From IMG/VR virus record IMGVR_UViG_3300045988_182965: a stretch of DNA of 64,000 nt; one strand, given 5' to 3'. Position numbers and translations under genes: made by a program. Every line of letters begins with the position of its first letter. The stretch's first letter is position 1. The notes beneath the pieces were generated by a model. It did not search any database and was not told the origin of the DNA. It saw only the letters and a list, made by a program, of their open reading frames with translations. This DNA comes from a virus. Shown one piece after another: positions 1-64,000 of the stretch.

Positions 1-1
1 G

Positions 2-1561
2 ATTTCGTCCAGTGAATATATGCTGCGTGGCCTTTCCAGCGGCGAGGAGTTCTACTATCTGTCTATGCTTATCACGGTTGTGGCGGATACAAAGAAGGAA
101 CTCGATTATAAGTTTGATGCCTTGAAAAAGCGCATCGAAGGTCAAAGCATGAAGATTCGCCGCGCTGATTTCATGATGGAAGAATGCTTTGATTCCTGCC
201 TGCTTCCTCTTGCAAAAATCAATAAGGAGCTGGCAAAGAAATCTCACCGCAATCTTCTGACTTCTGGCGTTGCATCCTGCTATCCGTTCATTTCGTTTGA
301 AATGCAGGACCCGGGCGGCGTTATGGTTGGTACGAACCATGTCAACAACTCCCTGGTCACTATCGATATGTTTGATACTCGCGCTCACGCAAACGCAAAC
401 GCCGTTATCCTGGGCTCTTCCGGTTACGGCAAGACCTTCACCGCACAGCTGTTCGCGCTCCGCTTGTCCGAGATGGATACGCAGGTATTCATCATCTCTC
501 CTCTAAAAGGGCTGGAGGACTACGGCGGCGGGTGTAAGGCGGTCAATGGTCAGTTCGTCTCCATGGACCCCTCTTCGGATAACAACATCAACATCATGGA
601 CATTCGCGCTCCTGACGATGAGGACGCAAAGCTGCTGGATGATTATGAGGCTTCCGGCTCTTTCTTGACCAAAAAGATTCATACGATTCTTTCATTCCTG
701 CACCTGGTCGTGCGCAGTATGACGCAGGAAGAAGAGCAGCTGATTGACGGTTGCCTGTATGCGACATATGCAAAGTTCGGTATCACCCGTGATAACAACT
801 CTATCTACGATAAAAATGGCAACTATAAGGTGATGCCGCTATTGGAAGATTTGCAGGAAGAGATGAGAAAAAAGCCTGAACTGCATACCGTCTGCAACAT
901 CTTGAATCCGCTGATTAACGGTTCTATGGCCTGCTTCAATCACCACACCAACGTAGACCTCGACTCCAAGTACATCGTGTTTGACTTCAACGGTATGAAA
1001 GGCTCTTTGCTTACCATGTCTATGTTCGTGGTTCTGGACTTTGTCTGGACGAAAATCAAAGAGGACCGTACACAGCGCAAAGCCGTATTTATTGACGAAT
1101 GCTGGAAGTTAATTGGCACTGACTCCAACGAGCAGGCAGCTGAAGACGTTGTCGAAATCTTCCGTACAATTCGTGCTTATGGCGGCTCTGCTTTTGCTAT
1201 GACTCAGGATATCTCTCAGTTCTACGAATACAAGGGCGGTAAATACGGTAAGGCAATCATCGGTAACGCTGATACCAAAATCATCATGCACCTGATTCCG
1301 TCCGAAGCAAAAGCCCTTCAGGAAGCCATTCAGCTGACTAGCGTTGAGATGGAAGCGGTATCCAGCTTGCCGCGTGGTCAGGGTCTGGTCTGTTCTGCAT
1401 CCGCAAAGCTGTTCGTTGATTTTGTGGCCGATGACTATGAAGCCAAGGGAATCACGACCGATGCTAAGTCTTTCTACGAACGCCGCAAGGCTCTGGAAAA
1501 GAAAAAGCGTGAGGAAGAAGAGAAGGAAGCGGAAAATACCGTCATTGACGTCGAATTGTGA
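2..1561 (+). CDS. Conjugative transfer ATPase, VirB4/TraE/TrsE-like. C-terminal part only; the gene starts upstream of the window.
   Basis: Open frame from the window edge. Walker A LGSSGYGKTFTAQ and Walker B VFIDECWKL. Long ATPase C-domain and acidic tail typical of Gram-positive VirB4-like (Tn916 Orf16/TcpF-type) proteins. Confidence 0.6.
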   Translation: MSSSEYMLRGLSSGEEFYYLSMLITVVADTKKELDYKFDALKKRIEGQSMKIRRADFMMEECFDSCLLPLAKINKELAKKSHRNLLTSGVASCYPFISFEMQDPGGVMVGTNHVNNSLVTIDMFDTRAHANANAVILGSSGYGKTFTAQLFALRLSEMDTQVFIISPLKGLEDYGGGCKAVNGQFVSMDPSSDNNINIMDIRAPDDEDAKLLDDYEASGSFLTKKIHTILSFLHLVVRSMTQEEEQLIDGCLYATYAKFGITRDNNSIYDKNGNYKVMPLLEDLQEEMRKKPELHTVCNILNPLINGSMACFNHHTNVDLDSKYIVFDFNGMKGSLLTMSMFVVLDFVWTKIKEDRTQRKAVFIDECWKLIGTDSNEQAAEDVVEIFRTIRAYGGSAFAMTQDISQFYEYKGGKYGKAIIGNADTKIIMHLIPSEAKALQEAIQLTSVEMEAVSSLPRGQGLVCSASAKLFVDFVADDYEAKGITTDAKSFYERRKALEKKKREEEEKEAENTVIDVEL

Positions 1562-1817
1562 CATTTGTAAACGGCAAAATAAGACGAAGAGACGATGATT
1601 GCTGCAAGGAATGATACATTTTGGGTAAAATTGTGAATGTACACGTTAAAATGTGTTCCTTTAGCAATTTCAAAATGTGTCATTCTTTTTCTTTTATCCA
1701 TAAAAAAGGCACAATTCAACTTTACGTAAACGCAACGCTAATGCGTTCAATTTATAGTTCACAAACTGCAAAAGTACACAATGTTACTTTTTGCTAGAAA
1801 TGAAAGGAGACATTTGT

Positions 1818-2408
1818 ATGTCTGAAATTCACAATTCCGATATCCGCGAACTGCTGGATGCCATCCCCGTTATTCCCAATGAACTGATGGTCGAGTATCT
1901 CACTCGTCAATATCAGGTCAGCAAAAACATGGCACAGGAAATCATTTACAACGCCTGTCGTAAAGGCTCTAACCGCCGTCCGGCCTGCTATCCTACCAAA
2001 GAGGGGCTGGCAAAAGCTGATTACATCACGATGACGAGCAGCATCCGCAAACGCTGCCGTGCTTTCCGCGTTGCGTGCGAATTTTTGCCGGAGAGTCGTA
2101 GTTTTACGATTCCCAGCGGTACTCCCTGGCTTTTGAGCTTCTGCTTTGATGGCAGCGTCTATTATGTCTGCGAATTTGAACGTGGCAACGAACTTATTTT
2201 GGGAGACACGATTCGGAGCCTTGGCATTCGTGAGGACATGATGCCGGTCACTTCCCGTATCGCAATCCTGGCCCCCGGCGCAAATCGAAAGCTTCTGAGT
2301 GAATGCGGGATTCGTTATTTCTGCATGGTCAGCGACAACTATGACCTGAATGTGACGGAACAAATTGACGACGAGGATGTTTGGAATGGCGTTCCCATCA
2401 TTAAATGA
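1818..2408 (+). CDS. hypothetical protein
   Basis: ORF with RBS AAAGGAGA 7 nt before the ATG at 1818. Protein-like composition, no motif recognised. Confidence 0.45.
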   Translation: MSEIHNSDIRELLDAIPVIPNELMVEYLTRQYQVSKNMAQEIIYNACRKGSNRRPACYPTKEGLAKADYITMTSSIRKRCRAFRVACEFLPESRSFTIPSGTPWLLSFCFDGSVYYVCEFERGNELILGDTIRSLGIREDMMPVTSRIAILAPGANRKLLSECGIRYFCMVSDNYDLNVTEQIDDEDVWNGVPIIK

Positions 2409-3153
2409 TTATAAACGTTGCATCGATAAAAATGATGTCAAACGCAACGCCGGTGATGATGCCCCTGAAGCCGAATATCAAGCCCCGGTTTTGTACAATG
2501 CATCGACAAAGTTCGTAAAAAGCAAGCTCCAAAAGGCAGTGGATGCTTTGAAATCGGTTCCAGATGATGTTCCCTTGAAAAAGCTGCCGGATTCCATTCG
2601 CAATGATGTCTCGATTGAGATTCTTAAAGCCGAGCGGTCAATCCTTGTCTCATTTGAGAGTGATGAAGCCCCTGCACCGTATCAGCGGAAAAACATTGAA
2701 ACGTCAATTCCAAACGATTTCTGTATGGTTTCTATCCCTCAAAGCGGCTTTCTCAAGCTCCGGTTTTCTTCCTTTTTGCCGCCTTTTCAGCATGAGTGGT
2801 ACAGCCGCAAGGCAAAGGCGAAAGACGCTGTTGGGCAGTATTATCTTGATGCCGAATTCGATTACATCACGGAGGCTGCTATCAAGGCATTTATCGCTCA
2901 AAATGGGCCAATCAACCTGCCTTCCGAACAGCTTTTTCTCGTGTTTTGTCGCGGCGTTTCACCCACGAAAAAGACCCCGATTGACAGCAACAATGTCTAT
3001 ACGGGAGCCATCACAAACGCCATTTGCAGGGTGCTCCAACACGGCGACGGATGGGATATGATGAGCTTCCTTTACACCGCAATTCCGACCGAATCTGACC
3101 CATATTTGGATGTGATTCTTTGCTCGAAAACCGACCTCTTCCATTGGCTCTAA
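2365..3153 (+). CDS. hypothetical protein. Start uncertain; overlaps the previous ORF.
   Basis: 262-aa ORF ending at a strong hairpin terminator. Confidence 0.4.
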   Translation: MTTRMFGMAFPSLNDYKRCIDKNDVKRNAGDDAPEAEYQAPVLYNASTKFVKSKLQKAVDALKSVPDDVPLKKLPDSIRNDVSIEILKAERSILVSFESDEAPAPYQRKNIETSIPNDFCMVSIPQSGFLKLRFSSFLPPFQHEWYSRKAKAKDAVGQYYLDAEFDYITEAAIKAFIAQNGPINLPSEQLFLVFCRGVSPTKKTPIDSNNVYTGAITNAICRVLQHGDGWDMMSFLYTAIPTESDPYLDVILCSKTDLFHWL

Positions 3154-3182
3154 CGTAGTCCGACGGTAACATTTTTAGGGAC

Positions 3183-3248
3183 ATAAAAGAGTAACATTTT
3201 TAGGGGGTACATTTTCGTTCCCTAGAAATGTTACTCTTTCTTTTTGAT
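3183..3248 (+). terminator. Rho-independent terminator. About 20-bp near-perfect stem, also containing a GTAACATTTTTAGGG direct repeat.
   Basis: Stem aaaagagtaacatttttaggg ... ccctagaaatgttactcttt followed by CTTTTTG. Confidence 0.7.
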
Positions 3249-3325
3249 TTTATGCGGTACAATATAAATTTCAGCCCTGCGATTCGTATGAGGTACGGAA
3301 TCGAACGGACAACTTTGGTGGTACT

Positions 3326-4603
3326 ATGACGAACGAACAAAAGCTTCTCGTATATCTCTATGGCGTTGATTCTATCCAGCACAAGCAGCTTGCCATTGCT
3401 CTCTCTGACATCCCATATCAATGCGTCACAAAAGCTCTGAGAGCAGCCAAAAAGCACGGGTATGTTGAGGTCTTTATGAGGGATGAATCGCGGTATGTGC
3501 GTATCTCTCCGGACGGTCTGAAATACATCCGAAACACCCAAAAAGACGCTCTGGATGTAGACAAGCGGGCTGCTATGAAGCGACGAATCAAAGGCGAACA
3601 GGGGCGGCTTACTAGGGTGGAAACCACTCTCTGCATGTGCCGGGCGACGGGAATTCAACCTGCCAAGGAAGCTGGCATCAAGCTGATTGATGTTCTTAAT
3701 CCTGAGCAGGATGCGTCCCAATCCTTTATGAGAGACTTCTTCTATGACAAAGGGCTTCTTTTCCTGTCCGATGAAATCTCTGCAACCATCAAGGCGAGCA
3801 GCACGATGGGCGAGGAATACACGCTCGGCCAAAGCCGTCTGGTAGGTATCGTAATCAATCGCACGGGCATTTCTTTTCTTTACTGTACGCTCGATAAGCT
3901 GATGCGATGGGTTGTATCTTACGAACAGCGGCGCGTGAGTGCAGTGATGGAGCTCTTGAAGTCCAGCTCACTTGCAGCAACGGATGAGGACTTCACGACT
4001 GTCTGCAACATGCCGCCCAAGTGTATCGTTATCGGCAAGACCTGTGCTATGGTTCCCAAAATCATTACTGGCGATAAGTACGGCAAAGCAATCGACAGCG
4101 CTGATATCATCAAAGCCCATAACGCAGCAAGGCTCTTGACGCTCGCAAATCTCGAACAGGTCTACAAGTACAGCTATTTCGTTCCTACAAGCTCTATCGG
4201 CGTTGAGCTTCTTACTCGAACGGCAACTTTAACACGGAATGAACTCAATGAAATGATTTCCGTGTGGCTGGATGAAATGGCAGAAAACCATACGATAGTT
4301 AGTGCCGGACGGTATGTGGAAGCTTACATCAATGAACAGCAACACAAAACCATAATGCTACCGGTCATTGAGTTTGAAGAGCTCGAATATCAGAAAAACG
4401 GACGAACGCCTTATCATGTCGTCTGCGAGCGAGGAACGCAAGACGGCATCAGCCGGGCATTAGGAAACAAAGTTCTTGATTTCAAGGATTTCGATAACAT
4501 TACAATGCCAGCGCACAAATATGACGACGACGGAATTCGCCGCGATGGAATAAACCCATTGACGCATAATGGATACAATGAAGAGGAGATGGATGACCAA
4601 TGA
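3326..4603 (+). CDS. Hypothetical protein with a putative N-terminal winged-helix region
   Basis: 425-aa ORF. Preceded by a GCGGTACAAT promoter-like motif at 3246-3263. Confidence 0.45.
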   Translation: MTNEQKLLVYLYGVDSIQHKQLAIALSDIPYQCVTKALRAAKKHGYVEVFMRDESRYVRISPDGLKYIRNTQKDALDVDKRAAMKRRIKGEQGRLTRVETTLCMCRATGIQPAKEAGIKLIDVLNPEQDASQSFMRDFFYDKGLLFLSDEISATIKASSTMGEEYTLGQSRLVGIVINRTGISFLYCTLDKLMRWVVSYEQRRVSAVMELLKSSSLAATDEDFTTVCNMPPKCIVIGKTCAMVPKIITGDKYGKAIDSADIIKAHNAARLLTLANLEQVYKYSYFVPTSSIGVELLTRTATLTRNELNEMISVWLDEMAENHTIVSAGRYVEAYINEQQHKTIMLPVIEFEELEYQKNGRTPYHVVCERGTQDGISRALGNKVLDFKDFDNITMPAHKYDDDGIRRDGINPLTHNGYNEEEMDDQ

Positions 4604-4902
4604 TAGCGATTCGTGTATGTCCAACTTGCAAGCGTAAATTTGAAGCGCGTGTAGGGGAACCCCAAACTTATTGTGAAGAGTGCCTTGAACTCAAGACCAT
4701 GAGTGAATCGTCTGTGTGCTCTTGGTTCTTTGACAACGATGACTTCGATGATGATTTCGATATCCCGGAATCTAAAGAGAATGAAAAGGTGGAGGCACAA
4801 GAGACAAAGCAGAGCAGACAAGTATTTGACTTGATTCCGCCGTACAAGAGAAAGACAAAGCGAATGGACAACGCATTCTTCAAGGAGGCATTAAAGGGTT
4901 GA
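4600..4902 (+). CDS. Small zinc-ribbon protein (CxxC...CxxC) with an acidic tail
   Basis: CPTCKRKF...YCEEC motif. Translationally coupled to the upstream gene by an ATGA overlap. Confidence 0.45.
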   Translation: MIAIRVCPTCKRKFEARVGEPQTYCEECLELKTMSESSVCSWFFDNDDFDDDFDIPESKENEKVEAQETKQSRQVFDLIPPYKRKTKRMDNAFFKEALKG

Positions 4903-5005
4903 CCGAAACTATTGCAACCTCCCGCCGTCTCACCGAGCAATCTAGCAGTACTTTGACTACTAATCGTGAACTTTCATTTAACAAACCGGCTTTCAAATTG
5001 AGAAA

Positions 5006-5027
5006 AAGTGCAATTTATGGTATAATA
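5006..5027 (+). promoter_or_regulatory. Promoter with the element motif GTGCAATTTATGGTATAAT (extended -10)
   Basis: TGgTATAAT preceded by a GTGCGAAT-like box. About 240-nt leader before the CDS at 5263. Confidence 0.5.
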
Positions 5028-5262
5028 CAAATATAGAAAAGAAAGAAATTGTACATACCTCTGACTACAAATTATCCAAATGCAATCCAATCAAAATTCT
5101 TGAATTCGGGAACAGCTGTTCTTCCAGCACTTTCTGGAGTGACGACATAACCAGTTCCAAGACATTTTCAAAGTACAAACAAATCCAAAGTCAAAACCAA
5201 AAAAGCAATCAAAGCACAAAGCACAATGTAGTTAGAGGCCATCTGAATCGGAAGCTTGTCCT

Positions 5263-5931
5263 ATGAAAAGAAAGATTTTAATTCCATACGCGGCAGCAAC
5301 ACTGGCAATGGCGGCCGCAATCTATACAGCCGGAATGCCGTCTGTGGCTTTGGCGAGAACTTATGAGGGCTATAACGGAACGAAGCGTAGCTCTACATCG
5401 GAAGAGACATTTCAGGAAATCAAAGTCCCTGCCTTTGCCTCCATCAAAGAAGTGACGGCGGAGGAGGCACGAAGCGTAGCTGATGGCATTATCGTTTTTG
5501 CATTTCCCACATGCCCTTATTGCCGGAACCTGATGCCGGAACTTATCGAAGCCGCAAAAGAAGATGGAAAGACCCTCTACTATTGCCAGATTGATAACTA
5601 CCGTGACAAGTATGAATTCGATGAGACTCTGAATGGCCCGGTCATGACTGTGGTTCCCGGGAAAGGATATTATGAGCTTCTTGACTGGCTGAGCGATTAC
5701 CTTATCGACTATACCGTGAAAGACGAAAGCGGCGAAAGCGTCAGCGTCGGTGAAAAAAGAATCGGAGCACCCACCATAATTACAGTCCAGAACGGGGCTC
5801 CCGTATCCTCATGGAAACTGAGCATGGTAGAGAACGCCGAGTTCCCCGATAACGCGTATACCCGGTGGAGCCAGGATACGCAGGAAATTGTATCTGAGTC
5901 ACTGCATCAATATTTTGCTGAGGAGGCATAA
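5263..5931 (+). CDS. Secreted thioredoxin-fold protein (CPYC active site)
   Basis: N-terminal signal-like hydrophobic segment. FPTCPYCRNL thioredoxin-type CxxC motif. Confidence 0.6.
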   Translation: MKRKILIPYAAATLAMAAAIYTAGMPSVALARTYEGYNGTKRSSTSEETFQEIKVPAFASIKEVTAEEARSVADGIIVFAFPTCPYCRNLMPELIEAAKEDGKTLYYCQIDNYRDKYEFDETLNGPVMTVVPGKGYYELLDWLSDYLIDYTVKDESGESVSVGEKRIGAPTIITVQNGAPVSSWKLSMVENAEFPDNAYTRWSQDTQEIVSESLHQYFAEEA

Positions 5932-5934
5932 AAT

Positions 5935-6162
5935 ATGTCGAATATCACTGTTGGTCGAATCTTGCTTCTGGACCTTGTGTTTCTTGTTAATTCTGCTTTA
6001 ACTCTTGTTGTCTTCAAGTTCGTTGGTCTTTTGGATATCATGACTACACCGGCCTTGTTCTTCCATTTTGTTGGTTCTTATATTATCCTGGCGTATTTCA
6101 TGTTTTGGATTTATCCGCAGATTCTGGAAGACCGGGAAAATAACGATGACGATGACAAATAA
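5935..6162 (+). CDS. Small membrane protein (two TM helices)
   Basis: 75-aa hydrophobic ORF with an acidic C-terminus, immediately after the thioredoxin-like gene. Confidence 0.4.
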   Translation: MSNITVGRILLLDLVFLVNSALTLVVFKFVGLLDIMTTPALFFHFVGSYIILAYFMFWIYPQILEDRENNDDDDK

Positions 6163-6480
6163 CCTGGTCAAAACCGTAGGCACTCGCTTAAAGCCGAAAG
6201 GTACTTGCTGTAAGCTATTGCTCTGAAAACAACGGCATTTAGGTACTTGCTTGAAAGCCGGAAAGGTACTTACCACAAACACTTGCTCGAAAAGGTACTT
6301 GCCTAAGGTTGAACGAAAGGTGCTTGCAGGAAGCGTAGCCGCAATAGACCACTCCGAAAGTACCGTAGGCCATACAATGAAGTATAGCTGCTTGCAAAGA
6401 AACGAAGGACGGATGACGAAAGCGTAGCCGCTGCCCGATAACAGGCTGCCGGTTGCGTAGCTGCCATTCGTCTTTTTTGG
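6163..6480. repeat. Iteron-like array. At least 6 copies of AAAGGTACTTGC-like units plus GCGTAGC(C/T)GC units.
   Basis: Direct repeats readable in the sequence. Related units recur at 22950-23012 and 55720-55800. Confidence 0.6.
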
Positions 6481-6498
6481 TTTAGAGGAGAGATAAGA

Positions 6499-6732
6499 AT
6501 GGTATATGAGGTAATCAGTCCACGCCCACATGGTTCAGAAACATTCGTGGGATTGCATACAGAATACCCGGAATGCATCGACCCGTTGAGTGTGCAGGAA
6601 GCAATGCTCAGCGGCGGTAACAAAATCACATTCAAGGGCACTGAGAAAGAATATGAGGTGGTCAAGAAAAAGCTGGCAGCCAAAGTCAAGGTAACCATCA
6701 TTAAAGAACAGAAAACGAAGAAAGGAAAATGA
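6499..6732 (+). CDS. hypothetical small protein
   Basis: RBS GGAGAG before the ATG. Lysine-rich C-terminus. Confidence 0.4.
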   Translation: MVYEVISPRPHGSETFVGLHTEYPECIDPLSVQEAMLSGGNKITFKGTEKEYEVVKKKLAAKVKVTIIKEQKTKKGK

Positions 6733-6733
6733 T

Positions 6734-7483
6734 ATGACAAAGATTGATTTCAAGAACATTTATGAAGCGTTTATGCATTGCGATAAAAATAAGCTGAAGA
6801 AAGAATTTGCTGCTATGTATTCCGATAACGAGGAACAGGCGGCAGCAGTCAAGGAAGTCGATAGAGCATTTGCAAGAATGGAGACCGTCACGCCGAAAGC
6901 GGTGAACCCGGATGAACAGAGTATCATTGTGGTTTGCAAGGGATTTGGCGACGAGGGGGATGACACTGTCTGCATCGAAGTGGAAGACCTCCGTAAATGG
7001 AAAGAAGAGCACCTGAAAGAATCTGAACCCATCAGTGATGAGATGCTGACCTTTATGAGCACGGACGAAATCGAGAATGCAGTGATGAAGCAGGACCTTC
7101 CCACGAAATATGCTTTTGAGCTCAGTGCTTGGGATGAGATTCTTAGCTGGAAACTTGCGCCATCCAGCATCTACATCTATGGCCTTGAATTCTGCCTGTC
7201 CCGCGTGTTATGGGAGATGACCTTCTTTGGTGTAGATGCATCCGGCGTTGAGCTGGAAAAGGAAAAGCTCGATACGAGATTTGAGGAAGCGCAGAGGGCT
7301 TTTGATGAAAACAAGGAACCTCGAATCGGATTCTCGATTGAAGACATTGCCAAGAAACTTCTCGGTGATGACTATACCGAAGACTGGTATCCCGAAGAAG
7401 AGCAGGAGCGCGACCGGCGAAATATGGCAATCTCTTCCTACAAGGACAACAACGAGATGGAACGGCTGCTCATGATGCTTTAA
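6734..7483 (+). CDS. hypothetical acidic protein
   Basis: 249-aa ORF, coupled to the upstream ORF by an ATGATATG junction. Confidence 0.45.
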   Translation: MTKIDFKNIYEAFMHCDKNKLKKEFAAMYSDNEEQAAAVKEVDRAFARMETVTPKAVNPDEQSIIVVCKGFGDEGDDTVCIEVEDLRKWKEEHLKESEPISDEMLTFMSTDEIENAVMKQDLPTKYAFELSAWDEILSWKLAPSSIYIYGLEFCLSRVLWEMTFFGVDASGVELEKEKLDTRFEEAQRAFDENKEPRIGFSIEDIAKKLLGDDYTEDWYPEEEQERDRRNMAISSYKDNNEMERLLMML

Positions 7484-7506
7484 GAAAAAGAGAAGGGGAG
7501 AAGGGA

Positions 7507-8346
7507 ATGAGCGAATTTTTTGTGGTGGGAGACATCCACGGGAATTATCGGGAACTGATAAAATCCCTCGATGTAGCTGGCTGGCAGGAAGGTAATACCA
7601 TTATCTGCGTTGGTGATATTACTGACCGTGGAAAAGATAATACCAGAACGGTGTCCTTTCTGCAGGAGCATGAATGTGATGTGAGATTGGTTCAGGGCAA
7701 TCATGAGCTTCAGCATAAGAAGCTGCTGCAGTACTATCATGTGCTAATCAAAGTTCCCCAGATTCGGTTGTTTGCAGCAGGAATATTCAGAACATACAAG
7801 GCAGGATATACTTATCCCAAAACAAAAGAAGAACTCAAAGAGTATGAGTGCAGCGCCGATAAACGAATCGAAATCATTCAGGGAAAGCCTAAGACCTTCT
7901 ATGCTTTTGTTCGAGCCTTTATCGCTTATACATTAGCATGGGAAGACGATAGCCTTTGGAAGATTATTCTGTACTTGCTGGAAGTGATGTGCGGCAATCC
8001 CTATGATGCTGAAAGAACTATATACGAGTACCTCTCCTGTACAAGGAAACAAAGAGCAGCGTTTGAATGGCTTTGGAGTCAGACGGCTACAGAGGTTAAT
8101 ATAGATTATACAGAGCCGTATAAGTATCAGCACATAGTGATTACGCATAATAATCCTTTTGGAAGATATTATAGCTACGACCCGGATGAGTTACGACCTG
8201 GACACGATAAGACGCTCTATATCTTTGGGCACATCCCGCATTCCGAAATCGTCAGGTTCGACAGGGCTTGCTCCGGATGCACTTATCTGGACATTGACAC
8301 ATCTCCGAACTCGGTTGGCGTCATTAAGCTAAGCGATTATCTCTAA
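7507..8346 (+). CDS. Calcineurin-like metallophosphoesterase
   Basis: GDIHGN, GDITDRG and GNHE motifs in the canonical order. Confidence 0.7.
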   Translation: MSEFFVVGDIHGNYRELIKSLDVAGWQEGNTIICVGDITDRGKDNTRTVSFLQEHECDVRLVQGNHELQHKKLLQYYHVLIKVPQIRLFAAGIFRTYKAGYTYPKTKEELKEYECSADKRIEIIQGKPKTFYAFVRAFIAYTLAWEDDSLWKIILYLLEVMCGNPYDAERTIYEYLSCTRKQRAAFEWLWSQTATEVNIDYTEPYKYQHIVITHNNPFGRYYSYDPDELRPGHDKTLYIFGHIPHSEIVRFDRACSGCTYLDIDTSPNSVGVIKLSDYL

Positions 8347-8351
8347 GAAAG

Positions 8352-8400
8352 CATAAGCACCATAGGGGCACAGAGCCTCTGTGGTGCTTTTTCTTTTTGC
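8352..8400 (+). terminator. Hairpin followed by a T-tract
   Basis: agcaccatagggg...cctctgtggtgc followed by TTTTTCTTTTTG. Confidence 0.5.
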
Positions 8401-9007
8401 ATGGGTAAAGTTTCCTTGCTCACACGGAAACAATGCGCAGGCAAGGACTTTCTGACGGCTGTGAGGAGGTAAGGCAGCTAATCTAAAGCCTTGCTATACA
8501 ATACTCTGATGAACTCTCTACTAAGCCCAAATGTGGGCTCAGTGGTTTTTGCGATATCATGGGCATCTGCAAAGATTCCATACTTGTCTTTCGGTGTTGG
8601 CTCTTTCCTATCAGAACAGACAGCCCGACTGGAACGAATCCAAGGCCGAGTATTCAGCTTTCGGCAGAGGACGACCGCCCTATATGATAGGTTCAGAACG
8701 TCTGCAGGGCCTTGTGACAACTGCCAGCTTGTCTTTTTGGCTGCCCGGTTGTCTCAGCAAGCTCTCCTGTAACCAAAACCAGAGACTTGGCTATTCGGCT
8801 TTGATAAAAGCAGTTCACAAAGCGGACTTCCCATTGTATAATAGTGACATACATTTGAATTTCGCAGGACTGATATCAGGTGGAGCAGATGGGCAAGAAT
8901 CGGATGAGCCGCAGGGAAGCGTGAGCAAGGAAAATCACAAAGACCACAAATATAATCTTGGTAGAACGGGAAAATACCGATATCATTCAAGGAGGGAGGA
9001 ATGTGAT

Positions 9008-10405
9008 ATGGAACGAATGATTGACGCAGAGACGGAGGAGCTCTCAAAGCGGGAAAAGTACCGTGAACGGCGCGGTGAGGAGTATGATGTTGTCTCAAAA
9101 GTCGCTTTCCTTATTGGCGTGCCAGACTCTCACTGGAAGAGCCAGTATACGGGTTTGGATTCAGATATTTATGAGCAACTCAGCGATAACCGAGACGCTC
9201 GCATCATTCGTAATCTCTGTGGCCTGCGGACCGAGATAGAGCGGAACTTCAAGCGCTTTTCAATGCTTATTCTGATGGAGTTAAAGAACCTGCATACGAT
9301 TCCTCAGACACAAGGCATGGCTAGTCAGCTTCGAAAAGATGGAATCGATATCATAAAAGCGAATCCAAAGCTGGAAGAATACCTGCCCAAAATCAATGCT
9401 CTCTTGCAGCAGCACATCGATGCGTGTAAATCTCTGTTTCCAATCTGGGTCAATTGGGAGTTTGTGCGACAGCTATTTATCATCCCTGGCGGCAATAGCA
9501 CAAAGAAATCCAAGGAAGTGTTCGAGTACTATATAGAAAATCTCGAACGCTATCCGTATCGCATGTTCATTAACTGGCGGTGGAGCAAAGACGAAGAGGG
9601 AAATCTTCTCTATAATGACGAAAAGTTCCTGAGCCGACTCTATCAGCAGAATGGTGAGGTGTTCACCGGCTATTCCAATGTCAGAGGAGAAGGAAGAGAA
9701 ACCAAGAGAAACATTTATGGATTTGTGGATGCCAGCGAACAGACGGTTGCTCTCGTTGATTGCGAGAACTGTGACCCGCTGAAACTGTGCGCGGCTTTAC
9801 AAAGTATGCAACCGGAGACACTCGCCAAAATCACGAAAATCATCCTATACAATGATGTGAATGCTTCTTCTGCCTGGAATCTGCTTCAGAAACATACAAA
9901 GGCAGCCATTGAACATCAAATGTCAGAACGAGTCCTTACCGGGAAAAGCCTTGTGGATGTGATGCTGGTGGCGGGATGCTGCAAGGAGCACTATGTCAAC
10001 AAGGTGGACAGTTTCCTGCTGTTTTCATCGGATTCCGACTATTGGGGCCTTATCAGTTCCGTGTCCACCGCCAAATTTCTCGTGATGGTTGAGCAAAACA
10101 AAGTCAGCGGCGAAATCGTACAGAAAATGATTGACAGCGATATTCCATTTTGCTACCTGGACCAGTTTTGCCAAGGCGGACAATCACATAAAATGAAGGT
10201 CGATGCACTGCTCAGTGAATGCCAGCGCTTTGTCAGCAGGCACTTTGAAAGCTTTAACGTCAAGGAAATGATGAATGTAGCTCATCTACAGACCCGCATC
10301 GAGCTTTCGAAAGTTGAAGAAAAACAATTTTTTGAAAGATACATTAAAACCATGCGCATCAAAATCTCAGCGGATGGTTCCGTAAACATTGAGTTCGGAA
10401 GCTGA
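9008..10405 (+). CDS. NYN/LabA-like (PIN-fold) domain protein
   Basis: RBS GGAGGGAGG. ALVDCENCD and FLLFSSDSDYWGLI resemble the two conserved NYN motifs. The annotated long ORF from 8531 has non-protein-like composition upstream of 9008. Confidence 0.45.
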   Translation: MERMIDAETEELSKREKYRERRGEEYDVVSKVAFLIGVPDSHWKSQYTGLDSDIYEQLSDNRDARIIRNLCGLRTEIERNFKRFSMLILMELKNLHTIPQTQGMASQLRKDGIDIIKANPKLEEYLPKINALLQQHIDACKSLFPIWVNWEFVRQLFIIPGGNSTKKSKEVFEYYIENLERYPYRMFINWRWSKDEEGNLLYNDEKFLSRLYQQNGEVFTGYSNVRGEGRETKRNIYGFVDASEQTVALVDCENCDPLKLCAALQSMQPETLAKITKIILYNDVNASSAWNLLQKHTKAAIEHQMSERVLTGKSLVDVMLVAGCCKEHYVNKVDSFLLFSSDSDYWGLISSVSTAKFLVMVEQNKVSGEIVQKMIDSDIPFCYLDQFCQGGQSHKMKVDALLSECQRFVSRHFESFNVKEMMNVAHLQTRIELSKVEEKQFFERYIKTMRIKISADGSVNIEFGS

Positions 10406-10615
10406 AGACGATGCACAATGATAGCAAGGAGGGTAAATACCAAGTGATACCGATTGTATGTGTCGATGACCGATTCGGCATGGCGTTCAACAAACTGTGT
10501 TTTGCGAGCGAGTAGACCCAAGAAAATATCAGGATAGAATCGAGAAAGCCCTTGTGTATTTCTGGAACCGGAAATTTCCTTCCTGAAGCCAATAAATTAT
10601 TGCGGAGGAACCCTA

Positions 10616-11761
10616 ATGGGAACATACATCACACACGAGGGCCTGCCATTCCACGGAACCCTCAAAAAAATCAGAATCAGGTCCTGTCGAGCAACAGACC
10701 CGTCTTTGCCAGGTTTTGACGAAGAGCAGCTCTTGGAAACCACGCCGGATGGAACAGTGAAGCTCACACAAAAGACGCCAGAGGAAACAGAAAAGGCAAG
10801 AGCCAATATCCCGCAAGCCGATGCCGACTACATCTTTGCTGCATTCTCCGAAGTGTTCGCAAGCTATCAAAGGGAACGCATTCCTTCCATTAGCGGCCAT
10901 TGGCGAGTTCGACTTCTAACGAATGACAATGAAGTATACTTCTACCATGGTGCAAACGGACAGGACTACCGCTACCATGACGAGTCTCTCACCGATATCC
11001 TTCGGCAAAGAACCGGAATGCCAGAACTATTTGGCCTCAATGTTAAGACGGAAACAAAGAGCAAAGTGAAATCTATCGAAATCAGCCTGGAACAAACGGC
11101 AGCGGATAAGGTTAAGGACAGATACGCCAACGAATGCGGAATTTGTATACATGATACAAATGAGTGGCTGCTCGTTAGTTCAGAGGGCACGATAACTTAT
11201 AATCGCCGTATTGCACATGTGGGAAGAGCCTCCTTGCAGTACGAACTCAAAGACAAGGTGGCAGAGTTCCTCAAGGTATATGATGACCAGAGCGTGTTTT
11301 CCCACCCAAAAGGACACTCACCAGATACTGTACAGGATGAGGTTCGAAAGACCTATAGAATAGTCGTGACTCGTGACAGTGGAGATACTTCCGTTCTGGA
11401 AGGCTCATTCGATAAGGACGGCCTGCCCGATAACTGGCCGGACTTTGTTGGCAGGCTGACAGACTTCTTCCAGGACCAGAGCCTCGGAATGCTGTTTGAC
11501 TCTCGCGTGTATAGCAAAGTATTGAGAAAGAGCAATGAAGTGGCTTTTTGTGGTGTCGATATCGATGGCGTGGTGAGAACACGCTATTACCGCTGTGGGG
11601 ACGAAATCTGCGAGGGAGATACGGTCGTGGTCCCGACACCGATGAAGCACACATTGGCTATAGGACGTGTTGTCGAAATTCGGCATTACCCAAAAGACCA
11701 GATTCCGAAAGACATGGCGCAGGCACAAGAGATTCTGGGCCTTGCCAAAGAAACAGAATAG
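10616..11761 (+). CDS. hypothetical protein
   Basis: 381-aa ORF with good composition, ending at a terminator. Confidence 0.45.
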   Translation: MGTYITHEGLPFHGTLKKIRIRSCRATDPSLPGFDEEQLLETTPDGTVKLTQKTPEETEKARANIPQADADYIFAAFSEVFASYQRERIPSISGHWRVRLLTNDNEVYFYHGANGQDYRYHDESLTDILRQRTGMPELFGLNVKTETKSKVKSIEISLEQTAADKVKDRYANECGICIHDTNEWLLVSSEGTITYNRRIAHVGRASLQYELKDKVAEFLKVYDDQSVFSHPKGHSPDTVQDEVRKTYRIVVTRDSGDTSVLEGSFDKDGLPDNWPDFVGRLTDFFQDQSLGMLFDSRVYSKVLRKSNEVAFCGVDIDGVVRTRYYRCGDEICEGDTVVVPTPMKHTLAIGRVVEIRHYPKDQIPKDMAQAQEILGLAKETE

Positions 11762-11769
11762 GGAAAAGA

Positions 11770-11808
11770 AAAAAGAGGGGCTTAGAGCAGCTCCTCTTTT
11801 TTTTATTG
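11770..11808. terminator. Bidirectional terminator (A-run, hairpin, T-run)
   Basis: AAAAAGAGGGGCTTAGAGCAGCTCCTCTTTTTTTT between convergent genes. Confidence 0.5.
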
Positions 11809-11810
11809 CC

Positions 11811-12200
11811 TTATTCTTCCAAAACCTCTCCGAGCGAAAGGACCGCATTGCGGACACATTCAGGGCAGGGACACAGAACTTTGCCGGTTCCAATGCCTTT
11901 CAGGTCCTTGCAAATAGTCGCGCCGCATTTGCCCTCAAAACTCTGTACGAGTTCCTTAGAAACACGGGGCGTGCCTTTGCCATCTGTGAGAATGCCTGCC
12001 ACCATGACAGCGCCAATCAGGGCCCCGCAAGTGCTTTCCATACACCCCATCCCGGCAGCGTATCCCGCCGTCAGCTTCATCAGCGTTTCATCATCGATAG
12101 ATAGTTTATCCTCAAACACCTTGACCACAGACTGTGTGCAGTTGCATTTCCCGGTCGCCTTCAGTTCAGCAGCCACCGCTGCGCGTTCCTCAATACTCAT
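11811..12200 (-). CDS. C_GCAxxG_C_C family protein (putative redox-active)
   Basis: CGALIGA, GKCGATIC and CPCPEC motifs diagnostic of the C_GCAxxG_C_C family. Confidence 0.7.
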   Translation of the reverse strand: MSIEERAAVAAELKATGKCNCTQSVVKVFEDKLSIDDETLMKLTAGYAAGMGCMESTCGALIGAVMVAGILTDGKGTPRVSKELVQSFEGKCGATICKDLKGIGTGKVLCPCPECVRNAVLSLGEVLEE

Positions 12201-12261
12201 ATTTTACACTCCTTTTTCTTTCCAGTATACCACAAAAAGACGGGCACAGGCAAAAAAAGAA

Positions 12262-12300
12262 AGGAGCCACCCGAAGGTGACTCCAATAGTTTAGGTTCCT
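12262..12300 (-). terminator. Terminator for the minus-strand lipoprotein gene
   Basis: ggagccacc cgaa ggtgactcc hairpin followed by a T-run on the minus strand. Confidence 0.55.
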
Positions 12301-12319
12301 GTTTTAGCCGTGAAAAGCA

Positions 12320-13357
12320 TCAGGCGGCAGACGGGGTATCCGTTGCTGCGTCAAAGAGCAGTGTGCCTTCGCCGTTATAGCTTGCGTCGTTCAGAGCGGC
12401 GTAGATGTAGTCAATGAAATAGCCATCATCACCATTGTAGGTGGACTTCATGGAGACAAGATTGCCGTTGTCATCATAGGTGTTCTCGAGGGTCTGTTCG
12501 AAGTTGCCCATCGTAGCATCTTTGCCCTGCTGTTTGGTCATATTACCATGCTCATCGTATTCGGTCGAGACCTCACTGCCCTGACCAAAATAATAAGTGG
12601 TCTTGTTGTCGCTCACGCGCTTGTGATACACAATGTCATCTGCACCATCTTCGCTGACAGTCTCGATATACAGACTATCGACGTCCATCGTATCAAAGTC
12701 ACGAGTCGTGGTCTGAACGCCACTGTCATTCGTGATAACCTCCGTAACAGGCAGCTCGTGGGTGTCATCATAGGTGTAGGCGGTGGAGTAGTTCAGATAC
12801 TGCTCACCATCACTTATGGTGTAGGACTCTTCGCTCAGTTTCCGGCCGTTGTCATCATAGGTATACTGGCACACGATGGAAGGATTGCCATCCTCATCAT
12901 CGCGTTCAATCAGGTCCCCGTGGTCGTTGAAAACCTGAGTGTACAGATAGTTTTGCTCGCCATTGAGGTAGGAGGTCATTTTCAGGACATTGCCGTTCTC
13001 GTCCAGCTCTTTGATGATAACGGTGTCCATATCACTTGCTTTGTCGATTTCACGCATGAAAACCTCATTGCCGTTCTCATCGTACTTATGGACGGTAACA
13101 ACGCCATCTTCATCATCAGCACTGTAGTGCATCGTCTCGGTGCTCAACAGCAGGTCCTCTGCAGCAGCTTCGTCTACATCAGTGACCTCGGAAGGCGCTT
13201 CCTCCGGCGTAGTCTCCTCAACCACAGAACTTTCAGCCGGGGCGGTAGAAGCTGCTTCGGACGAGGAAGCGGCAGGCTTCTGAGTAGCACATCCGGCGAG
13301 CATCAGGGCTGCAGCGGTTGCCATGGCAGCGGCAGCGGTCAGGTTTTTGTTTCTCAT
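12320..13357 (-). CDS. YD-repeat lipoprotein
   Basis: Signal peptide with lipobox LAGCATQ. Repeated YDENGN / YDDNGN / YDEHGN units. Start at MRNKNL with RBS GAAGGAGAA. Confidence 0.6.
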   Translation of the reverse strand: MRNKNLTAAAAMATAAALMLAGCATQKPAASSSEAASTAPAESSVVEETTPEEAPSEVTDVDEAAAEDLLLSTETMHYSADDEDGVVTVHKYDENGNEVFMREIDKASDMDTVIIKELDENGNVLKMTSYLNGEQNYLYTQVFNDHGDLIERDDEDGNPSIVCQYTYDDNGRKLSEESYTISDGEQYLNYSTAYTYDDTHELPVTEVITNDSGVQTTTRDFDTMDVDSLYIETVSEDGADDIVYHKRVSDNKTTYYFGQGSEVSTEYDEHGNMTKQQGKDATMGNFEQTLENTYDDNGNLVSMKSTYNGDDGYFIDYIYAALNDASYNGEGTLLFDAATDTPSAA

Positions 13358-13684
13358 GTTCTTTCGTTCTCCTTCGTTTGGATAGTTTTTGCACAAATAC
13401 TTCAATGTAGTATTTGTTGTACAACTCCTATTGTACCTGGCTCGCATATTCCGGCAAGCAAACAACCATTACAAATTGGTAATCATTCGTGCAGCTACTG
13501 AAAAAATCGCGAAATTTCTTCGATGACTTCCGGTTGTAGTGTATTTGATTGGACTTTCAAATTCTATTTTAGTCGCACATATTGCAACTTACGGTTGTAT
13601 TTGCTATACTAATAACAACCAATAACAACCGACAAGGCACAAATAACAACTATTAGGTGTTACAGCCGACTGAGGAGGCCAATC

Positions 13685-14953
13685 ATGGCGAGCAAACGAG
13701 CGATACTTCACTGTGACATGAACTCTTTTTACGCAAGCTGCGAGGCGGCTTATAACCCAAAGCTGCAGGGAAAGCCGATTGCGGTATGTGGTGACCCGGA
13801 AAGGCGAAATGGCATCGTGTTGACCGCCTCGTATCCAGCCAAACGGATGGGAGTCAAAACCGGGATGGCTCTGTGGGAAGCACAGCAGCATTGCCGAGAT
13901 ATCATCTTTGTTCCGGCTCATTATGATTTATATACACGATACAGCGGATACACCAGAGAGATATTCCTCAGATATTCCGACATGGTCGAGCCGTTTGGCT
14001 TAGATGAAGCATGGCTTGATTGTACCGCAAGCCAGTCTCTTTTTGGAACGGGGGAAAAAATTGCAAAGCGTATCTCCGACACTGTGAAGGATGAACTCGG
14101 CATCACCTGTTCTATCGGCGTGAGTTGGAACAAGGTTTTTGCAAAGCTCGGGTCCGACTATAAGAAGCCGGATGCCATCACCATCATATCAAGGTCAAAC
14201 TGGAAAGATATCGTATTCCCGCTGCCTGCCACGGACCTCTTGTATGTCGGGCCCAGAACGGGGAAAAAGCTGTCAAACTACTGTATCCATACAATCGGGG
14301 ATTTGGCGACCGCCAATCCAAGCTTTCTGAAAGAGAAACTCGGAAAAATCGGTCCCATGCTATGGGGATTCGCCAACGGGCTTGATACGGGAACGGTAGC
14401 AAAATACGAGGACAGGGAAGCTCAAGCACCTATCAAGAGCATTGGCAACAGCTGGACAACGCCACGGGACTTGAAGACTGACCAGGATGTCTTGATTGTC
14501 CTCTATCTGCTTTCGGAGAGTGTTGCGGCAAGACTCAGGGAGAATCATTTCCGTTGCAGAGGTGTGGAGGTAAGTTTGAGAGATTCCAGCCTTTTCAGCT
14601 TTGAGCGGCAAGTCAAGCTGCCTCAGCCAACAATGCAGGAAAAGGATATTGCGAAGGCAGCTTACCAGCTGTACAAGAAGAACTACCGATGGAGTGAGCA
14701 TCTTCGCTCAGTTGGCGTGCGTGCCATTGACCTGCGGCCGGATACCGAGCCAAATCAGATATCTTTTGAGTATAGTGCCGAAAAGCAAGAGGAGACTGAA
14801 CGACTCGAATCCGCAATCGACGGGATACGGAATCGGTTCGGATACTACTCCGTGCAGCGAGCCGTCATGTACAAAGACCGGTTTCTCTCGCATTGCGATG
14901 CAAAGGGAGACCACACCATACATCCACACGGATATTTGCAGGGGAGTATCTAA
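13685..14953 (+). CDS. Y-family DNA polymerase (UmuC/DinB/ImpB-like)
   Basis: N-terminal ILHCDMNSFYASCE and CGD motifs and overall Y-family layout. Confidence 0.8.
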   Translation: MASKRAILHCDMNSFYASCEAAYNPKLQGKPIAVCGDPERRNGIVLTASYPAKRMGVKTGMALWEAQQHCRDIIFVPAHYDLYTRYSGYTREIFLRYSDMVEPFGLDEAWLDCTASQSLFGTGEKIAKRISDTVKDELGITCSIGVSWNKVFAKLGSDYKKPDAITIISRSNWKDIVFPLPATDLLYVGPRTGKKLSNYCIHTIGDLATANPSFLKEKLGKIGPMLWGFANGLDTGTVAKYEDREAQAPIKSIGNSWTTPRDLKTDQDVLIVLYLLSESVAARLRENHFRCRGVEVSLRDSSLFSFERQVKLPQPTMQEKDIAKAAYQLYKKNYRWSEHLRSVGVRAIDLRPDTEPNQISFEYSAEKQEETERLESAIDGIRNRFGYYSVQRAVMYKDRFLSHCDAKGDHTIHPHGYLQGSI

Positions 14954-14956
14954 TTC

Positions 14957-15229
14957 ATGCCAGAACAAAGAACCAAGAAATATGTCGAGGTCATTGCCGA
15001 TTTCTCTCCTGAAGGCATATTGACACCTCAGACAGTCATCTGGGACACAGGTCAGAGATTCGACATCACCTGCATCTCAGAAGTATTGCCGCGTAAATAC
15101 TCAAAGACCGGCGGCGTTGGGGTGCGCTATACCTGCCAAATAGGAAGAGCCAAAACATATCTGTTCTTTGAGGAAGACAAGTGGTTTGTTGAGGCAAAAG
15201 AAAACGCTGCAACAGCAGACTCTTGTTAA
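14957..15229 (+). CDS. Small protein coupled to the Y-family polymerase, possibly an accessory subunit
   Basis: 90-aa ORF starting 3 nt after the polymerase stop. Confidence 0.4.
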   Translation: MPEQRTKKYVEVIADFSPEGILTPQTVIWDTGQRFDITCISEVLPRKYSKTGGVGVRYTCQIGRAKTYLFFEEDKWFVEAKENAATADSC

Positions 15230-15615
15230 AAGTCAAAGAAATAATTGCCCGTCAAGACTCCATCGACTTTCATAGTAGTGTTTGGGTCAGGCTTGCAACC
15301 GGATTTGCGGCAGAATGACTCCATTTCATGCGTTAACACGGACTGAATGATAATGCGGTGTACACCGTATTCTTCGCAAATTTTCTTCAAAGCCGAAAGT
15401 ATCGCTGTCATCGTACCACAACGCTTATGCGCGAACTCAACACGAGAAAGAACCAGTGCAAAATGGCCAAGAAAAGCAACACGTAACTCGTTCTTTCCAT
15501 CGTTTGAGGTAATCCAAACAGTACGCATGCTGGTAGAAACACTGCAATGACAGTTTTGCTTATTTTCAATAATATCAACAAGTTGTTGTATTTGTTCTTT
15601 TGTAAGCTCGAGCAT
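15226..15615 (-). CDS. hypothetical protein
   Basis: 129-aa ORF with a GGAGGG RBS on the minus strand. Confidence 0.4.
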   Translation of the reverse strand: MLELTKEQIQQLVDIIENKQNCHCSVSTSMRTVWITSNDGKNELRVAFLGHFALVLSRVEFAHKRCGTMTAILSALKKICEEYGVHRIIIQSVLTHEMESFCRKSGCKPDPNTTMKVDGVLTGNYFFDF

Positions 15616-15715
15616 ACCGATAACCCTCCGATATTTTTATAGCTTAAACATTATAACACAATATTAAGCAGACGAAACGACTCTAAAACAATTCACAGAA
15701 AGAAGGTGAAGCATA

Positions 15716-16270
15716 GTGAATAGCAAGTATCGAGAGCAAACCTGCTGCTTTGTCGGGCACAAGGATATCCCACCGGGAGAACAGCTCAAAATATTAGCCA
15801 GGGTAGAGCATCGGCTCGTTCCACTCATTCAGCAGGGGGTCACCTATTTTGGCATCGGCGGTTCCTTAGGCTTCGATACTCTCATGGCGGATATGCTGGT
15901 TTCCCTGAAAGCAGCACATCCCCGTATTCGTATCATTGAGGTTTTGCCTTTTGAGGGATATCGCGCTAAGTGGAAATTAGAACAGCAGCGACATGCCGAG
16001 AAAATAGACAAGCAGGTGGATAAAATAGTATATGCTGCAAAAGAACCAGGCAGGGGAGTATACCTCCAAAGAGACCGACATTTAGTCGATTGCTCGACTT
16101 ATTGCATCTCCTATTGCACAAGAACCACCGGAGGCACAGCGTATACGGTAAAATACGCTCTGGAACATGGCGTAACGATGTATAACGCTTCCAGTTTCGA
16201 TGTGAGCGCCCTGCTTCAGGCTCAGCCGCTTGGGAAGAACGAACAGGTAGTGTCTTCGCACAAAATATGA
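15716..16270 (+). CDS. SLOG-fold protein (DUF1273/YpsA-like)
   Basis: CFVGHKD...GVTYFGIGGSLGFD...HLVDCS pattern resembling DUF1273. GTG start with an AGAAGGTGA RBS. Confidence 0.45.
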   Translation: MNSKYREQTCCFVGHKDIPPGEQLKILARVEHRLVPLIQQGVTYFGIGGSLGFDTLMADMLVSLKAAHPRIRIIEVLPFEGYRAKWKLEQQRHAEKIDKQVDKIVYAAKEPGRGVYLQRDRHLVDCSTYCISYCTRTTGGTAYTVKYALEHGVTMYNASSFDVSALLQAQPLGKNEQVVSSHKI

Positions 16271-16496
16271 GGGAAATTTTCGGGCGTTTGGAAAAACACC
16301 CCTAGGACTTTGAGCTTTGCTGCACAAAAACAAGCCTCCGCTCTTTGGCGGGGGCTCTTCTTGTATTCTCAAAAACGTTGAATTCAATTTCACTGAATTC
16401 CGATTCAACATTATTTGGCGTGGCTCAGCTTGGCCCGGCAGCACGATGCCATGGCGGTAGAACACAATGATTCTCCAGAACGGGATTCTCGACATC

Positions 16497-16516
16497 CAGT
16501 GCGAATCGCATATAAT
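16497..16516 (+). promoter_or_regulatory. Element promoter motif CAGTGCGAATCGCATATAAT
   Basis: Matches the GTGCGAAT-N-TAYAAT consensus, 40 nt upstream of the CDS at 16555. Confidence 0.5.
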
Positions 16517-16554
16517 CTAAATAGTTAACACCAAAAAGAGGGGAGAGAAAAGCC

Positions 16555-17280
16555 ATGAAGGTCTTGGTCATTCCAGACTGCCACCTGAAACCCTGGATGT
16601 TTGCGCAGGCATATGCCATCATGAAGAAGGGCATTGCAGACAAGGTCGTCTGCCTTATGGACCTGGCGGATGATTTCGGGGTTCATGACGATGCACAGTA
16701 TCTGGAGACCTATGAAGCCGCAATCACGTTTGCCAGGGAATATCCCGAAACTCTCTGGTGCTACGGAAACCATGACCTGAGCTACATCTGGGGAAAACCG
16801 GAAACCGGATACCATCCGGAAAAAAGAGGGCTGGTGTGTCAAGAAATTAAAAAGTTGACAAATACCTTGCCAAAGAAAAGTCAGCTTGCATATATCCACA
16901 AAATTGACAAAACACTTTTCATGCACGGCGGCCTTGCAAATCTCTTTGTTCAGCTCCGGGTAGCACCACAGAACCGAAAAAATGTTCTCGAGGTTATCAA
17001 AGCTATCAACCAGATGGGCTGTGAGACAATGTGGGCAGCGGACTCTCCCATTTGGTATCGCCCGCAGCTGTCTCCGAATCAGAACGCAAAACGTTTGTAT
17101 CGCGGCGGCAAATATCTGCAAGTGGTGGGGCATACGCCTGTGAAAGAAGTTTACCTGGAAGGTGGAGTGCTTTCCTGTGATACTTTTTCAACCTATCGTG
17201 ACGGAACCCCATACGGGTCACAGGCTTTTTGTATCGTGGATACCATTACTTTGGAGTTTGAGACAGTTAAAGGCGGATGA
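16555..17280 (+). CDS. Calcineurin-like metallophosphoesterase
   Basis: VIPDCH, LMDLADD and GNHD motifs. Confidence 0.65.
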   Translation: MKVLVIPDCHLKPWMFAQAYAIMKKGIADKVVCLMDLADDFGVHDDAQYLETYEAAITFAREYPETLWCYGNHDLSYIWGKPETGYHPEKRGLVCQEIKKLTNTLPKKSQLAYIHKIDKTLFMHGGLANLFVQLRVAPQNRKNVLEVIKAINQMGCETMWAADSPIWYRPQLSPNQNAKRLYRGGKYLQVVGHTPVKEVYLEGGVLSCDTFSTYRDGTPYGSQAFCIVDTITLEFETVKGG

Positions 17281-17495
17281 GTGCCGATAAAACAAGCGTT
17301 GAGAGAAACGGTGCTATATGCTATAATATTTTCAAGTTCAAGAACCACAGCCGATACAATCTCAACGAAGAGCTTGATGCCTGCTTGAAACTGCACAGCA
17401 ATAAAAAGCAAATATCAAATAACAGAAATGCAGCTTAAAGAGAAAGGCTGCCATATAAAATAGCAAGAAACGTTTGCAAAAATAACAATCAGCGC

Positions 17496-17536
17496 GAAAG
17501 GGACGTCCCTTTCCTTACGGAGAAGAACTCCGTAAG
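17496..17536 (+). promoter_or_regulatory. Two tandem perfect hairpins overlapping the RBS of the next gene
   Basis: gaaagggacgtccctttc palindrome, then ccttacggag aaga ctccgtaagg. Confidence 0.45.
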
Positions 17537-17537
17537 G

Positions 17538-18533
17538 ATGGGTTTTGGCTGCTTCCTGCGCTGCGCGGGGGTGGCACATCTGGGCAAACTAATTGACCTG
17601 TATTCTTATCCGGTCAGAACGGCAATGCGGTTTCTGCTGGCAGATAAGACGACAGGTGAAAATATAATCTGGGCAACGAATACTTATGAACGATATGGCG
17701 ATGGTTATCGGCAGGATAATCAAATCACGCCGGAGCTGATTTCCGGGGTATATGCCAATCTTATCCAGCCGCGTATTTTGAAAGCGGAAGAGGAACAGGC
17801 GGCAAGAACTAAATCCAAAGCCGAGGTCTTTACGCCCTCTTGGGTCGTCTGCTATATGAACAATAAATGCGATGACGATTGGTTTGGACGAGAAAACGTA
17901 TTTAATACGTTGAACGGTGAACATTGGGGGCCAACGAAAGAGCCTATCAGTTTTGAAAAAGAATTGGACTGGCAGAGATATGTTGATTCTCGGCGGCTGG
18001 AAATCACCTGCGGCGAGGCCCCTTATCTAGTATCTCGCTATGATGCCGCTACTGGAGAAGAACTTCCGATTGAAAACAGAATAGGGATTCTGGACAGAAA
18101 GCTGCGGGTCGTGAACGAGAACACCGATAATGAGGCTGACTGGCTGAAATGGACGCGGCGGGCATTTGAAAGCACCTATGGGTACGAATATCAGGGTGAC
18201 AACCTGCTGGTTGCCCGCATCAACCTATTGATGACCTTTGTGGACTATATGCAGGAGCGATGGCGGCGGGAGCCGACTGCCAAAGAACTGAACCAGATTG
18301 CCAATGTAATCTGCTGGAATATCTGGCAGATGGATGGCCTAAAAGGGACGATTCCGGGCAAAGAACTGTACATATCAGACGACTACGAGCAGCTATCCCT
18401 GTTTGCAAGTGACTCTGAGCAGGAAACGCTGTTCGACGAGACGGCTAAGCAGAATAAAAAGTACGAATGTAAAATCCGTGATTGGCGTGCAATGCGGACA
18501 ATTACATATAGCAAAATGAAAGGAGAAAAATAG
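17538..18533 (+). CDS. Hypothetical protein upstream of the MTase catalytic gene (contains an EVFTP motif)
   Basis: 331-aa ORF. AEVFTPSWVV resembles MTase motif X, but no motif I follows. Confidence 0.4.
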   Translation: MGFGCFLRCAGVAHLGKLIDLYSYPVRTAMRFLLADKTTGENIIWATNTYERYGDGYRQDNQITPELISGVYANLIQPRILKAEEEQAARTKSKAEVFTPSWVVCYMNNKCDDDWFGRENVFNTLNGEHWGPTKEPISFEKELDWQRYVDSRRLEITCGEAPYLVSRYDAATGEELPIENRIGILDRKLRVVNENTDNEADWLKWTRRAFESTYGYEYQGDNLLVARINLLMTFVDYMQERWRREPTAKELNQIANVICWNIWQMDGLKGTIPGKELYISDDYEQLSLFASDSEQETLFDETAKQNKKYECKIRDWRAMRTITYSKMKGEK

Positions 18534-18537
18534 TGCC

Positions 18538-19575
18538 ATGAAGTTCGATTATGTAACCGGAAATCCGCCGTTCAATACAGAATCGGTTGGCGCAAATGAA
18601 AATGATACGCCATTGTATCATTATTTTTATGACGCAGCGTTTCAAATATCAGATAAAGTGGAACTTATAACACCGGGTCGCTTTCTGTTTAATGCAGGCG
18701 GTACACCGAAAGAGTGGAATGAAAAAATGCTAAATGATGTCCACTTTTCGGTTTTATATTATGAGGGCGATGCATCAAAAGTTTTTGCAGGAAAATCAAT
18801 AAACGGTGGCATTGCTATCGGGTACAGAGATACAACTAAAGTTTTTGAACCTATTGGTATTTTTACCGCGTTCCCTGAGCTCAATAATATACTGCTAAAG
18901 ATAAATCATAAATCAAGTGGTAGCTTCGCAGATATTGTTACTAATAGAGGATTGTATAAGTATTCGAACTTGGCCTATGAAGAACATCCGGAAGAAATGA
19001 AGATGACTGCTGACAAACGTATTGCTCCAAGTGCTTTCGAACGTATGCCTAATATGTTTACAGAAGAAAAACCAATTGATGGAAAAGAGTACATTCACAT
19101 ATTCGGAAATTTGAATAAGCAACGCGTATATCGGTGGCTACGCAAAGATTATATATGTCCAGTTAGTAACCTTGATAAATACAAGGTTTTTATATCAAAG
19201 GCAGATGGTGCGGCGGGTCAAATCGGAAAGCCCATTCCTGCACGAATTATTGGCAAACCAATTGTTATGGGTCCCGGCATTGGGTGTACAGAAACGTACA
19301 TTACAATCGGTGAAGTTGATAGCGAGAGTGAAGCAAATAGTATTGCAAAATACATTATGACAAAATTTGCAAGAACTATGATTGGAGTTCTGAAAGTAAC
19401 TCAAAACTATGCAAAACCAACATGGGAAAAGGTTCCAATGCAAAATTTTACTTCAAACTCCGACATCAACTGGTCAGCCTCTATCTATGACATTGACCAG
19501 CAGCTCTACAAGAAGTACGGTCTTTCCCAGCAGGAAATCGATTTCATCGAATCTCATGTGAAGGAGATGGCATAA
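18538..19575 (+). CDS. N6-adenine DNA methyltransferase, catalytic and target-recognition portion. Lacks N-terminal motifs X and I.
   Basis: Begins MKFDYVTGNPPFN (motif IV NPPF), followed by an ITPGRFLF-type motif. Confidence 0.6.
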   Translation: MKFDYVTGNPPFNTESVGANENDTPLYHYFYDAAFQISDKVELITPGRFLFNAGGTPKEWNEKMLNDVHFSVLYYEGDASKVFAGKSINGGIAIGYRDTTKVFEPIGIFTAFPELNNILLKINHKSSGSFADIVTNRGLYKYSNLAYEEHPEEMKMTADKRIAPSAFERMPNMFTEEKPIDGKEYIHIFGNLNKQRVYRWLRKDYICPVSNLDKYKVFISKADGAAGQIGKPIPARIIGKPIVMGPGIGCTETYITIGEVDSESEANSIAKYIMTKFARTMIGVLKVTQNYAKPTWEKVPMQNFTSNSDINWSASIYDIDQQLYKKYGLSQQEIDFIESHVKEMA

Positions 19576-19576
19576 T

Positions 19577-22500
19577 ATGAGCGCCAAAATCGTCATCAAA
19601 ACAACGGGCCGCGTTGTTCCGATGATTTATGCCTATACCACTCCTGAGATTGCCCGCCACAACGGTTGGACGAAAATCGGCTACACCGAGCAGGACGTAG
19701 ACAAACGTCTGAGTCAGCAGACCCATACTGCCGATGTGGAATACAAAGAAGAATGGCGCGGCAACGCTACGTTCGAGGACGGCTCCGGCGATACTTTTAC
19801 CGATAAGGATTTTCACCGCTACCTGCGCAAGCTGAACATTGAGAACGACCCCAAGAACGAATGGTTCCATGTGACAGGGCCTGTCTCCCGCAACCACTTC
19901 TATGATTTCCGCAGCAATCGCGGCATCCTGCAAACTCTGACTGCTGCCACACCGTATAATCTACGTGAGGAACAGGAAGATGCCGTAGAGAAAACGCTGG
20001 ATTACAGCCGTCTGCACACCAAGGGAGAATACCTCTGGAACGCAAAACCGCGCTTCGGCAAGACACTGACGGCCTATGAACTCTGCAAGCAGATGAATGC
20101 GAACACGGTCCTTATCGTGACAAACCGCCCTGCGATTGCAAACTCGTGGTATTCCGATTATGAGAAATTTCTCGGTCCCGATTCCGGGTATCTGTTTGTG
20201 AGCGATACCAGCTCCCTGCAGGGTAAGCCTTTTGTTGTGAGCCGCAATCAGTATCTGGATATGCTGAACAACGGCGACTATAAATGCATCGAGTTCGTCA
20301 GCTTGCAGGACCTCAAAGGCTCCATTTACTTTGGCGGCGAATTTGAAAAGCTGAAAGAAGTCAATGACATCCATTGGGATGTTTTGATTATTGACGAAGC
20401 ACACGAGGGTGTAGATACCTACAAGACGGATGTGGCGTTCGACCACATTGAACGCAACTTTACGCTGCACCTGTCCGGCACGCCGTTCAAGGCTATTGCC
20501 AGCGAAAAATTCAAAGAGGATGCCATCTATAACTGGACCTATGCCGACGAGCAAAAGAAAAAACGCGATTGGCAGGGCGACCAGAGCGAACAGAACCCCT
20601 ATGCCAATCTGCCGCAACTCAATATGTTCACCTATCAGATGTCTGAGGTCGTTCGGGATGAACTGAAACAAGGCATCGAAATCAACGGTGAAACAGAAGA
20701 GTGGGCCTTTGACCTGAATGAATTTTTTGCGGTCAATCAGGCCGGAAACTTTGTGCATGACAGCGCGGTGGACAAGTTCCTTGATGCGCTGACTACACAG
20801 ACTAAGTTCCCGTTCTCTACGCCGGAACTGCGAGATGAATTAAAGCATACGCTTTGGCTGCTGAACCGTGTGGACAGCGCCAAGGCGCTGGCCCGCAAGC
20901 TGAACAACCATCCTGTTTTCAAGGATTACAAGGTTGTTGCGGCAGTGGGGGATGGCAGACTGAACGATGATGATTCTGCCAAAAAAGCGTTTGACAGCGT
21001 TACCGAGGCTATCGCCCAGAACGATAAAACAATTACGCTGTCTGTCGGACAGCTCACCACGGGCGTTACGATTCCAGAATGGACTGCCGTGCTGATGTTG
21101 AGCAGCATAAAGAGCGCATCCCTGTATATGCAGGCAGCGTTCCGTGCGCAGAACCCGTGTCTGTTCCGAGATAAGGGCAAGTTCTACCGCAAGGAGAACG
21201 CCTACATCTTTGATTTCGACCCGGCGCGAACCCTTATGATTTTTGAGGAGTTCGCCAACGACCTGTATGCCAGCACCTCCGATGGGCGCGGTGATACCGA
21301 AACCCGCAAAAAGCACATCAAGGAACTGTTGAACTTCTTCCCGGTCATCGGTGAGGATGAAGACGGCGAGATGGTGGAGCTGGATGCCGAAAAGGTGCTT
21401 TCCATTCCGCGAAAGATTCGCTCCACAGAAGTTGTGAATCGCGGATTTATGTCCAATTATCTGTTCCAGAACATTTCCAACATCTTCGGTGCTCCGCAAG
21501 CGGTTGTGGACATTATTACGAAGTTCACCCCTGCGGACGAACCAAAAAAGCAGGAAGTCAAGAAAGAGGATTTGGACCACGTCCATGTGGATGAAAACGG
21601 CGATGTCAAGGTAGACGAGGGCTATGTTATCGGTCTGGCTGATGACATTTTTGGCGATAAAATCTATGATACTGTCGGTGAACAGGTCACGCAGGCTATT
21701 GATAAAGTTGCCGTTGACAACCAGCCCAAGGATAAGGCGCTGGAAGCGTTGCAGGAGGCTTTCAAGGTGCAGGCCGTCAAACCTATTGTTGCTGCTGCCA
21801 CCTCTAATTATGGCTCAGAAATCAAGGCTTCGGATGCCAAGCGCGTAGAAAAGAAGCTGGGCGAGGATGCGGACCGTCTGGTTGCGCGGACTTACGGAGA
21901 TTACCGTATTGAAACCAACCAAATCGAAAAAGAGCGTCATGAGCAGTTGGCTTCTGCCGCGCCTCACGAGCAGGAAAAAATCAATCAGGAGTTTGACCAG
22001 AAAAAAGCCGAGGCCACTGAAAAGCTGAAAGCCGCTTTGAATGATACGGTTAACAGCTTCGTGGAAGATGCCGCCAAAGAAACTGTCCGCAGCTATGAGA
22101 CGCAAATTGAGGAACGCAAGAAGAACGATGTGGAAGATACCATCCGTGACCATCTGCGCGGTTTTGCCCGCACAATTCCATCGTTCCTGATGGCCTACGG
22201 TACAGAGGATACCACTCTTGCCAACTTCGACCAAATCGTTCCCGATGAAGTTTTTCAAGAAGTCACCAGCATCACGCTGGAGCAGTTCCGTTTCCTGCGC
22301 GATGGCGGAGATTACGAGGATACCGCCACAGGCGAGACAAAGCACTTTGACGGGAAGCTATTTGATGAAGTCGTATTCGATGATTCCATCAAAGAGTTCC
22401 TACGGCTGAAACGTGAGCTGGCAAACTATTTTGACCCAGCAAACGAGAAGGACATCTTCGACTACATCCCGCCACAGCGCACGAACCAAATCTTTACGCC

Positions 22501-22873
22501 GAAAGCAACTGTGGCGAAGATGGTATCGCTTTTGGAAGAAGAAAATCCCGGATGCTTTGATGACCCGGACAAGACCTTTATTGACCTGTACATGAAATCG
22601 GGCCTGTACATTACCGAAATCGTGAAGCGCCTGTACCAGAGCGAAGGCATGAAAACCGCGTTCCCGAACCCCAAGGAGCGGCTCGAACACATCTTTGAAA
22701 AGCAGGTCTACGGTCTGGCCCCATCCGAAATTATTTATCGCATTGCGACCAACTATATTCTTGGGTTCTCTGAGGAGCATAACGGAAAGCAGTATAACTT
22801 TCGTATGTGCGATACATTGCCTTATGCAAAGGATGGGACGTTGAGCGAAAAGCTGGATGAGTTATTTGGATAA
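19577..22873 (+). CDS. T5orf172 (GIY-YIG-related) domain plus SF2 DEAH helicase. Carries a C-terminal MTase AdoMet-binding segment (motifs X and I only).
   Basis: N-terminal WTKIGYTEQDVDKRLSQQ. Helicase motifs PRFGKT, IIDEAHEG, SGTP and QAAFRAQNP. C-terminal IFTPKATVAKMV and FIDLYMKSGLYI resemble MTase motifs X and I. Confidence 0.6.
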   Translation: MSAKIVIKTTGRVVPMIYAYTTPEIARHNGWTKIGYTEQDVDKRLSQQTHTADVEYKEEWRGNATFEDGSGDTFTDKDFHRYLRKLNIENDPKNEWFHVTGPVSRNHFYDFRSNRGILQTLTAATPYNLREEQEDAVEKTLDYSRLHTKGEYLWNAKPRFGKTLTAYELCKQMNANTVLIVTNRPAIANSWYSDYEKFLGPDSGYLFVSDTSSLQGKPFVVSRNQYLDMLNNGDYKCIEFVSLQDLKGSIYFGGEFEKLKEVNDIHWDVLIIDEAHEGVDTYKTDVAFDHIERNFTLHLSGTPFKAIASEKFKEDAIYNWTYADEQKKKRDWQGDQSEQNPYANLPQLNMFTYQMSEVVRDELKQGIEINGETEEWAFDLNEFFAVNQAGNFVHDSAVDKFLDALTTQTKFPFSTPELRDELKHTLWLLNRVDSAKALARKLNNHPVFKDYKVVAAVGDGRLNDDDSAKKAFDSVTEAIAQNDKTITLSVGQLTTGVTIPEWTAVLMLSSIKSASLYMQAAFRAQNPCLFRDKGKFYRKENAYIFDFDPARTLMIFEEFANDLYASTSDGRGDTETRKKHIKELLNFFPVIGEDEDGEMVELDAEKVLSIPRKIRSTEVVNRGFMSNYLFQNISNIFGAPQAVVDIITKFTPADEPKKQEVKKEDLDHVHVDENGDVKVDEGYVIGLADDIFGDKIYDTVGEQVTQAIDKVAVDNQPKDKALEALQEAFKVQAVKPIVAAATSNYGSEIKASDAKRVEKKLGEDADRLVARTYGDYRIETNQIEKERHEQLASAAPHEQEKINQEFDQKKAEATEKLKAALNDTVNSFVEDAAKETVRSYETQIEERKKNDVEDTIRDHLRGFARTIPSFLMAYGTEDTTLANFDQIVPDEVFQEVTSITLEQFRFLRDGGDYEDTATGETKHFDGKLFDEVVFDDSIKEFLRLKRELANYFDPANEKDIFDYIPPQRTNQIFTPKATVAKMVSLLEEENPGCFDDPDKTFIDLYMKSGLYITEIVKRLYQSEGMKTAFPNPKERLEHIFEKQVYGLAPSEIIYRIATNYILGFSEEHNGKQYNFRMCDTLPYAKDGTLSEKLDELFG

Positions 22874-22892
22874 AACAGTATAGGAATATAGC

Positions 22893-22935
22893 TAAGCCGC
22901 CAAGCGAGTGAAATCGTTTGGTGGCTTTTTTCTTT
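22893..22935 (+). terminator. Rho-independent terminator
   Basis: agccgccaa ... ttggtggct followed by TTTTTTCTTT. Confidence 0.55.
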
Positions 22936-22949
22936 GTGCTATTGGCAGA

Positions 22950-23012
22950 AAACTTGCTGCGGACTTGCTATGCACTTGTTGAGGATTTGTCGGAGACTTG
23001 TCAAGGACTTGC
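22950..23012. repeat. Array of 5-6 (G)ACTTG(C) direct repeats
   Basis: aaaacttgctgcggacttgctatgcacttgttgaggatttgtcggagacttgtcaaggacttgc. Confidence 0.55.
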
Positions 23013-23075
23013 TTTAATTTTCCACGGAAGGTGCCGTTCAAAAGCCGAACGCCTTGTCAAGCTCAAAACACAAAA

Positions 23076-23471
23076 ATAAAAGTTTAGTTCCGGAAAATGC
23101 GAATTAAAAGTTTCGTTTTGGAAAAACGCAAAGTAAGACGCAAGTTTAGAAAACAACTCAAAAGCAATAAAACAGCAACATATCGATACTTTCGACTCAT
23201 TGTTGCAACAAACTTGCGGCCTATTTGCGGCTAGAAAGGGAATATCGCTCCAAGGCGCGGAAAAATGTCACAAGCGAACTGCTGAAACGCCGGAATTTTG
23301 TCGCAGGCCGCTCTTCACAAAAGTGAAAGGTACTGCTTCGAATCTGTGATGAGACAACCGGAGCGAGTTAACAGCAGAAGTTCAGCTGTCTCAAATGTTG
23401 TCAAGCCCGAAACACGAAAATTAAAAGTTCAGTTTTGGAAAGCGCCGATTAAAGGTTTCGCTTTGGAAAAC
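23076..23471. repeat. Two imperfect ~55-bp direct repeats (AAAAGTTyAGTTyyGGAAAryGCsrATTAAArGTTTCGyTTTGGAAAA)
   Basis: Copies at 23076-23130 and 23417-23471. Confidence 0.55.
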
Positions 23472-23627
23472 CCAACAGGGAAGGGAAAAAACTAAAGTAT
23501 AAATGCACGGAATTACGCCTCCTGATTTGTGCAATCTAACAAAATAGGTTACATTCTCACGAAAACGAAAAATCCGAAGTGATTCTTGGTGTATAATAGT
23601 TCTATCGCAAAGAAAGAAGGAAATAAC

Positions 23628-24572
23628 ATGAAAAAGGTTATATCTTTAGCACTTTCGGCATTACTTGCACTCTCGCTGGCTGCCTGCGGTGGCTCGAATA
23701 CCTCTACTGCCGCTTCCAGTACGGCGAACAGCGAACCTTCAACCGAGGCAGTCCAAGCAGAGGCACCTGAATCCGAGCCGGAAGAGACGCCTGAAGCCAA
23801 ATCCGAATTTCAGGAACAAACCATTGTGGATAACGAGTATTGCACAGTCATCCTCAAAGATATTGATGAAGATGGATTGTGGGGCTACAGCTGGAAGATA
23901 TACTTGGAAAACAAAACGGCTGACAAAACTCTGATGTTTAGCATGAACAATACTTCGGTGAACGGTGTGATGGTTGACCCGCTTTGGGCCGCAACTGTAG
24001 CTCCTGGAAAGAAGTCCAATGAAACAATTTCCTGGATGAGCACCAGCCTTGAGAAAAACAATATCAAGGCCGATGACATCACGCAGGTTTCTTTCACTTT
24101 GAATGTCTATGACAAAGATGATTGGGCAGCAGATAAGTTTGTCGATGAAGAGTTCACCATTTACCCGAAAGGTGAGGAAAATGCCTCGACGGTTGAGCGT
24201 GAAGCACAGAGTACCGATATCGTTCTCTTCGACAATGATTCCTGCAGTATGACTGTGACGGGATTTGAGCATGATGATATTTTCGGATACACTGTCAAAG
24301 CTTATCTTGTCAACAAGACGGACAAAGACTTGATGTTCTCCTGTAACGATGCTTCCATAAACGGCTACATGGCGGACCCGCTCTGGGCAACGACTGTGGC
24401 GGCGGGGAAGACTAGTAACAGCGATATTTCGTGGTCGGACAGTACACTTGAGGAAAACGGCATTGACGAGTCCAGCATCGAAGAAATCGAATTGCCGATT
24501 ACGGTATATCCGAGCGAGGACTGGATGGCAGATAAGCTGGTTGATGAGACTTTTACCATTAACCCCCAGTGA
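23628..24572 (+). CDS. Lipoprotein, paralog family A member 1 (internally duplicated domain)
   Basis: Signal peptide with lipobox LAACGG. Two internal copies of a DPLWA(A/T)TVAxGK(K/T)SN module. Promoter TGGTGTATAAT. Confidence 0.65.
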   Translation: MKKVISLALSALLALSLAACGGSNTSTAASSTANSEPSTEAVQAEAPESEPEETPEAKSEFQEQTIVDNEYCTVILKDIDEDGLWGYSWKIYLENKTADKTLMFSMNNTSVNGVMVDPLWAATVAPGKKSNETISWMSTSLEKNNIKADDITQVSFTLNVYDKDDWAADKFVDEEFTIYPKGEENASTVEREAQSTDIVLFDNDSCSMTVTGFEHDDIFGYTVKAYLVNKTDKDLMFSCNDASINGYMADPLWATTVAAGKTSNSDISWSDSTLEENGIDESSIEEIELPITVYPSEDWMADKLVDETFTINPQ

Positions 24573-24589
24573 TAGAAGGGAAGTACATA

Positions 24590-25306
24590 ATGAAAAAGAT
24601 TCTTTCGTTGCTCCTTGCAGCAACACTCGCGTTTTCTCTTGCTGCGTGCTCTTCCGGGAATACTTCTTCGAGCAGTGCAGCTGCATCCGATTCCGCATCT
24701 TCTGAGGAGAGCACCAGCGATTCCTCTTTGGAAGTCGAGAAGAAGCTGTTGACTGTCGAAATCACGCTTCCCGCATCCATGTTCGAATCTGATTCAGAAG
24801 AGGCTGAATCCGGAGAAGAATCTGCATCCGATGAAGTGGAGATTCACGAGACTCCTGAAGAGTATTGCAATCGTGTTGTGAAAGAGGATGGCTATCTGAG
24901 CGCGGTTCCTAACACGGACGGCTCGGTCACGCTCACAATGACGAAAGCCAAACACAGTGAAATGATGGCCGAAATGAAGCAGTCTATCGATGACAACATT
25001 CAGAAGTCGATAGGCGATGATGGCTTCCAATCCATCAAGGAAGTCACCTACAATGACGATGTCACAGAATTCACGGTAAAGGTTGACCGTGAGGCGTTTG
25101 AGGGAAGTTGGGACGGCTTGTCTGCACTTACCTATGCTTTATGCGGCGCAGCATACCAGTATTATAGCGGAGTGTCTGACCCGCATGTTGTAGTCAACTT
25201 TATCGATGCCGATACTGGTGAAACCATCAGCAGCTCTACCTATCCCGATGACTACCAAGATTTGCTGGGGGACAGTTCGGAAGAAGAGGAAGCAAGCAGC
25301 AACTAA
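24590..25306 (+). CDS. Acidic lipoprotein, unrelated to family A
   Basis: Signal peptide with lipobox LAACSS. Ser/Glu-rich. Confidence 0.55.
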   Translation: MKKILSLLLAATLAFSLAACSSGNTSSSSAAASDSASSEESTSDSSLEVEKKLLTVEITLPASMFESDSEEAESGEESASDEVEIHETPEEYCNRVVKEDGYLSAVPNTDGSVTLTMTKAKHSEMMAEMKQSIDDNIQKSIGDDGFQSIKEVTYNDDVTEFTVKVDREAFEGSWDGLSALTYALCGAAYQYYSGVSDPHVVVNFIDADTGETISSSTYPDDYQDLLGDSSEEEEASSN

Positions 25307-25360
25307 TCCAGAATAGTGTTGCCTTAAAAAACAGCACCTGTTGTTAGGAGAGATAAAACA

Positions 25361-26440
25361 ATGAGAAAACTCGTTTCGATTGCAGTATCCGCTGCACTCA
25401 TGCTATCTTTGTCTGCCTGTGGCAAGGCAGACAGTTCTGCTGCAGCCTCAAGTGAATCCAAGTCAAGTGCTTCGTCAAATAGCACTTCCAATAGCACGCA
25501 AGATTACAGCCCTGACGGGATTAAAGTAGGAGAGACATATACTACAGAAGACGGCAAAACATATGAAAGGGTGTGGAACGGCACAGGCAGCGATTTACCT
25601 ACGCCGTCCCCCGAACCCAAAATTACATACGATAATGATTTCCAGGCACAAACACTTGTTGATAATGAAGAATGCACCATTATCTTGCAGAGCGTTGGTT
25701 ACGATGATGATTACGGCTATTATTGGAAGCTTTATTTCAAGAATAAGACATCAGATAAAAAACTCGGTTACTCGTTTGATGACTGCACATTGAATGGCGT
25801 GGGTGCGAGCCTTTGGCTTACGAGTGTTGAACCTGGTCAAGAGGAAACGGAGATTCACCATTGGGAAAGTTCCGGGCTTAAAATCTATAACATCAATCCG
25901 CAGGATATCGATACGGTAAGTTTTTATCTCGATGTCTATAACGAATTAGATTATGATGTTACCCCACGACATGACTTTGTTGATGACGATTTTGTAGTTT
26001 ATCCAAAAGGGGAAGAAAACGCGACCGAGCCAAAGCATGAAACCCAACCAACAGACCTCGTACTGGCCGATAATGACGCTTGCGCCCTGATGATTTGTGG
26101 ATTTGACCCCAACGGCCTACACGGTTATACGGCTAAGGCTTACATAGAAAACAAAACAGATAAAGAAATCATGTTTGCCTTCAGAAGCGGAGGCTCCATA
26201 AATGGCTTTGAGTGCTTTCCCGAAACAGATACAATGGGAATTGATGCGCACACTAATGCCTATGTAGACATCTACTATTACGATTATTTAGATACTTATG
26301 AGGCCAACGGTAAAGACCCCACCTCTATCACCGAAATGGTGATGCCAATCGTTATAAACAATTTCAATACTCGGGACATCTATGTAGATGAGACTTTCAC
26401 TATTAACCCTCAGACAAATTCCGTGACAACATCGGAATAA
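25361..26440 (+). CDS. Lipoprotein, paralog family A member 2
   Basis: Lipobox LSACGK. YPKGEENATEPKHETQPTDLVL shared with member 3. Confidence 0.65.
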   Translation: MRKLVSIAVSAALMLSLSACGKADSSAAASSESKSSASSNSTSNSTQDYSPDGIKVGETYTTEDGKTYERVWNGTGSDLPTPSPEPKITYDNDFQAQTLVDNEECTIILQSVGYDDDYGYYWKLYFKNKTSDKKLGYSFDDCTLNGVGASLWLTSVEPGQEETEIHHWESSGLKIYNINPQDIDTVSFYLDVYNELDYDVTPRHDFVDDDFVVYPKGEENATEPKHETQPTDLVLADNDACALMICGFDPNGLHGYTAKAYIENKTDKEIMFAFRSGGSINGFECFPETDTMGIDAHTNAYVDIYYYDYLDTYEANGKDPTSITEMVMPIVINNFNTRDIYVDETFTINPQTNSVTTSE

Positions 26441-26555
26441 TTTGACACTCTCCTACGATTGAAATTGTTGGCTTTTCCATGCTTCGTTTGCATTTTTTGC
26501 AATAAAGGCTTCGTTCTGGAAAACGCGCTGGAAAAGGAAAACGCCGAAGCGCTTT

Positions 26556-26568
26556 TGGTGTATAATAC
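26556..26568 (+). promoter_or_regulatory. Extended -10 promoter TGGTGTATAAT, identical to the one before 23628
   Basis: Same 13-mer upstream of both family A genes. Confidence 0.5.
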
Positions 26569-26597
26569 CTTCATACAAAGAAATAAAGGAGAAAATC

Positions 26598-27620
26598 ATG
26601 AAAAAGGTTGTATCATTAGCACTTTCGGCTTTGCTTGTCCTTTCCCTGGCCGCCTGTAGCAGCTCTAACACTACCAGTACTGCTGCCAGCAGTGCAGCTA
26701 CATCTGATGCTGCATCCTCCGAGGAAAGCACCAGCGACTCTTCAGCGAGTACTGCAAGTAGTGCTGCCGATAATGCAACGGCTGAACCCGACATCCAGTT
26801 CGATGAGAGCTTCCAGCCACAGACGATTGCCGACAACGATACCTGTACCATCATCCTGCAGAACGTGGGTTATGATGACAGCTATGGCTACTACTGGACC
26901 GTTGATTTCCAAAATAAAACGGATGACAAAACTCTTTGCGCTATCACAAGCAGTTCATCGCTGAACGGAATCCCAGCCGATACCAGCTGGTTCCCGGAAA
27001 TCGGACCCGGAGAAAAGGTTACTGAAGTCGTTTCGTGGGACAGCGAAGGACTGGAAATCTACGGAGTGAAGCCACAAAACATCGACACCGTCAAACTTCA
27101 TATCAATGTATACGATGAAGCCGAATGGGATGTGTCGAATCGGGAGGACCCGGTTGATGATGACTTCGTAATTTATCCCAAAGGTGAAGAGAACGCGACA
27201 GAACCCAAACATGAGATTCAGCCTACAGATATTGTTCTGTTCGACAATGATGCCTGCACCATGGCCATTTGCGGATTCTATTCGGACAGTTTCATGGGCT
27301 ACACGGCAAAAGCCTACTATCAGAATAAAACAGATGACCGTATCGACATTATTCTGGATAAAGGCTCCATCAATGGCTTTGAGTGTACCCCGGGAGGAAC
27401 GACATTGCTGGAACCACATTCTAATGCCTACGTGGATATCCGTTGGCAGGAATATGCCGAAACCTATGCAGAAAATGGCAATGACCTGACATCCATCACA
27501 GAAATCGTAATGCCGGTTTTTGCAAGAAAGGATACAGGGAGCAATACGGTATACATCGATGCCACTTATTCTATTGACCCACAGGGAAGAACGGTAACAC
27601 CGGTGGTAGACTTCAAATGA
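26598..27620 (+). CDS. Lipoprotein, paralog family A member 3
   Basis: Lipobox LAACSS. YPKGEENATEPKHEIQPTDIVLFDNDAC matches member 2. Confidence 0.65.
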   Translation: MKKVVSLALSALLVLSLAACSSSNTTSTAASSAATSDAASSEESTSDSSASTASSAADNATAEPDIQFDESFQPQTIADNDTCTIILQNVGYDDSYGYYWTVDFQNKTDDKTLCAITSSSSLNGIPADTSWFPEIGPGEKVTEVVSWDSEGLEIYGVKPQNIDTVKLHINVYDEAEWDVSNREDPVDDDFVIYPKGEENATEPKHEIQPTDIVLFDNDACTMAICGFYSDSFMGYTAKAYYQNKTDDRIDIILDKGSINGFECTPGGTTLLEPHSNAYVDIRWQEYAETYAENGNDLTSITEIVMPVFARKDTGSNTVYIDATYSIDPQGRTVTPVVDFK

Positions 27621-27721
27621 TTATCACATGATTTTCCGAAACCAAAAAACTTCTGAAAATACAGCAAAACTTTTCTGAAATTGGAAAACTTTTTTAGCCT
27701 TCTGGAACTCAAAAGTAAAAG

Positions 27722-27752
27722 CGCTCACCGTTTTCGGTGGGCGCTTATCTTT
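27722..27752. terminator. Bidirectional terminator between convergent genes
   Basis: agcgctcaccg tttt cggtgggcgct followed by a T-run. Confidence 0.55.
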
Positions 27753-29280
27753 ATTCTTCGATTTTCTTTTTTAGCCATTGTCTGCGGACAAACGGCATGA
27801 CATAAGTCTCATCGCTTTTCAGCTCATAGCCATAGCTTTCAGCAATCAGGATAGCCCGTTCACTGGCTTTCTGCCCGGCAGGCAGGCGGCGAATAAAACC
27901 ATTGATGTTCTTGGACGAAGCATCATACTTGGACTTGTCGAACACTCGCAGCGGCTCATCGTCTTCGTTGTCTTTCTTGCGATAATCGCGGGGCTTGCCG
28001 CCAATCATCAGGCAGTGAATGCCAAATGGAGCATCTGCATGAGTTGCAAACGAATTTTTGAACGACGCATCGGTGGGCAGAACATCCGGCAAATCACAGA
28101 CAAGGGAGGTGTAGAGCCAGAGAATCAGATTCGTTATGCTGTCTACCAGTTCCGGGAATTGAGCCCGGTCCATCAAGGTATAAAACCACTCGGCGTTTGT
28201 ATTATAGTATCCAGCAAGGTCGCCGAACTTGGTCTTAACTTTGTACAGACACACAATCTCGTTGTCGCGGCAAGTTTCTTTCAGCTTAATTTCCTGTATC
28301 AGCTGGCAGGCATCAAACTGAAGCAATGCACCGTTGGCGGGAAGAGTTCTGCGGCGATGGTGCAGCGTATCTTTCAGAAACTCTGTCGTATATTTGGGTG
28401 AGATGGGCTTTGGCCACCAAGACCACATGTTGGGAGTGTTCTTAATCAGCGGCTTGTCCGGCAGCATATCCACGGTATACTCGTTCACATAGGTAGCCAT
28501 CGAAAGGACTGTGTTCGTATATAAGTGCGTGAGCAAGGCAAGGTCGTTGATGCTGTCAAAATCTGCAATATTCCCATAGCCGTAACGGTTGTAGTAAGAA
28601 ATAACCGTATCCAGACGTTTCTCTTCGGGTATTCGAGAATCACATTTGTCGTATGGCCGATTGTTGAGCAGAGCTTCACTATAATATACTGGAGCATCAG
28701 CGAGTGGATAAGGGTCCCGAATAACGATGGGCTCGTTGTCTGTTGAAATACCTACAATGTTATTTACAATATCGAATTCCTGAGGCTTGAGATATTCGGC
28801 CCCCTGCATCAGCATATCGATTGCCGCGTACAGAACAGACTCGTTGCTTTCCGTGGACCCATCAATGGTCAAGCCTGAATGAACGCATTCCTGCAAATAG
28901 GCGATTGCCTTAAAATACAGAGCATAGTCTTTGTTCATTTTAATGGGTTTTGTGAATCCCTGCAGGAACTGATGGTATCTTTTGATGAATTTATCCGAAT
29001 TCGCCATTGCAAGCTCTATCTGTGAACCGATTGCTTCAATGATAGGTTCGCATTCCTCAGCTTCACGAGCCAAGTGAAAAAGGAAAGTGGATGCTTTCCC
29101 AAAATCTGCATCATGCAGCGTCACCACAACCTGGCAAGCGCTGGACAGGGTTCTTCTCTGAAATACCCAGATAGACTCTCCTTTGCTTCGATATTTCTTA
29201 TCCCAAATAGGGACATATTTGTCCACCAAGATGTTGCCGAAATCTTCTTGCACTTCAATAATATTGTTTTCGCTCTGCAC
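27751..29280 (-). CDS. Hypothetical 509-aa protein, second gene of a two-gene operon with the HD protein
   Basis: Long ORF with good composition. 11-nt gap to the upstream HD gene. Confidence 0.5.
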   Translation of the reverse strand: MQSENNIIEVQEDFGNILVDKYVPIWDKKYRSKGESIWVFQRRTLSSACQVVVTLHDADFGKASTFLFHLAREAEECEPIIEAIGSQIELAMANSDKFIKRYHQFLQGFTKPIKMNKDYALYFKAIAYLQECVHSGLTIDGSTESNESVLYAAIDMLMQGAEYLKPQEFDIVNNIVGISTDNEPIVIRDPYPLADAPVYYSEALLNNRPYDKCDSRIPEEKRLDTVISYYNRYGYGNIADFDSINDLALLTHLYTNTVLSMATYVNEYTVDMLPDKPLIKNTPNMWSWWPKPISPKYTTEFLKDTLHHRRRTLPANGALLQFDACQLIQEIKLKETCRDNEIVCLYKVKTKFGDLAGYYNTNAEWFYTLMDRAQFPELVDSITNLILWLYTSLVCDLPDVLPTDASFKNSFATHADAPFGIHCLMIGGKPRDYRKKDNEDDEPLRVFDKSKYDASSKNINGFIRRLPAGQKASERAILIAESYGYELKSDETYVMPFVRRQWLKKKIEE

Positions 29281-29290
29281 AATATTCTCC

Positions 29291-30688
29291 TTACAACTTT
29301 AACTGCCCCACGCAACTCTGCGCGGTAGGCAACAATTTGTGTGTCATCTCATTTCTGAAATACTTAGGGTCTACGGCTCGCATCCCGAACCGCACACGGT
29401 CCAGGGCATCTGCATCTTTAAGTATCGTGTACAGCAGCCACACCCGTTCTTTGTCTCGGATGTTGGATGCTTTGAGGTCTGCAAGAGCTTTGCGGTCGTC
29501 TAAGCAATGATATTCGATGAGGAAAGCAGTTGCCGAATTGCATTCGGGAGCAGCATCATAATAAATGTCCTTGGATTTCGCCCCGTGACTGTCATCAACG
29601 TCATCGTTTGTCCGCCCAATATCATGATAAAGAATCGCGTCACATAGCTGGTGGGATTCTTTTTTCGTTAAGTCAATGCCCTGAACCTGAACCAAAAGCA
29701 GCGCATCAAAGAGAACTCGCAGCGTGTGCTCGGCATCGTGCTCCTCATCATCAGCCCGGCCATAATCATCGTACAGCGCGGAGATGCGGCTGCGGTAGCG
29801 CTGGTAGAGAGGGTAGAACGCCTGAATTTCATCTGTCAGAGCGTTAATGCCGTATAGTGTATCGACCTTTCTATCTTTTACGGCAGTCGGTGGGACAAGG
29901 ACCTCTTTTTCTTCATCATTCGGAAAATACTCGATGATGTCACATTTGCTGACATGGGCAGTGATGATTCTGCTGTTCTCGAGACTCGGAATGCGGCAGG
30001 CAAAGAAACAGGCTGCCTTGTAGCTTGTGGTCCAGGAGAAAGATTTCTCGTATGGAGTTGACTTGCTCCCTTCCCCGCGATAGATGGTCACAACATCCGG
30101 CAGGCTGGACAGCTTCTTTTCAGTATCTTGCTTTTGCTTTTGAGATTTTCCAGCAAAGACCTTTTGCAGGTCATTCTCACTGAGGGAAGAAAAGCCAAAA
30201 TCACTGGTGCAATAGAAATCCAGAAAAAGCGCATATAGATTCTCATCAGGACTGGACAGCTCAATGTATTTAGAAAGAACCGACACACGAAGGCTGTCTT
30301 CCAGGGAAAAGAGGTAGCTGCGGATAAAGGGGGCATTTCCCGCTGAAATGTTTTCAGCTGTGTCTAAAACTCTCTGCTGGAATTTCTCGTCCGATTCGCC
30401 GTTCACGGCCAGACGCTTGTCCCCATAAATGTTTAGAGAAAGAACGATGGGAATGGCCGGGTTATCGAGTTCGCAGTAATAGAGCGGGGCCAACATATTG
30501 CGAGCGGCATAAATCCTGCTGATGGGCAGTCTCGGATACTTCTTAGCAAATTCGTTAGCCGTTATGCCGACACTGTAGCCTTCTTTGTAGTACCGTTCAA
30601 TATCTGTGCTTGTTTTCGCTGCTGTGAGGGGAAGCATTGTATCGAGATTTGCCTGATTTGTCTGTATCAGAATGTCTCCGATTGTCAT
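29291..30688 (-). CDS. Protein with a C-terminal HD phosphohydrolase domain and an uncharacterised N-terminal domain
   Basis: HTLRV...ILYHDIGR...LKDADALDR motifs (H..HD...D). Confidence 0.55.
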   Translation of the reverse strand: MTIGDILIQTNQANLDTMLPLTAAKTSTDIERYYKEGYSVGITANEFAKKYPRLPISRIYAARNMLAPLYYCELDNPAIPIVLSLNIYGDKRLAVNGESDEKFQQRVLDTAENISAGNAPFIRSYLFSLEDSLRVSVLSKYIELSSPDENLYALFLDFYCTSDFGFSSLSENDLQKVFAGKSQKQKQDTEKKLSSLPDVVTIYRGEGSKSTPYEKSFSWTTSYKAACFFACRIPSLENSRIITAHVSKCDIIEYFPNDEEKEVLVPPTAVKDRKVDTLYGINALTDEIQAFYPLYQRYRSRISALYDDYGRADDEEHDAEHTLRVLFDALLLVQVQGIDLTKKESHQLCDAILYHDIGRTNDDVDDSHGAKSKDIYYDAAPECNSATAFLIEYHCLDDRKALADLKASNIRDKERVWLLYTILKDADALDRVRFGMRAVDPKYFRNEMTHKLLPTAQSCVGQLKL

Positions 30689-30913
30689 AGCTTTTTCCCC
30701 TTCTGCAAATTCATTCCAATAGCATTATACCATATTTCACAGGTTTGCAGGGCTTAATCGCAATTATATTCACAATTACTTAACTTGTTTCAGGTGCATC
30801 TCATTTTGCGCTGGGAGGTGTTCTACCGCACCTTTTTGAAACGAGTGAAAGAAAACATGCTCGAAAAGTCAAACTCAAAATATCTGGGGTTCAGCGAATT
30901 TGCTCTTGCGCCG

Positions 30914-31100
30914 TTGTGCGAATCCCGTACAATAAGAATTGTACAAGAGAAACGGCAAGAGACATTTGTAGTGATTGTAGTTGGTCGCCACGAATCGATG
31001 CCGTGTCTGCTTGCGCATAATTACCTCTTTTCGAAGCCCACAGGTCATTCTCTCACCTGTGGGTTTTGTTTATTGCGGAATCGTGCGAATCGTGGACAAT
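30914..31100 (+). promoter_or_regulatory. Two tandem copies of the element promoter motif upstream of the flotillin gene
   Basis: TTGTGCGAATCCCGTACAAT at 30914-30933 and TCGTGCGAATCGTGGACAAT at 31081-31100. Confidence 0.5.
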
Positions 31101-31193
31101 TAAAGATAAAGTAATTTTGGGATGGGGCGATACCGATGCAGTAGGGATGAGAATCTTAGCAGCTAAAAGATTGAATGTGGAGAAATAAAAATT

Positions 31194-32837
31194 ATGGTAT
31201 ACGTGATTGGAATTGTAGCAGCCCTGATTATTCTCTTTGGATTTCTCTGCTACAAGAAAGCTCCGCCCACGGAGGCTATCGTTGTAACTGGCTTTGGCCT
31301 GTCTAAGCCTAAAGTGGTTTGCGGAAAGGGTACATTTGTTCTGCCCGTTCTTCAACGGGCTGACCGACTGAATATGCGCCTTTTGAAAATCGATGTCAAG
31401 ACTCCTGAAACAGGTGTTAAGACCAAAAACGGTGTTAGTCTCTGGATTGACTCTGTTGTCACGATTCAGGTGTACAGTGAGAACTCTACTGTTCTGGATG
31501 AAGAAGTAAAAGCATCCGGTCTGAAAGACGCCAAGGCGTACATTATGTCCCGCCAGCAGGCAGCCATCTCGAACTTTCTCGGTATGAACGAGCAGGGCAT
31601 CAATGACAAAGTTAATGACGTTTTGCAAGGCAACCTGCGTGAGATTGTCTCTGACATGACCGTTGACCAGATTCTGACGAATCGCAAGCAGATGGCGCTG
31701 AGCGTCATTGAGAATGCTCGCCCGGACCTCGCAAAGATGGGTCTTGAGGTCGTGACCTTCAATGTGCAGGACATCCGCGATGCTATTGACGGGCAAGGTC
31801 ATAACCACGGTGTTATCGAAGCTATCGGCATTGAGCAGGAAGAGCTCGTGAAGAAACAGGCCGAGATTGCCCGTGCGCAGGCAGCCCGCGACGTGGCTTG
31901 CGCGAAGGCCGATGCTGAGATGGCTGCAAATGCCAAGGAAGTTGAAGCGCAGACTGCGATTGCAAAACGCAACAATGAATTGCAGCTCGCCAAGGCAAAG
32001 CTGAAAGCTGAAGCTGATAAAGCTGCGGCTGACGCAGATGCTGCCGGTCAGATTCAGATGAATCTCCGCGCCAAAGAAATCAAAGAAGCGGAAGCGGATG
32101 CTGAAATCGCCAAGCAGAAGAAAATGGTAGACCTTGCCGCACAGGAAGCCGAGGTCCAGCAACGCAAACTGGATGCGGAAGTCCGCAAACAGGCAGATGC
32201 TGACCTGTACCGCCGCCAGAAAGAGGCAGAAGCCAAGAAGTACGAGGCGGAGCGTTCCGCCGAAGCGCAGAAGTTTGCCAAGCAGCAGGAAGCTGAAGGT
32301 ATTGAACTTGTAGGTAAAGCGGAAGCTGAAGCCATTCGCCAGAAAGGTCTGGCTGAGGCAGAGGCTATGAAACAGAAAGCTGAAGCCTACAAACAGTACA
32401 ATGACGCAGCTGTTGCCGAAATGCTTATCAAGGTTCTGCCTGACATCGCCAAGAGTGTGGCGCAGCCGCTGTCCAGCATCGATAAGGTGTCTATCATTGG
32501 CGGTGATGCCTCCGGCGTGTCTGGCGTTTCCGGGAATGTTCCTATCCTCATGGCTCAAACCATGCAGACGGTGAAAGAAGCGACCGGCATTGACATGGGC
32601 GAAATTGTCCGTGCCAACAGCATCCAGGCAAAGACTGACCGCAACATCAACATTATGACTCAAGGCGAACTGCCTGAGAATAGCCAAAAGGAAGGAGGCG
32701 ACAAAGCAATGGAACGCGTAGAAGGCGGCTATCTGATTCATGAGAAGACTCTCAACGGTGAGGAAGTCACTCATTTTCGGCCGGATGTGACCGAAGAGGA
32801 GAAAGCTATCATGAAAGACAAAAAGGCCAAAGATTAA
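31194..32837 (+). CDS. Flotillin / SPFH (band 7) family protein
   Basis: N-terminal TM segment, SPFH domain, and a long Ala/Glu-rich coiled coil (AEAEA repeats). Confidence 0.75.
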   Translation: MVYVIGIVAALIILFGFLCYKKAPPTEAIVVTGFGLSKPKVVCGKGTFVLPVLQRADRLNMRLLKIDVKTPETGVKTKNGVSLWIDSVVTIQVYSENSTVLDEEVKASGLKDAKAYIMSRQQAAISNFLGMNEQGINDKVNDVLQGNLREIVSDMTVDQILTNRKQMALSVIENARPDLAKMGLEVVTFNVQDIRDAIDGQGHNHGVIEAIGIEQEELVKKQAEIARAQAARDVACAKADAEMAANAKEVEAQTAIAKRNNELQLAKAKLKAEADKAAADADAAGQIQMNLRAKEIKEAEADAEIAKQKKMVDLAAQEAEVQQRKLDAEVRKQADADLYRRQKEAEAKKYEAERSAEAQKFAKQQEAEGIELVGKAEAEAIRQKGLAEAEAMKQKAEAYKQYNDAAVAEMLIKVLPDIAKSVAQPLSSIDKVSIIGGDASGVSGVSGNVPILMAQTMQTVKEATGIDMGEIVRANSIQAKTDRNINIMTQGELPENSQKEGGDKAMERVEGGYLIHEKTLNGEEVTHFRPDVTEEEKAIMKDKKAKD

Positions 32838-33048
32838 AGACAACAAATAAAAAGAGGGTGACTCGAAAGAGCCATCCTTTTTTCTGTCGTGACGCAAACG
32901 AAAAGTTCATAGTTCATGGTAGCCATCCAATTTGGGTGACTGTCTTTTTTGCATGTTAAGGCTTTGTTGCTAAATTGTGCGAATTGAAGATAATTAGAAA
33001 CAAAAGATGCTTTGTATCAAATCGATTGAAACCGAAGAGGTGAAGTTA

Positions 33049-33852
33049 ATGCTCGGCGTGAGTTTGATTATCATAGCAGCGGCTATAGTCTACATGGTCG
33101 AAACCTATATCAGCACCTATTACACTATCGAATACATGCATGGAACATCACTATTCCTTGTCCTCCTCGCAAAATATGGCACTCTGGTTTTATTCCTGCT
33201 GCTCTGTGCCTACATTGTATATCGCAAAATACTCAAAAAGCAGAAAGCTGCTGCCCCTGCTGTACCAGAGCAGCCCACAAGCAAAGAAGAGCTGTATACC
33301 AACAAAATTCAAACGGCAGTAAAGACAAAAAGCGTCTTCTCAGAGCAGGCTGACCAAATGCTGTATCAGGTACGGCGCTTCGGGCAAAAAATGGCCGTTG
33401 CCTACAGCATGACCCAGGACAGCAAGACATCCGGGGAACAAGCCAAGTGCCTAACGTTATTGGAATCCGCAGAACGTATCTTCTATGACCGACTGGATGA
33501 CGCGATTCGCTCGGCTTCAATGTTTGATGAAACGGAATACAAGGCTTTCTGTCAAGGCTCCATCTCATTTGGAAACAAAGAAGAAGCGCAGAAAAAGAAA
33601 GAAATCTACAATGGTATCGTAAGTACCGTGGATAAGGTAGTTCATGACAATGAGCGCTTAATCCTCCGATTGGATTCTTTAGCATACGCTCTGAACCAAC
33701 GTTCTGCCCAGAATCCGTGGGATACAGAGGTTGTGCTCGCAATGTCAAAGCTCGATGCTGTCATTAACAAGACGTCGCAGGATATTGAACAGGATGAAGA
33801 TATCAGTCGTGAGGCTATGAAACGATATAACAACTTGAAAGGAGAAATTTAA
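33049..33852 (+). CDS. Membrane-anchored coiled-coil protein
   Basis: Two N-terminal TM helices. Motif promoter at 32975-32994. Confidence 0.45.
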   Translation: MLGVSLIIIAAAIVYMVETYISTYYTIEYMHGTSLFLVLLAKYGTLVLFLLLCAYIVYRKILKKQKAAAPAVPEQPTSKEELYTNKIQTAVKTKSVFSEQADQMLYQVRRFGQKMAVAYSMTQDSKTSGEQAKCLTLLESAERIFYDRLDDAIRSASMFDETEYKAFCQGSISFGNKEEAQKKKEIYNGIVSTVDKVVHDNERLILRLDSLAYALNQRSAQNPWDTEVVLAMSKLDAVINKTSQDIEQDEDISREAMKRYNNLKGEI

Positions 33853-33853
33853 C

Positions 33854-35548
33854 GTGACAAAAAAGAACATTTTCCCTGTAGTTGCAACCATTGCTGTGGT
33901 AGGCGTTGTTCTCGGAGTATTTTCGATGACGGTGATGAGGGACTCAAACGTCAGCATTAGTACAATGACGTCCGAGCAGGCATATGCCAACTTGAGCAGC
34001 AAGATGAAGCGCATCGGCGTGCAGGAGGTCGAGGTCAATCCTCAGCAGCTGGATGTCTCTGAATTCCTTGATGCAAAGGATGAACTGCCCGACATTGAAT
34101 CCTCCTACCCATTCGTGGTCGTAGGAAACGGAGATGTGAACATCGAAATTTTTTCCTCTGGCGAGAAAGCAGCAGAGTCCGGCTCAGATTCTTTCCTGAC
34201 CGAAATGGCAAAGAAGTTCAACAGCCAGCAAAACCGAACTTCCAATGATAAGACGATGAGTGTGTCCCTGCGTTCGATTCCATCTGGCACAGCAGCGGAA
34301 TATATCTCTACGGGCAAATACCAGCCTGATTGCTATACACCTTCCAATACTCTTTTTGGTGAACTTGTGAAGAACGAAGGCGTGGACTTGACCGTAGAAA
34401 CGCCGCGCCTTGCCGGTAACGTGGCCGGTATCCTTGTCTCGAAGAAAACTGCCGATATGCTTCGTTCCGATTATGGCGAAGCGTCCGTGAATACAGTACT
34501 GAATGCTACTGTTGACGGAAAGTTAATGATGGGCTACTCCAACCCCTATACCAGCGCAACGGGCCTTAACTTCCTGCTTGCTGCCTTGGCGAGCAGCGGA
34601 AGCGATAATATCGTGGATACCGCTGCGGTCGAGAATTTCCAGAAATTCCAGGCAAATGTTCCGCTGGTCTCTTTCACGACGCAGCAGATGGTTCAGTCGG
34701 CGGATAAGGGTGTAGTCGATGGTCTTGTGATGGAATATCAGTCCTACCAGAACGACCCGACGCTGCAGCGCAACTATGAATTTATTCCGTTTGGTGTGCG
34801 GCATGATAATCCGCTCTATTCTGTCGGCAACATCTCAGCAGAAAAGAAAGAAGTCATCGCGGCATTTATTGCCTTGTGCGAGCAAAATAAGAACATTGCC
34901 ACGAAAAACGGCTTTAACGGGATGGATGACTATACTTATACCGGGAAAGAATACAACGGCAACATCATTGCTCAGGCACAAAGTATCTGGAAAGAAGAGA
35001 AAGATTCCGGCATCCCTATCGTTGCAGAATTTGTTGTGGACACTTCTGGGTCAATGCGCGGAGAACCTCTCAATGCGCTAAAGACGGCAATGATTAACAC
35101 AATCCAGTACATCAACGACGACAACTATATCGGTATCATTGGCTTCGATTCGGATGTTCGTGAATACCTGCCCATCGACAAGTTTTCACTGAGCCAAAAG
35201 ACGCTGTACAAGGGCGCTGTCAACTCTCTGGATGCAAACGGCAGTACTGCTATGTATGACGGCTTGTGTGTTGCAATGGACCGCATTTACAAAAAATCAC
35301 AAGAGCTTGGCGGCAACTGTACTCCCATCATCTTTGTTTTGACTGATGGCGAGAGCAACACAGGTAACGACTATCTGGGAACAAGGAACATCATCGCCGG
35401 AATGAGCATTCCGATTTATACCATTAGCTACAATTATGCTGCCGATAGCTTGTCAGAGCTCGCTTCCATCAATGAAGCAGCTTCCATTGTCGGAAACAGC
35501 GAGGATATCACCTACAAGCTCCGCAACCTGTTTAACGCAGAGATGTAA
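33854..35548 (+). CDS. Secreted or membrane protein with a C-terminal von Willebrand factor A domain
   Basis: VVDTSGSMRGEP (MIDAS DxSxS), then FVLTDGESNTG. GTG start 2 nt after the upstream stop. Confidence 0.65.
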   Translation: MTKKNIFPVVATIAVVGVVLGVFSMTVMRDSNVSISTMTSEQAYANLSSKMKRIGVQEVEVNPQQLDVSEFLDAKDELPDIESSYPFVVVGNGDVNIEIFSSGEKAAESGSDSFLTEMAKKFNSQQNRTSNDKTMSVSLRSIPSGTAAEYISTGKYQPDCYTPSNTLFGELVKNEGVDLTVETPRLAGNVAGILVSKKTADMLRSDYGEASVNTVLNATVDGKLMMGYSNPYTSATGLNFLLAALASSGSDNIVDTAAVENFQKFQANVPLVSFTTQQMVQSADKGVVDGLVMEYQSYQNDPTLQRNYEFIPFGVRHDNPLYSVGNISAEKKEVIAAFIALCEQNKNIATKNGFNGMDDYTYTGKEYNGNIIAQAQSIWKEEKDSGIPIVAEFVVDTSGSMRGEPLNALKTAMINTIQYINDDNYIGIIGFDSDVREYLPIDKFSLSQKTLYKGAVNSLDANGSTAMYDGLCVAMDRIYKKSQELGGNCTPIIFVLTDGESNTGNDYLGTRNIIAGMSIPIYTISYNYAADSLSELASINEAASIVGNSEDITYKLRNLFNAEM

Positions 35549-35667
35549 CTCAAAAGCGCGGTTTTGTCCGCGCAGCTGCTCCAAAAGACAGCCTCCACGC
35601 GGCGAGCAGCGGGCAACGGGAGACAGCCCCGGCAAATTGTCTTTGAGACGGAAGGAGAAAGTGCCCT

Positions 35668-36057
35668 ATGCGAGTACAACAGGTTCCGAACTCACCCTAT
35701 TTCATCCATTACGACGATGAGGGCTTTTGCTGTATATCCAAAAGCAGAGAAAGCCAAGAACCTATCCCGGAATCTGAGATGCAAGCGTTCCTTGATGCAG
35801 TAGCCAATGGCCTGCTTTATATCGAAAAGGAACGAAAGAGCAGATACCAGCGCATCGACGAGGCCGAAAAAGCAGCTTTTGCCAAAGGCGAAGCGAAAGG
35901 TAGGGAGGATGAGCTCCTTTCCATGGTTAGAGAACTGAAAGAAGTACAAGCGTCAAGAGCAGAGTATGAGCGCAAGCTGCAATATGAAGTATATGCTCAT
36001 CATACTTCACACACCACGAAAACCGAGTGGGTTCGCCTTGGTCGTGGAGGATGGTGA
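35668..36057 (+). CDS. hypothetical protein
   Basis: 129-aa ORF. Confidence 0.35.
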   Translation: MRVQQVPNSPYFIHYDDEGFCCISKSRESQEPIPESEMQAFLDAVANGLLYIEKERKSRYQRIDEAEKAAFAKGEAKGREDELLSMVRELKEVQASRAEYERKLQYEVYAHHTSHTTKTEWVRLGRGGW

Positions 36058-36062
36058 TTGAC

Positions 36063-36323
36063 ATGATGGGAAGCATTCCGATTCCGAATACCAGACTTTA
36101 TCTGACCAGCATCGACGGCAAAAAATGGTCAGTGACAGAATATTATAGAACAGCACCGTTTAATCCCAACAAGGAGACCTACGACTTGTACAAGGCGTTT
36201 GCGGAAGCATTCCGAAAAAACGAAATAGAAGAACAGGAGTTTCCGGAAGAACTCAAAAAGGCCGTGAACAAGGCTTACGGAAACGGCTTATATGCCGGGC
36301 GGCATAGTGTTGATTTTGGCTGA
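36063..36323 (+). CDS. hypothetical small protein
   Basis: ORF starting MMGSIPIP. Confidence 0.35.
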   Translation: MMGSIPIPNTRLYLTSIDGKKWSVTEYYRTAPFNPNKETYDLYKAFAEAFRKNEIEEQEFPEELKKAVNKAYGNGLYAGRHSVDFG

Positions 36324-36369
36324 GCCGAACAAGAAAAGAAGAACGGCACAGGAAAGCGGCAGAACGAAT

Positions 36370-36612
36370 ATGAGCATAGCAAAAATCGAAACGGCATCCG
36401 GCGTAACGCTGGTTCTCAACGGCAAAACAGTTTTCACCTCAGATGATACCTCATACTGGATGCAGGGGTCTAAAAGCATCGACGAAAACGGTCGGATTTG
36501 TGGGAACGCCGAGACTATTCGAGATGCCCTGTGCATAGTCTTGGCAAAGTACGGCGGGCTAAAAGGCAAAAATATAAAACATACAAAACCGAAAAAGGTG
36601 GTGAAAACATGA
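36370..36612 (+). CDS. Small protein family B member 1
   Basis: Shares the ...G..I.Y.C.S.DEA...V..LYGG motif with the next two ORFs and with 54739-54948. Confidence 0.5.
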   Translation: MSIAKIETASGVTLVLNGKTVFTSDDTSYWMQGSKSIDENGRICGNAETIRDALCIVLAKYGGLKGKNIKHTKPKKVVKT

Positions 36613-36800
36613 TAGTATACACAAAATCCGGTGTGACGGTGAATTGCTACGGCAATATTATGACGGCATCGGACGGCAAGACCTACAACCTCTGCGGCAG
36701 GATGTTGACCTGCAGCGGCAAGGTCATTAGCTACAACTGTCAGTCGAAAGACGAAGCACTGGGTACGGTCGTGGGACTGTACGGCGGTCGAAGGTTCTAG
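36609..36800 (+). CDS. Small protein family B member 2
   Basis: VISYNCQSKDEALGTVVGLYGG. Confidence 0.5.
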   Translation: MIVYTKSGVTVNCYGNIMTASDGKTYNLCGRMLTCSGKVISYNCQSKDEALGTVVGLYGGRRF

Positions 36801-36810
36801 GAGGTACAAT

Positions 36811-37020
36811 ATGCAAACGGTCATGACAAACAGAGACGTAGAGCTACGTGTGGAAAATAGCATCATTTACACAACCGATTCGAAGGCGTTTTGGCGCAGT
36901 GGGAATATGCTGGTCGGAAACGGCACGGTCATCAGCTACCAGTGCCGGTCGATGGATGAGGCGGTCGATATGGTCGCCGCCTTGTACAATGGCAGAAAAA
37001 CAGAAGCAGCGCAAGCATAA
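36811..37020 (+). CDS. Small protein family B member 3
   Basis: VISYQCRSMDEAVDMVAALYNG. Confidence 0.5.
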   Translation: MQTVMTNRDVELRVENSIIYTTDSKAFWRSGNMLVGNGTVISYQCRSMDEAVDMVAALYNGRKTEAAQA

Positions 37021-37148
37021 CCATCCTGCAAAAATATATGCCGTTCATCTTTTTGGGTGGACGGCTTTTTGTTTTGTGAATACAGCGATTCAGTGGCGAA
37101 GCGAGCCGATTTTACCAGCAGTTTGATACTCTGTGGGCAGTTGCACAG

Positions 37149-37168
37149 CCGTGCAAATTGCATACAAT
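37149..37168 (+). promoter_or_regulatory. Element promoter motif CCGTGCAAATTGCATACAAT
   Basis: Consensus match upstream of 37512. Confidence 0.45.
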
Positions 37169-37511
37169 GGGAATTGGAAAACAAAAAGAGCGATGCAAGG
37201 CTGTATTTACAAAAAATCCTGTGAGCGTTTTTTAGTATTCATTAAACGACACGAAATTCAACAAAACGCGAAGAGAATACAAGAAAAGGTGAATGAAATC
37301 CGGCTGAGGCGGATAAAACTTGCGCTGAGTGGCTTGAAGTCCGGACAATGGGACAGCTAAAGTGGTAGAATGAAACTAGGAATACCTAAAATCAGATTTA
37401 ACCGAAAAAACAAAAACCATGAATGAATAATTGGTTGCTAAAAAGTAACCGCTCGCTTTTATACCCAAACCAACAAATGACCCAAATCTGTTTAGGAAGG
37501 ATAGGTACAAA

Positions 37512-39677
37512 ATGGCAAGAAGGAAAACAAACGACTTGGAAAATCAGATGTCGCTGATGGACATGATGGCATCGGAAAGCCCCGAATATACCGAAGAAGG
37601 CCCGGAAGAACTCTTGGACCCCGGCGAGGACATGGAGGACAGTGAAGGGCAGACGGATAAGCCCTTCAAACTCGTGGCGAACAAGACCACGAAGGCAAAG
37701 GCGAGCATCTCCACGCAGGCGTTGAGTGTTGTGAAGGCGGTATATGCTGATACGGTCGAAACGAATTGGGAAGAGTTGTTTGACGGGTTCGACAGACTCT
37801 ATGCTATCACTTTTTCGTCCGGTATCGAGTTCGTGAATAAGGTCATCAACAAGTTCTCGTATGCGGAAGTCGTGTTCGGCTGCGAGAAAATCATCGCCAA
37901 CGACATCGCTGCCATCATGTCGGTGCAAATCGACAGCGTGCAGCGGCTCGCTAAGTCTAAGTCGGCAGGGAACCTTGCGAACCGCCTCGATGACGGGTCT
38001 TTGCAGCTGTATGTATCGCGGGACACGAAATCGCACGAGAAAATCTTCATTTTGGAGAGCGCTGACCATAAGCGTGTCCGAGCCATCACCGGCAGTGCGA
38101 ATATGTCGGCATCGGCGTTTTGCGGCATCCAGCGAGAGAATATCGTTTGCTTCGATGACGAGGCGGCATTTTCGCATTACAAGGTTCTGTTCGAGACCTT
38201 CAAGGAGACCTGCTCCGACAATGTCTCCTATAAGGCAGTCGTGAACACCATGAACCAGGAAGATTATCTGAAAGAGAACATCAAAGAAGTGCCCGTCTTT
38301 CAGTCTATTGAAAAGCAGAAGCTTGTCTTTCTGGAACAGGCACAGCCTGAGGATGAGGTCGAATACGAGATAGTTGCCGATGTCAAGAAAATGCAGGAAC
38401 TCGTCAAGCCAATCATGCCTAAGATGCCGGTACAGGCGAATCGTATTGTAGTGGCAGCGGAACCGATGCGCGTTTTCGGGAAACGATATACCGAGGTGCG
38501 GCGTGTGGCAGCTGAGGCAGTTAAGCAGCTCCCAAAATTACATATCGACTATGATGCCGGGACCATGACCTTCAACGACGAAAATATCGACCTCAATCCG
38601 AATCTCAGCGAGGTGGCAAAGAACATCAAGAGCATCCAGAAGTTCTTCTCAGGCATGGACTACTTTTACGGCGATGTCGAACAGGCCAAGAAGGACTACT
38701 TCAAGTACATGACCTGGTATCTGGCTACTCCGTTCATGGCGTATCTGCGGTATTTCGCATCGAGGAACAACTACGATACGAAGCTGTTCCCGATGTACGG
38801 CGTTATATACGGCGACTCAAACGGCGGCAAGACGACCTTTATAAAATTTCTTGTCAAACTCATGTGCGGTGAGACCGTTAAGATGAACACGACGGAGGAT
38901 TTCACAGCCACAAGAATCGACGGCCTCAAACGAGTTTGTGAGGGACTGCCGCTGAACATCGACGACCTCGCCAAGACCCAGTTTCAGAACCATTCAGAAC
39001 GGGTAATCAAGAACGATGAATGGGGTATCTCGGACAGGCTCGTGAACTATCCTGCTGTATCTATCACATCGAATAAAATTACCTCGCTGACAAAAGACCT
39101 CTCGAAACGTGCTATCATCTGTCGAATTGGTGCTAAAATCGACAACGAGCGCGGTGCCAAAAACTCGAAGCGTGTGAATGAGAGTATGTCGGAGCTGACA
39201 ACCGCGTTCTATGGCGAATATGTCCGCCGAATGCTTGTTTGCACCGATGAGATGACGACGGGAATGCGTGAAAATGCGAATGGCAAGGAATACTTCCCGG
39301 ATATCTTCCACGCTTCGTCTAGTGTCATTGCAGATATCTTCGAGGCATGCGGAATCGATTTGCCGGACTATGTGCGTATCCTGTACTATAACGACTATAT
39401 GGGTGATGAGAGCATTGGTCGTGCTGCAATTGAGAAAATCGAACTGGCATGGCAGGCTGACCCGAGCAAGTTCCGGGTTGATAAGAAGCAGAACAGGCTC
39501 ATTTACTCCTATCCGCCGGATGGACCGTGGTACGAACTGAAATACATTGCAGATGAGCTGCCGAACTCCCTCGAAGCAGAGATTTCTGGCGGCAACCAGC
39601 TTATCATGAACTACGAGCAGGAACAGGAATTGTTCGGCATCAAGTTTCGGCGCTGGCTGGGCATCTTTAACCTCTAA
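37512..39677 (+). CDS. Protein with an N-terminal PLD-like (HKD) nuclease motif and a C-terminal P-loop NTPase
   Basis: HEKIFILESADHKRVRAITGSANMS fits HxK(x)4D/E(x)6GSxN. P-loop YGDSNGGKTTF. Confidence 0.45.
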   Translation: MARRKTNDLENQMSLMDMMASESPEYTEEGPEELLDPGEDMEDSEGQTDKPFKLVANKTTKAKASISTQALSVVKAVYADTVETNWEELFDGFDRLYAITFSSGIEFVNKVINKFSYAEVVFGCEKIIANDIAAIMSVQIDSVQRLAKSKSAGNLANRLDDGSLQLYVSRDTKSHEKIFILESADHKRVRAITGSANMSASAFCGIQRENIVCFDDEAAFSHYKVLFETFKETCSDNVSYKAVVNTMNQEDYLKENIKEVPVFQSIEKQKLVFLEQAQPEDEVEYEIVADVKKMQELVKPIMPKMPVQANRIVVAAEPMRVFGKRYTEVRRVAAEAVKQLPKLHIDYDAGTMTFNDENIDLNPNLSEVAKNIKSIQKFFSGMDYFYGDVEQAKKDYFKYMTWYLATPFMAYLRYFASRNNYDTKLFPMYGVIYGDSNGGKTTFIKFLVKLMCGETVKMNTTEDFTATRIDGLKRVCEGLPLNIDDLAKTQFQNHSERVIKNDEWGISDRLVNYPAVSITSNKITSLTKDLSKRAIICRIGAKIDNERGAKNSKRVNESMSELTTAFYGEYVRRMLVCTDEMTTGMRENANGKEYFPDIFHASSSVIADIFEACGIDLPDYVRILYYNDYMGDESIGRAAIEKIELAWQADPSKFRVDKKQNRLIYSYPPDGPWYELKYIADELPNSLEAEISGGNQLIMNYEQEQELFGIKFRRWLGIFNL

Positions 39678-39736
39678 TATGCATGGCAGGTTCTTTTCGG
39701 AGCCTGCCTTCTTATTTCGCAAAAATAGTTGCCCAT

Positions 39737-39756
39737 TTGTGCGAATTGCAGACAAT
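39737..39756 (+). promoter_or_regulatory. Element promoter motif TTGTGCGAATTGCAGACAAT
   Basis: Consensus match upstream of 39796. Confidence 0.5.
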
Positions 39757-39795
39757 TAAAAGTGGACAAATTACAAAAGCTACAGAGGATAAACG

Positions 39796-40392
39796 ATGAG
39801 CTATGAACCCATTATCACACCGGGCAGGAATTTCTTTCTTGTCTCGACGGAGTACAAAGAGAGCTGCTCCGCCTGGTGCCGCAAGCAAATTGGCACGACA
39901 CTGAGAACCTGTCAGGGACGAGTCATCATCATTGATGCAACGGGCGAGTATGCGAACCTGGCACTTGACCATGACAGACTAATTCGAGAGAAGATTCCGT
40001 CCATCATTTATCGGTATAAGTTGGTGGACGGAAAACCGTATATCGCTCACGTCATTGAGGTCGATACGGAAGCAAACGAAGCACCACGCCTGATTGTGTA
40101 CGATATCAGCCGGACCTTAATCACCAGCTGGAAAGTCGGCGTGGAAGCCATCAATAAAATCCTGCAATCTTATGCCGTGATGCGGGACAATGAAATCGCA
40201 TGGCTGTATGTTCCGTTGGACCTATATACCAATGTCAAACCCGAAAGCGAATCCTGGAATATTCTGGAACGAACCATCAAGGGCAATGAAGGTAAGCTCA
40301 TGACGGTGCTGACAACACGAAAATTCAATATCGGTACAGTTCAGCGCTGTTTGCATATGACAAAAAATAAACTTTTGGAGGATAGCAAATGA
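39796..40392 (+). CDS. hypothetical protein
   Basis: 198-aa ORF. Confidence 0.4.
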   Translation: MSYEPIITPGRNFFLVSTEYKESCSAWCRKQIGTTLRTCQGRVIIIDATGEYANLALDHDRLIREKIPSIIYRYKLVDGKPYIAHVIEVDTEANEAPRLIVYDISRTLITSWKVGVEAINKILQSYAVMRDNEIAWLYVPLDLYTNVKPESESWNILERTIKGNEGKLMTVLTTRKFNIGTVQRCLHMTKNKLLEDSK

Positions 40393-41276
40393 CCAATGAA
40401 CAACTGAGAATCGCATTAACGGCAAATGCCGTTACCAAACAGACCCGTAACCATTTTGGGTTCAGTGACCCGTGTGGGAAGACTCTGGAAGAGTACAACA
40501 AATCTTCAATGCTTTGCTGCGTGACGGCAGCGCAGAAAATGAACACGCCGGGTTTCGAACGTGTCCTTGCTGCACAGATTTTCCCCTGCTTCACCATCGG
40601 CTGCTGGAACCAGACGAAGACGGTCTATGATTTTGACTACGAGTTCCAGAAAATTCTTATGGATACGGATGACATGGCAATTCATCAGGATATCCTGCAG
40701 CGGCTTACGGTTCGTGATTTCTTTGTTCCTTTGTACGACAGCTACGACTATACCGGTATGTTCGTGCATGTGGAATTCGACGAGAAAGAGAAGACCACTG
40801 CTTTCGGCATCGTTCTTGTCGGCCCGGCCAAAGGCAGCCATGATGATTTCACGTTCCTGACTCTGCCTGCCTGGGCCAAAGAAAATCAGAGCTTGACGGA
40901 AGCAACCCGGAGCACAAAAGAATATCTGGAAAAGGCGGCTGGGCAGCGGCAGGTAAATGGTATCAGCGTTCCGGCTGTGATGGAAGCAGTTCCTTCGGTC
41001 TTTGACGGCGGCACACCTTATGTTCGTCTGGCAATCCTGTGTGCCTACTATCTCGCCAGTAAGAACCCTGATGCCCGCCTGGAAACTTCCAGGAAGCGTG
41101 ACCGCCCGGTATTCGTGTTTCAGGGAAAGGCACAGCGAATCAACGTCAAGACATATACCGTTGGTGAGAATGCGGCCAAAGAATACAAAAAGAATGGGGA
41201 AGGCAAAACTCCCCGCTGGCGGCATTACTGGTGCGGCAATGGCCGAGAACGTCGGGAATGCAAATTCATCTATTGA
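40389..41276 (+). CDS. hypothetical protein
   Basis: 295-aa ORF, coupled to the upstream gene (ATGA). Confidence 0.45.
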   Translation: MTNEQLRIALTANAVTKQTRNHFGFSDPCGKTLEEYNKSSMLCCVTAAQKMNTPGFERVLAAQIFPCFTIGCWNQTKTVYDFDYEFQKILMDTDDMAIHQDILQRLTVRDFFVPLYDSYDYTGMFVHVEFDEKEKTTAFGIVLVGPAKGSHDDFTFLTLPAWAKENQSLTEATRSTKEYLEKAAGQRQVNGISVPAVMEAVPSVFDGGTPYVRLAILCAYYLASKNPDARLETSRKRDRPVFVFQGKAQRINVKTYTVGENAAKEYKKNGEGKTPRWRHYWCGNGRERRECKFIY

Positions 41277-41294
41277 TGGGATGAGGTAAATATC

Positions 41295-42002
41295 ATGGCT
41301 TCCCATACTTATCAGGACCCGATTGGGTTCTATGAATGGTTCGATGACCTTCCTTATGCTATCCAGGATAGTATTCTGAAACACCTGCCGCATATCGAAG
41401 GCGAGGAATGGTTCATCGTCATTATCTTTGCCGCTCTTATTCTAATGATTCTGGTTTCAGCGTATCTGGGCTTTGCAAGACATAATGTCAAAAAAACGAG
41501 TGAACGACTCAACGCTTTGAAAGAACTGAACAACACGACTGAATTCATGCCGGTCGAGGCGCAGTACCGCTACTATCTACGTTCTGATACGAAGCTGGAA
41601 TACGAGGAGTTCTCGCTCCCGAAGTTCTTTCGCCGTGAAGTGAGGGAAAACTTCAAGCTGTACAATACCCTGCTTGGCAATGCTCGGGCAAACACTGTGC
41701 TGTATGAAACATATGGCCGCGAAATCCAGGAACTTCCGGATTGGACAGAATCGGATGACGATTGCGGGCGGCATATCCCGTTCTTTCTCTACCACAACAT
41801 TGAGAAGGAGCTGTACGATGAAACTGTCCTGGATTGTCCCGTGACAACACCTGAATTTGTCTGCACGAAAAGCTATCTGCCCAAAGATGCCAAAAATCCG
41901 GTTGAGACGGAAGAGACCTATACACTGGAGGAACTGGAAGAGTACATACGCCGCTTGAAGGTTGCAGCCGATGTCAAGAAGAACAGCCAGAACGCAGGCT
42001 AA
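41295..42002 (+). CDS. Membrane-anchored hypothetical protein
   Basis: One TM helix near the N-terminus. Confidence 0.4.
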   Translation: MASHTYQDPIGFYEWFDDLPYAIQDSILKHLPHIEGEEWFIVIIFAALILMILVSAYLGFARHNVKKTSERLNALKELNNTTEFMPVEAQYRYYLRSDTKLEYEEFSLPKFFRREVRENFKLYNTLLGNARANTVLYETYGREIQELPDWTESDDDCGRHIPFFLYHNIEKELYDETVLDCPVTTPEFVCTKSYLPKDAKNPVETEETYTLEELEEYIRRLKVAADVKKNSQNAG

Positions 42003-42149
42003 AAAAGGCGGTAAACAAATGCAAGAAGCGGGAGCCCCGGGTTTGTTGGTTCCAGAACGTCTTTCCACCTGAATTTTACCAGCACTTTGATATTCTGCGG
42101 GTATTGACAAACAGCCAAAAAGGTGCTTAGGTCAAAAGCTCTTGCAAAA

Positions 42150-42169
42150 ACGTGCGATATCCGTACAAT
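42150..42169 (+). promoter_or_regulatory. Element promoter motif ACGTGCGATATCCGTACAAT
   Basis: Consensus match. Confidence 0.45.
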
Positions 42170-42208
42170 AAATTGAAACCAAAAAGTAAATTAAGGGAGA
42201 TGCACATT

Positions 42209-42817
42209 GTGAGTGAACAGAAAGAAAATGCTCAGCTCGAAGCCTACCGGAAGCTCGTTGAAGATTTCAAGCGTTTCGTCAGTTCTGAAATTCGGGCGGA
42301 GGAGAACAGCTACCGGATTGTGGACATGACTTCCGAAGATGCCGAAATCGATGACCCGAGCGTTCCGGTGACTCAACTGGAGGACGAAAAAGCAGAGAAG
42401 CTTGCCGGTATTTGCATGGACCTGTCCAATGCCACGCTGTGGCTCTACTACAACCGTGACAAATTTGCAAACGTCGAGTTCATGCCCCTGACTGATGAAA
42501 CTCTGAAAGAATACCAGAAGCAAGCTCAGAATGCTCTGAATGAACCGAAGAGCCCTCTGTATCTGAAATCCTGGTATCAGCTCATTGAAATGTTGAGCCA
42601 GGAATGTATCCCGCAGCGCTACGAGGACGACGGTCAGCGATATACAGACGTCTATGTGAACACCTATATGCTCATGTACCTGACCATGACCCGACTCAAG
42701 AACGGCGGAACCTTTACACGCCTTGCAAACGGGCAGGGAAGCGATGCTGTGAAAATCACGACCATCGCAATGTACTACTTCTCCAGCCTTTTGACGGTTC
42801 TCTGCACTGAATATTAA
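42209..42817 (+). CDS. hypothetical protein
   Basis: GTG start with an AAGGGAGA RBS, downstream of the promoter motif. Confidence 0.4.
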   Translation: MSEQKENAQLEAYRKLVEDFKRFVSSEIRAEENSYRIVDMTSEDAEIDDPSVPVTQLEDEKAEKLAGICMDLSNATLWLYYNRDKFANVEFMPLTDETLKEYQKQAQNALNEPKSPLYLKSWYQLIEMLSQECIPQRYEDDGQRYTDVYVNTYMLMYLTMTRLKNGGTFTRLANGQGSDAVKITTIAMYYFSSLLTVLCTEY

Positions 42818-42883
42818 GAAATTTTTTCCCGTGTGAGCAGCGACGCTCACGCGGGAATTTTTTTGTAATTTTCTATTGTCAAT

Positions 42884-42903
42884 CTGTGCGAATTGCGTAC
42901 AAT
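42884..42903 (+). promoter_or_regulatory. Element promoter motif CTGTGCGAATTGCGTACAAT
   Basis: Consensus match. Confidence 0.5.
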
Positions 42904-42991
42904 GAAAAATATAAACCAAAAATATATCTTATCGTTGTCCCGCATGAGTTGTTTGTGCGGGACTTTTTTATTTGCGGAAAGGAAATGCATT

Positions 42992-43189
42992 ATGTACGGT
43001 TTATCAGAAGAAAGCTTAACGATTGTTGGTATTATTTTGATTGTGGTTGGTGTCGCTATGATTGGTTGGGGATTTGAATGGAATCAGGACATTACCAATG
43101 ATAAACGGGTCGGAACCGTTGTCAGAGACATTGGCGTTATGGTTTTGGCAACCGGCATCATATTTGTGATGCAGCGGGCAATAAACTAA
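42992..43189 (+). CDS. Small membrane protein
   Basis: 65-aa ORF with two TM helices, followed by a terminator. Confidence 0.4.
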   Translation: MYGLSEESLTIVGIILIVVGVAMIGWGFEWNQDITNDKRVGTVVRDIGVMVLATGIIFVMQRAIN

Positions 43190-43199
43190 ATTGAGAAAA

Positions 43200-43240
43200 A
43201 GTAAGGCAGGCTCATTTCGGGCCTGCTTGTTTTTTGGGTG
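43200..43240 (+). terminator. Rho-independent terminator
   Basis: aaggcaggc ... gcctgcttg followed by TTTTTTGG. Confidence 0.55.
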
Positions 43241-43244
43241 AAAT

Positions 43245-45440
43245 ATGATTACAACAAAGAAGATTGGCCCACGGCCATATCAGCAGAAAGCTGCTGCGGC
43301 GATTCACAGAGAGTGGGATGCCGGGAATAAGAAAACGCTGGTTGTGATGCCGACCGGAACCGGCAAAACTATTGTGTTTGCAAGCATCGTGAACGACCAG
43401 GTGGCAAAGGGCGAACACGTTTTGATTCTTGCGCACCGGGAAGAGCTTTTACAGCAGGCAAGCGACAAGCTCAAGATGGTGACGGGGCTAGAGACCGCGT
43501 TAGAGAAGGCGCAAAGCTCGGCGCTCGATTCTGATAAGATGGTCGTGGTTGCGAGTGTTCAGACTCTTTCCAAGCCAAATCGATTGAGGAAGTATCCGCG
43601 TGATTATTTCGGGACTATCATCATTGATGAAGCGCATCACACGGCAGCCAAAACTTACAAGGGAATTCTCGAGCATTTCAGCGATGCCAAAGTGCTGGGC
43701 GTGACCGCAACACCCGACCGAAGCGACATGAAATCCCTATCTGATATCTTTGATAGTCTTGCATTTGAATATAAGCTTCCGGATGCGATTCGGGAAGGGT
43801 ATCTCTGCAAAATTAACACGAAGACAATTCCGGTCGAGGTAGACATCAGCAAGGTTCATATCAATGCCGGTGATTTCAGTGCCCAGGACCTGGGCAATGT
43901 CCTTGACTTATATCTGGACACGATTGCGGATGCCATTGTGCGAGAATGCCGAAACCGAAAGACCGTTATCTTTACTCCTCTGGTACGAATCAGCAAACGG
44001 CTGTGTAATATCCTCAATAAGCGAAACTTCAAGACCGCAGAAGTCAATGGTGCGTCTGCGGACCGTGAGGACGTTCTGAAAGGGTTTGACAATGGCGAGT
44101 ACAAGGCGCTCACGAACGCGATGCTCTTGACCGAGGGTTGGGATTGTCCGACCGTTGACTGTATCATCTGCTTGCGCCCTACCAAGAGCCGTAGCCTGTA
44201 TGCGCAGATTGTGGGACGCGGAACACGTCTGTGTGAAGGGAAAAAGAATCTTCTCGTGCTGGATTTCCTGTGGCTGACAAAGAAACATAGTCTTTGCCAT
44301 CCCGCTGATATTTTCTGTGAAGACCAGGAAGTGGCACAAAAGGCCACCGAAATGCTGGCGGATGCAGCACGCGCCGATACTAACAACCCGGATAATTTCG
44401 GCAGCCCTGAATTGGGGCTCATCGAGGCAATCGAGAAAGCGCAGACTGAACTGGACGAAGAAAAGCGGAAGGCGCTGTGTGAACTCGAAAAGCAGGATAC
44501 GATTCAGCGCAAACTCCAGGCACAGCGTCAAAAACCGAGAGGATTGGTTGACCCTCTGCAGTACATTTTCAGCATCGAAGCGCCGGAACTCAACGATTAT
44601 CAGCCGATGTTTGAGAGTGAGAGGCAGGAGCCTTCCGATGACATCATCGATAGTATTTCGGACTTCGGTGTGAAAGGCGATGCCATCAAATTTCAGGGGC
44701 TTGCTGATGCGATTCTCAAACGGCTCATTGCTCGCAGAGCCAGCGGTATGGCTACTCCGAAACAGATTCGATGCCTTGAAAGTTTTGGGTTCGTCCATGT
44801 CGGACGCTGGACTTTGCAGTATGCAAGCAGTTTCCTGAACGTCATCAGCTCCCACAACTGGAAACTTCCGAATGGGTTTGATGCATCCACGCTGGACCCG
44901 GAAAAGAATACGGCAGAAGACCTCGCCAAGTTGTATCCGGACTACAAAGAGGATGAGACGAAGAAAGCACCGCGTGGGGATGCTTTCATCTGCTGCTACT
45001 ACGATGCAAGCTATAATTTAGCACGCAAGAAAGTCTGCAGCAGTGAAAAAGAAATGCTGAATCTGTATTATTCACTGTTCAATACTTGCGAAGCAAAGTA
45101 CTTCTATTATACGAAGGAAGCTGATGCCTGGATGGCAGAAAAGCAGAATCTAATTGCCAGAAAGACCGGAACACCGATTCCTGCCGCACAGCCGACTCAG
45201 GCAACACCCGCAGTACCTCCTCCCTTTGTCCCGGCAGCTCCCGCCAAGAGCCACGAATATTATTGCTGCCTTGCCCGATGGGATGGGTCTTATATTGGCT
45301 ATGAGATTTATAAGAGCGAGCAGGCAGCACAGAATGCCCGAAAGCAGATTGCCCGGCGCGGTGAGACGGCAGTGTATGCCACAGTAGAGGAAGCTGAAGC
45401 GTGGGTCGAACGGCAAAAGGCAGCAAGAACCAGGAGGTAA
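43245..45440 (+). CDS. SF2 DEAD/DEAH-box helicase (ResIII-like) with a C-terminal extension
   Basis: VMPTGTGKT, IIDEAHH, TATPDR and QIVGRGTRL motifs. Confidence 0.65.
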   Translation: MITTKKIGPRPYQQKAAAAIHREWDAGNKKTLVVMPTGTGKTIVFASIVNDQVAKGEHVLILAHREELLQQASDKLKMVTGLETALEKAQSSALDSDKMVVVASVQTLSKPNRLRKYPRDYFGTIIIDEAHHTAAKTYKGILEHFSDAKVLGVTATPDRSDMKSLSDIFDSLAFEYKLPDAIREGYLCKINTKTIPVEVDISKVHINAGDFSAQDLGNVLDLYLDTIADAIVRECRNRKTVIFTPLVRISKRLCNILNKRNFKTAEVNGASADREDVLKGFDNGEYKALTNAMLLTEGWDCPTVDCIICLRPTKSRSLYAQIVGRGTRLCEGKKNLLVLDFLWLTKKHSLCHPADIFCEDQEVAQKATEMLADAARADTNNPDNFGSPELGLIEAIEKAQTELDEEKRKALCELEKQDTIQRKLQAQRQKPRGLVDPLQYIFSIEAPELNDYQPMFESERQEPSDDIIDSISDFGVKGDAIKFQGLADAILKRLIARRASGMATPKQIRCLESFGFVHVGRWTLQYASSFLNVISSHNWKLPNGFDASTLDPEKNTAEDLAKLYPDYKEDETKKAPRGDAFICCYYDASYNLARKKVCSSEKEMLNLYYSLFNTCEAKYFYYTKEADAWMAEKQNLIARKTGTPIPAAQPTQATPAVPPPFVPAAPAKSHEYYCCLARWDGSYIGYEIYKSEQAAQNARKQIARRGETAVYATVEEAEAWVERQKAARTRR

Positions 45441-45444
45441 TCAC

Positions 45445-45999
45445 ATGCGTACAAATAAAACTGCAAGCCACATTTACTATGAGCTTGACCACGATATACA
45501 GGAATATGCGAAACGGCTTTTGGCTAAAAAGATTCTGCACGCGGCACGGCAGGACAATGCTGCTTCATTGCCTGATGAAACGGCGAAGAAAATTGCCGAG
45601 ACGGCGGTGTTTCTGACCGAACGCCTCGCGCTTTTGTATGAGCTGAATTCTGGATTCCGAGGCATCCGATTCAGCACTTTCGGAGAACAGCCTGCCGTCT
45701 ATACCACCATGGTCCAGCACAATGCCCCGCTGTATGATGAGCCGATGCTTGGACGGGCCTACAACCTCGCCAACTACCTTACTGCTGATAATGAGGATAT
45801 CAAAGAATCTGCTTTGATGAAGCACAAGGTTTTGGCAGCAATTTATAGTGCCGCTGCATACATGAAAGGGCAGACTCCGGAGCAGGGAAAAATCTCGATT
45901 CAGAACCAGCTATTTGTGTCTACGGCTGTTGAGCTGTTCAGCAGCCTTTTGGAGGCAGCGGCAGAGAAAAAGAACGACAGCAATAAAAGCGCTGCCTGA
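45445..45999 (+). CDS. hypothetical protein
   Basis: 184-aa ORF, tightly coupled to the helicase gene. Confidence 0.4.
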   Translation: MRTNKTASHIYYELDHDIQEYAKRLLAKKILHAARQDNAASLPDETAKKIAETAVFLTERLALLYELNSGFRGIRFSTFGEQPAVYTTMVQHNAPLYDEPMLGRAYNLANYLTADNEDIKESALMKHKVLAAIYSAAAYMKGQTPEQGKISIQNQLFVSTAVELFSSLLEAAAEKKNDSNKSAA

Positions 46000-46021
46000 T
46001 TTGAAAGATTGGAGAATTTGT

Positions 46022-46474
46022 ATGATTCGATTCAGAAAAGATACCCCTCGCTATTGGTTTATGAGCAACTATTACCCTTGCGAATTTGTGATGGATGGGA
46101 TTCGCTACAAGAACGCTGAAGCAGCGTTTCAGAGTCACAAGGTCCCACTGGAAGAGCGCAGACAGTTTGCGGACATGCCACCGGCTTCTGCCAAGCGTTT
46201 TGGCCGTAATGTGGCTATCCCCGCAAACTGGGACAAAACTCGGGACGATGTAATGCGCCGCGTGGTGATGGCCAAGTTCGAGCAGAATGAGGACCTCAAA
46301 CAGCGCCTCCTCGAAACGGGTACGCAGCCTATTGAGGAAGATACGACCAGCTGGCATGACAACTATTGGGGTAACTGCCATTGCCAGAAGTGCCGGAACA
46401 TCCCGAGCCAGAATCGGCTCGGTATCATTCTGATGGAAACCAGGGACAAGCTGAAAAAGCAAACAGGCAAATAA
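46022..46474 (+). CDS. NADAR (DUF1768, YbiA-like) domain protein
   Basis: FMSNYYPCEF...YKNAEAAFQSHK matches the NADAR FSNFY...AEHYFQ pattern. Confidence 0.55.
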   Translation: MIRFRKDTPRYWFMSNYYPCEFVMDGIRYKNAEAAFQSHKVPLEERRQFADMPPASAKRFGRNVAIPANWDKTRDDVMRRVVMAKFEQNEDLKQRLLETGTQPIEEDTTSWHDNYWGNCHCQKCRNIPSQNRLGIILMETRDKLKKQTGK

Positions 46475-46589
46475 TGCTTGCAATGCCTTGCGAGCTCCAT
46501 ATAATTAGAGATGAAATCAAAAAGAATTATCTTTTGCGAAGACTCCGTTGCTGACGGCGTTCTCGTTTTCTTTTGTTCAAACGCAAAAG

Positions 46590-46632
46590 GCTGCCGCCCA
46601 GTAATGGGTAGCAGCCTTATTTTTTTCGTTTG
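46590..46632. terminator. Bidirectional terminator
   Basis: AAAAGGCTGCCGCCCAGTAATGGGTAGCAGCCTTATTTTTTT. Confidence 0.6.
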
Positions 46633-46678
46633 TATCAACCGATATGGCAGCAAATCATCTTGCCGCATTCAGAATGAT

Positions 46679-48565
46679 TCATTGCACGATTTCGCCCAGG
46701 TCATTTGCGTATTTCGGGTCACACATCATGAAGTAGTTGACGGGGCCGTACTCCAGACCGAGCTCCTGCGCATATGCCCTGATAGCTTCCAGAACGTCCT
46801 CTTTCTTGAGATTATACTTGGAATACAGACGAGCAAATTCTTTGTCAGAGACAGAGACGCAAGAGCAATTTTCTGCATCGGTTTCTTTGCTGCCCAGCAT
46901 CCCGTCAAAGATGTCCTGTCCTGCACAGAGAATCGTCTCATTGTTCATCACATAGGCAATGACAGAAGCCTTGCAGTCAAAGTCGCTGTCTTCCACCAAA
47001 AAGTCCTCAGGGTAGCCGTGACGTTCAACAACGTTTTCATAGATGTCCCGGAGCTCGATAGGAGCAGAAGGAGCGGTCAGCGCTGCTTTATGAAGGCGCA
47101 TGAATTCCACAAACTTTTCATCCGAGAGGGTATCGGTATAAAAACCTACACCGGAAACGCGGACTTTCACTTCGCTGGCAAAGTAATCGTCAATTTTGGA
47201 GACGATTTTCTGCTGGACCCGCTTGTATGCTTCCTGAACATTGGAAGCCGTGTAAAATACCGGGAACTTCATGATGTCGATTCCCTCCGGCAGACTCGCG
47301 TCATAGGCCGCATCAATGCCGCCTCGCAGCGCCGGAACCGCATCATGCAGCTCTTTCACAGAAGAAATGTATCCGGTGATGTACAGCTCATCGTTTTTGC
47401 TGTAATGCCCGATAAGTCCCACATAGAGAGTCTGCATCAGCATGCGCTTGAAGCTGAACCAGCAGAGTCGAATAGGAAGAATGACATTTGCGGCCGTACC
47501 TTCCGCACGATAGGTGCCGGGTGCGGAAATCTTTTCCAGCAGAATCTGGTCGTTCTTGTCACCGTATTTTTCCTTGAAAAGAGCTTGAAGAATTTCAGTG
47601 GACGAAAGAGGAGTGGACATTGGAATCGTTTCATTCAAAAAAGAGAGGAATACATCCACGTTGTCTTTCTGCCATGCGTCATCAGACATGCTTGCACGCT
47701 GCATAGAGAGCTTGTCTTTCCTGTCGTCAGGCAAGGGCTCATACCCACAGGCGATACGAAGCTCGTTCTCCGTGACAGCATCCGTTGCGCTTGCGATTTT
47801 CTTGAGGGTGTTTTCGGTCGGCTGAGCTTTTGCGTTGCCATTCACGAGGCTGCTGATATATCCACGAGTCAGCCCCGCTTGAAACGCAAACTTACCCTGT
47901 GTTCGGGTTCCGATGGCTTTTTTGACCAGCGATGCCAGCCTTTGAAAGTCGGGCTCTTTGGGAAAGGTGGCCTCCGTATCCTTATTGCTGTTCTTTTCAA
48001 GTACCGACTTGTCCCAACCGGTGACAAGAGAATACCCAATATCCTTCAAGGATTGATAGGCAACCCCGTTCTGGTCAAGAGCCGGGGAGTATGTACCGCT
48101 GTTATCTTCCAGCTGCTCTACTGCCTCACGCACCATCCTTGCTTCGTTCATCATGATGACGTCCGGGGCTTCAAGCCGGGCAAGACTCTTGTACCGACTA
48201 TTGAGGCGCTCGACTCGTGCGGCCAATGCAGTGATGTCATCAAGTTGGTCCTTCGTTGCATGGGCAGAGATATCTGCACCAAGTTCAAAATGGTTCAGTG
48301 CAGGAATATCCACGCCTTTGCTCTTGGCGAATTCCACAATGGCTTCCGCGCCATAAAAACGCTTCTCATGGGCTGCGACAACTTTCGTTATCGTGTCGGC
48401 CGAGTTGTCCAGCTCAAGCACTTCACCTTTTCCGGCATCCTCGACATAACACCTGGCGTTGGTGAGAAAGCCTTTCAAAAAATCAGCATCCACATCCAGC
48501 TTCTTAGCGATGCCGGGCAGCTGCTTATAGAAAATCACGGGCGTGGCGAGGTTAACAGAAATCAT
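46679..48565 (-). CDS. 628-aa hypothetical protein with a central HTH (XRE-like) segment
   Basis: Minus-strand ORF with protein-like composition. The overlapping + ORF is C/H/R-rich and looks like a shadow frame. GKFAFQAGLTRGYISSLVNG is HTH-like. Confidence 0.5.
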   Translation of the reverse strand: MISVNLATPVIFYKQLPGIAKKLDVDADFLKGFLTNARCYVEDAGKGEVLELDNSADTITKVVAAHEKRFYGAEAIVEFAKSKGVDIPALNHFELGADISAHATKDQLDDITALAARVERLNSRYKSLARLEAPDVIMMNEARMVREAVEQLEDNSGTYSPALDQNGVAYQSLKDIGYSLVTGWDKSVLEKNSNKDTEATFPKEPDFQRLASLVKKAIGTRTQGKFAFQAGLTRGYISSLVNGNAKAQPTENTLKKIASATDAVTENELRIACGYEPLPDDRKDKLSMQRASMSDDAWQKDNVDVFLSFLNETIPMSTPLSSTEILQALFKEKYGDKNDQILLEKISAPGTYRAEGTAANVILPIRLCWFSFKRMLMQTLYVGLIGHYSKNDELYITGYISSVKELHDAVPALRGGIDAAYDASLPEGIDIMKFPVFYTASNVQEAYKRVQQKIVSKIDDYFASEVKVRVSGVGFYTDTLSDEKFVEFMRLHKAALTAPSAPIELRDIYENVVERHGYPEDFLVEDSDFDCKASVIAYVMNNETILCAGQDIFDGMLGSKETDAENCSCVSVSDKEFARLYSKYNLKKEDVLEAIRAYAQELGLEYGPVNYFMMCDPKYANDLGEIVQ

Positions 48566-48798
48566 GGTGTACTCCTTTCAGATATGTCATTAGCTGTACA
48601 ATGCTGTCATCTTCTGTAATTATAATAGCACATCCCGCACCAAAAAGCAAGCATGAATTTACAATAAATGACAAGAAAATACACCAGATGACATATAGGG
48701 CAAAGCGGTTGATTTCCGAGTCTTTGCTACCCCGTGACGGAACGTGCCCTGTGCGTCTTGTCTTTGTCACGGTTTTGCCATAATTTTGCCTTGTGCAT

Positions 48799-48818
48799 CC
48801 GTGCGAATTGAATATGAT
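48799..48818 (+). promoter_or_regulatory. Element promoter motif CCGTGCGAATTGAATATGAT
   Basis: Consensus match upstream of the MTase gene. Confidence 0.45.
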
Positions 48819-48936
48819 GGGAAATATAAGATAAATAAGTGTAAGCCGCAGAGATTATGTTTCTGCGGCTATTTCTTTTGTGGTCCCCATGCGGATTGAG
48901 ATGTCTGCGTGGGGATTTTTTATTGGGAGATATAGA

Positions 48937-49927
48937 CATGGCAAAGAATGAGAATCTGCACAAGGCAAAGGATGCCAAGAACGACGAGTTCTATACGCTG
49001 TTGAGCAGTGTATCCGAAGAACTCAGACACTACAAGCAGCATTTCGCTGGCAAAATCGTGTTTTGCAACTGCGATGACCCGACGTGGTCCGCTTTCTGGC
49101 GATACTTCCATCTGAACTTTTCTGAACTCGGCTTGAAGAAGCTCATTGCAACACACTATGACCGCACTGAGCCTACCTACAAGATGGAATATGAGGGCGG
49201 AGACGACAATGATGTGGAAGTCGGCGTAAAGACTCCGCTCGAAAGCAATGGCGACTTTCGCAGTGAGGAGTGTCTTGCTTTACTGGACGAGTGCGACATC
49301 GTTGTTACAAATCCACCGTTTAGCCTTTTTAGAGAATTCGTCGGGACGTTGATGGAACACGATAAGAAGTTCATTATTTGGGGCAACAACAATGCCATTA
49401 CATACAAAGAGTTCTTTCCACTTTTGAAAGAAAACAAGGTGTGGCTTGGTTATACAGCGAATAAGACGTGTACATTTAGAGTCGCCGAAGGCTATCGCTT
49501 CGACGAAAAACTTACTGCACAATTCAATGACGGGCACAAGTATGGGAAAGTGCCCGCCATTTCTATTTTTACCAACCTCGACATCCAGAAACGTCACGAG
49601 AAGCTGATTCTTTGGAAGCATTTCACTCCAGAAGAATATCCCACATATCTCAATGTGGACAATGCAATCAATGTGGATTCCGTGGACGATATTCCATGTG
49701 ATTATAACGGAATTATCGGAGTTCCTATAACTTTTTTGAGTAAGCATAACCCGGACCAATTCGAAATAATTGGAATTGATAAAGACTTGCGGAAGCCCAT
49801 GTCGAAAATTGCAAATCCAGGGGAATACAATAACTCGGGAACCGCTTTATATTTACCTTACCCTGGCAACGGCTTTAAGTATAAAGCTACATATAGAAGA
49901 CTATTTATTCGCAGAAAGGATATCTAA
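48937..49927 (+). CDS. DNA N6-adenine methyltransferase (Dam-like / phage-type)
   Basis: DEFYT near the N-terminus and VVTNPPF catalytic motif. Confidence 0.55.
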
Positions 49928-49928
49928 T

Positions 49929-50597
49929 ATGAACTTGAAAGATGTACAAAATTTAATTAGCAAACCTTTGAAACCAAATCCGTCCGAATGGGCTATGGAT
50001 GTGGAAGAAGTTCTTACTGACACAAACAATTTGTCAGAAGAAGCAAAGACAGCCGTATATAAAACAAAATTTCATAATGGAGCATTTCAAAATTACACAG
50101 ATGAATTGGTCGCAATGCTCAAGCGTATTGTAAAAAAAGAAATTGCCAATAAGAATAATGATGTGCAAGGAGAAGATGTCGTAATGACAAACAAAAATGT
50201 ATTTATCGTGTATTCGCACCAAAACGAATATATGATGTTCAAAATCAAAGACTTTATCAAAAAGAATCTTGGACTTTGTCCCAAAACACTTGATATCTCC
50301 GAGTATACTGGCAGCGTATGGGATGCCTTTTCTACGAATGTAGCAGACTGTCAAAAGGCAGTGGTTCTCATGTCTGGTGATGATAATGTTACTGATGCTC
50401 ATGGCAATACATATAAACAGGCAAGACCAAATGTTTTTATTGAGCTTGGTTACCTGATTCATAAATGCGGTCTAAAAAACGTCACCATTGTTTATTCTGA
50501 TAATTGCAAAGAACCTTCTGACATTGGAAATCTGGTTTCAGTTCATTATGGCAGTGAAATGTGGACGGAAAGCTTTCGCAAACAGTTAAATAGATAA
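49929..50597 (+). CDS. TIR-like (PF10137-type) nucleotide-binding domain protein
   Basis: VFIVYSH...RPNVFIELGYLIHKCG resembles the TIR-like RpNVmFElGy core. Confidence 0.45.
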   Translation: MNLKDVQNLISKPLKPNPSEWAMDVEEVLTDTNNLSEEAKTAVYKTKFHNGAFQNYTDELVAMLKRIVKKEIANKNNDVQGEDVVMTNKNVFIVYSHQNEYMMFKIKDFIKKNLGLCPKTLDISEYTGSVWDAFSTNVADCQKAVVLMSGDDNVTDAHGNTYKQARPNVFIELGYLIHKCGLKNVTIVYSDNCKEPSDIGNLVSVHYGSEMWTESFRKQLNR

Positions 50598-50607
50598 GGA
50601 GCTAATT

Positions 50608-51744
50608 ATGCAAATTACAGAAACTAAAATCAAGGTATCTGACCTTGTCGAGAACTACAAAGATAATGGTGATGGCGGTGTCTTTGGTTACAATGACCGT
50701 CTTACGATTCGCCCGTCCTTTCAGCGTGAATTCATTTACGGGGAGAAGCAACGTGCAGCCGTTATTGATTCCGTGATGAACGGATTCCCGCTGAACGTCA
50801 TGTACTGGTCCAAGACTGGAGCAAACACCTACGAGGTTCTCGATGGACAGCAACGAACTATTTCTATTGCACAGTATGTCAATAAGGATTTTCCTGTCAA
50901 AATCAACGGCAACGACAAGTTCTTCCAGAACCTGACCGATGAGGAAAAGCAGGCAATTCTGGACTATGAGCTGACGGTCTATGTCTGTGAAGGCACGGAA
51001 GCCGAGAAGCTGGAGTGGTTCAAGCGCATCAACATTGCTGGCGAGGTTCTGACTCCGCAGGAATTGCTGAATGCTACCTATACAGGACCGTGGCTGGCCG
51101 ATGCCAAGAACTACTTCTCGAAGCGCAACTGCATTGCTGCAAAGATGGCTGACGGATATCTGAAGGGCAACCCGATTCGGCAGGAATTGCTGGAAAAAGC
51201 ACTGGCATGGATTGCTGACCGTGACGGTCTGGAATCCGGGCAGATGTACATGGCAGTTCACCAACATGACGAGGATGCCAATGACCTCTGGCTTTACTTC
51301 CAGTCAGTTATCAACTGGGCAAAAATGCTGTTCCCGACTAAGCGGAAGGGGATTACTGATGCGCAGGCGTGGGGTCTGCTCTACAACCAGTACCATACGA
51401 AGCAGTACAACAGCAATGCTTTGGAAGCAGACATCAAGAATCTCGTGATGGATGATGATGTGACAAAGAAGGCAGGCATCATCTCGTTCATCCTCTCTGA
51501 CCGTACTTGGCGCGATGAGAAGCATCTGTCCCTTCGTGCGTTTACGGAATCGCAGAAACTCCGTGCCTATGAACGGCAGGGTCACAAGTGTCCGCTGTGC
51601 GTTGCGAACGGCATCAACACCGAGTATGCCTATGAGGATATGGAAGGTGACCACATCATTCCTTGGAGCAAAGGCGGGCATACCACCGACAACAACCTGC
51701 AGATGCTGTGCAAGAAGTGCAATGCAGCGAAGTCAGATATGTGA
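50608..51744 (+). CDS. DUF262 (ParB-like NTPase/nuclease) plus C-terminal HNH endonuclease, GmrSD-like
   Basis: N-terminal RPSFQREF...DGQQR pattern. C-terminal CPLC...GDHIIPWSKGGHTTDNNLQMLCKKCN HNH motif. Confidence 0.6.
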   Translation: MQITETKIKVSDLVENYKDNGDGGVFGYNDRLTIRPSFQREFIYGEKQRAAVIDSVMNGFPLNVMYWSKTGANTYEVLDGQQRTISIAQYVNKDFPVKINGNDKFFQNLTDEEKQAILDYELTVYVCEGTEAEKLEWFKRINIAGEVLTPQELLNATYTGPWLADAKNYFSKRNCIAAKMADGYLKGNPIRQELLEKALAWIADRDGLESGQMYMAVHQHDEDANDLWLYFQSVINWAKMLFPTKRKGITDAQAWGLLYNQYHTKQYNSNALEADIKNLVMDDDVTKKAGIISFILSDRTWRDEKHLSLRAFTESQKLRAYERQGHKCPLCVANGINTEYAYEDMEGDHIIPWSKGGHTTDNNLQMLCKKCNAAKSDM

Positions 51745-51956
51745 TGGTGGGAGCATATCATGAAAAAATATTGCTATTTCATGTTCGGTATGTTCACCGG
51801 CACAGATGAAAATAGATACAACATCTGCATTCCGTCACCATTTGTACGAGGCTCAAAAGCAGAAGCTATGAAGGACGAGAATGTGCCAACCGCTTTTGGG
51901 CTATTGACTCGACAAGACTTCTGCTGGTCGCATTTGCAAACAAAGACTTCGAGCCT

Positions 51957-52220
51957 ATGAACAACGGCAAAATGCAGTTGAGATGTTGGGTAGATGAGGA
52001 TTTTGTCGGGACCTATACCTTTGAAGAATTCAAGGAAAATGGCGGGGATATTCGACAACTGAAGCCGAGCGGCATGAGAAAATATGTAACTGATGAGTCG
52101 GACTTTGTTGATACCGACAAGTCGTTTGCTGATGTGTCCCCAAACATAGAGCAGAGGAAACTCTACTATGTGGATGGGGAAGCGTATTACATTAGGGAAA
52201 TAACAGATGATACAAGTTGA
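51957..52220 (+). CDS. hypothetical small protein
   Basis: 87-aa ORF. Confidence 0.3.
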   Translation: MNNGKMQLRCWVDEDFVGTYTFEEFKENGGDIRQLKPSGMRKYVTDESDFVDTDKSFADVSPNIEQRKLYYVDGEAYYIREITDDTS

Positions 52221-52244
52221 ACGACAAAATGATAGGAGCTTATT

Positions 52245-53132
52245 ATGGAATATACAAAAACAGTCACTTCATCTATAGGAGGAGTTTTGCTTTTTATATG
52301 GGCAATAACTATAATAATTGTGCCGCTATTATTTCTTATTTATAGTATATGTAAAGGCAGTCGTAATAGACCTTTGTGGCTTATAGTGATTTTAGCCCTT
52401 GGAGAAGTATTATGGATTGTAGTTATGGGAATAGCAGGACTAGAAAAGACATTCGATTTATTAGAGAAAGCATTTGTGGAATTTGTACCAAGTTTAGAAG
52501 GCTTTACAATAGGAAAATTTATTCCAATTATGTTAATATCTATAATGGTAGAACTAGGAGCGATTGATTTGTTCTCAGCAAAAATTGATGAAAAACTTGA
52601 ACCAATACAAAATCGCCTATTTAATTCGATGAAACGCAAACCACAAATTGATATTGATGTAACGAAAAAGGACTATGAAAAGAAATCAAACATAAATATT
52701 TATGGCTATTATGCGCGACTCCGGAAAAGAAAAAATGAATATGAAAATGAAACAATTGTCCCAGAAGAACTTATAACACAATGGCTTTGTACAATAAGAG
52801 GAAAAGAAACAGAAGTGATTTTAGCAAAAATTCTTGAAAAAAGCGATAACACTGATGGAACAATAATTCAATTAGAAGACAATGGTGAAAAGCGCACATT
52901 GTTTATGACAGGAGACGAAAGTGACAAAAATGAATCAAAGCACTTGCAATCCTATGCAAATAAGCGTGCCGTACAAAGATTCGAAAACATGAAAGCTAGA
53001 GGGTTTCTTGAAGGCGACATTTCCCGTTTCTATATTACGTTACAAGGAAAAGAATACGTTCTGGAAAAGAGCGCTTTTGATTTACTTCCTCCTAAATTAG
53101 ATTCCAACGAGCAAAGCAATAACAATACATAA
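52245..53132 (+). CDS. Membrane protein (N-terminal TM helices plus a cytoplasmic domain) in an AT-rich insert
   Basis: AT-rich ORF, about 33% GC against about 50% in the surroundings. 3-4 predicted TM helices. Confidence 0.45.
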   Translation: MEYTKTVTSSIGGVLLFIWAITIIIVPLLFLIYSICKGSRNRPLWLIVILALGEVLWIVVMGIAGLEKTFDLLEKAFVEFVPSLEGFTIGKFIPIMLISIMVELGAIDLFSAKIDEKLEPIQNRLFNSMKRKPQIDIDVTKKDYEKKSNINIYGYYARLRKRKNEYENETIVPEELITQWLCTIRGKETEVILAKILEKSDNTDGTIIQLEDNGEKRTLFMTGDESDKNESKHLQSYANKRAVQRFENMKARGFLEGDISRFYITLQGKEYVLEKSAFDLLPPKLDSNEQSNNNT

Positions 53133-53544
53133 ACAATTCGAATAACGGAAGGACAATAATAATAACAAAAACTATAACAACCGTTCACTCCGGCACTGTG
53201 ACCGCCATCACCCCCAAGACCATCGTGGTCTTTCTCCCAGCACTCGACCTTGAAGTTGATGTACCCGTCCGGACCGGTGACTCTACCCAGAACATCAGAA
53301 TCCCAGCGGTAGGGGACAGCGCCACCGTACAGGTTGCGTTTCAAGGTGGTGACCTCGTTGCCACCGCCGCCACCTTTGTACCACAGCAGGACATCCGCGA
53401 AGACATCCCCATAAGTGAAGATGATGACTTTTTTCTGCTTGATGACGATGATGAATATGACTGGTACAGCGAGCCTCCGGCAGAAGACTTCGGATTCTGG
53501 AAATACGATTTTTGATTGAACCGTCCCATCAAAATGGGGCTTGC

Positions 53545-53645
53545 GCAATTCTCAAAACATGCTATAATACAGTTATTACAACAGGTTTCAAGCCTCCTAT
53601 CGTAATCAGTAACATTCTGACTGCGACGGGAGGCTTTTCATTTTA
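53545..53645 (+). promoter_or_regulatory. Extended -10 promoter (TGCTATAAT) followed by a leader hairpin with a U-tract, a possible attenuator
   Basis: ttgcgcaattctcaaaacatgctataat, then gcctcc...ggaggc TTTTCATTTT before the CDS at 53661. Confidence 0.4.
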
Positions 53646-53660
53646 AGAACGGAGTAAGCA

Positions 53661-54512
53661 ATGAAGCAAACAACTACGAAACAACATTATTTACCGAGAT
53701 ATAGGCTCCAACACTTTCTAAGAAGTAATAGCAAATATTATGTACATAGTAATGGAACAAGTCCAAACAAAAAAGATAGAGAAACAGGGAAAAATGATAG
53801 TTTTTTTGCCGTATGTGACAAACTTTATGAATTGACTGAGGTTCCTTCATGGGCAGACCATAAAAATTTAATAGAAACAGATTTACTTGCAAACGATGTC
53901 GAACGTGAAGATGCTTGTAGAATCAATAAAGTAATAGATAGTATTAAGGCGAACAATGAGCTCTCACAAATCGATAGTGAATGGCTAGGAAAATACGCAT
54001 TAAGAATGCTATATCGCTCACCCGCATACATGAAAGAAATAAAAGCAATTCCTGAATTTCAAGACCCAACAACATACTATAAATTTATGCGCTTCACACA
54101 AAAGGATGAGCATCCGAATCTTACGAAACAGGAGTGGTCTGTCGCAAAAATACTTTTGGGCTTGTACAGTGATGGGACGATAATATTAAAAAATCCGCAT
54201 AGCACATTTATACTCCCGGATTCTGGATTTGGAATCTGCCATTTTAATAACACTTCGACATTGATATTTACACCATTGACCCCATCTATTTGTATGTTGA
54301 CCTCGAAAGGCCCATGCGCTTTTCTTAAATGGCTTGATGGTAATATTGTCACGGCAACTATAAACGAAGTTTCAGCAATCAATGAAATCCTTTTTGCTTG
54401 TAGCAACAGTGAAATAGCTTCGATGTATAAATTAAGTGCGTCGTATTTGAACAAATTGAAAGCAATTAAAGAAAAACCGCTTAGTACAGTATCTCTTACG
54501 GAACAATTGTAG
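53661..54512 (+). CDS. DUF4238-like protein
   Basis: N-terminal KQHYLPRYRLQHF resembles the DUF4238 HYvPqfyL signature. AT-rich. Confidence 0.4.
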   Translation: MKQTTTKQHYLPRYRLQHFLRSNSKYYVHSNGTSPNKKDRETGKNDSFFAVCDKLYELTEVPSWADHKNLIETDLLANDVEREDACRINKVIDSIKANNELSQIDSEWLGKYALRMLYRSPAYMKEIKAIPEFQDPTTYYKFMRFTQKDEHPNLTKQEWSVAKILLGLYSDGTIILKNPHSTFILPDSGFGICHFNNTSTLIFTPLTPSICMLTSKGPCAFLKWLDGNIVTATINEVSAINEILFACSNSEIASMYKLSASYLNKLKAIKEKPLSTVSLTEQL

Positions 54513-54693
54513 TATCTGTGAGACAACACGGATACCATTACCCAAACCAAAACAAATACTAAATGCTCAGCATGAAGAACGACCTACCTGCCACAAACAG
54601 GTGGGTCTTTTTCTTTTTGTGTTGGCAGAAGCCTAAAGAGGTGGGAAGTAACCCTAATGGAATGCCGATTCCAGAACGTCAGAAATTGACGCA

Positions 54694-54713
54694 TCGTGCG
54701 ATTCGCCTAGAAT
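54694..54713 (+). promoter_or_regulatory. Element promoter motif TCGTGCGATTCGCCTAGAAT
   Basis: Consensus-like. Confidence 0.4.
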
Positions 54714-54738
54714 GAAAAGAAACAAAACAGAAAGCGAG

Positions 54739-54948
54739 ATGCGTATAATGTTTGCAATGTGTCGAGATGGCTCAACCGTACATGTCTTCGGAAACACCAT
54801 CAGCGTCAGTGGTCGGGGCATGAGTGAAACCTATGTTTTATGTGGGAACATGCTCACCGGCCCACACGGGTTCAGGTCAATGAACTGCAGGAGCGTTGAT
54901 GAAGCATTTTGTATGGTGTGCGGCGTACACGGCGGTAAGAGCTGGTGA
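54739..54948 (+). CDS. Small protein family B member 4
   Basis: NCRSVDEAFCMVCGVHGG matches the family B motif. Confidence 0.45.
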   Translation: MRIMFAMCRDGSTVHVFGNTISVSGRGMSETYVLCGNMLTGPHGFRSMNCRSVDEAFCMVCGVHGGKSW

Positions 54949-54954
54949 AGTGAA

Positions 54955-55040
54955 ATCCTTGATTTGTGTAGTTTTCAGTCCCTCCAAAGGTCTTGATTTG
55001 TGTTGATTTGACCCTCACAAGGGTCTTGATTTGTGCGAAG
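54955..55040. repeat. Three direct repeats of (G)TCTTGATTTGTG
   Basis: Copies at about 54958, 54990 and 55024. Confidence 0.55.
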
Positions 55041-55149
55041 CCCAAGGAAAATACAAAATACAAGGAATCGCGAATTGACCACAAGAAATGTTGTATTGAT
55101 GCAGCGAACAAATTATTCGCAATTTGAGATGCCGATAAGATTTGACACC

Positions 55150-55169
55150 TTGTGCGACATGCATACAAT
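55150..55169 (+). promoter_or_regulatory. Element promoter motif TTGTGCGACATGCATACAAT
   Basis: Consensus match. Confidence 0.5.
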
Positions 55170-55356
55170 AATACTTATGCAGCACAACAGAGCAAATAAA
55201 CGGATATATACGCTTGCACAATATAGCAAGTACGGCAAAATAAAAGCTCGAAATAGATTGAAAAAGTATAAGACCGTATAACAGAGTCAAGCAGGTCGAA
55301 AGATAAAAGATGGCTTCTAGGACTGCATAAATTAAACAAAAAAGGAGCTATTCCCA

Positions 55357-55677
55357 ATGAGCACCAGTATCTTGAAACTTGAAGCCAGCGTGATTCGCCC
55401 CAAAGACGATGACGAGCTCGATGGTCTCGCCGCTTCCATCAGCTTCCCCGTCGAATATGATGACGAGGCGATTGGTAAGGTCCTGGGCGACCAGGACTTG
55501 ATGGCCTATGTCGTCGGAGAGTTGCACGACCTCGTTGTCCGTATGCGTCCCGAATGGCTGGATAACGAAGATACCAGCCTGACCATCAAGGCATTCCTGG
55601 ATGACGCCGAGTGCCAGACGTTTAAGGGCCTTGTTGCAATGAAAGAGGACAGCTACATCTTCGTCATTGAGGGCTAA
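55357..55677 (+). CDS. Acidic hypothetical protein
   Basis: 106-aa ORF. Confidence 0.4.
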   Translation: MSTSILKLEASVIRPKDDDELDGLAASISFPVEYDDEAIGKVLGDQDLMAYVVGELHDLVVRMRPEWLDNEDTSLTIKAFLDDAECQTFKGLVAMKEDSYIFVIEG

Positions 55678-55810
55678 ACGCAACAGTACAAAAGCAAACC
55701 CTGCTCGCAGCAAAATGTGGGTAGGGCTTTTTTGGTTTGCGTAGCTGCATCCTTTTCGTCGTCAAAACCGTAGGTGCCAGGATGCGTAGCTGCCGATGTG
55801 TCTTGACCCG

Positions 55811-55934
55811 CTGTGCGAGTCTCATACAATCAGATTTGTACGAAAGATACCATGCACACAATAGAATTCGCACTAAGCTGCTCAGTGGCCATATGGCTGT
55901 TGGGTAGCTTTTTCTTTTGTGCGAATTGCGTACA
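55811..55934 (+). promoter_or_regulatory. Two copies of the element promoter motif
   Basis: CTGTGCGAGTCTCATACAAT at 55811-55830 and TTGTGCGAATTGCGTACAAT at 55915-55934. Confidence 0.5.
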
Positions 55935-55959
55935 ATAAAAACAAACGGAGGAAATTACC

Positions 55960-56367
55960 ATGAAAAGATTTATTGGAACTGCTTTGGTGTTATGCTGCCT
56001 AGCTTTGCCTTTAGCTGGCTGCAAAGAAGCCATCAGCACCGTGACAAGTACCACAATGTCTGAACTCGAAGATATCCCGAACCAGATATTGGCCACACCG
56101 GAAAGTGCTGAGATGAAACCGGAATACAATTACATTCATTTTCGCTACGACAACATTTGGACCGTATCCGCTCTCGTAAGCTACGAAATCGTGGACAACG
56201 GGCAAAACATCAAGTTTGAAATCAGCGATAGCCGTTACCGAGACAAGGTTTTCTATACCAGCATGTCGAATGTAGAGCTCGTATACCGAGATAATAACAT
56301 TGATTATGGCACGGACTACACCATCTATCCAGGGAATGCTTCGAAATTTGGAAAGGGTGGTAAGTAA
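55960..56367 (+). CDS. Small lipoprotein
   Basis: Signal peptide with lipobox LAGCKE. Confidence 0.5.
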   Translation: MKRFIGTALVLCCLALPLAGCKEAISTVTSTTMSELEDIPNQILATPESAEMKPEYNYIHFRYDNIWTVSALVSYEIVDNGQNIKFEISDSRYRDKVFYTSMSNVELVYRDNNIDYGTDYTIYPGNASKFGKGGK

Positions 56368-56368
56368 G

Positions 56369-56845
56369 ATGGGTATTAAATTTATCGACGGCAATATTTT
56401 TTCACGACTGTCAACGAACAAGCCGACATACATCTGCCAGCAGGTGAATTGCCGTGGCGCGATGGGAGCTGGACTTGCCATGCAAATTCGTAGCCAATGG
56501 CCAGTAGTATATCGGCGCTATCTGGGACTTTGCTATGGCGGCGATGGCAACAAGCTTGGGACCTATCAGGAAATCCTGGTAGAGCCGAAGCTGTACATCG
56601 TTAACCTGTTCGGCCAAAATGGCTATGGCCGGGGCGAAAGACAAACAAATTACGCTGCGCTGGCGACTGCACTGTTCTCATTTTTCCGAGACTGTGCTCA
56701 GAAGAATCAGGATGCAACCATCCGACTGCCATATGGTTTAGGCTGCGGCCTTGCCGGAGGCGACTGGGACACGGTTCTCGCCATCATCAACGATGCAGCA
56801 AAAGCCTGGAATCTGAATGTTGAGATTTGGAAACTCCAGAAATAA
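56369..56845 (+). CDS. Macro domain (ADP-ribose binding/hydrolase) protein
   Basis: ICQQVNCRGAMGAGLA glycine-rich ADP-ribose-binding loop. About 160 aa. Confidence 0.55.
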   Translation: MGIKFIDGNIFSRLSTNKPTYICQQVNCRGAMGAGLAMQIRSQWPVVYRRYLGLCYGGDGNKLGTYQEILVEPKLYIVNLFGQNGYGRGERQTNYAALATALFSFFRDCAQKNQDATIRLPYGLGCGLAGGDWDTVLAIINDAAKAWNLNVEIWKLQK

Positions 56846-56854
56846 TAGCAATAA

Positions 56855-56900
56855 GACCTTTACCGAAATTCGGTAAGGGTCTTTCTTTTTTGTGGGGGAC
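56855..56900 (+). terminator. Rho-independent terminator
   Basis: aagacctttaccgaaattcggtaagggtctt followed by TCTTTTTTG. Confidence 0.65.
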
Positions 56901-57003
56901 GCAAATATGTACAATTTGCAAACAAATAGCACCCACTGTTGCTGGAAAAGCGCGATAGTGGGATAATATTAGTAAAGAAACAACAACATCATCAGTAAAG
57001 TAA

Positions 57004-58023
57004 GTGAAAAAGCCTATGACAAACGCAGAACTAAAAGCAATCGTCCAGCGCGAGGAATACGATTTCCTGCGCACCAACAAACACTTGGGGAGCAACATTT
57101 TATTCCTAACGCTTAGCGGCAGTCATGCCTACGGAACCAACGTTGAAGGCTCTGACATCGATATCCGTGGCGTGGCAGGCTCGCCTGAAATTTTGGGATT
57201 CAATCATTTTGAGCAGGCAATCGATAACCAAACGGATACCGTCATCTATGCGGTCAACAAATTCGTCAGCTTGCTTGCGCAGGGTAATCCCAACATTATC
57301 GAACTTCTTGGCAATGACCCGGAGTTGTATGTGAACATGACGCCGGAAGGCCAAATGCTGCTTGACAATCGGACACTGTTCTTGACGCGGCGTATTGCCT
57401 ACAGCTACGGCGGCTTTGCAAACGACCAGCTCAGACGCCTGCAGATGGGCCTTCTTCGAAACGGAACCTCGCCGGAACCGCTCAAAAACAGATTCGAGAA
57501 GAGGAGCCTGGAACGGTCAATTGTCGGATGGGGCAAGGATGATATTTTCGAAATCTCCATCAGTGAGGATACAGATGAAGAAGGCAAACATCCGCTCCTG
57601 ATTTCTGGCAGCTTGAACGATTATCCAGTCACCTCTCTAAAGTCGCTGCTAAAGAGTCTGACTACGACCATCGACCAGTATGAGCAGCCGCAGCATCCGA
57701 AAGCACAAAAAGATGCTGCCCACATCAACAAACACGCGATGCACATTGTGCGGTTGTACTACACGGCGTTCGATATTCTGGAAAAAGGCGAGATTATCAC
57801 TCACCGAGACAAGGAACGCGAGGAACTGTTGGCGATTCGCAACGGCAAGTACCTGCGTGAAGACGGGTCGTACGCACCCGAATTCTTTGAGTTTGTTGAT
57901 GCGCTTGAAAAGAGATTTCAGGATGATGTATGGAAGACTGCACTTCCTGCGAAACCCGACTTTGGGAAGATTGAGGAACTTCTGGTGGAAATCAACAAGT
58001 CATATTTGCGGCGTATCGTGTGA
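57004..58023 (+). CDS. Pol-beta superfamily nucleotidyltransferase
   Basis: LSGSHAYGTNVEGSDIDIRGV fits GS-x(9-13)-DxD. Confidence 0.5.
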   Translation: MKKPMTNAELKAIVQREEYDFLRTNKHLGSNILFLTLSGSHAYGTNVEGSDIDIRGVAGSPEILGFNHFEQAIDNQTDTVIYAVNKFVSLLAQGNPNIIELLGNDPELYVNMTPEGQMLLDNRTLFLTRRIAYSYGGFANDQLRRLQMGLLRNGTSPEPLKNRFEKRSLERSIVGWGKDDIFEISISEDTDEEGKHPLLISGSLNDYPVTSLKSLLKSLTTTIDQYEQPQHPKAQKDAAHINKHAMHIVRLYYTAFDILEKGEIITHRDKEREELLAIRNGKYLREDGSYAPEFFEFVDALEKRFQDDVWKTALPAKPDFGKIEELLVEINKSYLRRIV

Positions 58024-58148
58024 AGCGGAACACCAACGACAACAACCATCAAGGCTGTACAAGATTATGCGCTCATTCGCAAGTTGCGGGTGGGCGTTCT
58101 TTTTTTGCCCAAAAAACAAAAATAGACATAGTAAAAAGCCTTGCACAT

Positions 58149-58168
58149 CTGTGCGAATCAGATATAAT
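58149..58168 (+). promoter_or_regulatory. Element promoter motif CTGTGCGAATCAGATATAAT
   Basis: Consensus match. Confidence 0.5.
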
Positions 58169-58253
58169 AACCCTAATAAGATAAGAATTGTGCCCTGGCG
58201 GCTTCTGAATTGGATGCTGCCGGGGCATTTTGTTTGTTAAGGAGTATTTGGCT

Positions 58254-60974
58254 ATGACACTGAACGACTTGTCAAGCGAACAGCAGGAATTCGTACATTT
58301 GGCACTGTCGGGCAAAAACGTATTGTGTGACGCCTGCATCGGCAGCGGAAAAACATCGACTATCAACGTACTCTGCGATGCATATCCACCAGAACGGCGT
58401 ATTTTGTACTTGACCTACAACCGATTACTCAAACTTGATGCCAAAGACAAAATCAAAAATCACAATGTCCTGGTTCAGAACTATCATGGATTTGCAAGCC
58501 TGCTGCTGAACAAAAAGGGAATCCGGAATTGCGGACAGGGCGAACAGCTTGCCATGGTATTGGAAAAGAAAATTCCGATTCCGCCGATTGATACTCTTAT
58601 CATTGACGAGTATCAGGATATCAATGACGAGATTGCAGAACTGCTCAAATATATCCGTTCTCAGAATCCGGGCCTTCAAATCGTCGCAGTGGGCGATATG
58701 AAGCAGAAAATCTACGATGATACAGCGCTGGATGTCTGGGAGTTCATGCAGGATTTTCTCGGCCGCCATGAACAGGTAGTTTTCACGAAATGCTTCCGTA
58801 TTTCTCATGACTTGGCAGAACGACTCGGCAATATCTGGGGCAAGACCATCAACGGCGTAAATGGTTCCTGCATCGTGGAACAGATGTCGGTCGATGAGGT
58901 GACGGAGTTTCTGAATAAACAAAACCCGAAAGATGTTTTGTGCCTGGGCGCTCGAATCGGAGCTATGACAAAGGTGCTCAATGACCTGGAAAATCGCCCC
59001 GGAAACCTCTATGACAAGCATCACGTCTATGCAAGTATCGCGGACAATGACGGGGATAAGGCGGTAGCACCTTCCTCAGATGTTGGTATCTTCACAACAT
59101 TTGACGGCAGCAAAGGTATGGAGCGACCTATCTGTGTCGTGTTCGATTTCACTGAAGAATACTGGTCGTCCCGCACAAGCAAGCCGATGTCACGATATGA
59201 GATTCTTCGGAATCTGTTTTGTGTCGCAGCAAGTCGAGGAAAGCAGCGGATTATCTTCGTGAACTATGACCATCCGTTGAGCGATAAATCCCTGATGACT
59301 CCGACTGGAATGAATTGCGTGTTCCGGCATCCGTTTTCGTTCTCCGAGATGTTCGACCACAAATTCATCGAAGATGTGGATGCTTGCTATAAGCTGCTGG
59401 AAGTCACACCGATTGAGCACAACGACAATACGACCATCGATGTGCAGGCAGCGGATGCCATGATTGACTTGTCTCCCTGCATCAGCATCTATATGCAGGC
59501 AGGGTTCTTCAACTCCTACGACATTGATGACGCACTCGCTTATTACATGGACCTACACAAGGACATGCAGTATTTGAAAATCAAGAAGGGTGCAACTGTT
59601 GAGGATAAAGTATTGCTTCTAACGGCACTTGAAACGAATCAGTGCCGGTATGTAAAACAGGTCAAGCCTCCTTTTGTGAACGCAAAAGCCAAAATGTCGC
59701 TCAGTATGCGGCTTGGCACCGTGTTCACTCCCGATGAGTATGTTCAGGCACGCGGAGATATCGACATCCATACTAATGACCATAAAGTGATTTATACTTC
59801 GGGCCTTGCGGATGTCGTAAAGAACAACACCGTCTACTGCATCAAGTTCATCAGCAATCTGGCACACAAGCATTTTCTGCAGTGTGCGTGTTCTATGATT
59901 GCGCTGGGTCTTCCATATGGCGTTGTCTGGAACGTGAAAAGTAACCTGATGTACAGCGTAAAAATCAAGGATAAGGACGCTCTGATTGACGCAATCCTCA
60001 AGTGCATCACGAAACGAGCTTACAACGGCGCGGATTATTACACCTGCCGAAAAGGCTTTGTACAGGATACGGCGTCGATTATCGACCGATGGACTGACGA
60101 CGGATATGCGGAAGAGCCCACCGCTATCACTTCCGGCGACGGTATTGCCATCATCAAGCAAGGAAGCCGCTATTTTGTGATGGACGGAGCACGTCGAAAC
60201 ACCCTGAACGATAATTTCGGGATGGGCTTTGCCGATGTAAAAGATGCTTGCCTTGCTTATGCAAAGAGTTGCGAACTTCAAAAAACCGTGGACCATGATT
60301 CTCCTTATTCCGAAGTCGAGTTCTGGCTCGACCAGAACAAGGCGTTTGAGGAATACATGACGCAGGTAAGCCATGAAATCGAGCAGCACAAAGAAGGACC
60401 GTATGCAAAATACAAGTCTTTCGGCACGCCCGTTGTCCGAAAAATGTTGGACGAAAAGGGACTCACCATCACGTTCCCGGAAAAGGTCCTTATCAAAGTC
60501 TGGAAAATGCGCCGTGCCGAAGATGCCATGTATCAGAAAATCGAAGAAGCAAAGAAGCAGAACAATTCCAATGTGCCGCTCGATGAGGCATTCTTTGACT
60601 CTGAACTGGTGGATTCCGTCGAGGGAAATACCGAAAATGCCAAGGCAAAAGCCAACCCCCGAAAGGAATCCACATTGCCGTTTTCCAAGTACGGTGCAGA
60701 CGAAAAGAAAAGCTACCGTGTCGTAAAAAGCGATGAACTCTCAAAGCCCGACCAGCCGCGCTATGTTGTGGTCGAGGCCGCAACTGATAAGGTCCTGGAC
60801 AATGCTAACGGATATGGCTACCTTTCCTATCAGGCTGCCTGGAAAGGCTATTCGTACAAGAGCAAGCATCATCTGGACGGCACGAAGAAACCGATAAGTA
60901 AGAGTGCAAAAGAGCAGGCAAAGAAAAAGGCGGCTTTCTTTTCAACTGACTCAGAGCAGCTCAGCTTTGGCTGA
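58254..60974 (+). CDS. UvrD/Rep-like SF1 DNA helicase with a long C-terminal extension
   Basis: Walker A ACIGSGKTS and motif II IIDEYQDIN. AAGGAG RBS. Confidence 0.65.
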   Translation: MTLNDLSSEQQEFVHLALSGKNVLCDACIGSGKTSTINVLCDAYPPERRILYLTYNRLLKLDAKDKIKNHNVLVQNYHGFASLLLNKKGIRNCGQGEQLAMVLEKKIPIPPIDTLIIDEYQDINDEIAELLKYIRSQNPGLQIVAVGDMKQKIYDDTALDVWEFMQDFLGRHEQVVFTKCFRISHDLAERLGNIWGKTINGVNGSCIVEQMSVDEVTEFLNKQNPKDVLCLGARIGAMTKVLNDLENRPGNLYDKHHVYASIADNDGDKAVAPSSDVGIFTTFDGSKGMERPICVVFDFTEEYWSSRTSKPMSRYEILRNLFCVAASRGKQRIIFVNYDHPLSDKSLMTPTGMNCVFRHPFSFSEMFDHKFIEDVDACYKLLEVTPIEHNDNTTIDVQAADAMIDLSPCISIYMQAGFFNSYDIDDALAYYMDLHKDMQYLKIKKGATVEDKVLLLTALETNQCRYVKQVKPPFVNAKAKMSLSMRLGTVFTPDEYVQARGDIDIHTNDHKVIYTSGLADVVKNNTVYCIKFISNLAHKHFLQCACSMIALGLPYGVVWNVKSNLMYSVKIKDKDALIDAILKCITKRAYNGADYYTCRKGFVQDTASIIDRWTDDGYAEEPTAITSGDGIAIIKQGSRYFVMDGARRNTLNDNFGMGFADVKDACLAYAKSCELQKTVDHDSPYSEVEFWLDQNKAFEEYMTQVSHEIEQHKEGPYAKYKSFGTPVVRKMLDEKGLTITFPEKVLIKVWKMRRAEDAMYQKIEEAKKQNNSNVPLDEAFFDSELVDSVEGNTENAKAKANPRKESTLPFSKYGADEKKSYRVVKSDELSKPDQPRYVVVEAATDKVLDNANGYGYLSYQAAWKGYSYKSKHHLDGTKKPISKSAKEQAKKKAAFFSTDSEQLSFG

Positions 60975-61021
60975 TTCAGAAAATCAACAACAGATTTCAC
61001 GATTAAAAGGAGGAGGAAATC

Positions 61022-61795
61022 ATGGCAGCCAAAAAGGATAAGATGATTCCGTCTGAGAAAGAACGGAAAAGAGCACTGAAATATGCGACCCCGGCAGGTA
61101 CGGGTCGGATGTGGGTAACAATGGGAATCGCCTTTATAATTTTCGGCATTATCTTGCTGCTGATTCCAATTGGCCTTGTTATTTCGGAGGCATCAGCGCA
61201 GAGATACGACCCCGAAAGCATCCATACAGCAACACTTGTATTCTATCTGCTTGGCGCATTTTTTGGTTTCTGCGGATGTTTCTGCGTTATCTTTGGTAAT
61301 CTTGCCGTCAAAGCATTTGCGAAAATACTGTGCAAGGGTGAAATTAACTATCCGGTAGCGGAATACAAAACACCTAAGAAACTGCTGCTTCAAGAGGCAG
61401 CAGCTATCAACCAGAGTCCTAATGCTCCATTGACAGCTTCCACATTCGGGAACTGGATTGATTTTGAAGCCGATTGGCAAAACTGCCTTTCCATTCATAA
61501 TGGCATCTTGCAGAGTCATCAGATTTTCAAAAAACTGATTCTTGTACAAGACAATTTTACTTACAAAGAGCTGGACTACGAGAATAACTCGGAACTCGGC
61601 GTCGGAGTCAAAACATTCGCCGCAGGAAGCACAACGACCATCGGCAAAATGAAAGGCCACAAGCTCATTTATAATATCGGCATGAATCTTTCCAATGGCA
61701 AACTGGGAGTTAACAGCTATTCCATCGATACATTGGACGTCACCAATGAAGTACATAAATGGTTAGCTGACCACGGATACACCCGCACAGACTAA
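61022..61795 (+). CDS. Membrane protein (two TM helices) with a C-terminal domain
   Basis: 257-aa ORF with an AGGAGGA RBS. Confidence 0.45.
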   Translation: MAAKKDKMIPSEKERKRALKYATPAGTGRMWVTMGIAFIIFGIILLLIPIGLVISEASAQRYDPESIHTATLVFYLLGAFFGFCGCFCVIFGNLAVKAFAKILCKGEINYPVAEYKTPKKLLLQEAAAINQSPNAPLTASTFGNWIDFEADWQNCLSIHNGILQSHQIFKKLILVQDNFTYKELDYENNSELGVGVKTFAAGSTTTIGKMKGHKLIYNIGMNLSNGKLGVNSYSIDTLDVTNEVHKWLADHGYTRTD

Positions 61796-61804
61796 GAAAT
61801 AGCT

Positions 61805-61921
61805 TTGTTCGTTGTCGATACTTCCGGTTCAATGCGCGGAGAACCTATCAATGCACTGAAAACGGCCATGATTAACACCATCCAGTATATCAATGACGAC
61901 AACTATATCGGCATCCTCGAT
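61805..61921 (+). pseudogene. Remnant of a vWA-domain gene (MIDAS region only)
   Basis: About 110 bp at roughly 85% identity to 35030-35148. Encodes VVDTSGSMRGEPINALKTAMINTIQYINDDNYIGI, then diverges. Confidence 0.6.
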
Positions 61922-62162
61922 GAGTTGCTGGCGATTCTGGCTGATTCAGACGACAGAGCTAGGACTCATAACCTCAGCGGCAGGGATACCTTATCGCCGC
62001 TGGTGAGAGGAGGTGCTATGCACGGGCTCAGAACGTTGCGCATTGTTTCGATGCAGCCACGCCAACTCGACCAACACGAATATAATCACAAATCAGGGAA
62101 TTTTTCTGAATATCAATAACAAATATCAAACACACGCCTACTTGGGCAGAAAGGAATCACAA

Positions 62163-63029
62163 ATGGGACGCTATAATTTCAATCAGAGAACGCGGGATGG
62201 CTACGAAATCTCGCCCGAACAGGCAGCAAAATGGCTTGAGAGGAACGATAACAATCGGAACGTGAACGTCGCCAAAGTCAAAAAGATGGCGAAGGACATG
62301 AGAGAAGGACATTGGGATACTACGCATCAGGGTATTGCCATCGCCTCCGATGGCACGCTGGTTGACGGACAGCATCGGCTGCTCGCTATCGTCGAGTCCG
62401 GTGTGACCGTGCGTATGAACGTGACCTTTAATGCCGCCAAGTCTCAGCACATCGATTCCGGAAACATCCGCTCCATGGCGAACCGTGTGCAGATGTCCGA
62501 GTACGATATGAGCTGGACGAACAATACGATTCTCTCCGCAGCAAACCTCATCGGCCGCGTGTTCGCAGGCTCGAACCTCAGTCACGAGGAAGCTTTGAGC
62601 GAATGGCTGATGAAATACCGCACGCAAATCGAATCCGCCACCAAGTGCATCAAGAAGGCTACGCTGCCGGGACTCAATTCCGCAGGTACAACAGCGGCCA
62701 TCATTGTGGCTGCCATGAACGATGTTCCCGCTATTTATATCGAGAAGTTCATGGACGTGTTCTATTCGGGGTTCACCAACAATGAAGCCGAACATTATGC
62801 TATCACGCTGCGGGACGAACTGCTGCGCGAAAACCGTGTCAAGCGCGGCACACAGTATGCAAGGTTTGCCTTTTTCCGTACTGCAAACCGACTGAACCAG
62901 TATTATAAGACTGCCACCGGGCAGCGCGTTGCTAAGCGCGTCAATAACGGTGACTTCCCATACAATGTCTACGATGCCAACGGCGGTATCGTAAAGCCCG
63001 AAACCAAGAAGACGAAGAAGGCGGTATAA
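62163..63029 (+). CDS. ParB-like nuclease-domain protein
   Basis: DGQHRLLA motif typical of the ParB/Srx fold. Confidence 0.5.
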   Translation: MGRYNFNQRTRDGYEISPEQAAKWLERNDNNRNVNVAKVKKMAKDMREGHWDTTHQGIAIASDGTLVDGQHRLLAIVESGVTVRMNVTFNAAKSQHIDSGNIRSMANRVQMSEYDMSWTNNTILSAANLIGRVFAGSNLSHEEALSEWLMKYRTQIESATKCIKKATLPGLNSAGTTAAIIVAAMNDVPAIYIEKFMDVFYSGFTNNEAEHYAITLRDELLRENRVKRGTQYARFAFFRTANRLNQYYKTATGQRVAKRVNNGDFPYNVYDANGGIVKPETKKTKKAV

Positions 63030-63143
63030 ACCTAAATTAAATCGGCTTGACTTTTTGCGGCTGTACGAATGTTGCAAAACTAAGATATAGCCCCAAAATT
63101 CCGATAAATCGCATAAAAAATTGTTGCAAGGAGACAAAAACTA

Positions 63144-63418
63144 TGAATAAGTTTGAAGCAAGGAGCACGCTGGGGAGCGAGGCTGTCCCGGTTTTCGACG
63201 ATGACGGTGAGCTCACGGAATGGCTGCACCGGGATAACTACACTGTTGAAGAGCTGGAACTGATGAACTTCGTCGGCAAAGAAAAGCCTGTCATCAATAA
63301 GGATGGCGTGAAAATCGTTCGGGATGGCACGGTCATTCGGAGAACCAACACTGAAACAAGAAAAACTGAATTTCTATTCATCCCGCGCATTATCACCAGC
63401 GAACAGAAAACGGTGTGA
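63144..63418 (+). CDS. hypothetical small protein
   Basis: ORF starting MNKFEARS. Confidence 0.35.
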
Positions 63419-63708
63419 GGTGCAACGTGGTCAAAATTTATGGGTCCAGTGACGACCTTGTCTGCCTGGATAATTCCAACTATGGGGTCGATGAAATTGG
63501 TTGCTTCGATGTCAAGGGAGTTCGGTTATTCCTGGACGACGATACCATTATTGTCGTGCGCTATATCGATGGCATTTGGCGCATTGAAATTGAACGCAAG
63601 GGCACGGCACCATATCAGCATGAGGTCTGTGCGGGCAATGATGAGGCCGATTACAGCGATATCTTTTGTACGGAATCCGACGTTATTGCGCACGAAATCA
63701 TTCGATGA
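63415..63708 (+). CDS. hypothetical small acidic protein
   Basis: 97-aa ORF, coupled to the upstream ORF. Confidence 0.35.
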   Translation: MRCNVVKIYGSSDDLVCLDNSNYGVDEIGCFDVKGVRLFLDDDTIIVVRYIDGIWRIEIERKGTAPYQHEVCAGNDEADYSDIFCTESDVIAHEIIR

Positions 63709-63722
63709 GGATTGGAGCAGCC

Positions 63723-64000
63723 ATGGCAAAAACTTTTCTGACTCAAAAAATAGAATCAGCGCTAAAGGTTTGGCATCCTGCCAACTATGGTGGATACCGG
63801 GTTGATTCGTTCCGTCAAGGCTTCGACGCTCTGGAAGTACCTGTCGAGTGCGGTTCGATAAAATCCGGCCTTGTTGACTTCGTTCGGGTTCAAGAGTGCT
63901 TCACATCAGAAACAAAATGTGGGACCTGCAAACTCTCAATGTACAGGGATGAGGACAGAGACTTAGTTATGCCGTCCATCCGGCAGTGGACGCAGGAAGT
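63723..64000 (+). CDS. Hypothetical protein, partial (runs off the window end)
   Basis: Open frame from the ATG at 63723 to the end of the window. Confidence 0.3.
   Translation, partial: MAKTFLTQKIESALKVWHPANYGGYRVDSFRQGFDALEVPVECGSIKSGLVDFVRVQECFTSETKCGTCKLSMYRDEDRDLVMPSIRQWTQE

What the first reader, a model, noticed from the sequence alone, without database searches (positions are those of the whole stretch)
48937..51744. Compact three-gene island: Dam-like MTase, TIR-like nucleotide-binding protein and DUF262-HNH endonuclease. Candidate uncharacterised immunity/restriction system.
The genes are tightly packed, with a 1-nt and a 10-nt gap, behind one motif promoter. DUF262-HNH proteins are GmrSD-like modification-dependent nucleases, so the adjacent adenine MTase is not expected as a classical partner. 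The TIR-like (PF10137-type) protein between them suggests a nucleotide-signalling or NADase component. The combination could be a composite system: methylation marks self, the TIR-like protein senses or signals, and HNH cleaves. I do not recognise this trio as a named system.
Basis: partly seen in the sequence, partly recalled or inferred. Interest (0 to 1): 0.8.

Follow-up and report, generated by a model that had tools for sequence, protein, structure and literature searches.

The report
Restriction-modification operon carrying a swappable TIR gene
The outer two genes are a common two-gene restriction-modification system, and the TIR gene between them is one of at least twelve unrelated, interchangeable genes, several of them defence-like, that occupy the same slot in sister copies of the operon.

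Summary
The three genes are real and tightly packed: MTase 48938-49927, TIR-like 49929-50597, DUF262-HNH 50608-51744, with gaps of 1 and 10 nt. The domain calls hold, except that the MTase belongs to the EcoRI family, not Dam.

The proposed dedicated three-part system is not supported.
- **Genes 1 and 3 form an ordinary Type II R-M pair.** Both match PADLOC's Type II MTase and REase profiles over nearly their full length. In 59 of 69 genome loci the homologous M and R genes abut with nothing between them. None of 80 genome loci has the TIR gene.
- **The M/R junction is a cargo slot.** In 30 viral-catalogue contigs whose REase is 92-96% identical to the window's, the slot is always filled, but only once by this TIR. 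Other occupants include a TIR_2 protein (PDC-S66), DUF4238, DUF4145 and several unknown families. Across all related loci the cargo falls into at least 12 unrelated families, which also include HEPN_AbiU2.
- **Swapping happens in place.** Two contigs share the window's upstream backbone yet carry different cargo.

The TIR protein matches PADLOC candidate PDC-S35 and keeps every NAD-pocket residue of SfSTING's TIR domain. It is most likely an embedded, self-contained NADase abortive-infection gene.

A PrrC-like coupling to the R-M system remains possible. Relatives also sit after Type I and Eco57I-type methylase genes, and some are fused to half an HsdS subunit.

The parts
48844..48917 (+). Two tandem terminator-like hairpins, each followed by a T-run. 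They end about 20 nt before the MTase start codon, and the RBS GGGAG lies between them and the ATG.
   Evidence: Terminator scan. RNA fold -48.1 kcal/mol, z = -6.9. A similar hairpin lies directly upstream of the MTase in L101, L109 and L111. Function not established.
48938..49927 (+). N6-adenine DNA methyltransferase of the EcoRI family (329 aa, NPPF motif). It is the modification half of the Type II R-M pair.
   Evidence: Pfam PF13651 at 5.6e-116. PADLOC MTase_II PDLC03297 at 1.4e-109. A homolog lies directly upstream of the REase homolog in nearly all related loci.
49929..50159 (+). N-terminal four-helix domain of the cargo protein (aa 1-77). Candidate sensor or oligomerisation domain.
   Evidence: AlphaFold2 pLDDT above 90 for aa 10-70, with helices 3-11, 18-31, 37-48 and 54-77. 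No Pfam family. Only 27 representatives among 1.84 billion proteins; of the eight hits scanned, the two full-length (228 aa) ones are TIR proteins, and many of the rest are short fragments.
50193..50597 (+). TIR domain (aa 89-222, PF10137 type) of the cargo protein, including the stop codon. Predicted NAD+ glycohydrolase.
50608..51744 (+). Type II restriction endonuclease (378 aa). ParB/DUF262 domain with DGQQR at aa 33-158 (50704-51081) and HNH nuclease at aa 328-377 (51589-51738).
   Evidence: PADLOC REase_II PDLC03418 at 2e-132 over positions 1-371 of 372. Pfam PF03235 and PF01844. D79-R83 (DGQQR) and D348, H349, N363, N372 are invariant in four divergent copies. At least 7997 homologs at E <= 1e-20.

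Best explanation
Genes 1 and 3 are a classical two-gene Type II restriction-modification system. The EcoRI-family enzyme methylates adenine in the element's and host's DNA. The DUF262-HNH enzyme cuts incoming DNA that lacks the mark.

Gene 2 is a passenger. It sits in a slot at the M/R junction that, in sister copies of the same operon, holds any of at least twelve unrelated single genes. Several of these are defence-like.

The passenger here is a four-helix N-domain joined to a PF10137-type TIR domain with a complete NAD-binding and catalytic pocket. It most likely acts on its own as a latent NAD+ hydrolase. On a still unknown infection cue it would be switched on, probably by N-domain-driven oligomerisation as in other TIR NADases. 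It would then drain NAD+ and abort infection by phages that escape restriction.

It is probably co-transcribed and co-transferred with the R-M genes. Cargo is exchanged by recombination between the conserved 5' part of the MTase gene and the 5' end of the REase gene.

Shown: domain identities, active-site conservation, the independence of the R-M pair from the TIR, the variability of the slot, and cargo swapping on one backbone.

Inferred: NADase activity, abortive-infection role, the trigger, co-transcription, and orthodox (methylation-blocked) cleavage.
For: R-M pair:
- Near full-length PADLOC Type II MTase and REase hits.
- M and R abut in 59 of 69 genome loci, and 0 of 80 genome loci have the TIR.
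- 215 plasmid records hold a REase homolog. The best-matching ones are annotated 'DUF262 domain-containing protein', most with an adjacent or overlapping 'EcoRI family methyltransferase'.
- Most of the more distant viral loci (48-56% identity) also have M and R abutting or nearly so.

Cargo slot:
- All 30 IMG/VR loci with a REase 92-96% identical to the window's have a 278-1376 nt slot holding a + strand ORF. Only L183 holds this TIR.
- blastp clustering of slot ORFs across these and other related loci gives at least 12 families.
- Annotated families include TIR_2/PDC-S66 (8.8e-42), DUF4238, DUF4145 and HEPN_AbiU2.
- In more distant R-M pairs the slot holds a Trypsin_2 protease or an OLD-like ATPase-TOPRIM protein.
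- L142 and L144, with REases 70-73% identical, have empty slots.
- The cargo proteins share no common domain.
- L156 and L170 share the window's upstream backbone (91-100% nt) but carry other cargo.
- In L015, a relic of the first ~85 nt of the REase gene lies between the TIR gene and an inserted HEPN gene.

TIR protein:
- PDC-S35 match. PDC families were defined as genes embedded in Type I RM, BREX and DISARM operons (bioRxiv 10.1101/2024.01.29.577857).
- TIR fold.
- All five SfSTING NAD-pocket and catalytic residues that can be aligned are conserved.

Autonomy:
- Stand-alone homologs with no MTase or REase nearby occur in L115 (66% identity), L145 and L149.
- Distant homologs lie next to housekeeping-type or otherwise unrelated genes, with no EcoRI-family MTase or DUF262-HNH homolog nearby.
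Against: - No experiment exists for PDC-S35, for this REase family or for its recognition site. No paper in the library mentions PDC-S35.
- The TIR clade shows a recurrent preference for sitting directly after N6-adenine methylase or specificity genes of three unrelated R-M types. In some contigs it is fused to half an HsdS subunit. This hints at more than passive hitch-hiking.
- The 1-nt M/TIR spacing is kept in 7 of 9 divergent cassettes.
- The trigger is unknown, and no sensor domain of a known type is present.
- Several cargo families have no detectable defence domain.
Confidence: 0.6

Rival explanations
1. PrrC-like guard. The TIR protein is physically held inactive by the methylase or the R-M complex. 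It is released as an NADase when a phage anti-restriction protein disables the R-M system, so the trio is a functionally coupled two-layer unit.
For: - Relatives of this TIR clade sit directly after N6-adenine MTase or specificity genes of three different R-M types: EcoRI-family Type II; HsdM+HsdS (L125, L146-148); and an Eco57I-family MTase followed by a T5orf172-ResIII protein (L124).
- Half-HsdS-TIR fusion proteins P0094 and P0096 follow hsdM and hsdS in L011-L014.
- The 1-nt M/TIR gap is conserved.
- A precedent exists: PrrC lies within EcoprrI and is activated by T4 Stp.
Against: - The same slot in near-identical operons holds at least 12 unrelated proteins with no shared docking domain.
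- The R-M pair is mostly found without any cargo.
- Stand-alone TIR homologs exist.
- The N-domain is the same next to unrelated MTase families, so specific binding to one partner is unlikely.
Confidence: 0.2
2. One reading: a dedicated three-component system in which methylation marks self, the TIR protein senses infection or makes a nucleotide signal, and the signal activates the HNH nuclease.
For: - The three genes are packed in one apparent operon.
- They co-occur in many contigs.
- TIR domains make signalling nucleotides in Thoeris (established knowledge).
Against: - The REase family works as a pair with its MTase in hundreds of genomes without any TIR.
- A REase 92-96% identical is paired with non-TIR cargo in 29 of 30 viral contigs.
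- The REase has only DUF262 and HNH domains, with no SLOG, Macro, SAVED or other signal-receiver domain.
- No Thoeris ThsA-like or cyclase gene lies nearby.
Confidence: 0.04
3. The middle gene is not host defence. It serves the mobile element, either as an addiction toxin that strengthens post-segregational killing by the R-M pair, or as an anti-defence enzyme that destroys NAD-derived or nucleotide immune signals.
For: - The window is a mobile element with a TraG-like ATPase, an ImpB polymerase, a NADAR domain protein and an AcrVA2-like protein.
- The TIR fold is shared with nucleotide N-glycosidases and deoxyribosyltransferases such as MilB, BcmB and NDT.
Against: - The best sequence matches are immune NADase TIR domains (Cap12, PycTIR), with the NAD pocket conserved.
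- The HMM match is to a defence-candidate family.
- Co-resident cargo families include HEPN_AbiU2, OLD-like and TIR_2/PDC-S66, which are typical defence effectors.
Confidence: 0.1

Closest known systems
Defence genes embedded inside R-M, BREX, DISARM or Hma operons ('guilt by embedding', Payne et al., bioRxiv 10.1101/2024.01.29.577857). PADLOC candidate PDC-S35 comes from that work.
   Same: - A single gene is nested inside a restriction-modification operon.
- Gene 2 matches the PDC-S35 HMMs (1.1e-20 to 3.8e-14).
- A sister cargo matches PDC-S66.
- The cargo is diverse and mostly unannotated, as that paper describes.
   Different: - The host operon here is a two-gene Type II system. The PDC survey covered Type I RM, BREX and DISARM, and the related HEC candidates came from Hma.
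- The slot is a single precise junction that is always filled in the closest clade (30 of 30) and is swapped on one backbone.
- PDC-S35 itself is untested.
PrrC anticodon nuclease embedded in the Type Ic system EcoprrI (hsdM-hsdS-prrC-hsdR)
   Same: A suicide effector gene lies between the modification and restriction genes. The possible logic is a back-up defence when restriction fails.
   Different: - PrrC is an ABC-ATPase plus anticodon nuclease, not a TIR.
- Its masking by EcoprrI and its activation by Stp are shown experimentally. Nothing of the kind is shown here.
- The generic nature of the slot argues against a specific partnership.
CBASS Cap12 (TIR-STING) and Pycsar PycTIR effectors, the families behind PF10137
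   Same: - Same TIR subfamily by sequence (7un8 at 6e-8, 8jsj at 4e-5).
- Same NAD-pocket and catalytic Glu residues.
- They probably act the same way, by NAD+ depletion after oligomerisation.
   Different: - There is no STING or cyclic-nucleotide-binding domain. The partner domain is a novel 77-aa four-helix bundle.
- No CD-NTase or pyrimidine cyclase lies in the neighbourhood.
- NCBIfam Cap12 scores are far below cut-off (27 against 450 bits).
GmrSD, BrxU and SspE (DUF262 + DUF1524 Type IV or modification-dependent nucleases)
   Same: The N-terminal ParB/DUF262 domain has the DGQQR motif, and the C-terminal nuclease is of the His-Me type.
   Different: - The C-terminal domain is PF01844 HNH, not DUF1524.
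- The protein is 378 aa.
- It is strictly linked to its own adenine methylase, so it behaves as an orthodox Type II enzyme.

Membership tests
Type II restriction-modification system (orthodox) | A DNA methyltransferase with a catalytic (D/N)PP(Y/F) motif | tested here: met
   PF13651 at 5.6e-116 and PADLOC MTase_II at 1.4e-109. NPPF is visible in the translation.
Type II restriction-modification system (orthodox) | A separate endonuclease with an intact nuclease motif that is homologous to catalogued Type II REases | tested here: met
   PADLOC REase_II PDLC03418 at 2e-132, positions 1-371 of 372. The HNH residues D348, H349, N363 and N372 are invariant.
Type II restriction-modification system (orthodox) | M and R genes are linked and co-conserved across unrelated genomes | tested here: met
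   59 of 69 genome loci have M and R abutting. The pair occurs on plasmids and in viral contigs.
Type II restriction-modification system (orthodox) | Cleavage at a defined site is blocked by the cognate methylation | not testable with these tools
   No biochemical data. The REBASE prototype and recognition site could not be identified.
GmrSD-type Type IV (modification-dependent) nuclease | DUF262 + DUF1524 architecture | tested here: not met
   DUF262 is present, but the C-terminus is PF01844/PF14279 HNH with no DUF1524 hit.
GmrSD-type Type IV (modification-dependent) nuclease | Stands alone, with no cognate methyltransferase | tested here: not met
   An EcoRI-family MTase lies directly upstream in nearly all loci.
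TIR-domain NADase (PF10137 subfamily) | TIR fold | tested here: met
TIR-domain NADase (PF10137 subfamily) | Catalytic Glu and NAD-pocket residues (SfSTING F6, S10, R78, N80, E84) | tested here: met
   F92, S96, R166, N168 and E172 align with them. All are conserved in at least 90% of 102 homologs.
TIR-domain NADase (PF10137 subfamily) | NAD+ hydrolysis | not testable with these tools
   Needs an enzyme assay.
CBASS (Cap12) or Pycsar (PycTIR) effector | A cyclic-nucleotide sensor domain fused to the TIR, and a cyclase gene in the operon | tested here: not met
   The N-domain has no Pfam match and is a four-helix bundle. NCBIfam Cap12 scores 27 bits against a cut-off of 450. Neighbouring genes include no cyclase.
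Thoeris | A ThsB TIR protein together with a ThsA (SIR2 or Macro-SLOG) effector | tested here: not met
   No PADLOC ThsB hit for gene 2. No ThsA-like domain in the flanking genes.
PADLOC candidate PDC-S35 | A match to the PDC-S35 HMMs | tested here: met
   Five PDC-S35 models hit at 1.1e-20 to 3.8e-14, covering aa 25-221. PADLOC gives no curated cut-off, so this is a family-level assignment.
PADLOC candidate PDC-S35 | Anti-phage activity | not testable with these tools
   The candidate is untested. No paper text mentions PDC-S35.
PrrC/EcoprrI-type guarded effector | The effector is embedded between the modification and restriction genes | tested here: met
   The gene order is M-TIR-R.
PrrC/EcoprrI-type guarded effector | The effector is bound and silenced by the R-M complex and released by an anti-restriction factor | not testable with these tools
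   The only indirect hints are the half-HsdS-TIR fusions. The generic cargo slot argues against it.

The most novel reading that the evidence does not exclude
The M-X-R operon is not merely a carrier. The R-M pair, or its methylase, is the constant sensing module, and X is a swappable suicide effector: two kinds of TIR, HEPN, DUF4238, DUF4145 and others. X would fire when restriction is blocked or overwhelmed. The half-HsdS-TIR fusions would then be the extreme case, in which a Type I methylase complex carries an NADase in place of a nuclease subunit. That would define a family of restriction-coupled abortive-infection systems built on Type II enzymes.
Probability: 0.2. Interest if true: 0.8.

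Novelty: new variant of a known kind. Interest (0 to 1): 0.5.

Why it matters
Embedding of defence genes in Type I RM, BREX, DISARM and Hma operons has been described and used as a discovery principle. This locus shows the same principle in a compact two-gene Type II operon that is common on gut mobile elements.

The operon has one precise junction that is filled in every one of the 30 closest relatives. Across the related loci the slot holds at least twelve unrelated genes. This has three consequences.
- It assigns the TIR gene a likely role.
- It yields a ready list of new single-gene defence candidates, most without any annotation.
- It provides a natural allelic series, with the same REase and even the same backbone but different cargo. 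That series makes the open question directly testable: do embedded genes merely travel with R-M systems, or do they work with them?

Tried and rejected
- **Naming the R-M system.** I tried to find the REBASE prototype or recognition site. PDB sequence searches for M and R found nothing. The large homolog search returned no source names. Literature searches for DUF262 + HNH + Type II, and for EcoRI family + DUF262, gave only GmrSD-type papers.
- **Close DNA relatives.** None were found in the phage or plasmid record collections.
- **Experimental data on PDC-S35.** None in the papers or in the supplements of the source preprint.
- **A shared adaptor domain among cargo proteins.** This would have supported docking to M or R. 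The alignment and blastp clustering show none.
- **The TIR N-domain with other effectors.** It is found almost only with TIR domains, and it is very rare.
- **The weak PADLOC hit of aa 10-89 to a Type I specificity profile (3.8e-4).** I do not rely on it. It is marginal and nothing else confirmed it.
- **Homology between the L021 cargo and HEPN_AbiU2 of L015.** Rejected.
- **Rfam.** No credible RNA family in 48000-52500.
- **Recognition site from k-mer avoidance.** I did not attempt this, because the element is self-methylated and the host genomes are too diverse.
Full report
**1. The observation**

The three ORFs exist on the + strand.
- The second gene runs 49929-50597 and the third 50608-51744. 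The gaps are 1 nt and 10 nt.
- Pfam gives PF13651 EcoRI_methylase (5.6e-116) for gene 1. Gene 2 has PF10137 CAP12/PycTIR-type TIR (8.9e-20, aa 90-206). Gene 3 has PF03235 DUF262/GmrSD_N (4e-20) plus PF01844 HNH (1.1e-12).
- So 'Dam-like' is imprecise. Gene 1 is an EcoRI-family N6-adenine enzyme with an NPPF motif.
- The claimed promoter is not reproduced. No + strand sigma-70 match lies upstream of the MTase, and promoter-like sites are no more frequent than in shuffles.
- Instead, two strong terminator-like hairpins (48844-48917, z = -6.9) end about 20 nt before the ATG.
- The region is more AT-rich than its surroundings, with GC 0.40-0.43 over 49-51 kb and 0.34 at 52-53 kb.
- The window belongs to a mobile element. 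It carries a TraG-like ATPase, an ImpB polymerase, helicases, a NADAR protein and an AcrVA2-like protein.
- The exact TIR protein is found on 13 metagenome contigs of the same element.

**2. Genes 1 and 3 are an ordinary Type II R-M pair**

- PADLOC's Type II methylase and Type II restriction-enzyme profiles match them over nearly their full length (1.4e-109 and 2e-132).
- A scan of one genome per species found at least 508 loci encoding REase relatives.
- The best 80 loci are 48-74% identical and span many lineages. Named species include Neisseria perflava, Alysiella crassa, Fibrobacter intestinalis and Moryella indoligenes. MAGs are labelled Bacteroides, Treponema, Saccharibacteria and other Patescibacteria.
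- In these 80 loci an EcoRI-family MTase lies directly upstream. M and R abut or overlap in 59 of the 69 loci with a full MTase. None of the 80 has the TIR gene.
- 215 plasmid records also hold a REase homolog. The best hits are annotated 'DUF262 domain-containing protein', most with an adjacent or overlapping 'adenine-specific methyltransferase EcoRI family protein'.
- The DGQQR motif and the HNH residues are invariant.
- A modification-dependent nuclease could not be stably linked to an adenine methylase in this way.

**3. The middle position is a hypervariable cargo slot**

TIR homologs of 50% identity or more are nearly always found as M-TIR-R, in quite different surroundings. The 1-nt M/TIR gap is kept in 7 of 9 cassettes. 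The REase-centred view shows why.
- An IMG/VR scan found 155 viral-catalogue loci.
- Thirty of them have a REase 92-96% identical to the window's. All thirty have a 278-1376 nt slot with a + strand ORF. Only one (L183, the same contig as L101) holds this TIR.
- Slot ORFs from these and other related loci cluster into at least 12 unrelated families.
- Annotated families include a TIR_2 protein matching PADLOC PDC-S66 (8.8e-42), DUF4238 and DUF4145, plus HEPN_AbiU2.
- Several families have no annotation: the 185, 191, 220-227, 252, 275-293, 303-315 and 338 aa groups.
- More distant R-M pairs occasionally hold a trypsin-like protease or an OLD-like ATPase-TOPRIM protein.
- Two cassettes with REases 70-73% identical have empty slots.
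- The cargo proteins share no domain.

DNA comparison supports exchange by recombination.
- The REase gene is 84-95% identical across most of the close clade. The 5' half of the MTase gene is mostly 75-85% identical. The last ~400 nt of the MTase gene and the cargo are mostly not alignable.
- L156 and L170 share the window's upstream backbone (91-100% nt) but carry DUF4145 or the 338-aa protein in place of the TIR.
- In L015, a relic of the REase ribosome-binding site and its first ~85 nt lies between the TIR gene and an inserted HEPN_AbiU2 gene, ahead of the intact REase.

Cargo is therefore exchanged in place, using the conserved flanks.

**4. The TIR protein**

- AlphaFold2 (mean pLDDT 81) gives a confident four-helix N-domain (aa 1-77), a disordered linker, and a TIR domain.
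- A profile of the family hits Cap12 (7un8, 6e-8) and PycTIR (8jsj, 4e-5).
- In that alignment F92, S96, R166, N168 and E172 match SfSTING F6, S10, R78, N80 and the catalytic E84 (PMC9402430). All five are conserved in at least 90% of 102 homologs. NADase competence is thus well supported by sequence, though it is untested.
- There is no STING, cNMP-binding or SAVED domain, and no cyclase or ThsA nearby. It is therefore not CBASS, Pycsar or Thoeris.
- The N-domain is very rare, with 27 representatives in 1.84 billion proteins. Of the eight hits scanned, the two full-length (228 aa) ones are TIR proteins, one with a TIR_2-type TIR.
- PADLOC assigns gene 2 to candidate PDC-S35 (1.1e-20). PDC families were defined as genes embedded in Type I RM, BREX and DISARM operons and are untested.

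**5. How it most likely works**

- The R-M pair restricts unmethylated incoming DNA.
- The TIR gene is an embedded, self-contained abortive-infection module that is probably co-transcribed and co-transferred with the pair.
- Autonomy is supported by the generic slot and by the lack of a common adaptor among cargo proteins.
- It is also supported by stand-alone homologs in L115 (66% identity), L145 and L149, which have no MTase or REase nearby.
- Distant homologs lie next to housekeeping-type or otherwise unrelated genes, with no EcoRI-family MTase or DUF262-HNH homolog nearby.

**6. What keeps a more interesting reading alive**

More distant members of this TIR clade sit directly after methylase or specificity genes of other R-M types.
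- In L125 the gene follows HsdM and HsdS, with an HNH protein downstream.
- In L146-148 it lies near HsdM and HsdS.
- In L124 it lies between an Eco57I-family MTase and a T5orf172-ResIII protein.
- In L011-L014 the TIR domain is fused to half an HsdS subunit, directly after hsdM and hsdS.

This recalls PrrC in EcoprrI. A guard function is possible. I rate it about 0.2.

**7. Comparison and novelty**

- The closest known concept is embedding of defence genes in R-M, BREX and DISARM operons, with PrrC as the classic case.
- What is new is the host, a two-gene Type II operon.
- The single precise, always-filled and actively swapped junction is also new, as is the set of cargo families.
- The trio itself is not a new kind of system, so I file it as a new variant of a known kind.

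**8. Limits**

- There are no experimental data.
- The recognition site and the REBASE prototype were not identified.
- The trigger is unknown.
- The loci sampled are the best 80 per scan, not a full census.
- The closest clade may reflect few independent events.

Noticed in passing
window 48844-48917 (+): Two tandem, very stable terminator-like hairpins with T-runs lie about 20 nt upstream of the MTase start, inside a divergent intergenic region with no + strand gene just upstream. A similar hairpin precedes the MTase in L101, L109 and L111. This may be an attenuator or insulator controlling R-M expression.
   Followed up: partly
window 53661-54512 (+) and 52245-53132 (+): A DUF4238 gene lies in a very AT-rich stretch (GC 0.34-0.41) about 2 kb downstream of the trio. 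The same family occupies the M/R slot in L168 and L174. This and the neighbouring 295-aa protein (no family hit) may be further defence candidates.
   Followed up: partly
window 46022-46474 (+) and 40389-41276 (+): A NADAR-domain gene and an AcrVA2-like gene (the latter annotated on the identical contig L001) lie a few kb upstream. This suggests an anti-defence cluster on the same mobile element.
   Followed up: no
window 46679-48565 (-): A 628-aa protein with an HTH_3 domain is transcribed divergently from the trio. It is kept next to the trio in all copies of this element (L001-L007) and in L156 and L170, but not in other cassettes. It may be a regulator.
   Followed up: no
L011-L014, L118-L122 (proteins P0094, P0096): These 318-aa proteins fuse half a Type I specificity subunit (PF01420) to a TIR domain 63-65% identical to the window's. 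They are encoded right after hsdM and hsdS, with no hsdR in view.
   Followed up: partly
L015 8679-8790: A relic of the REase ribosome-binding site and its first ~85 nt (start codon lost) lies between the TIR gene and an inserted HEPN_AbiU2 gene. It is a footprint of how cargo enters the slot.
   Followed up: yes
window 49538-49927, compared with L151-L184: The 3' ~400 nt of the MTase gene are mostly not alignable at the DNA level among cassettes whose REase genes are about 90% identical. The methylase C-terminal part travels with the cargo. How M and R specificities stay matched is unexplained.
   Followed up: partly
L002, L003, L006 (variants of the window's element): An IS200/IS605-type pair (Y1 transposase with a TnpB or other partner) is inserted upstream. 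In L002 and L003 the 731-aa helicase is truncated to 148 aa.
   Followed up: no
L102 (E. coli IncF plasmid NZ_CP015239.1): A distant PF10137-type 'nucleotide-binding protein' (26% identity) lies next to a P-loop NTPase gene and pifC on 286 enterobacterial plasmids. It may be a related single-gene defence candidate.
   Followed up: no
window 19577-22873 (+) and 37512-39677 (+): A 1098-aa T5orf172 + ResIII helicase protein and a 721-aa PLD/NgoFVII-like nuclease are further defence-like genes on the element. A T5orf172-ResIII protein also follows the TIR homolog in L124.
   Followed up: no
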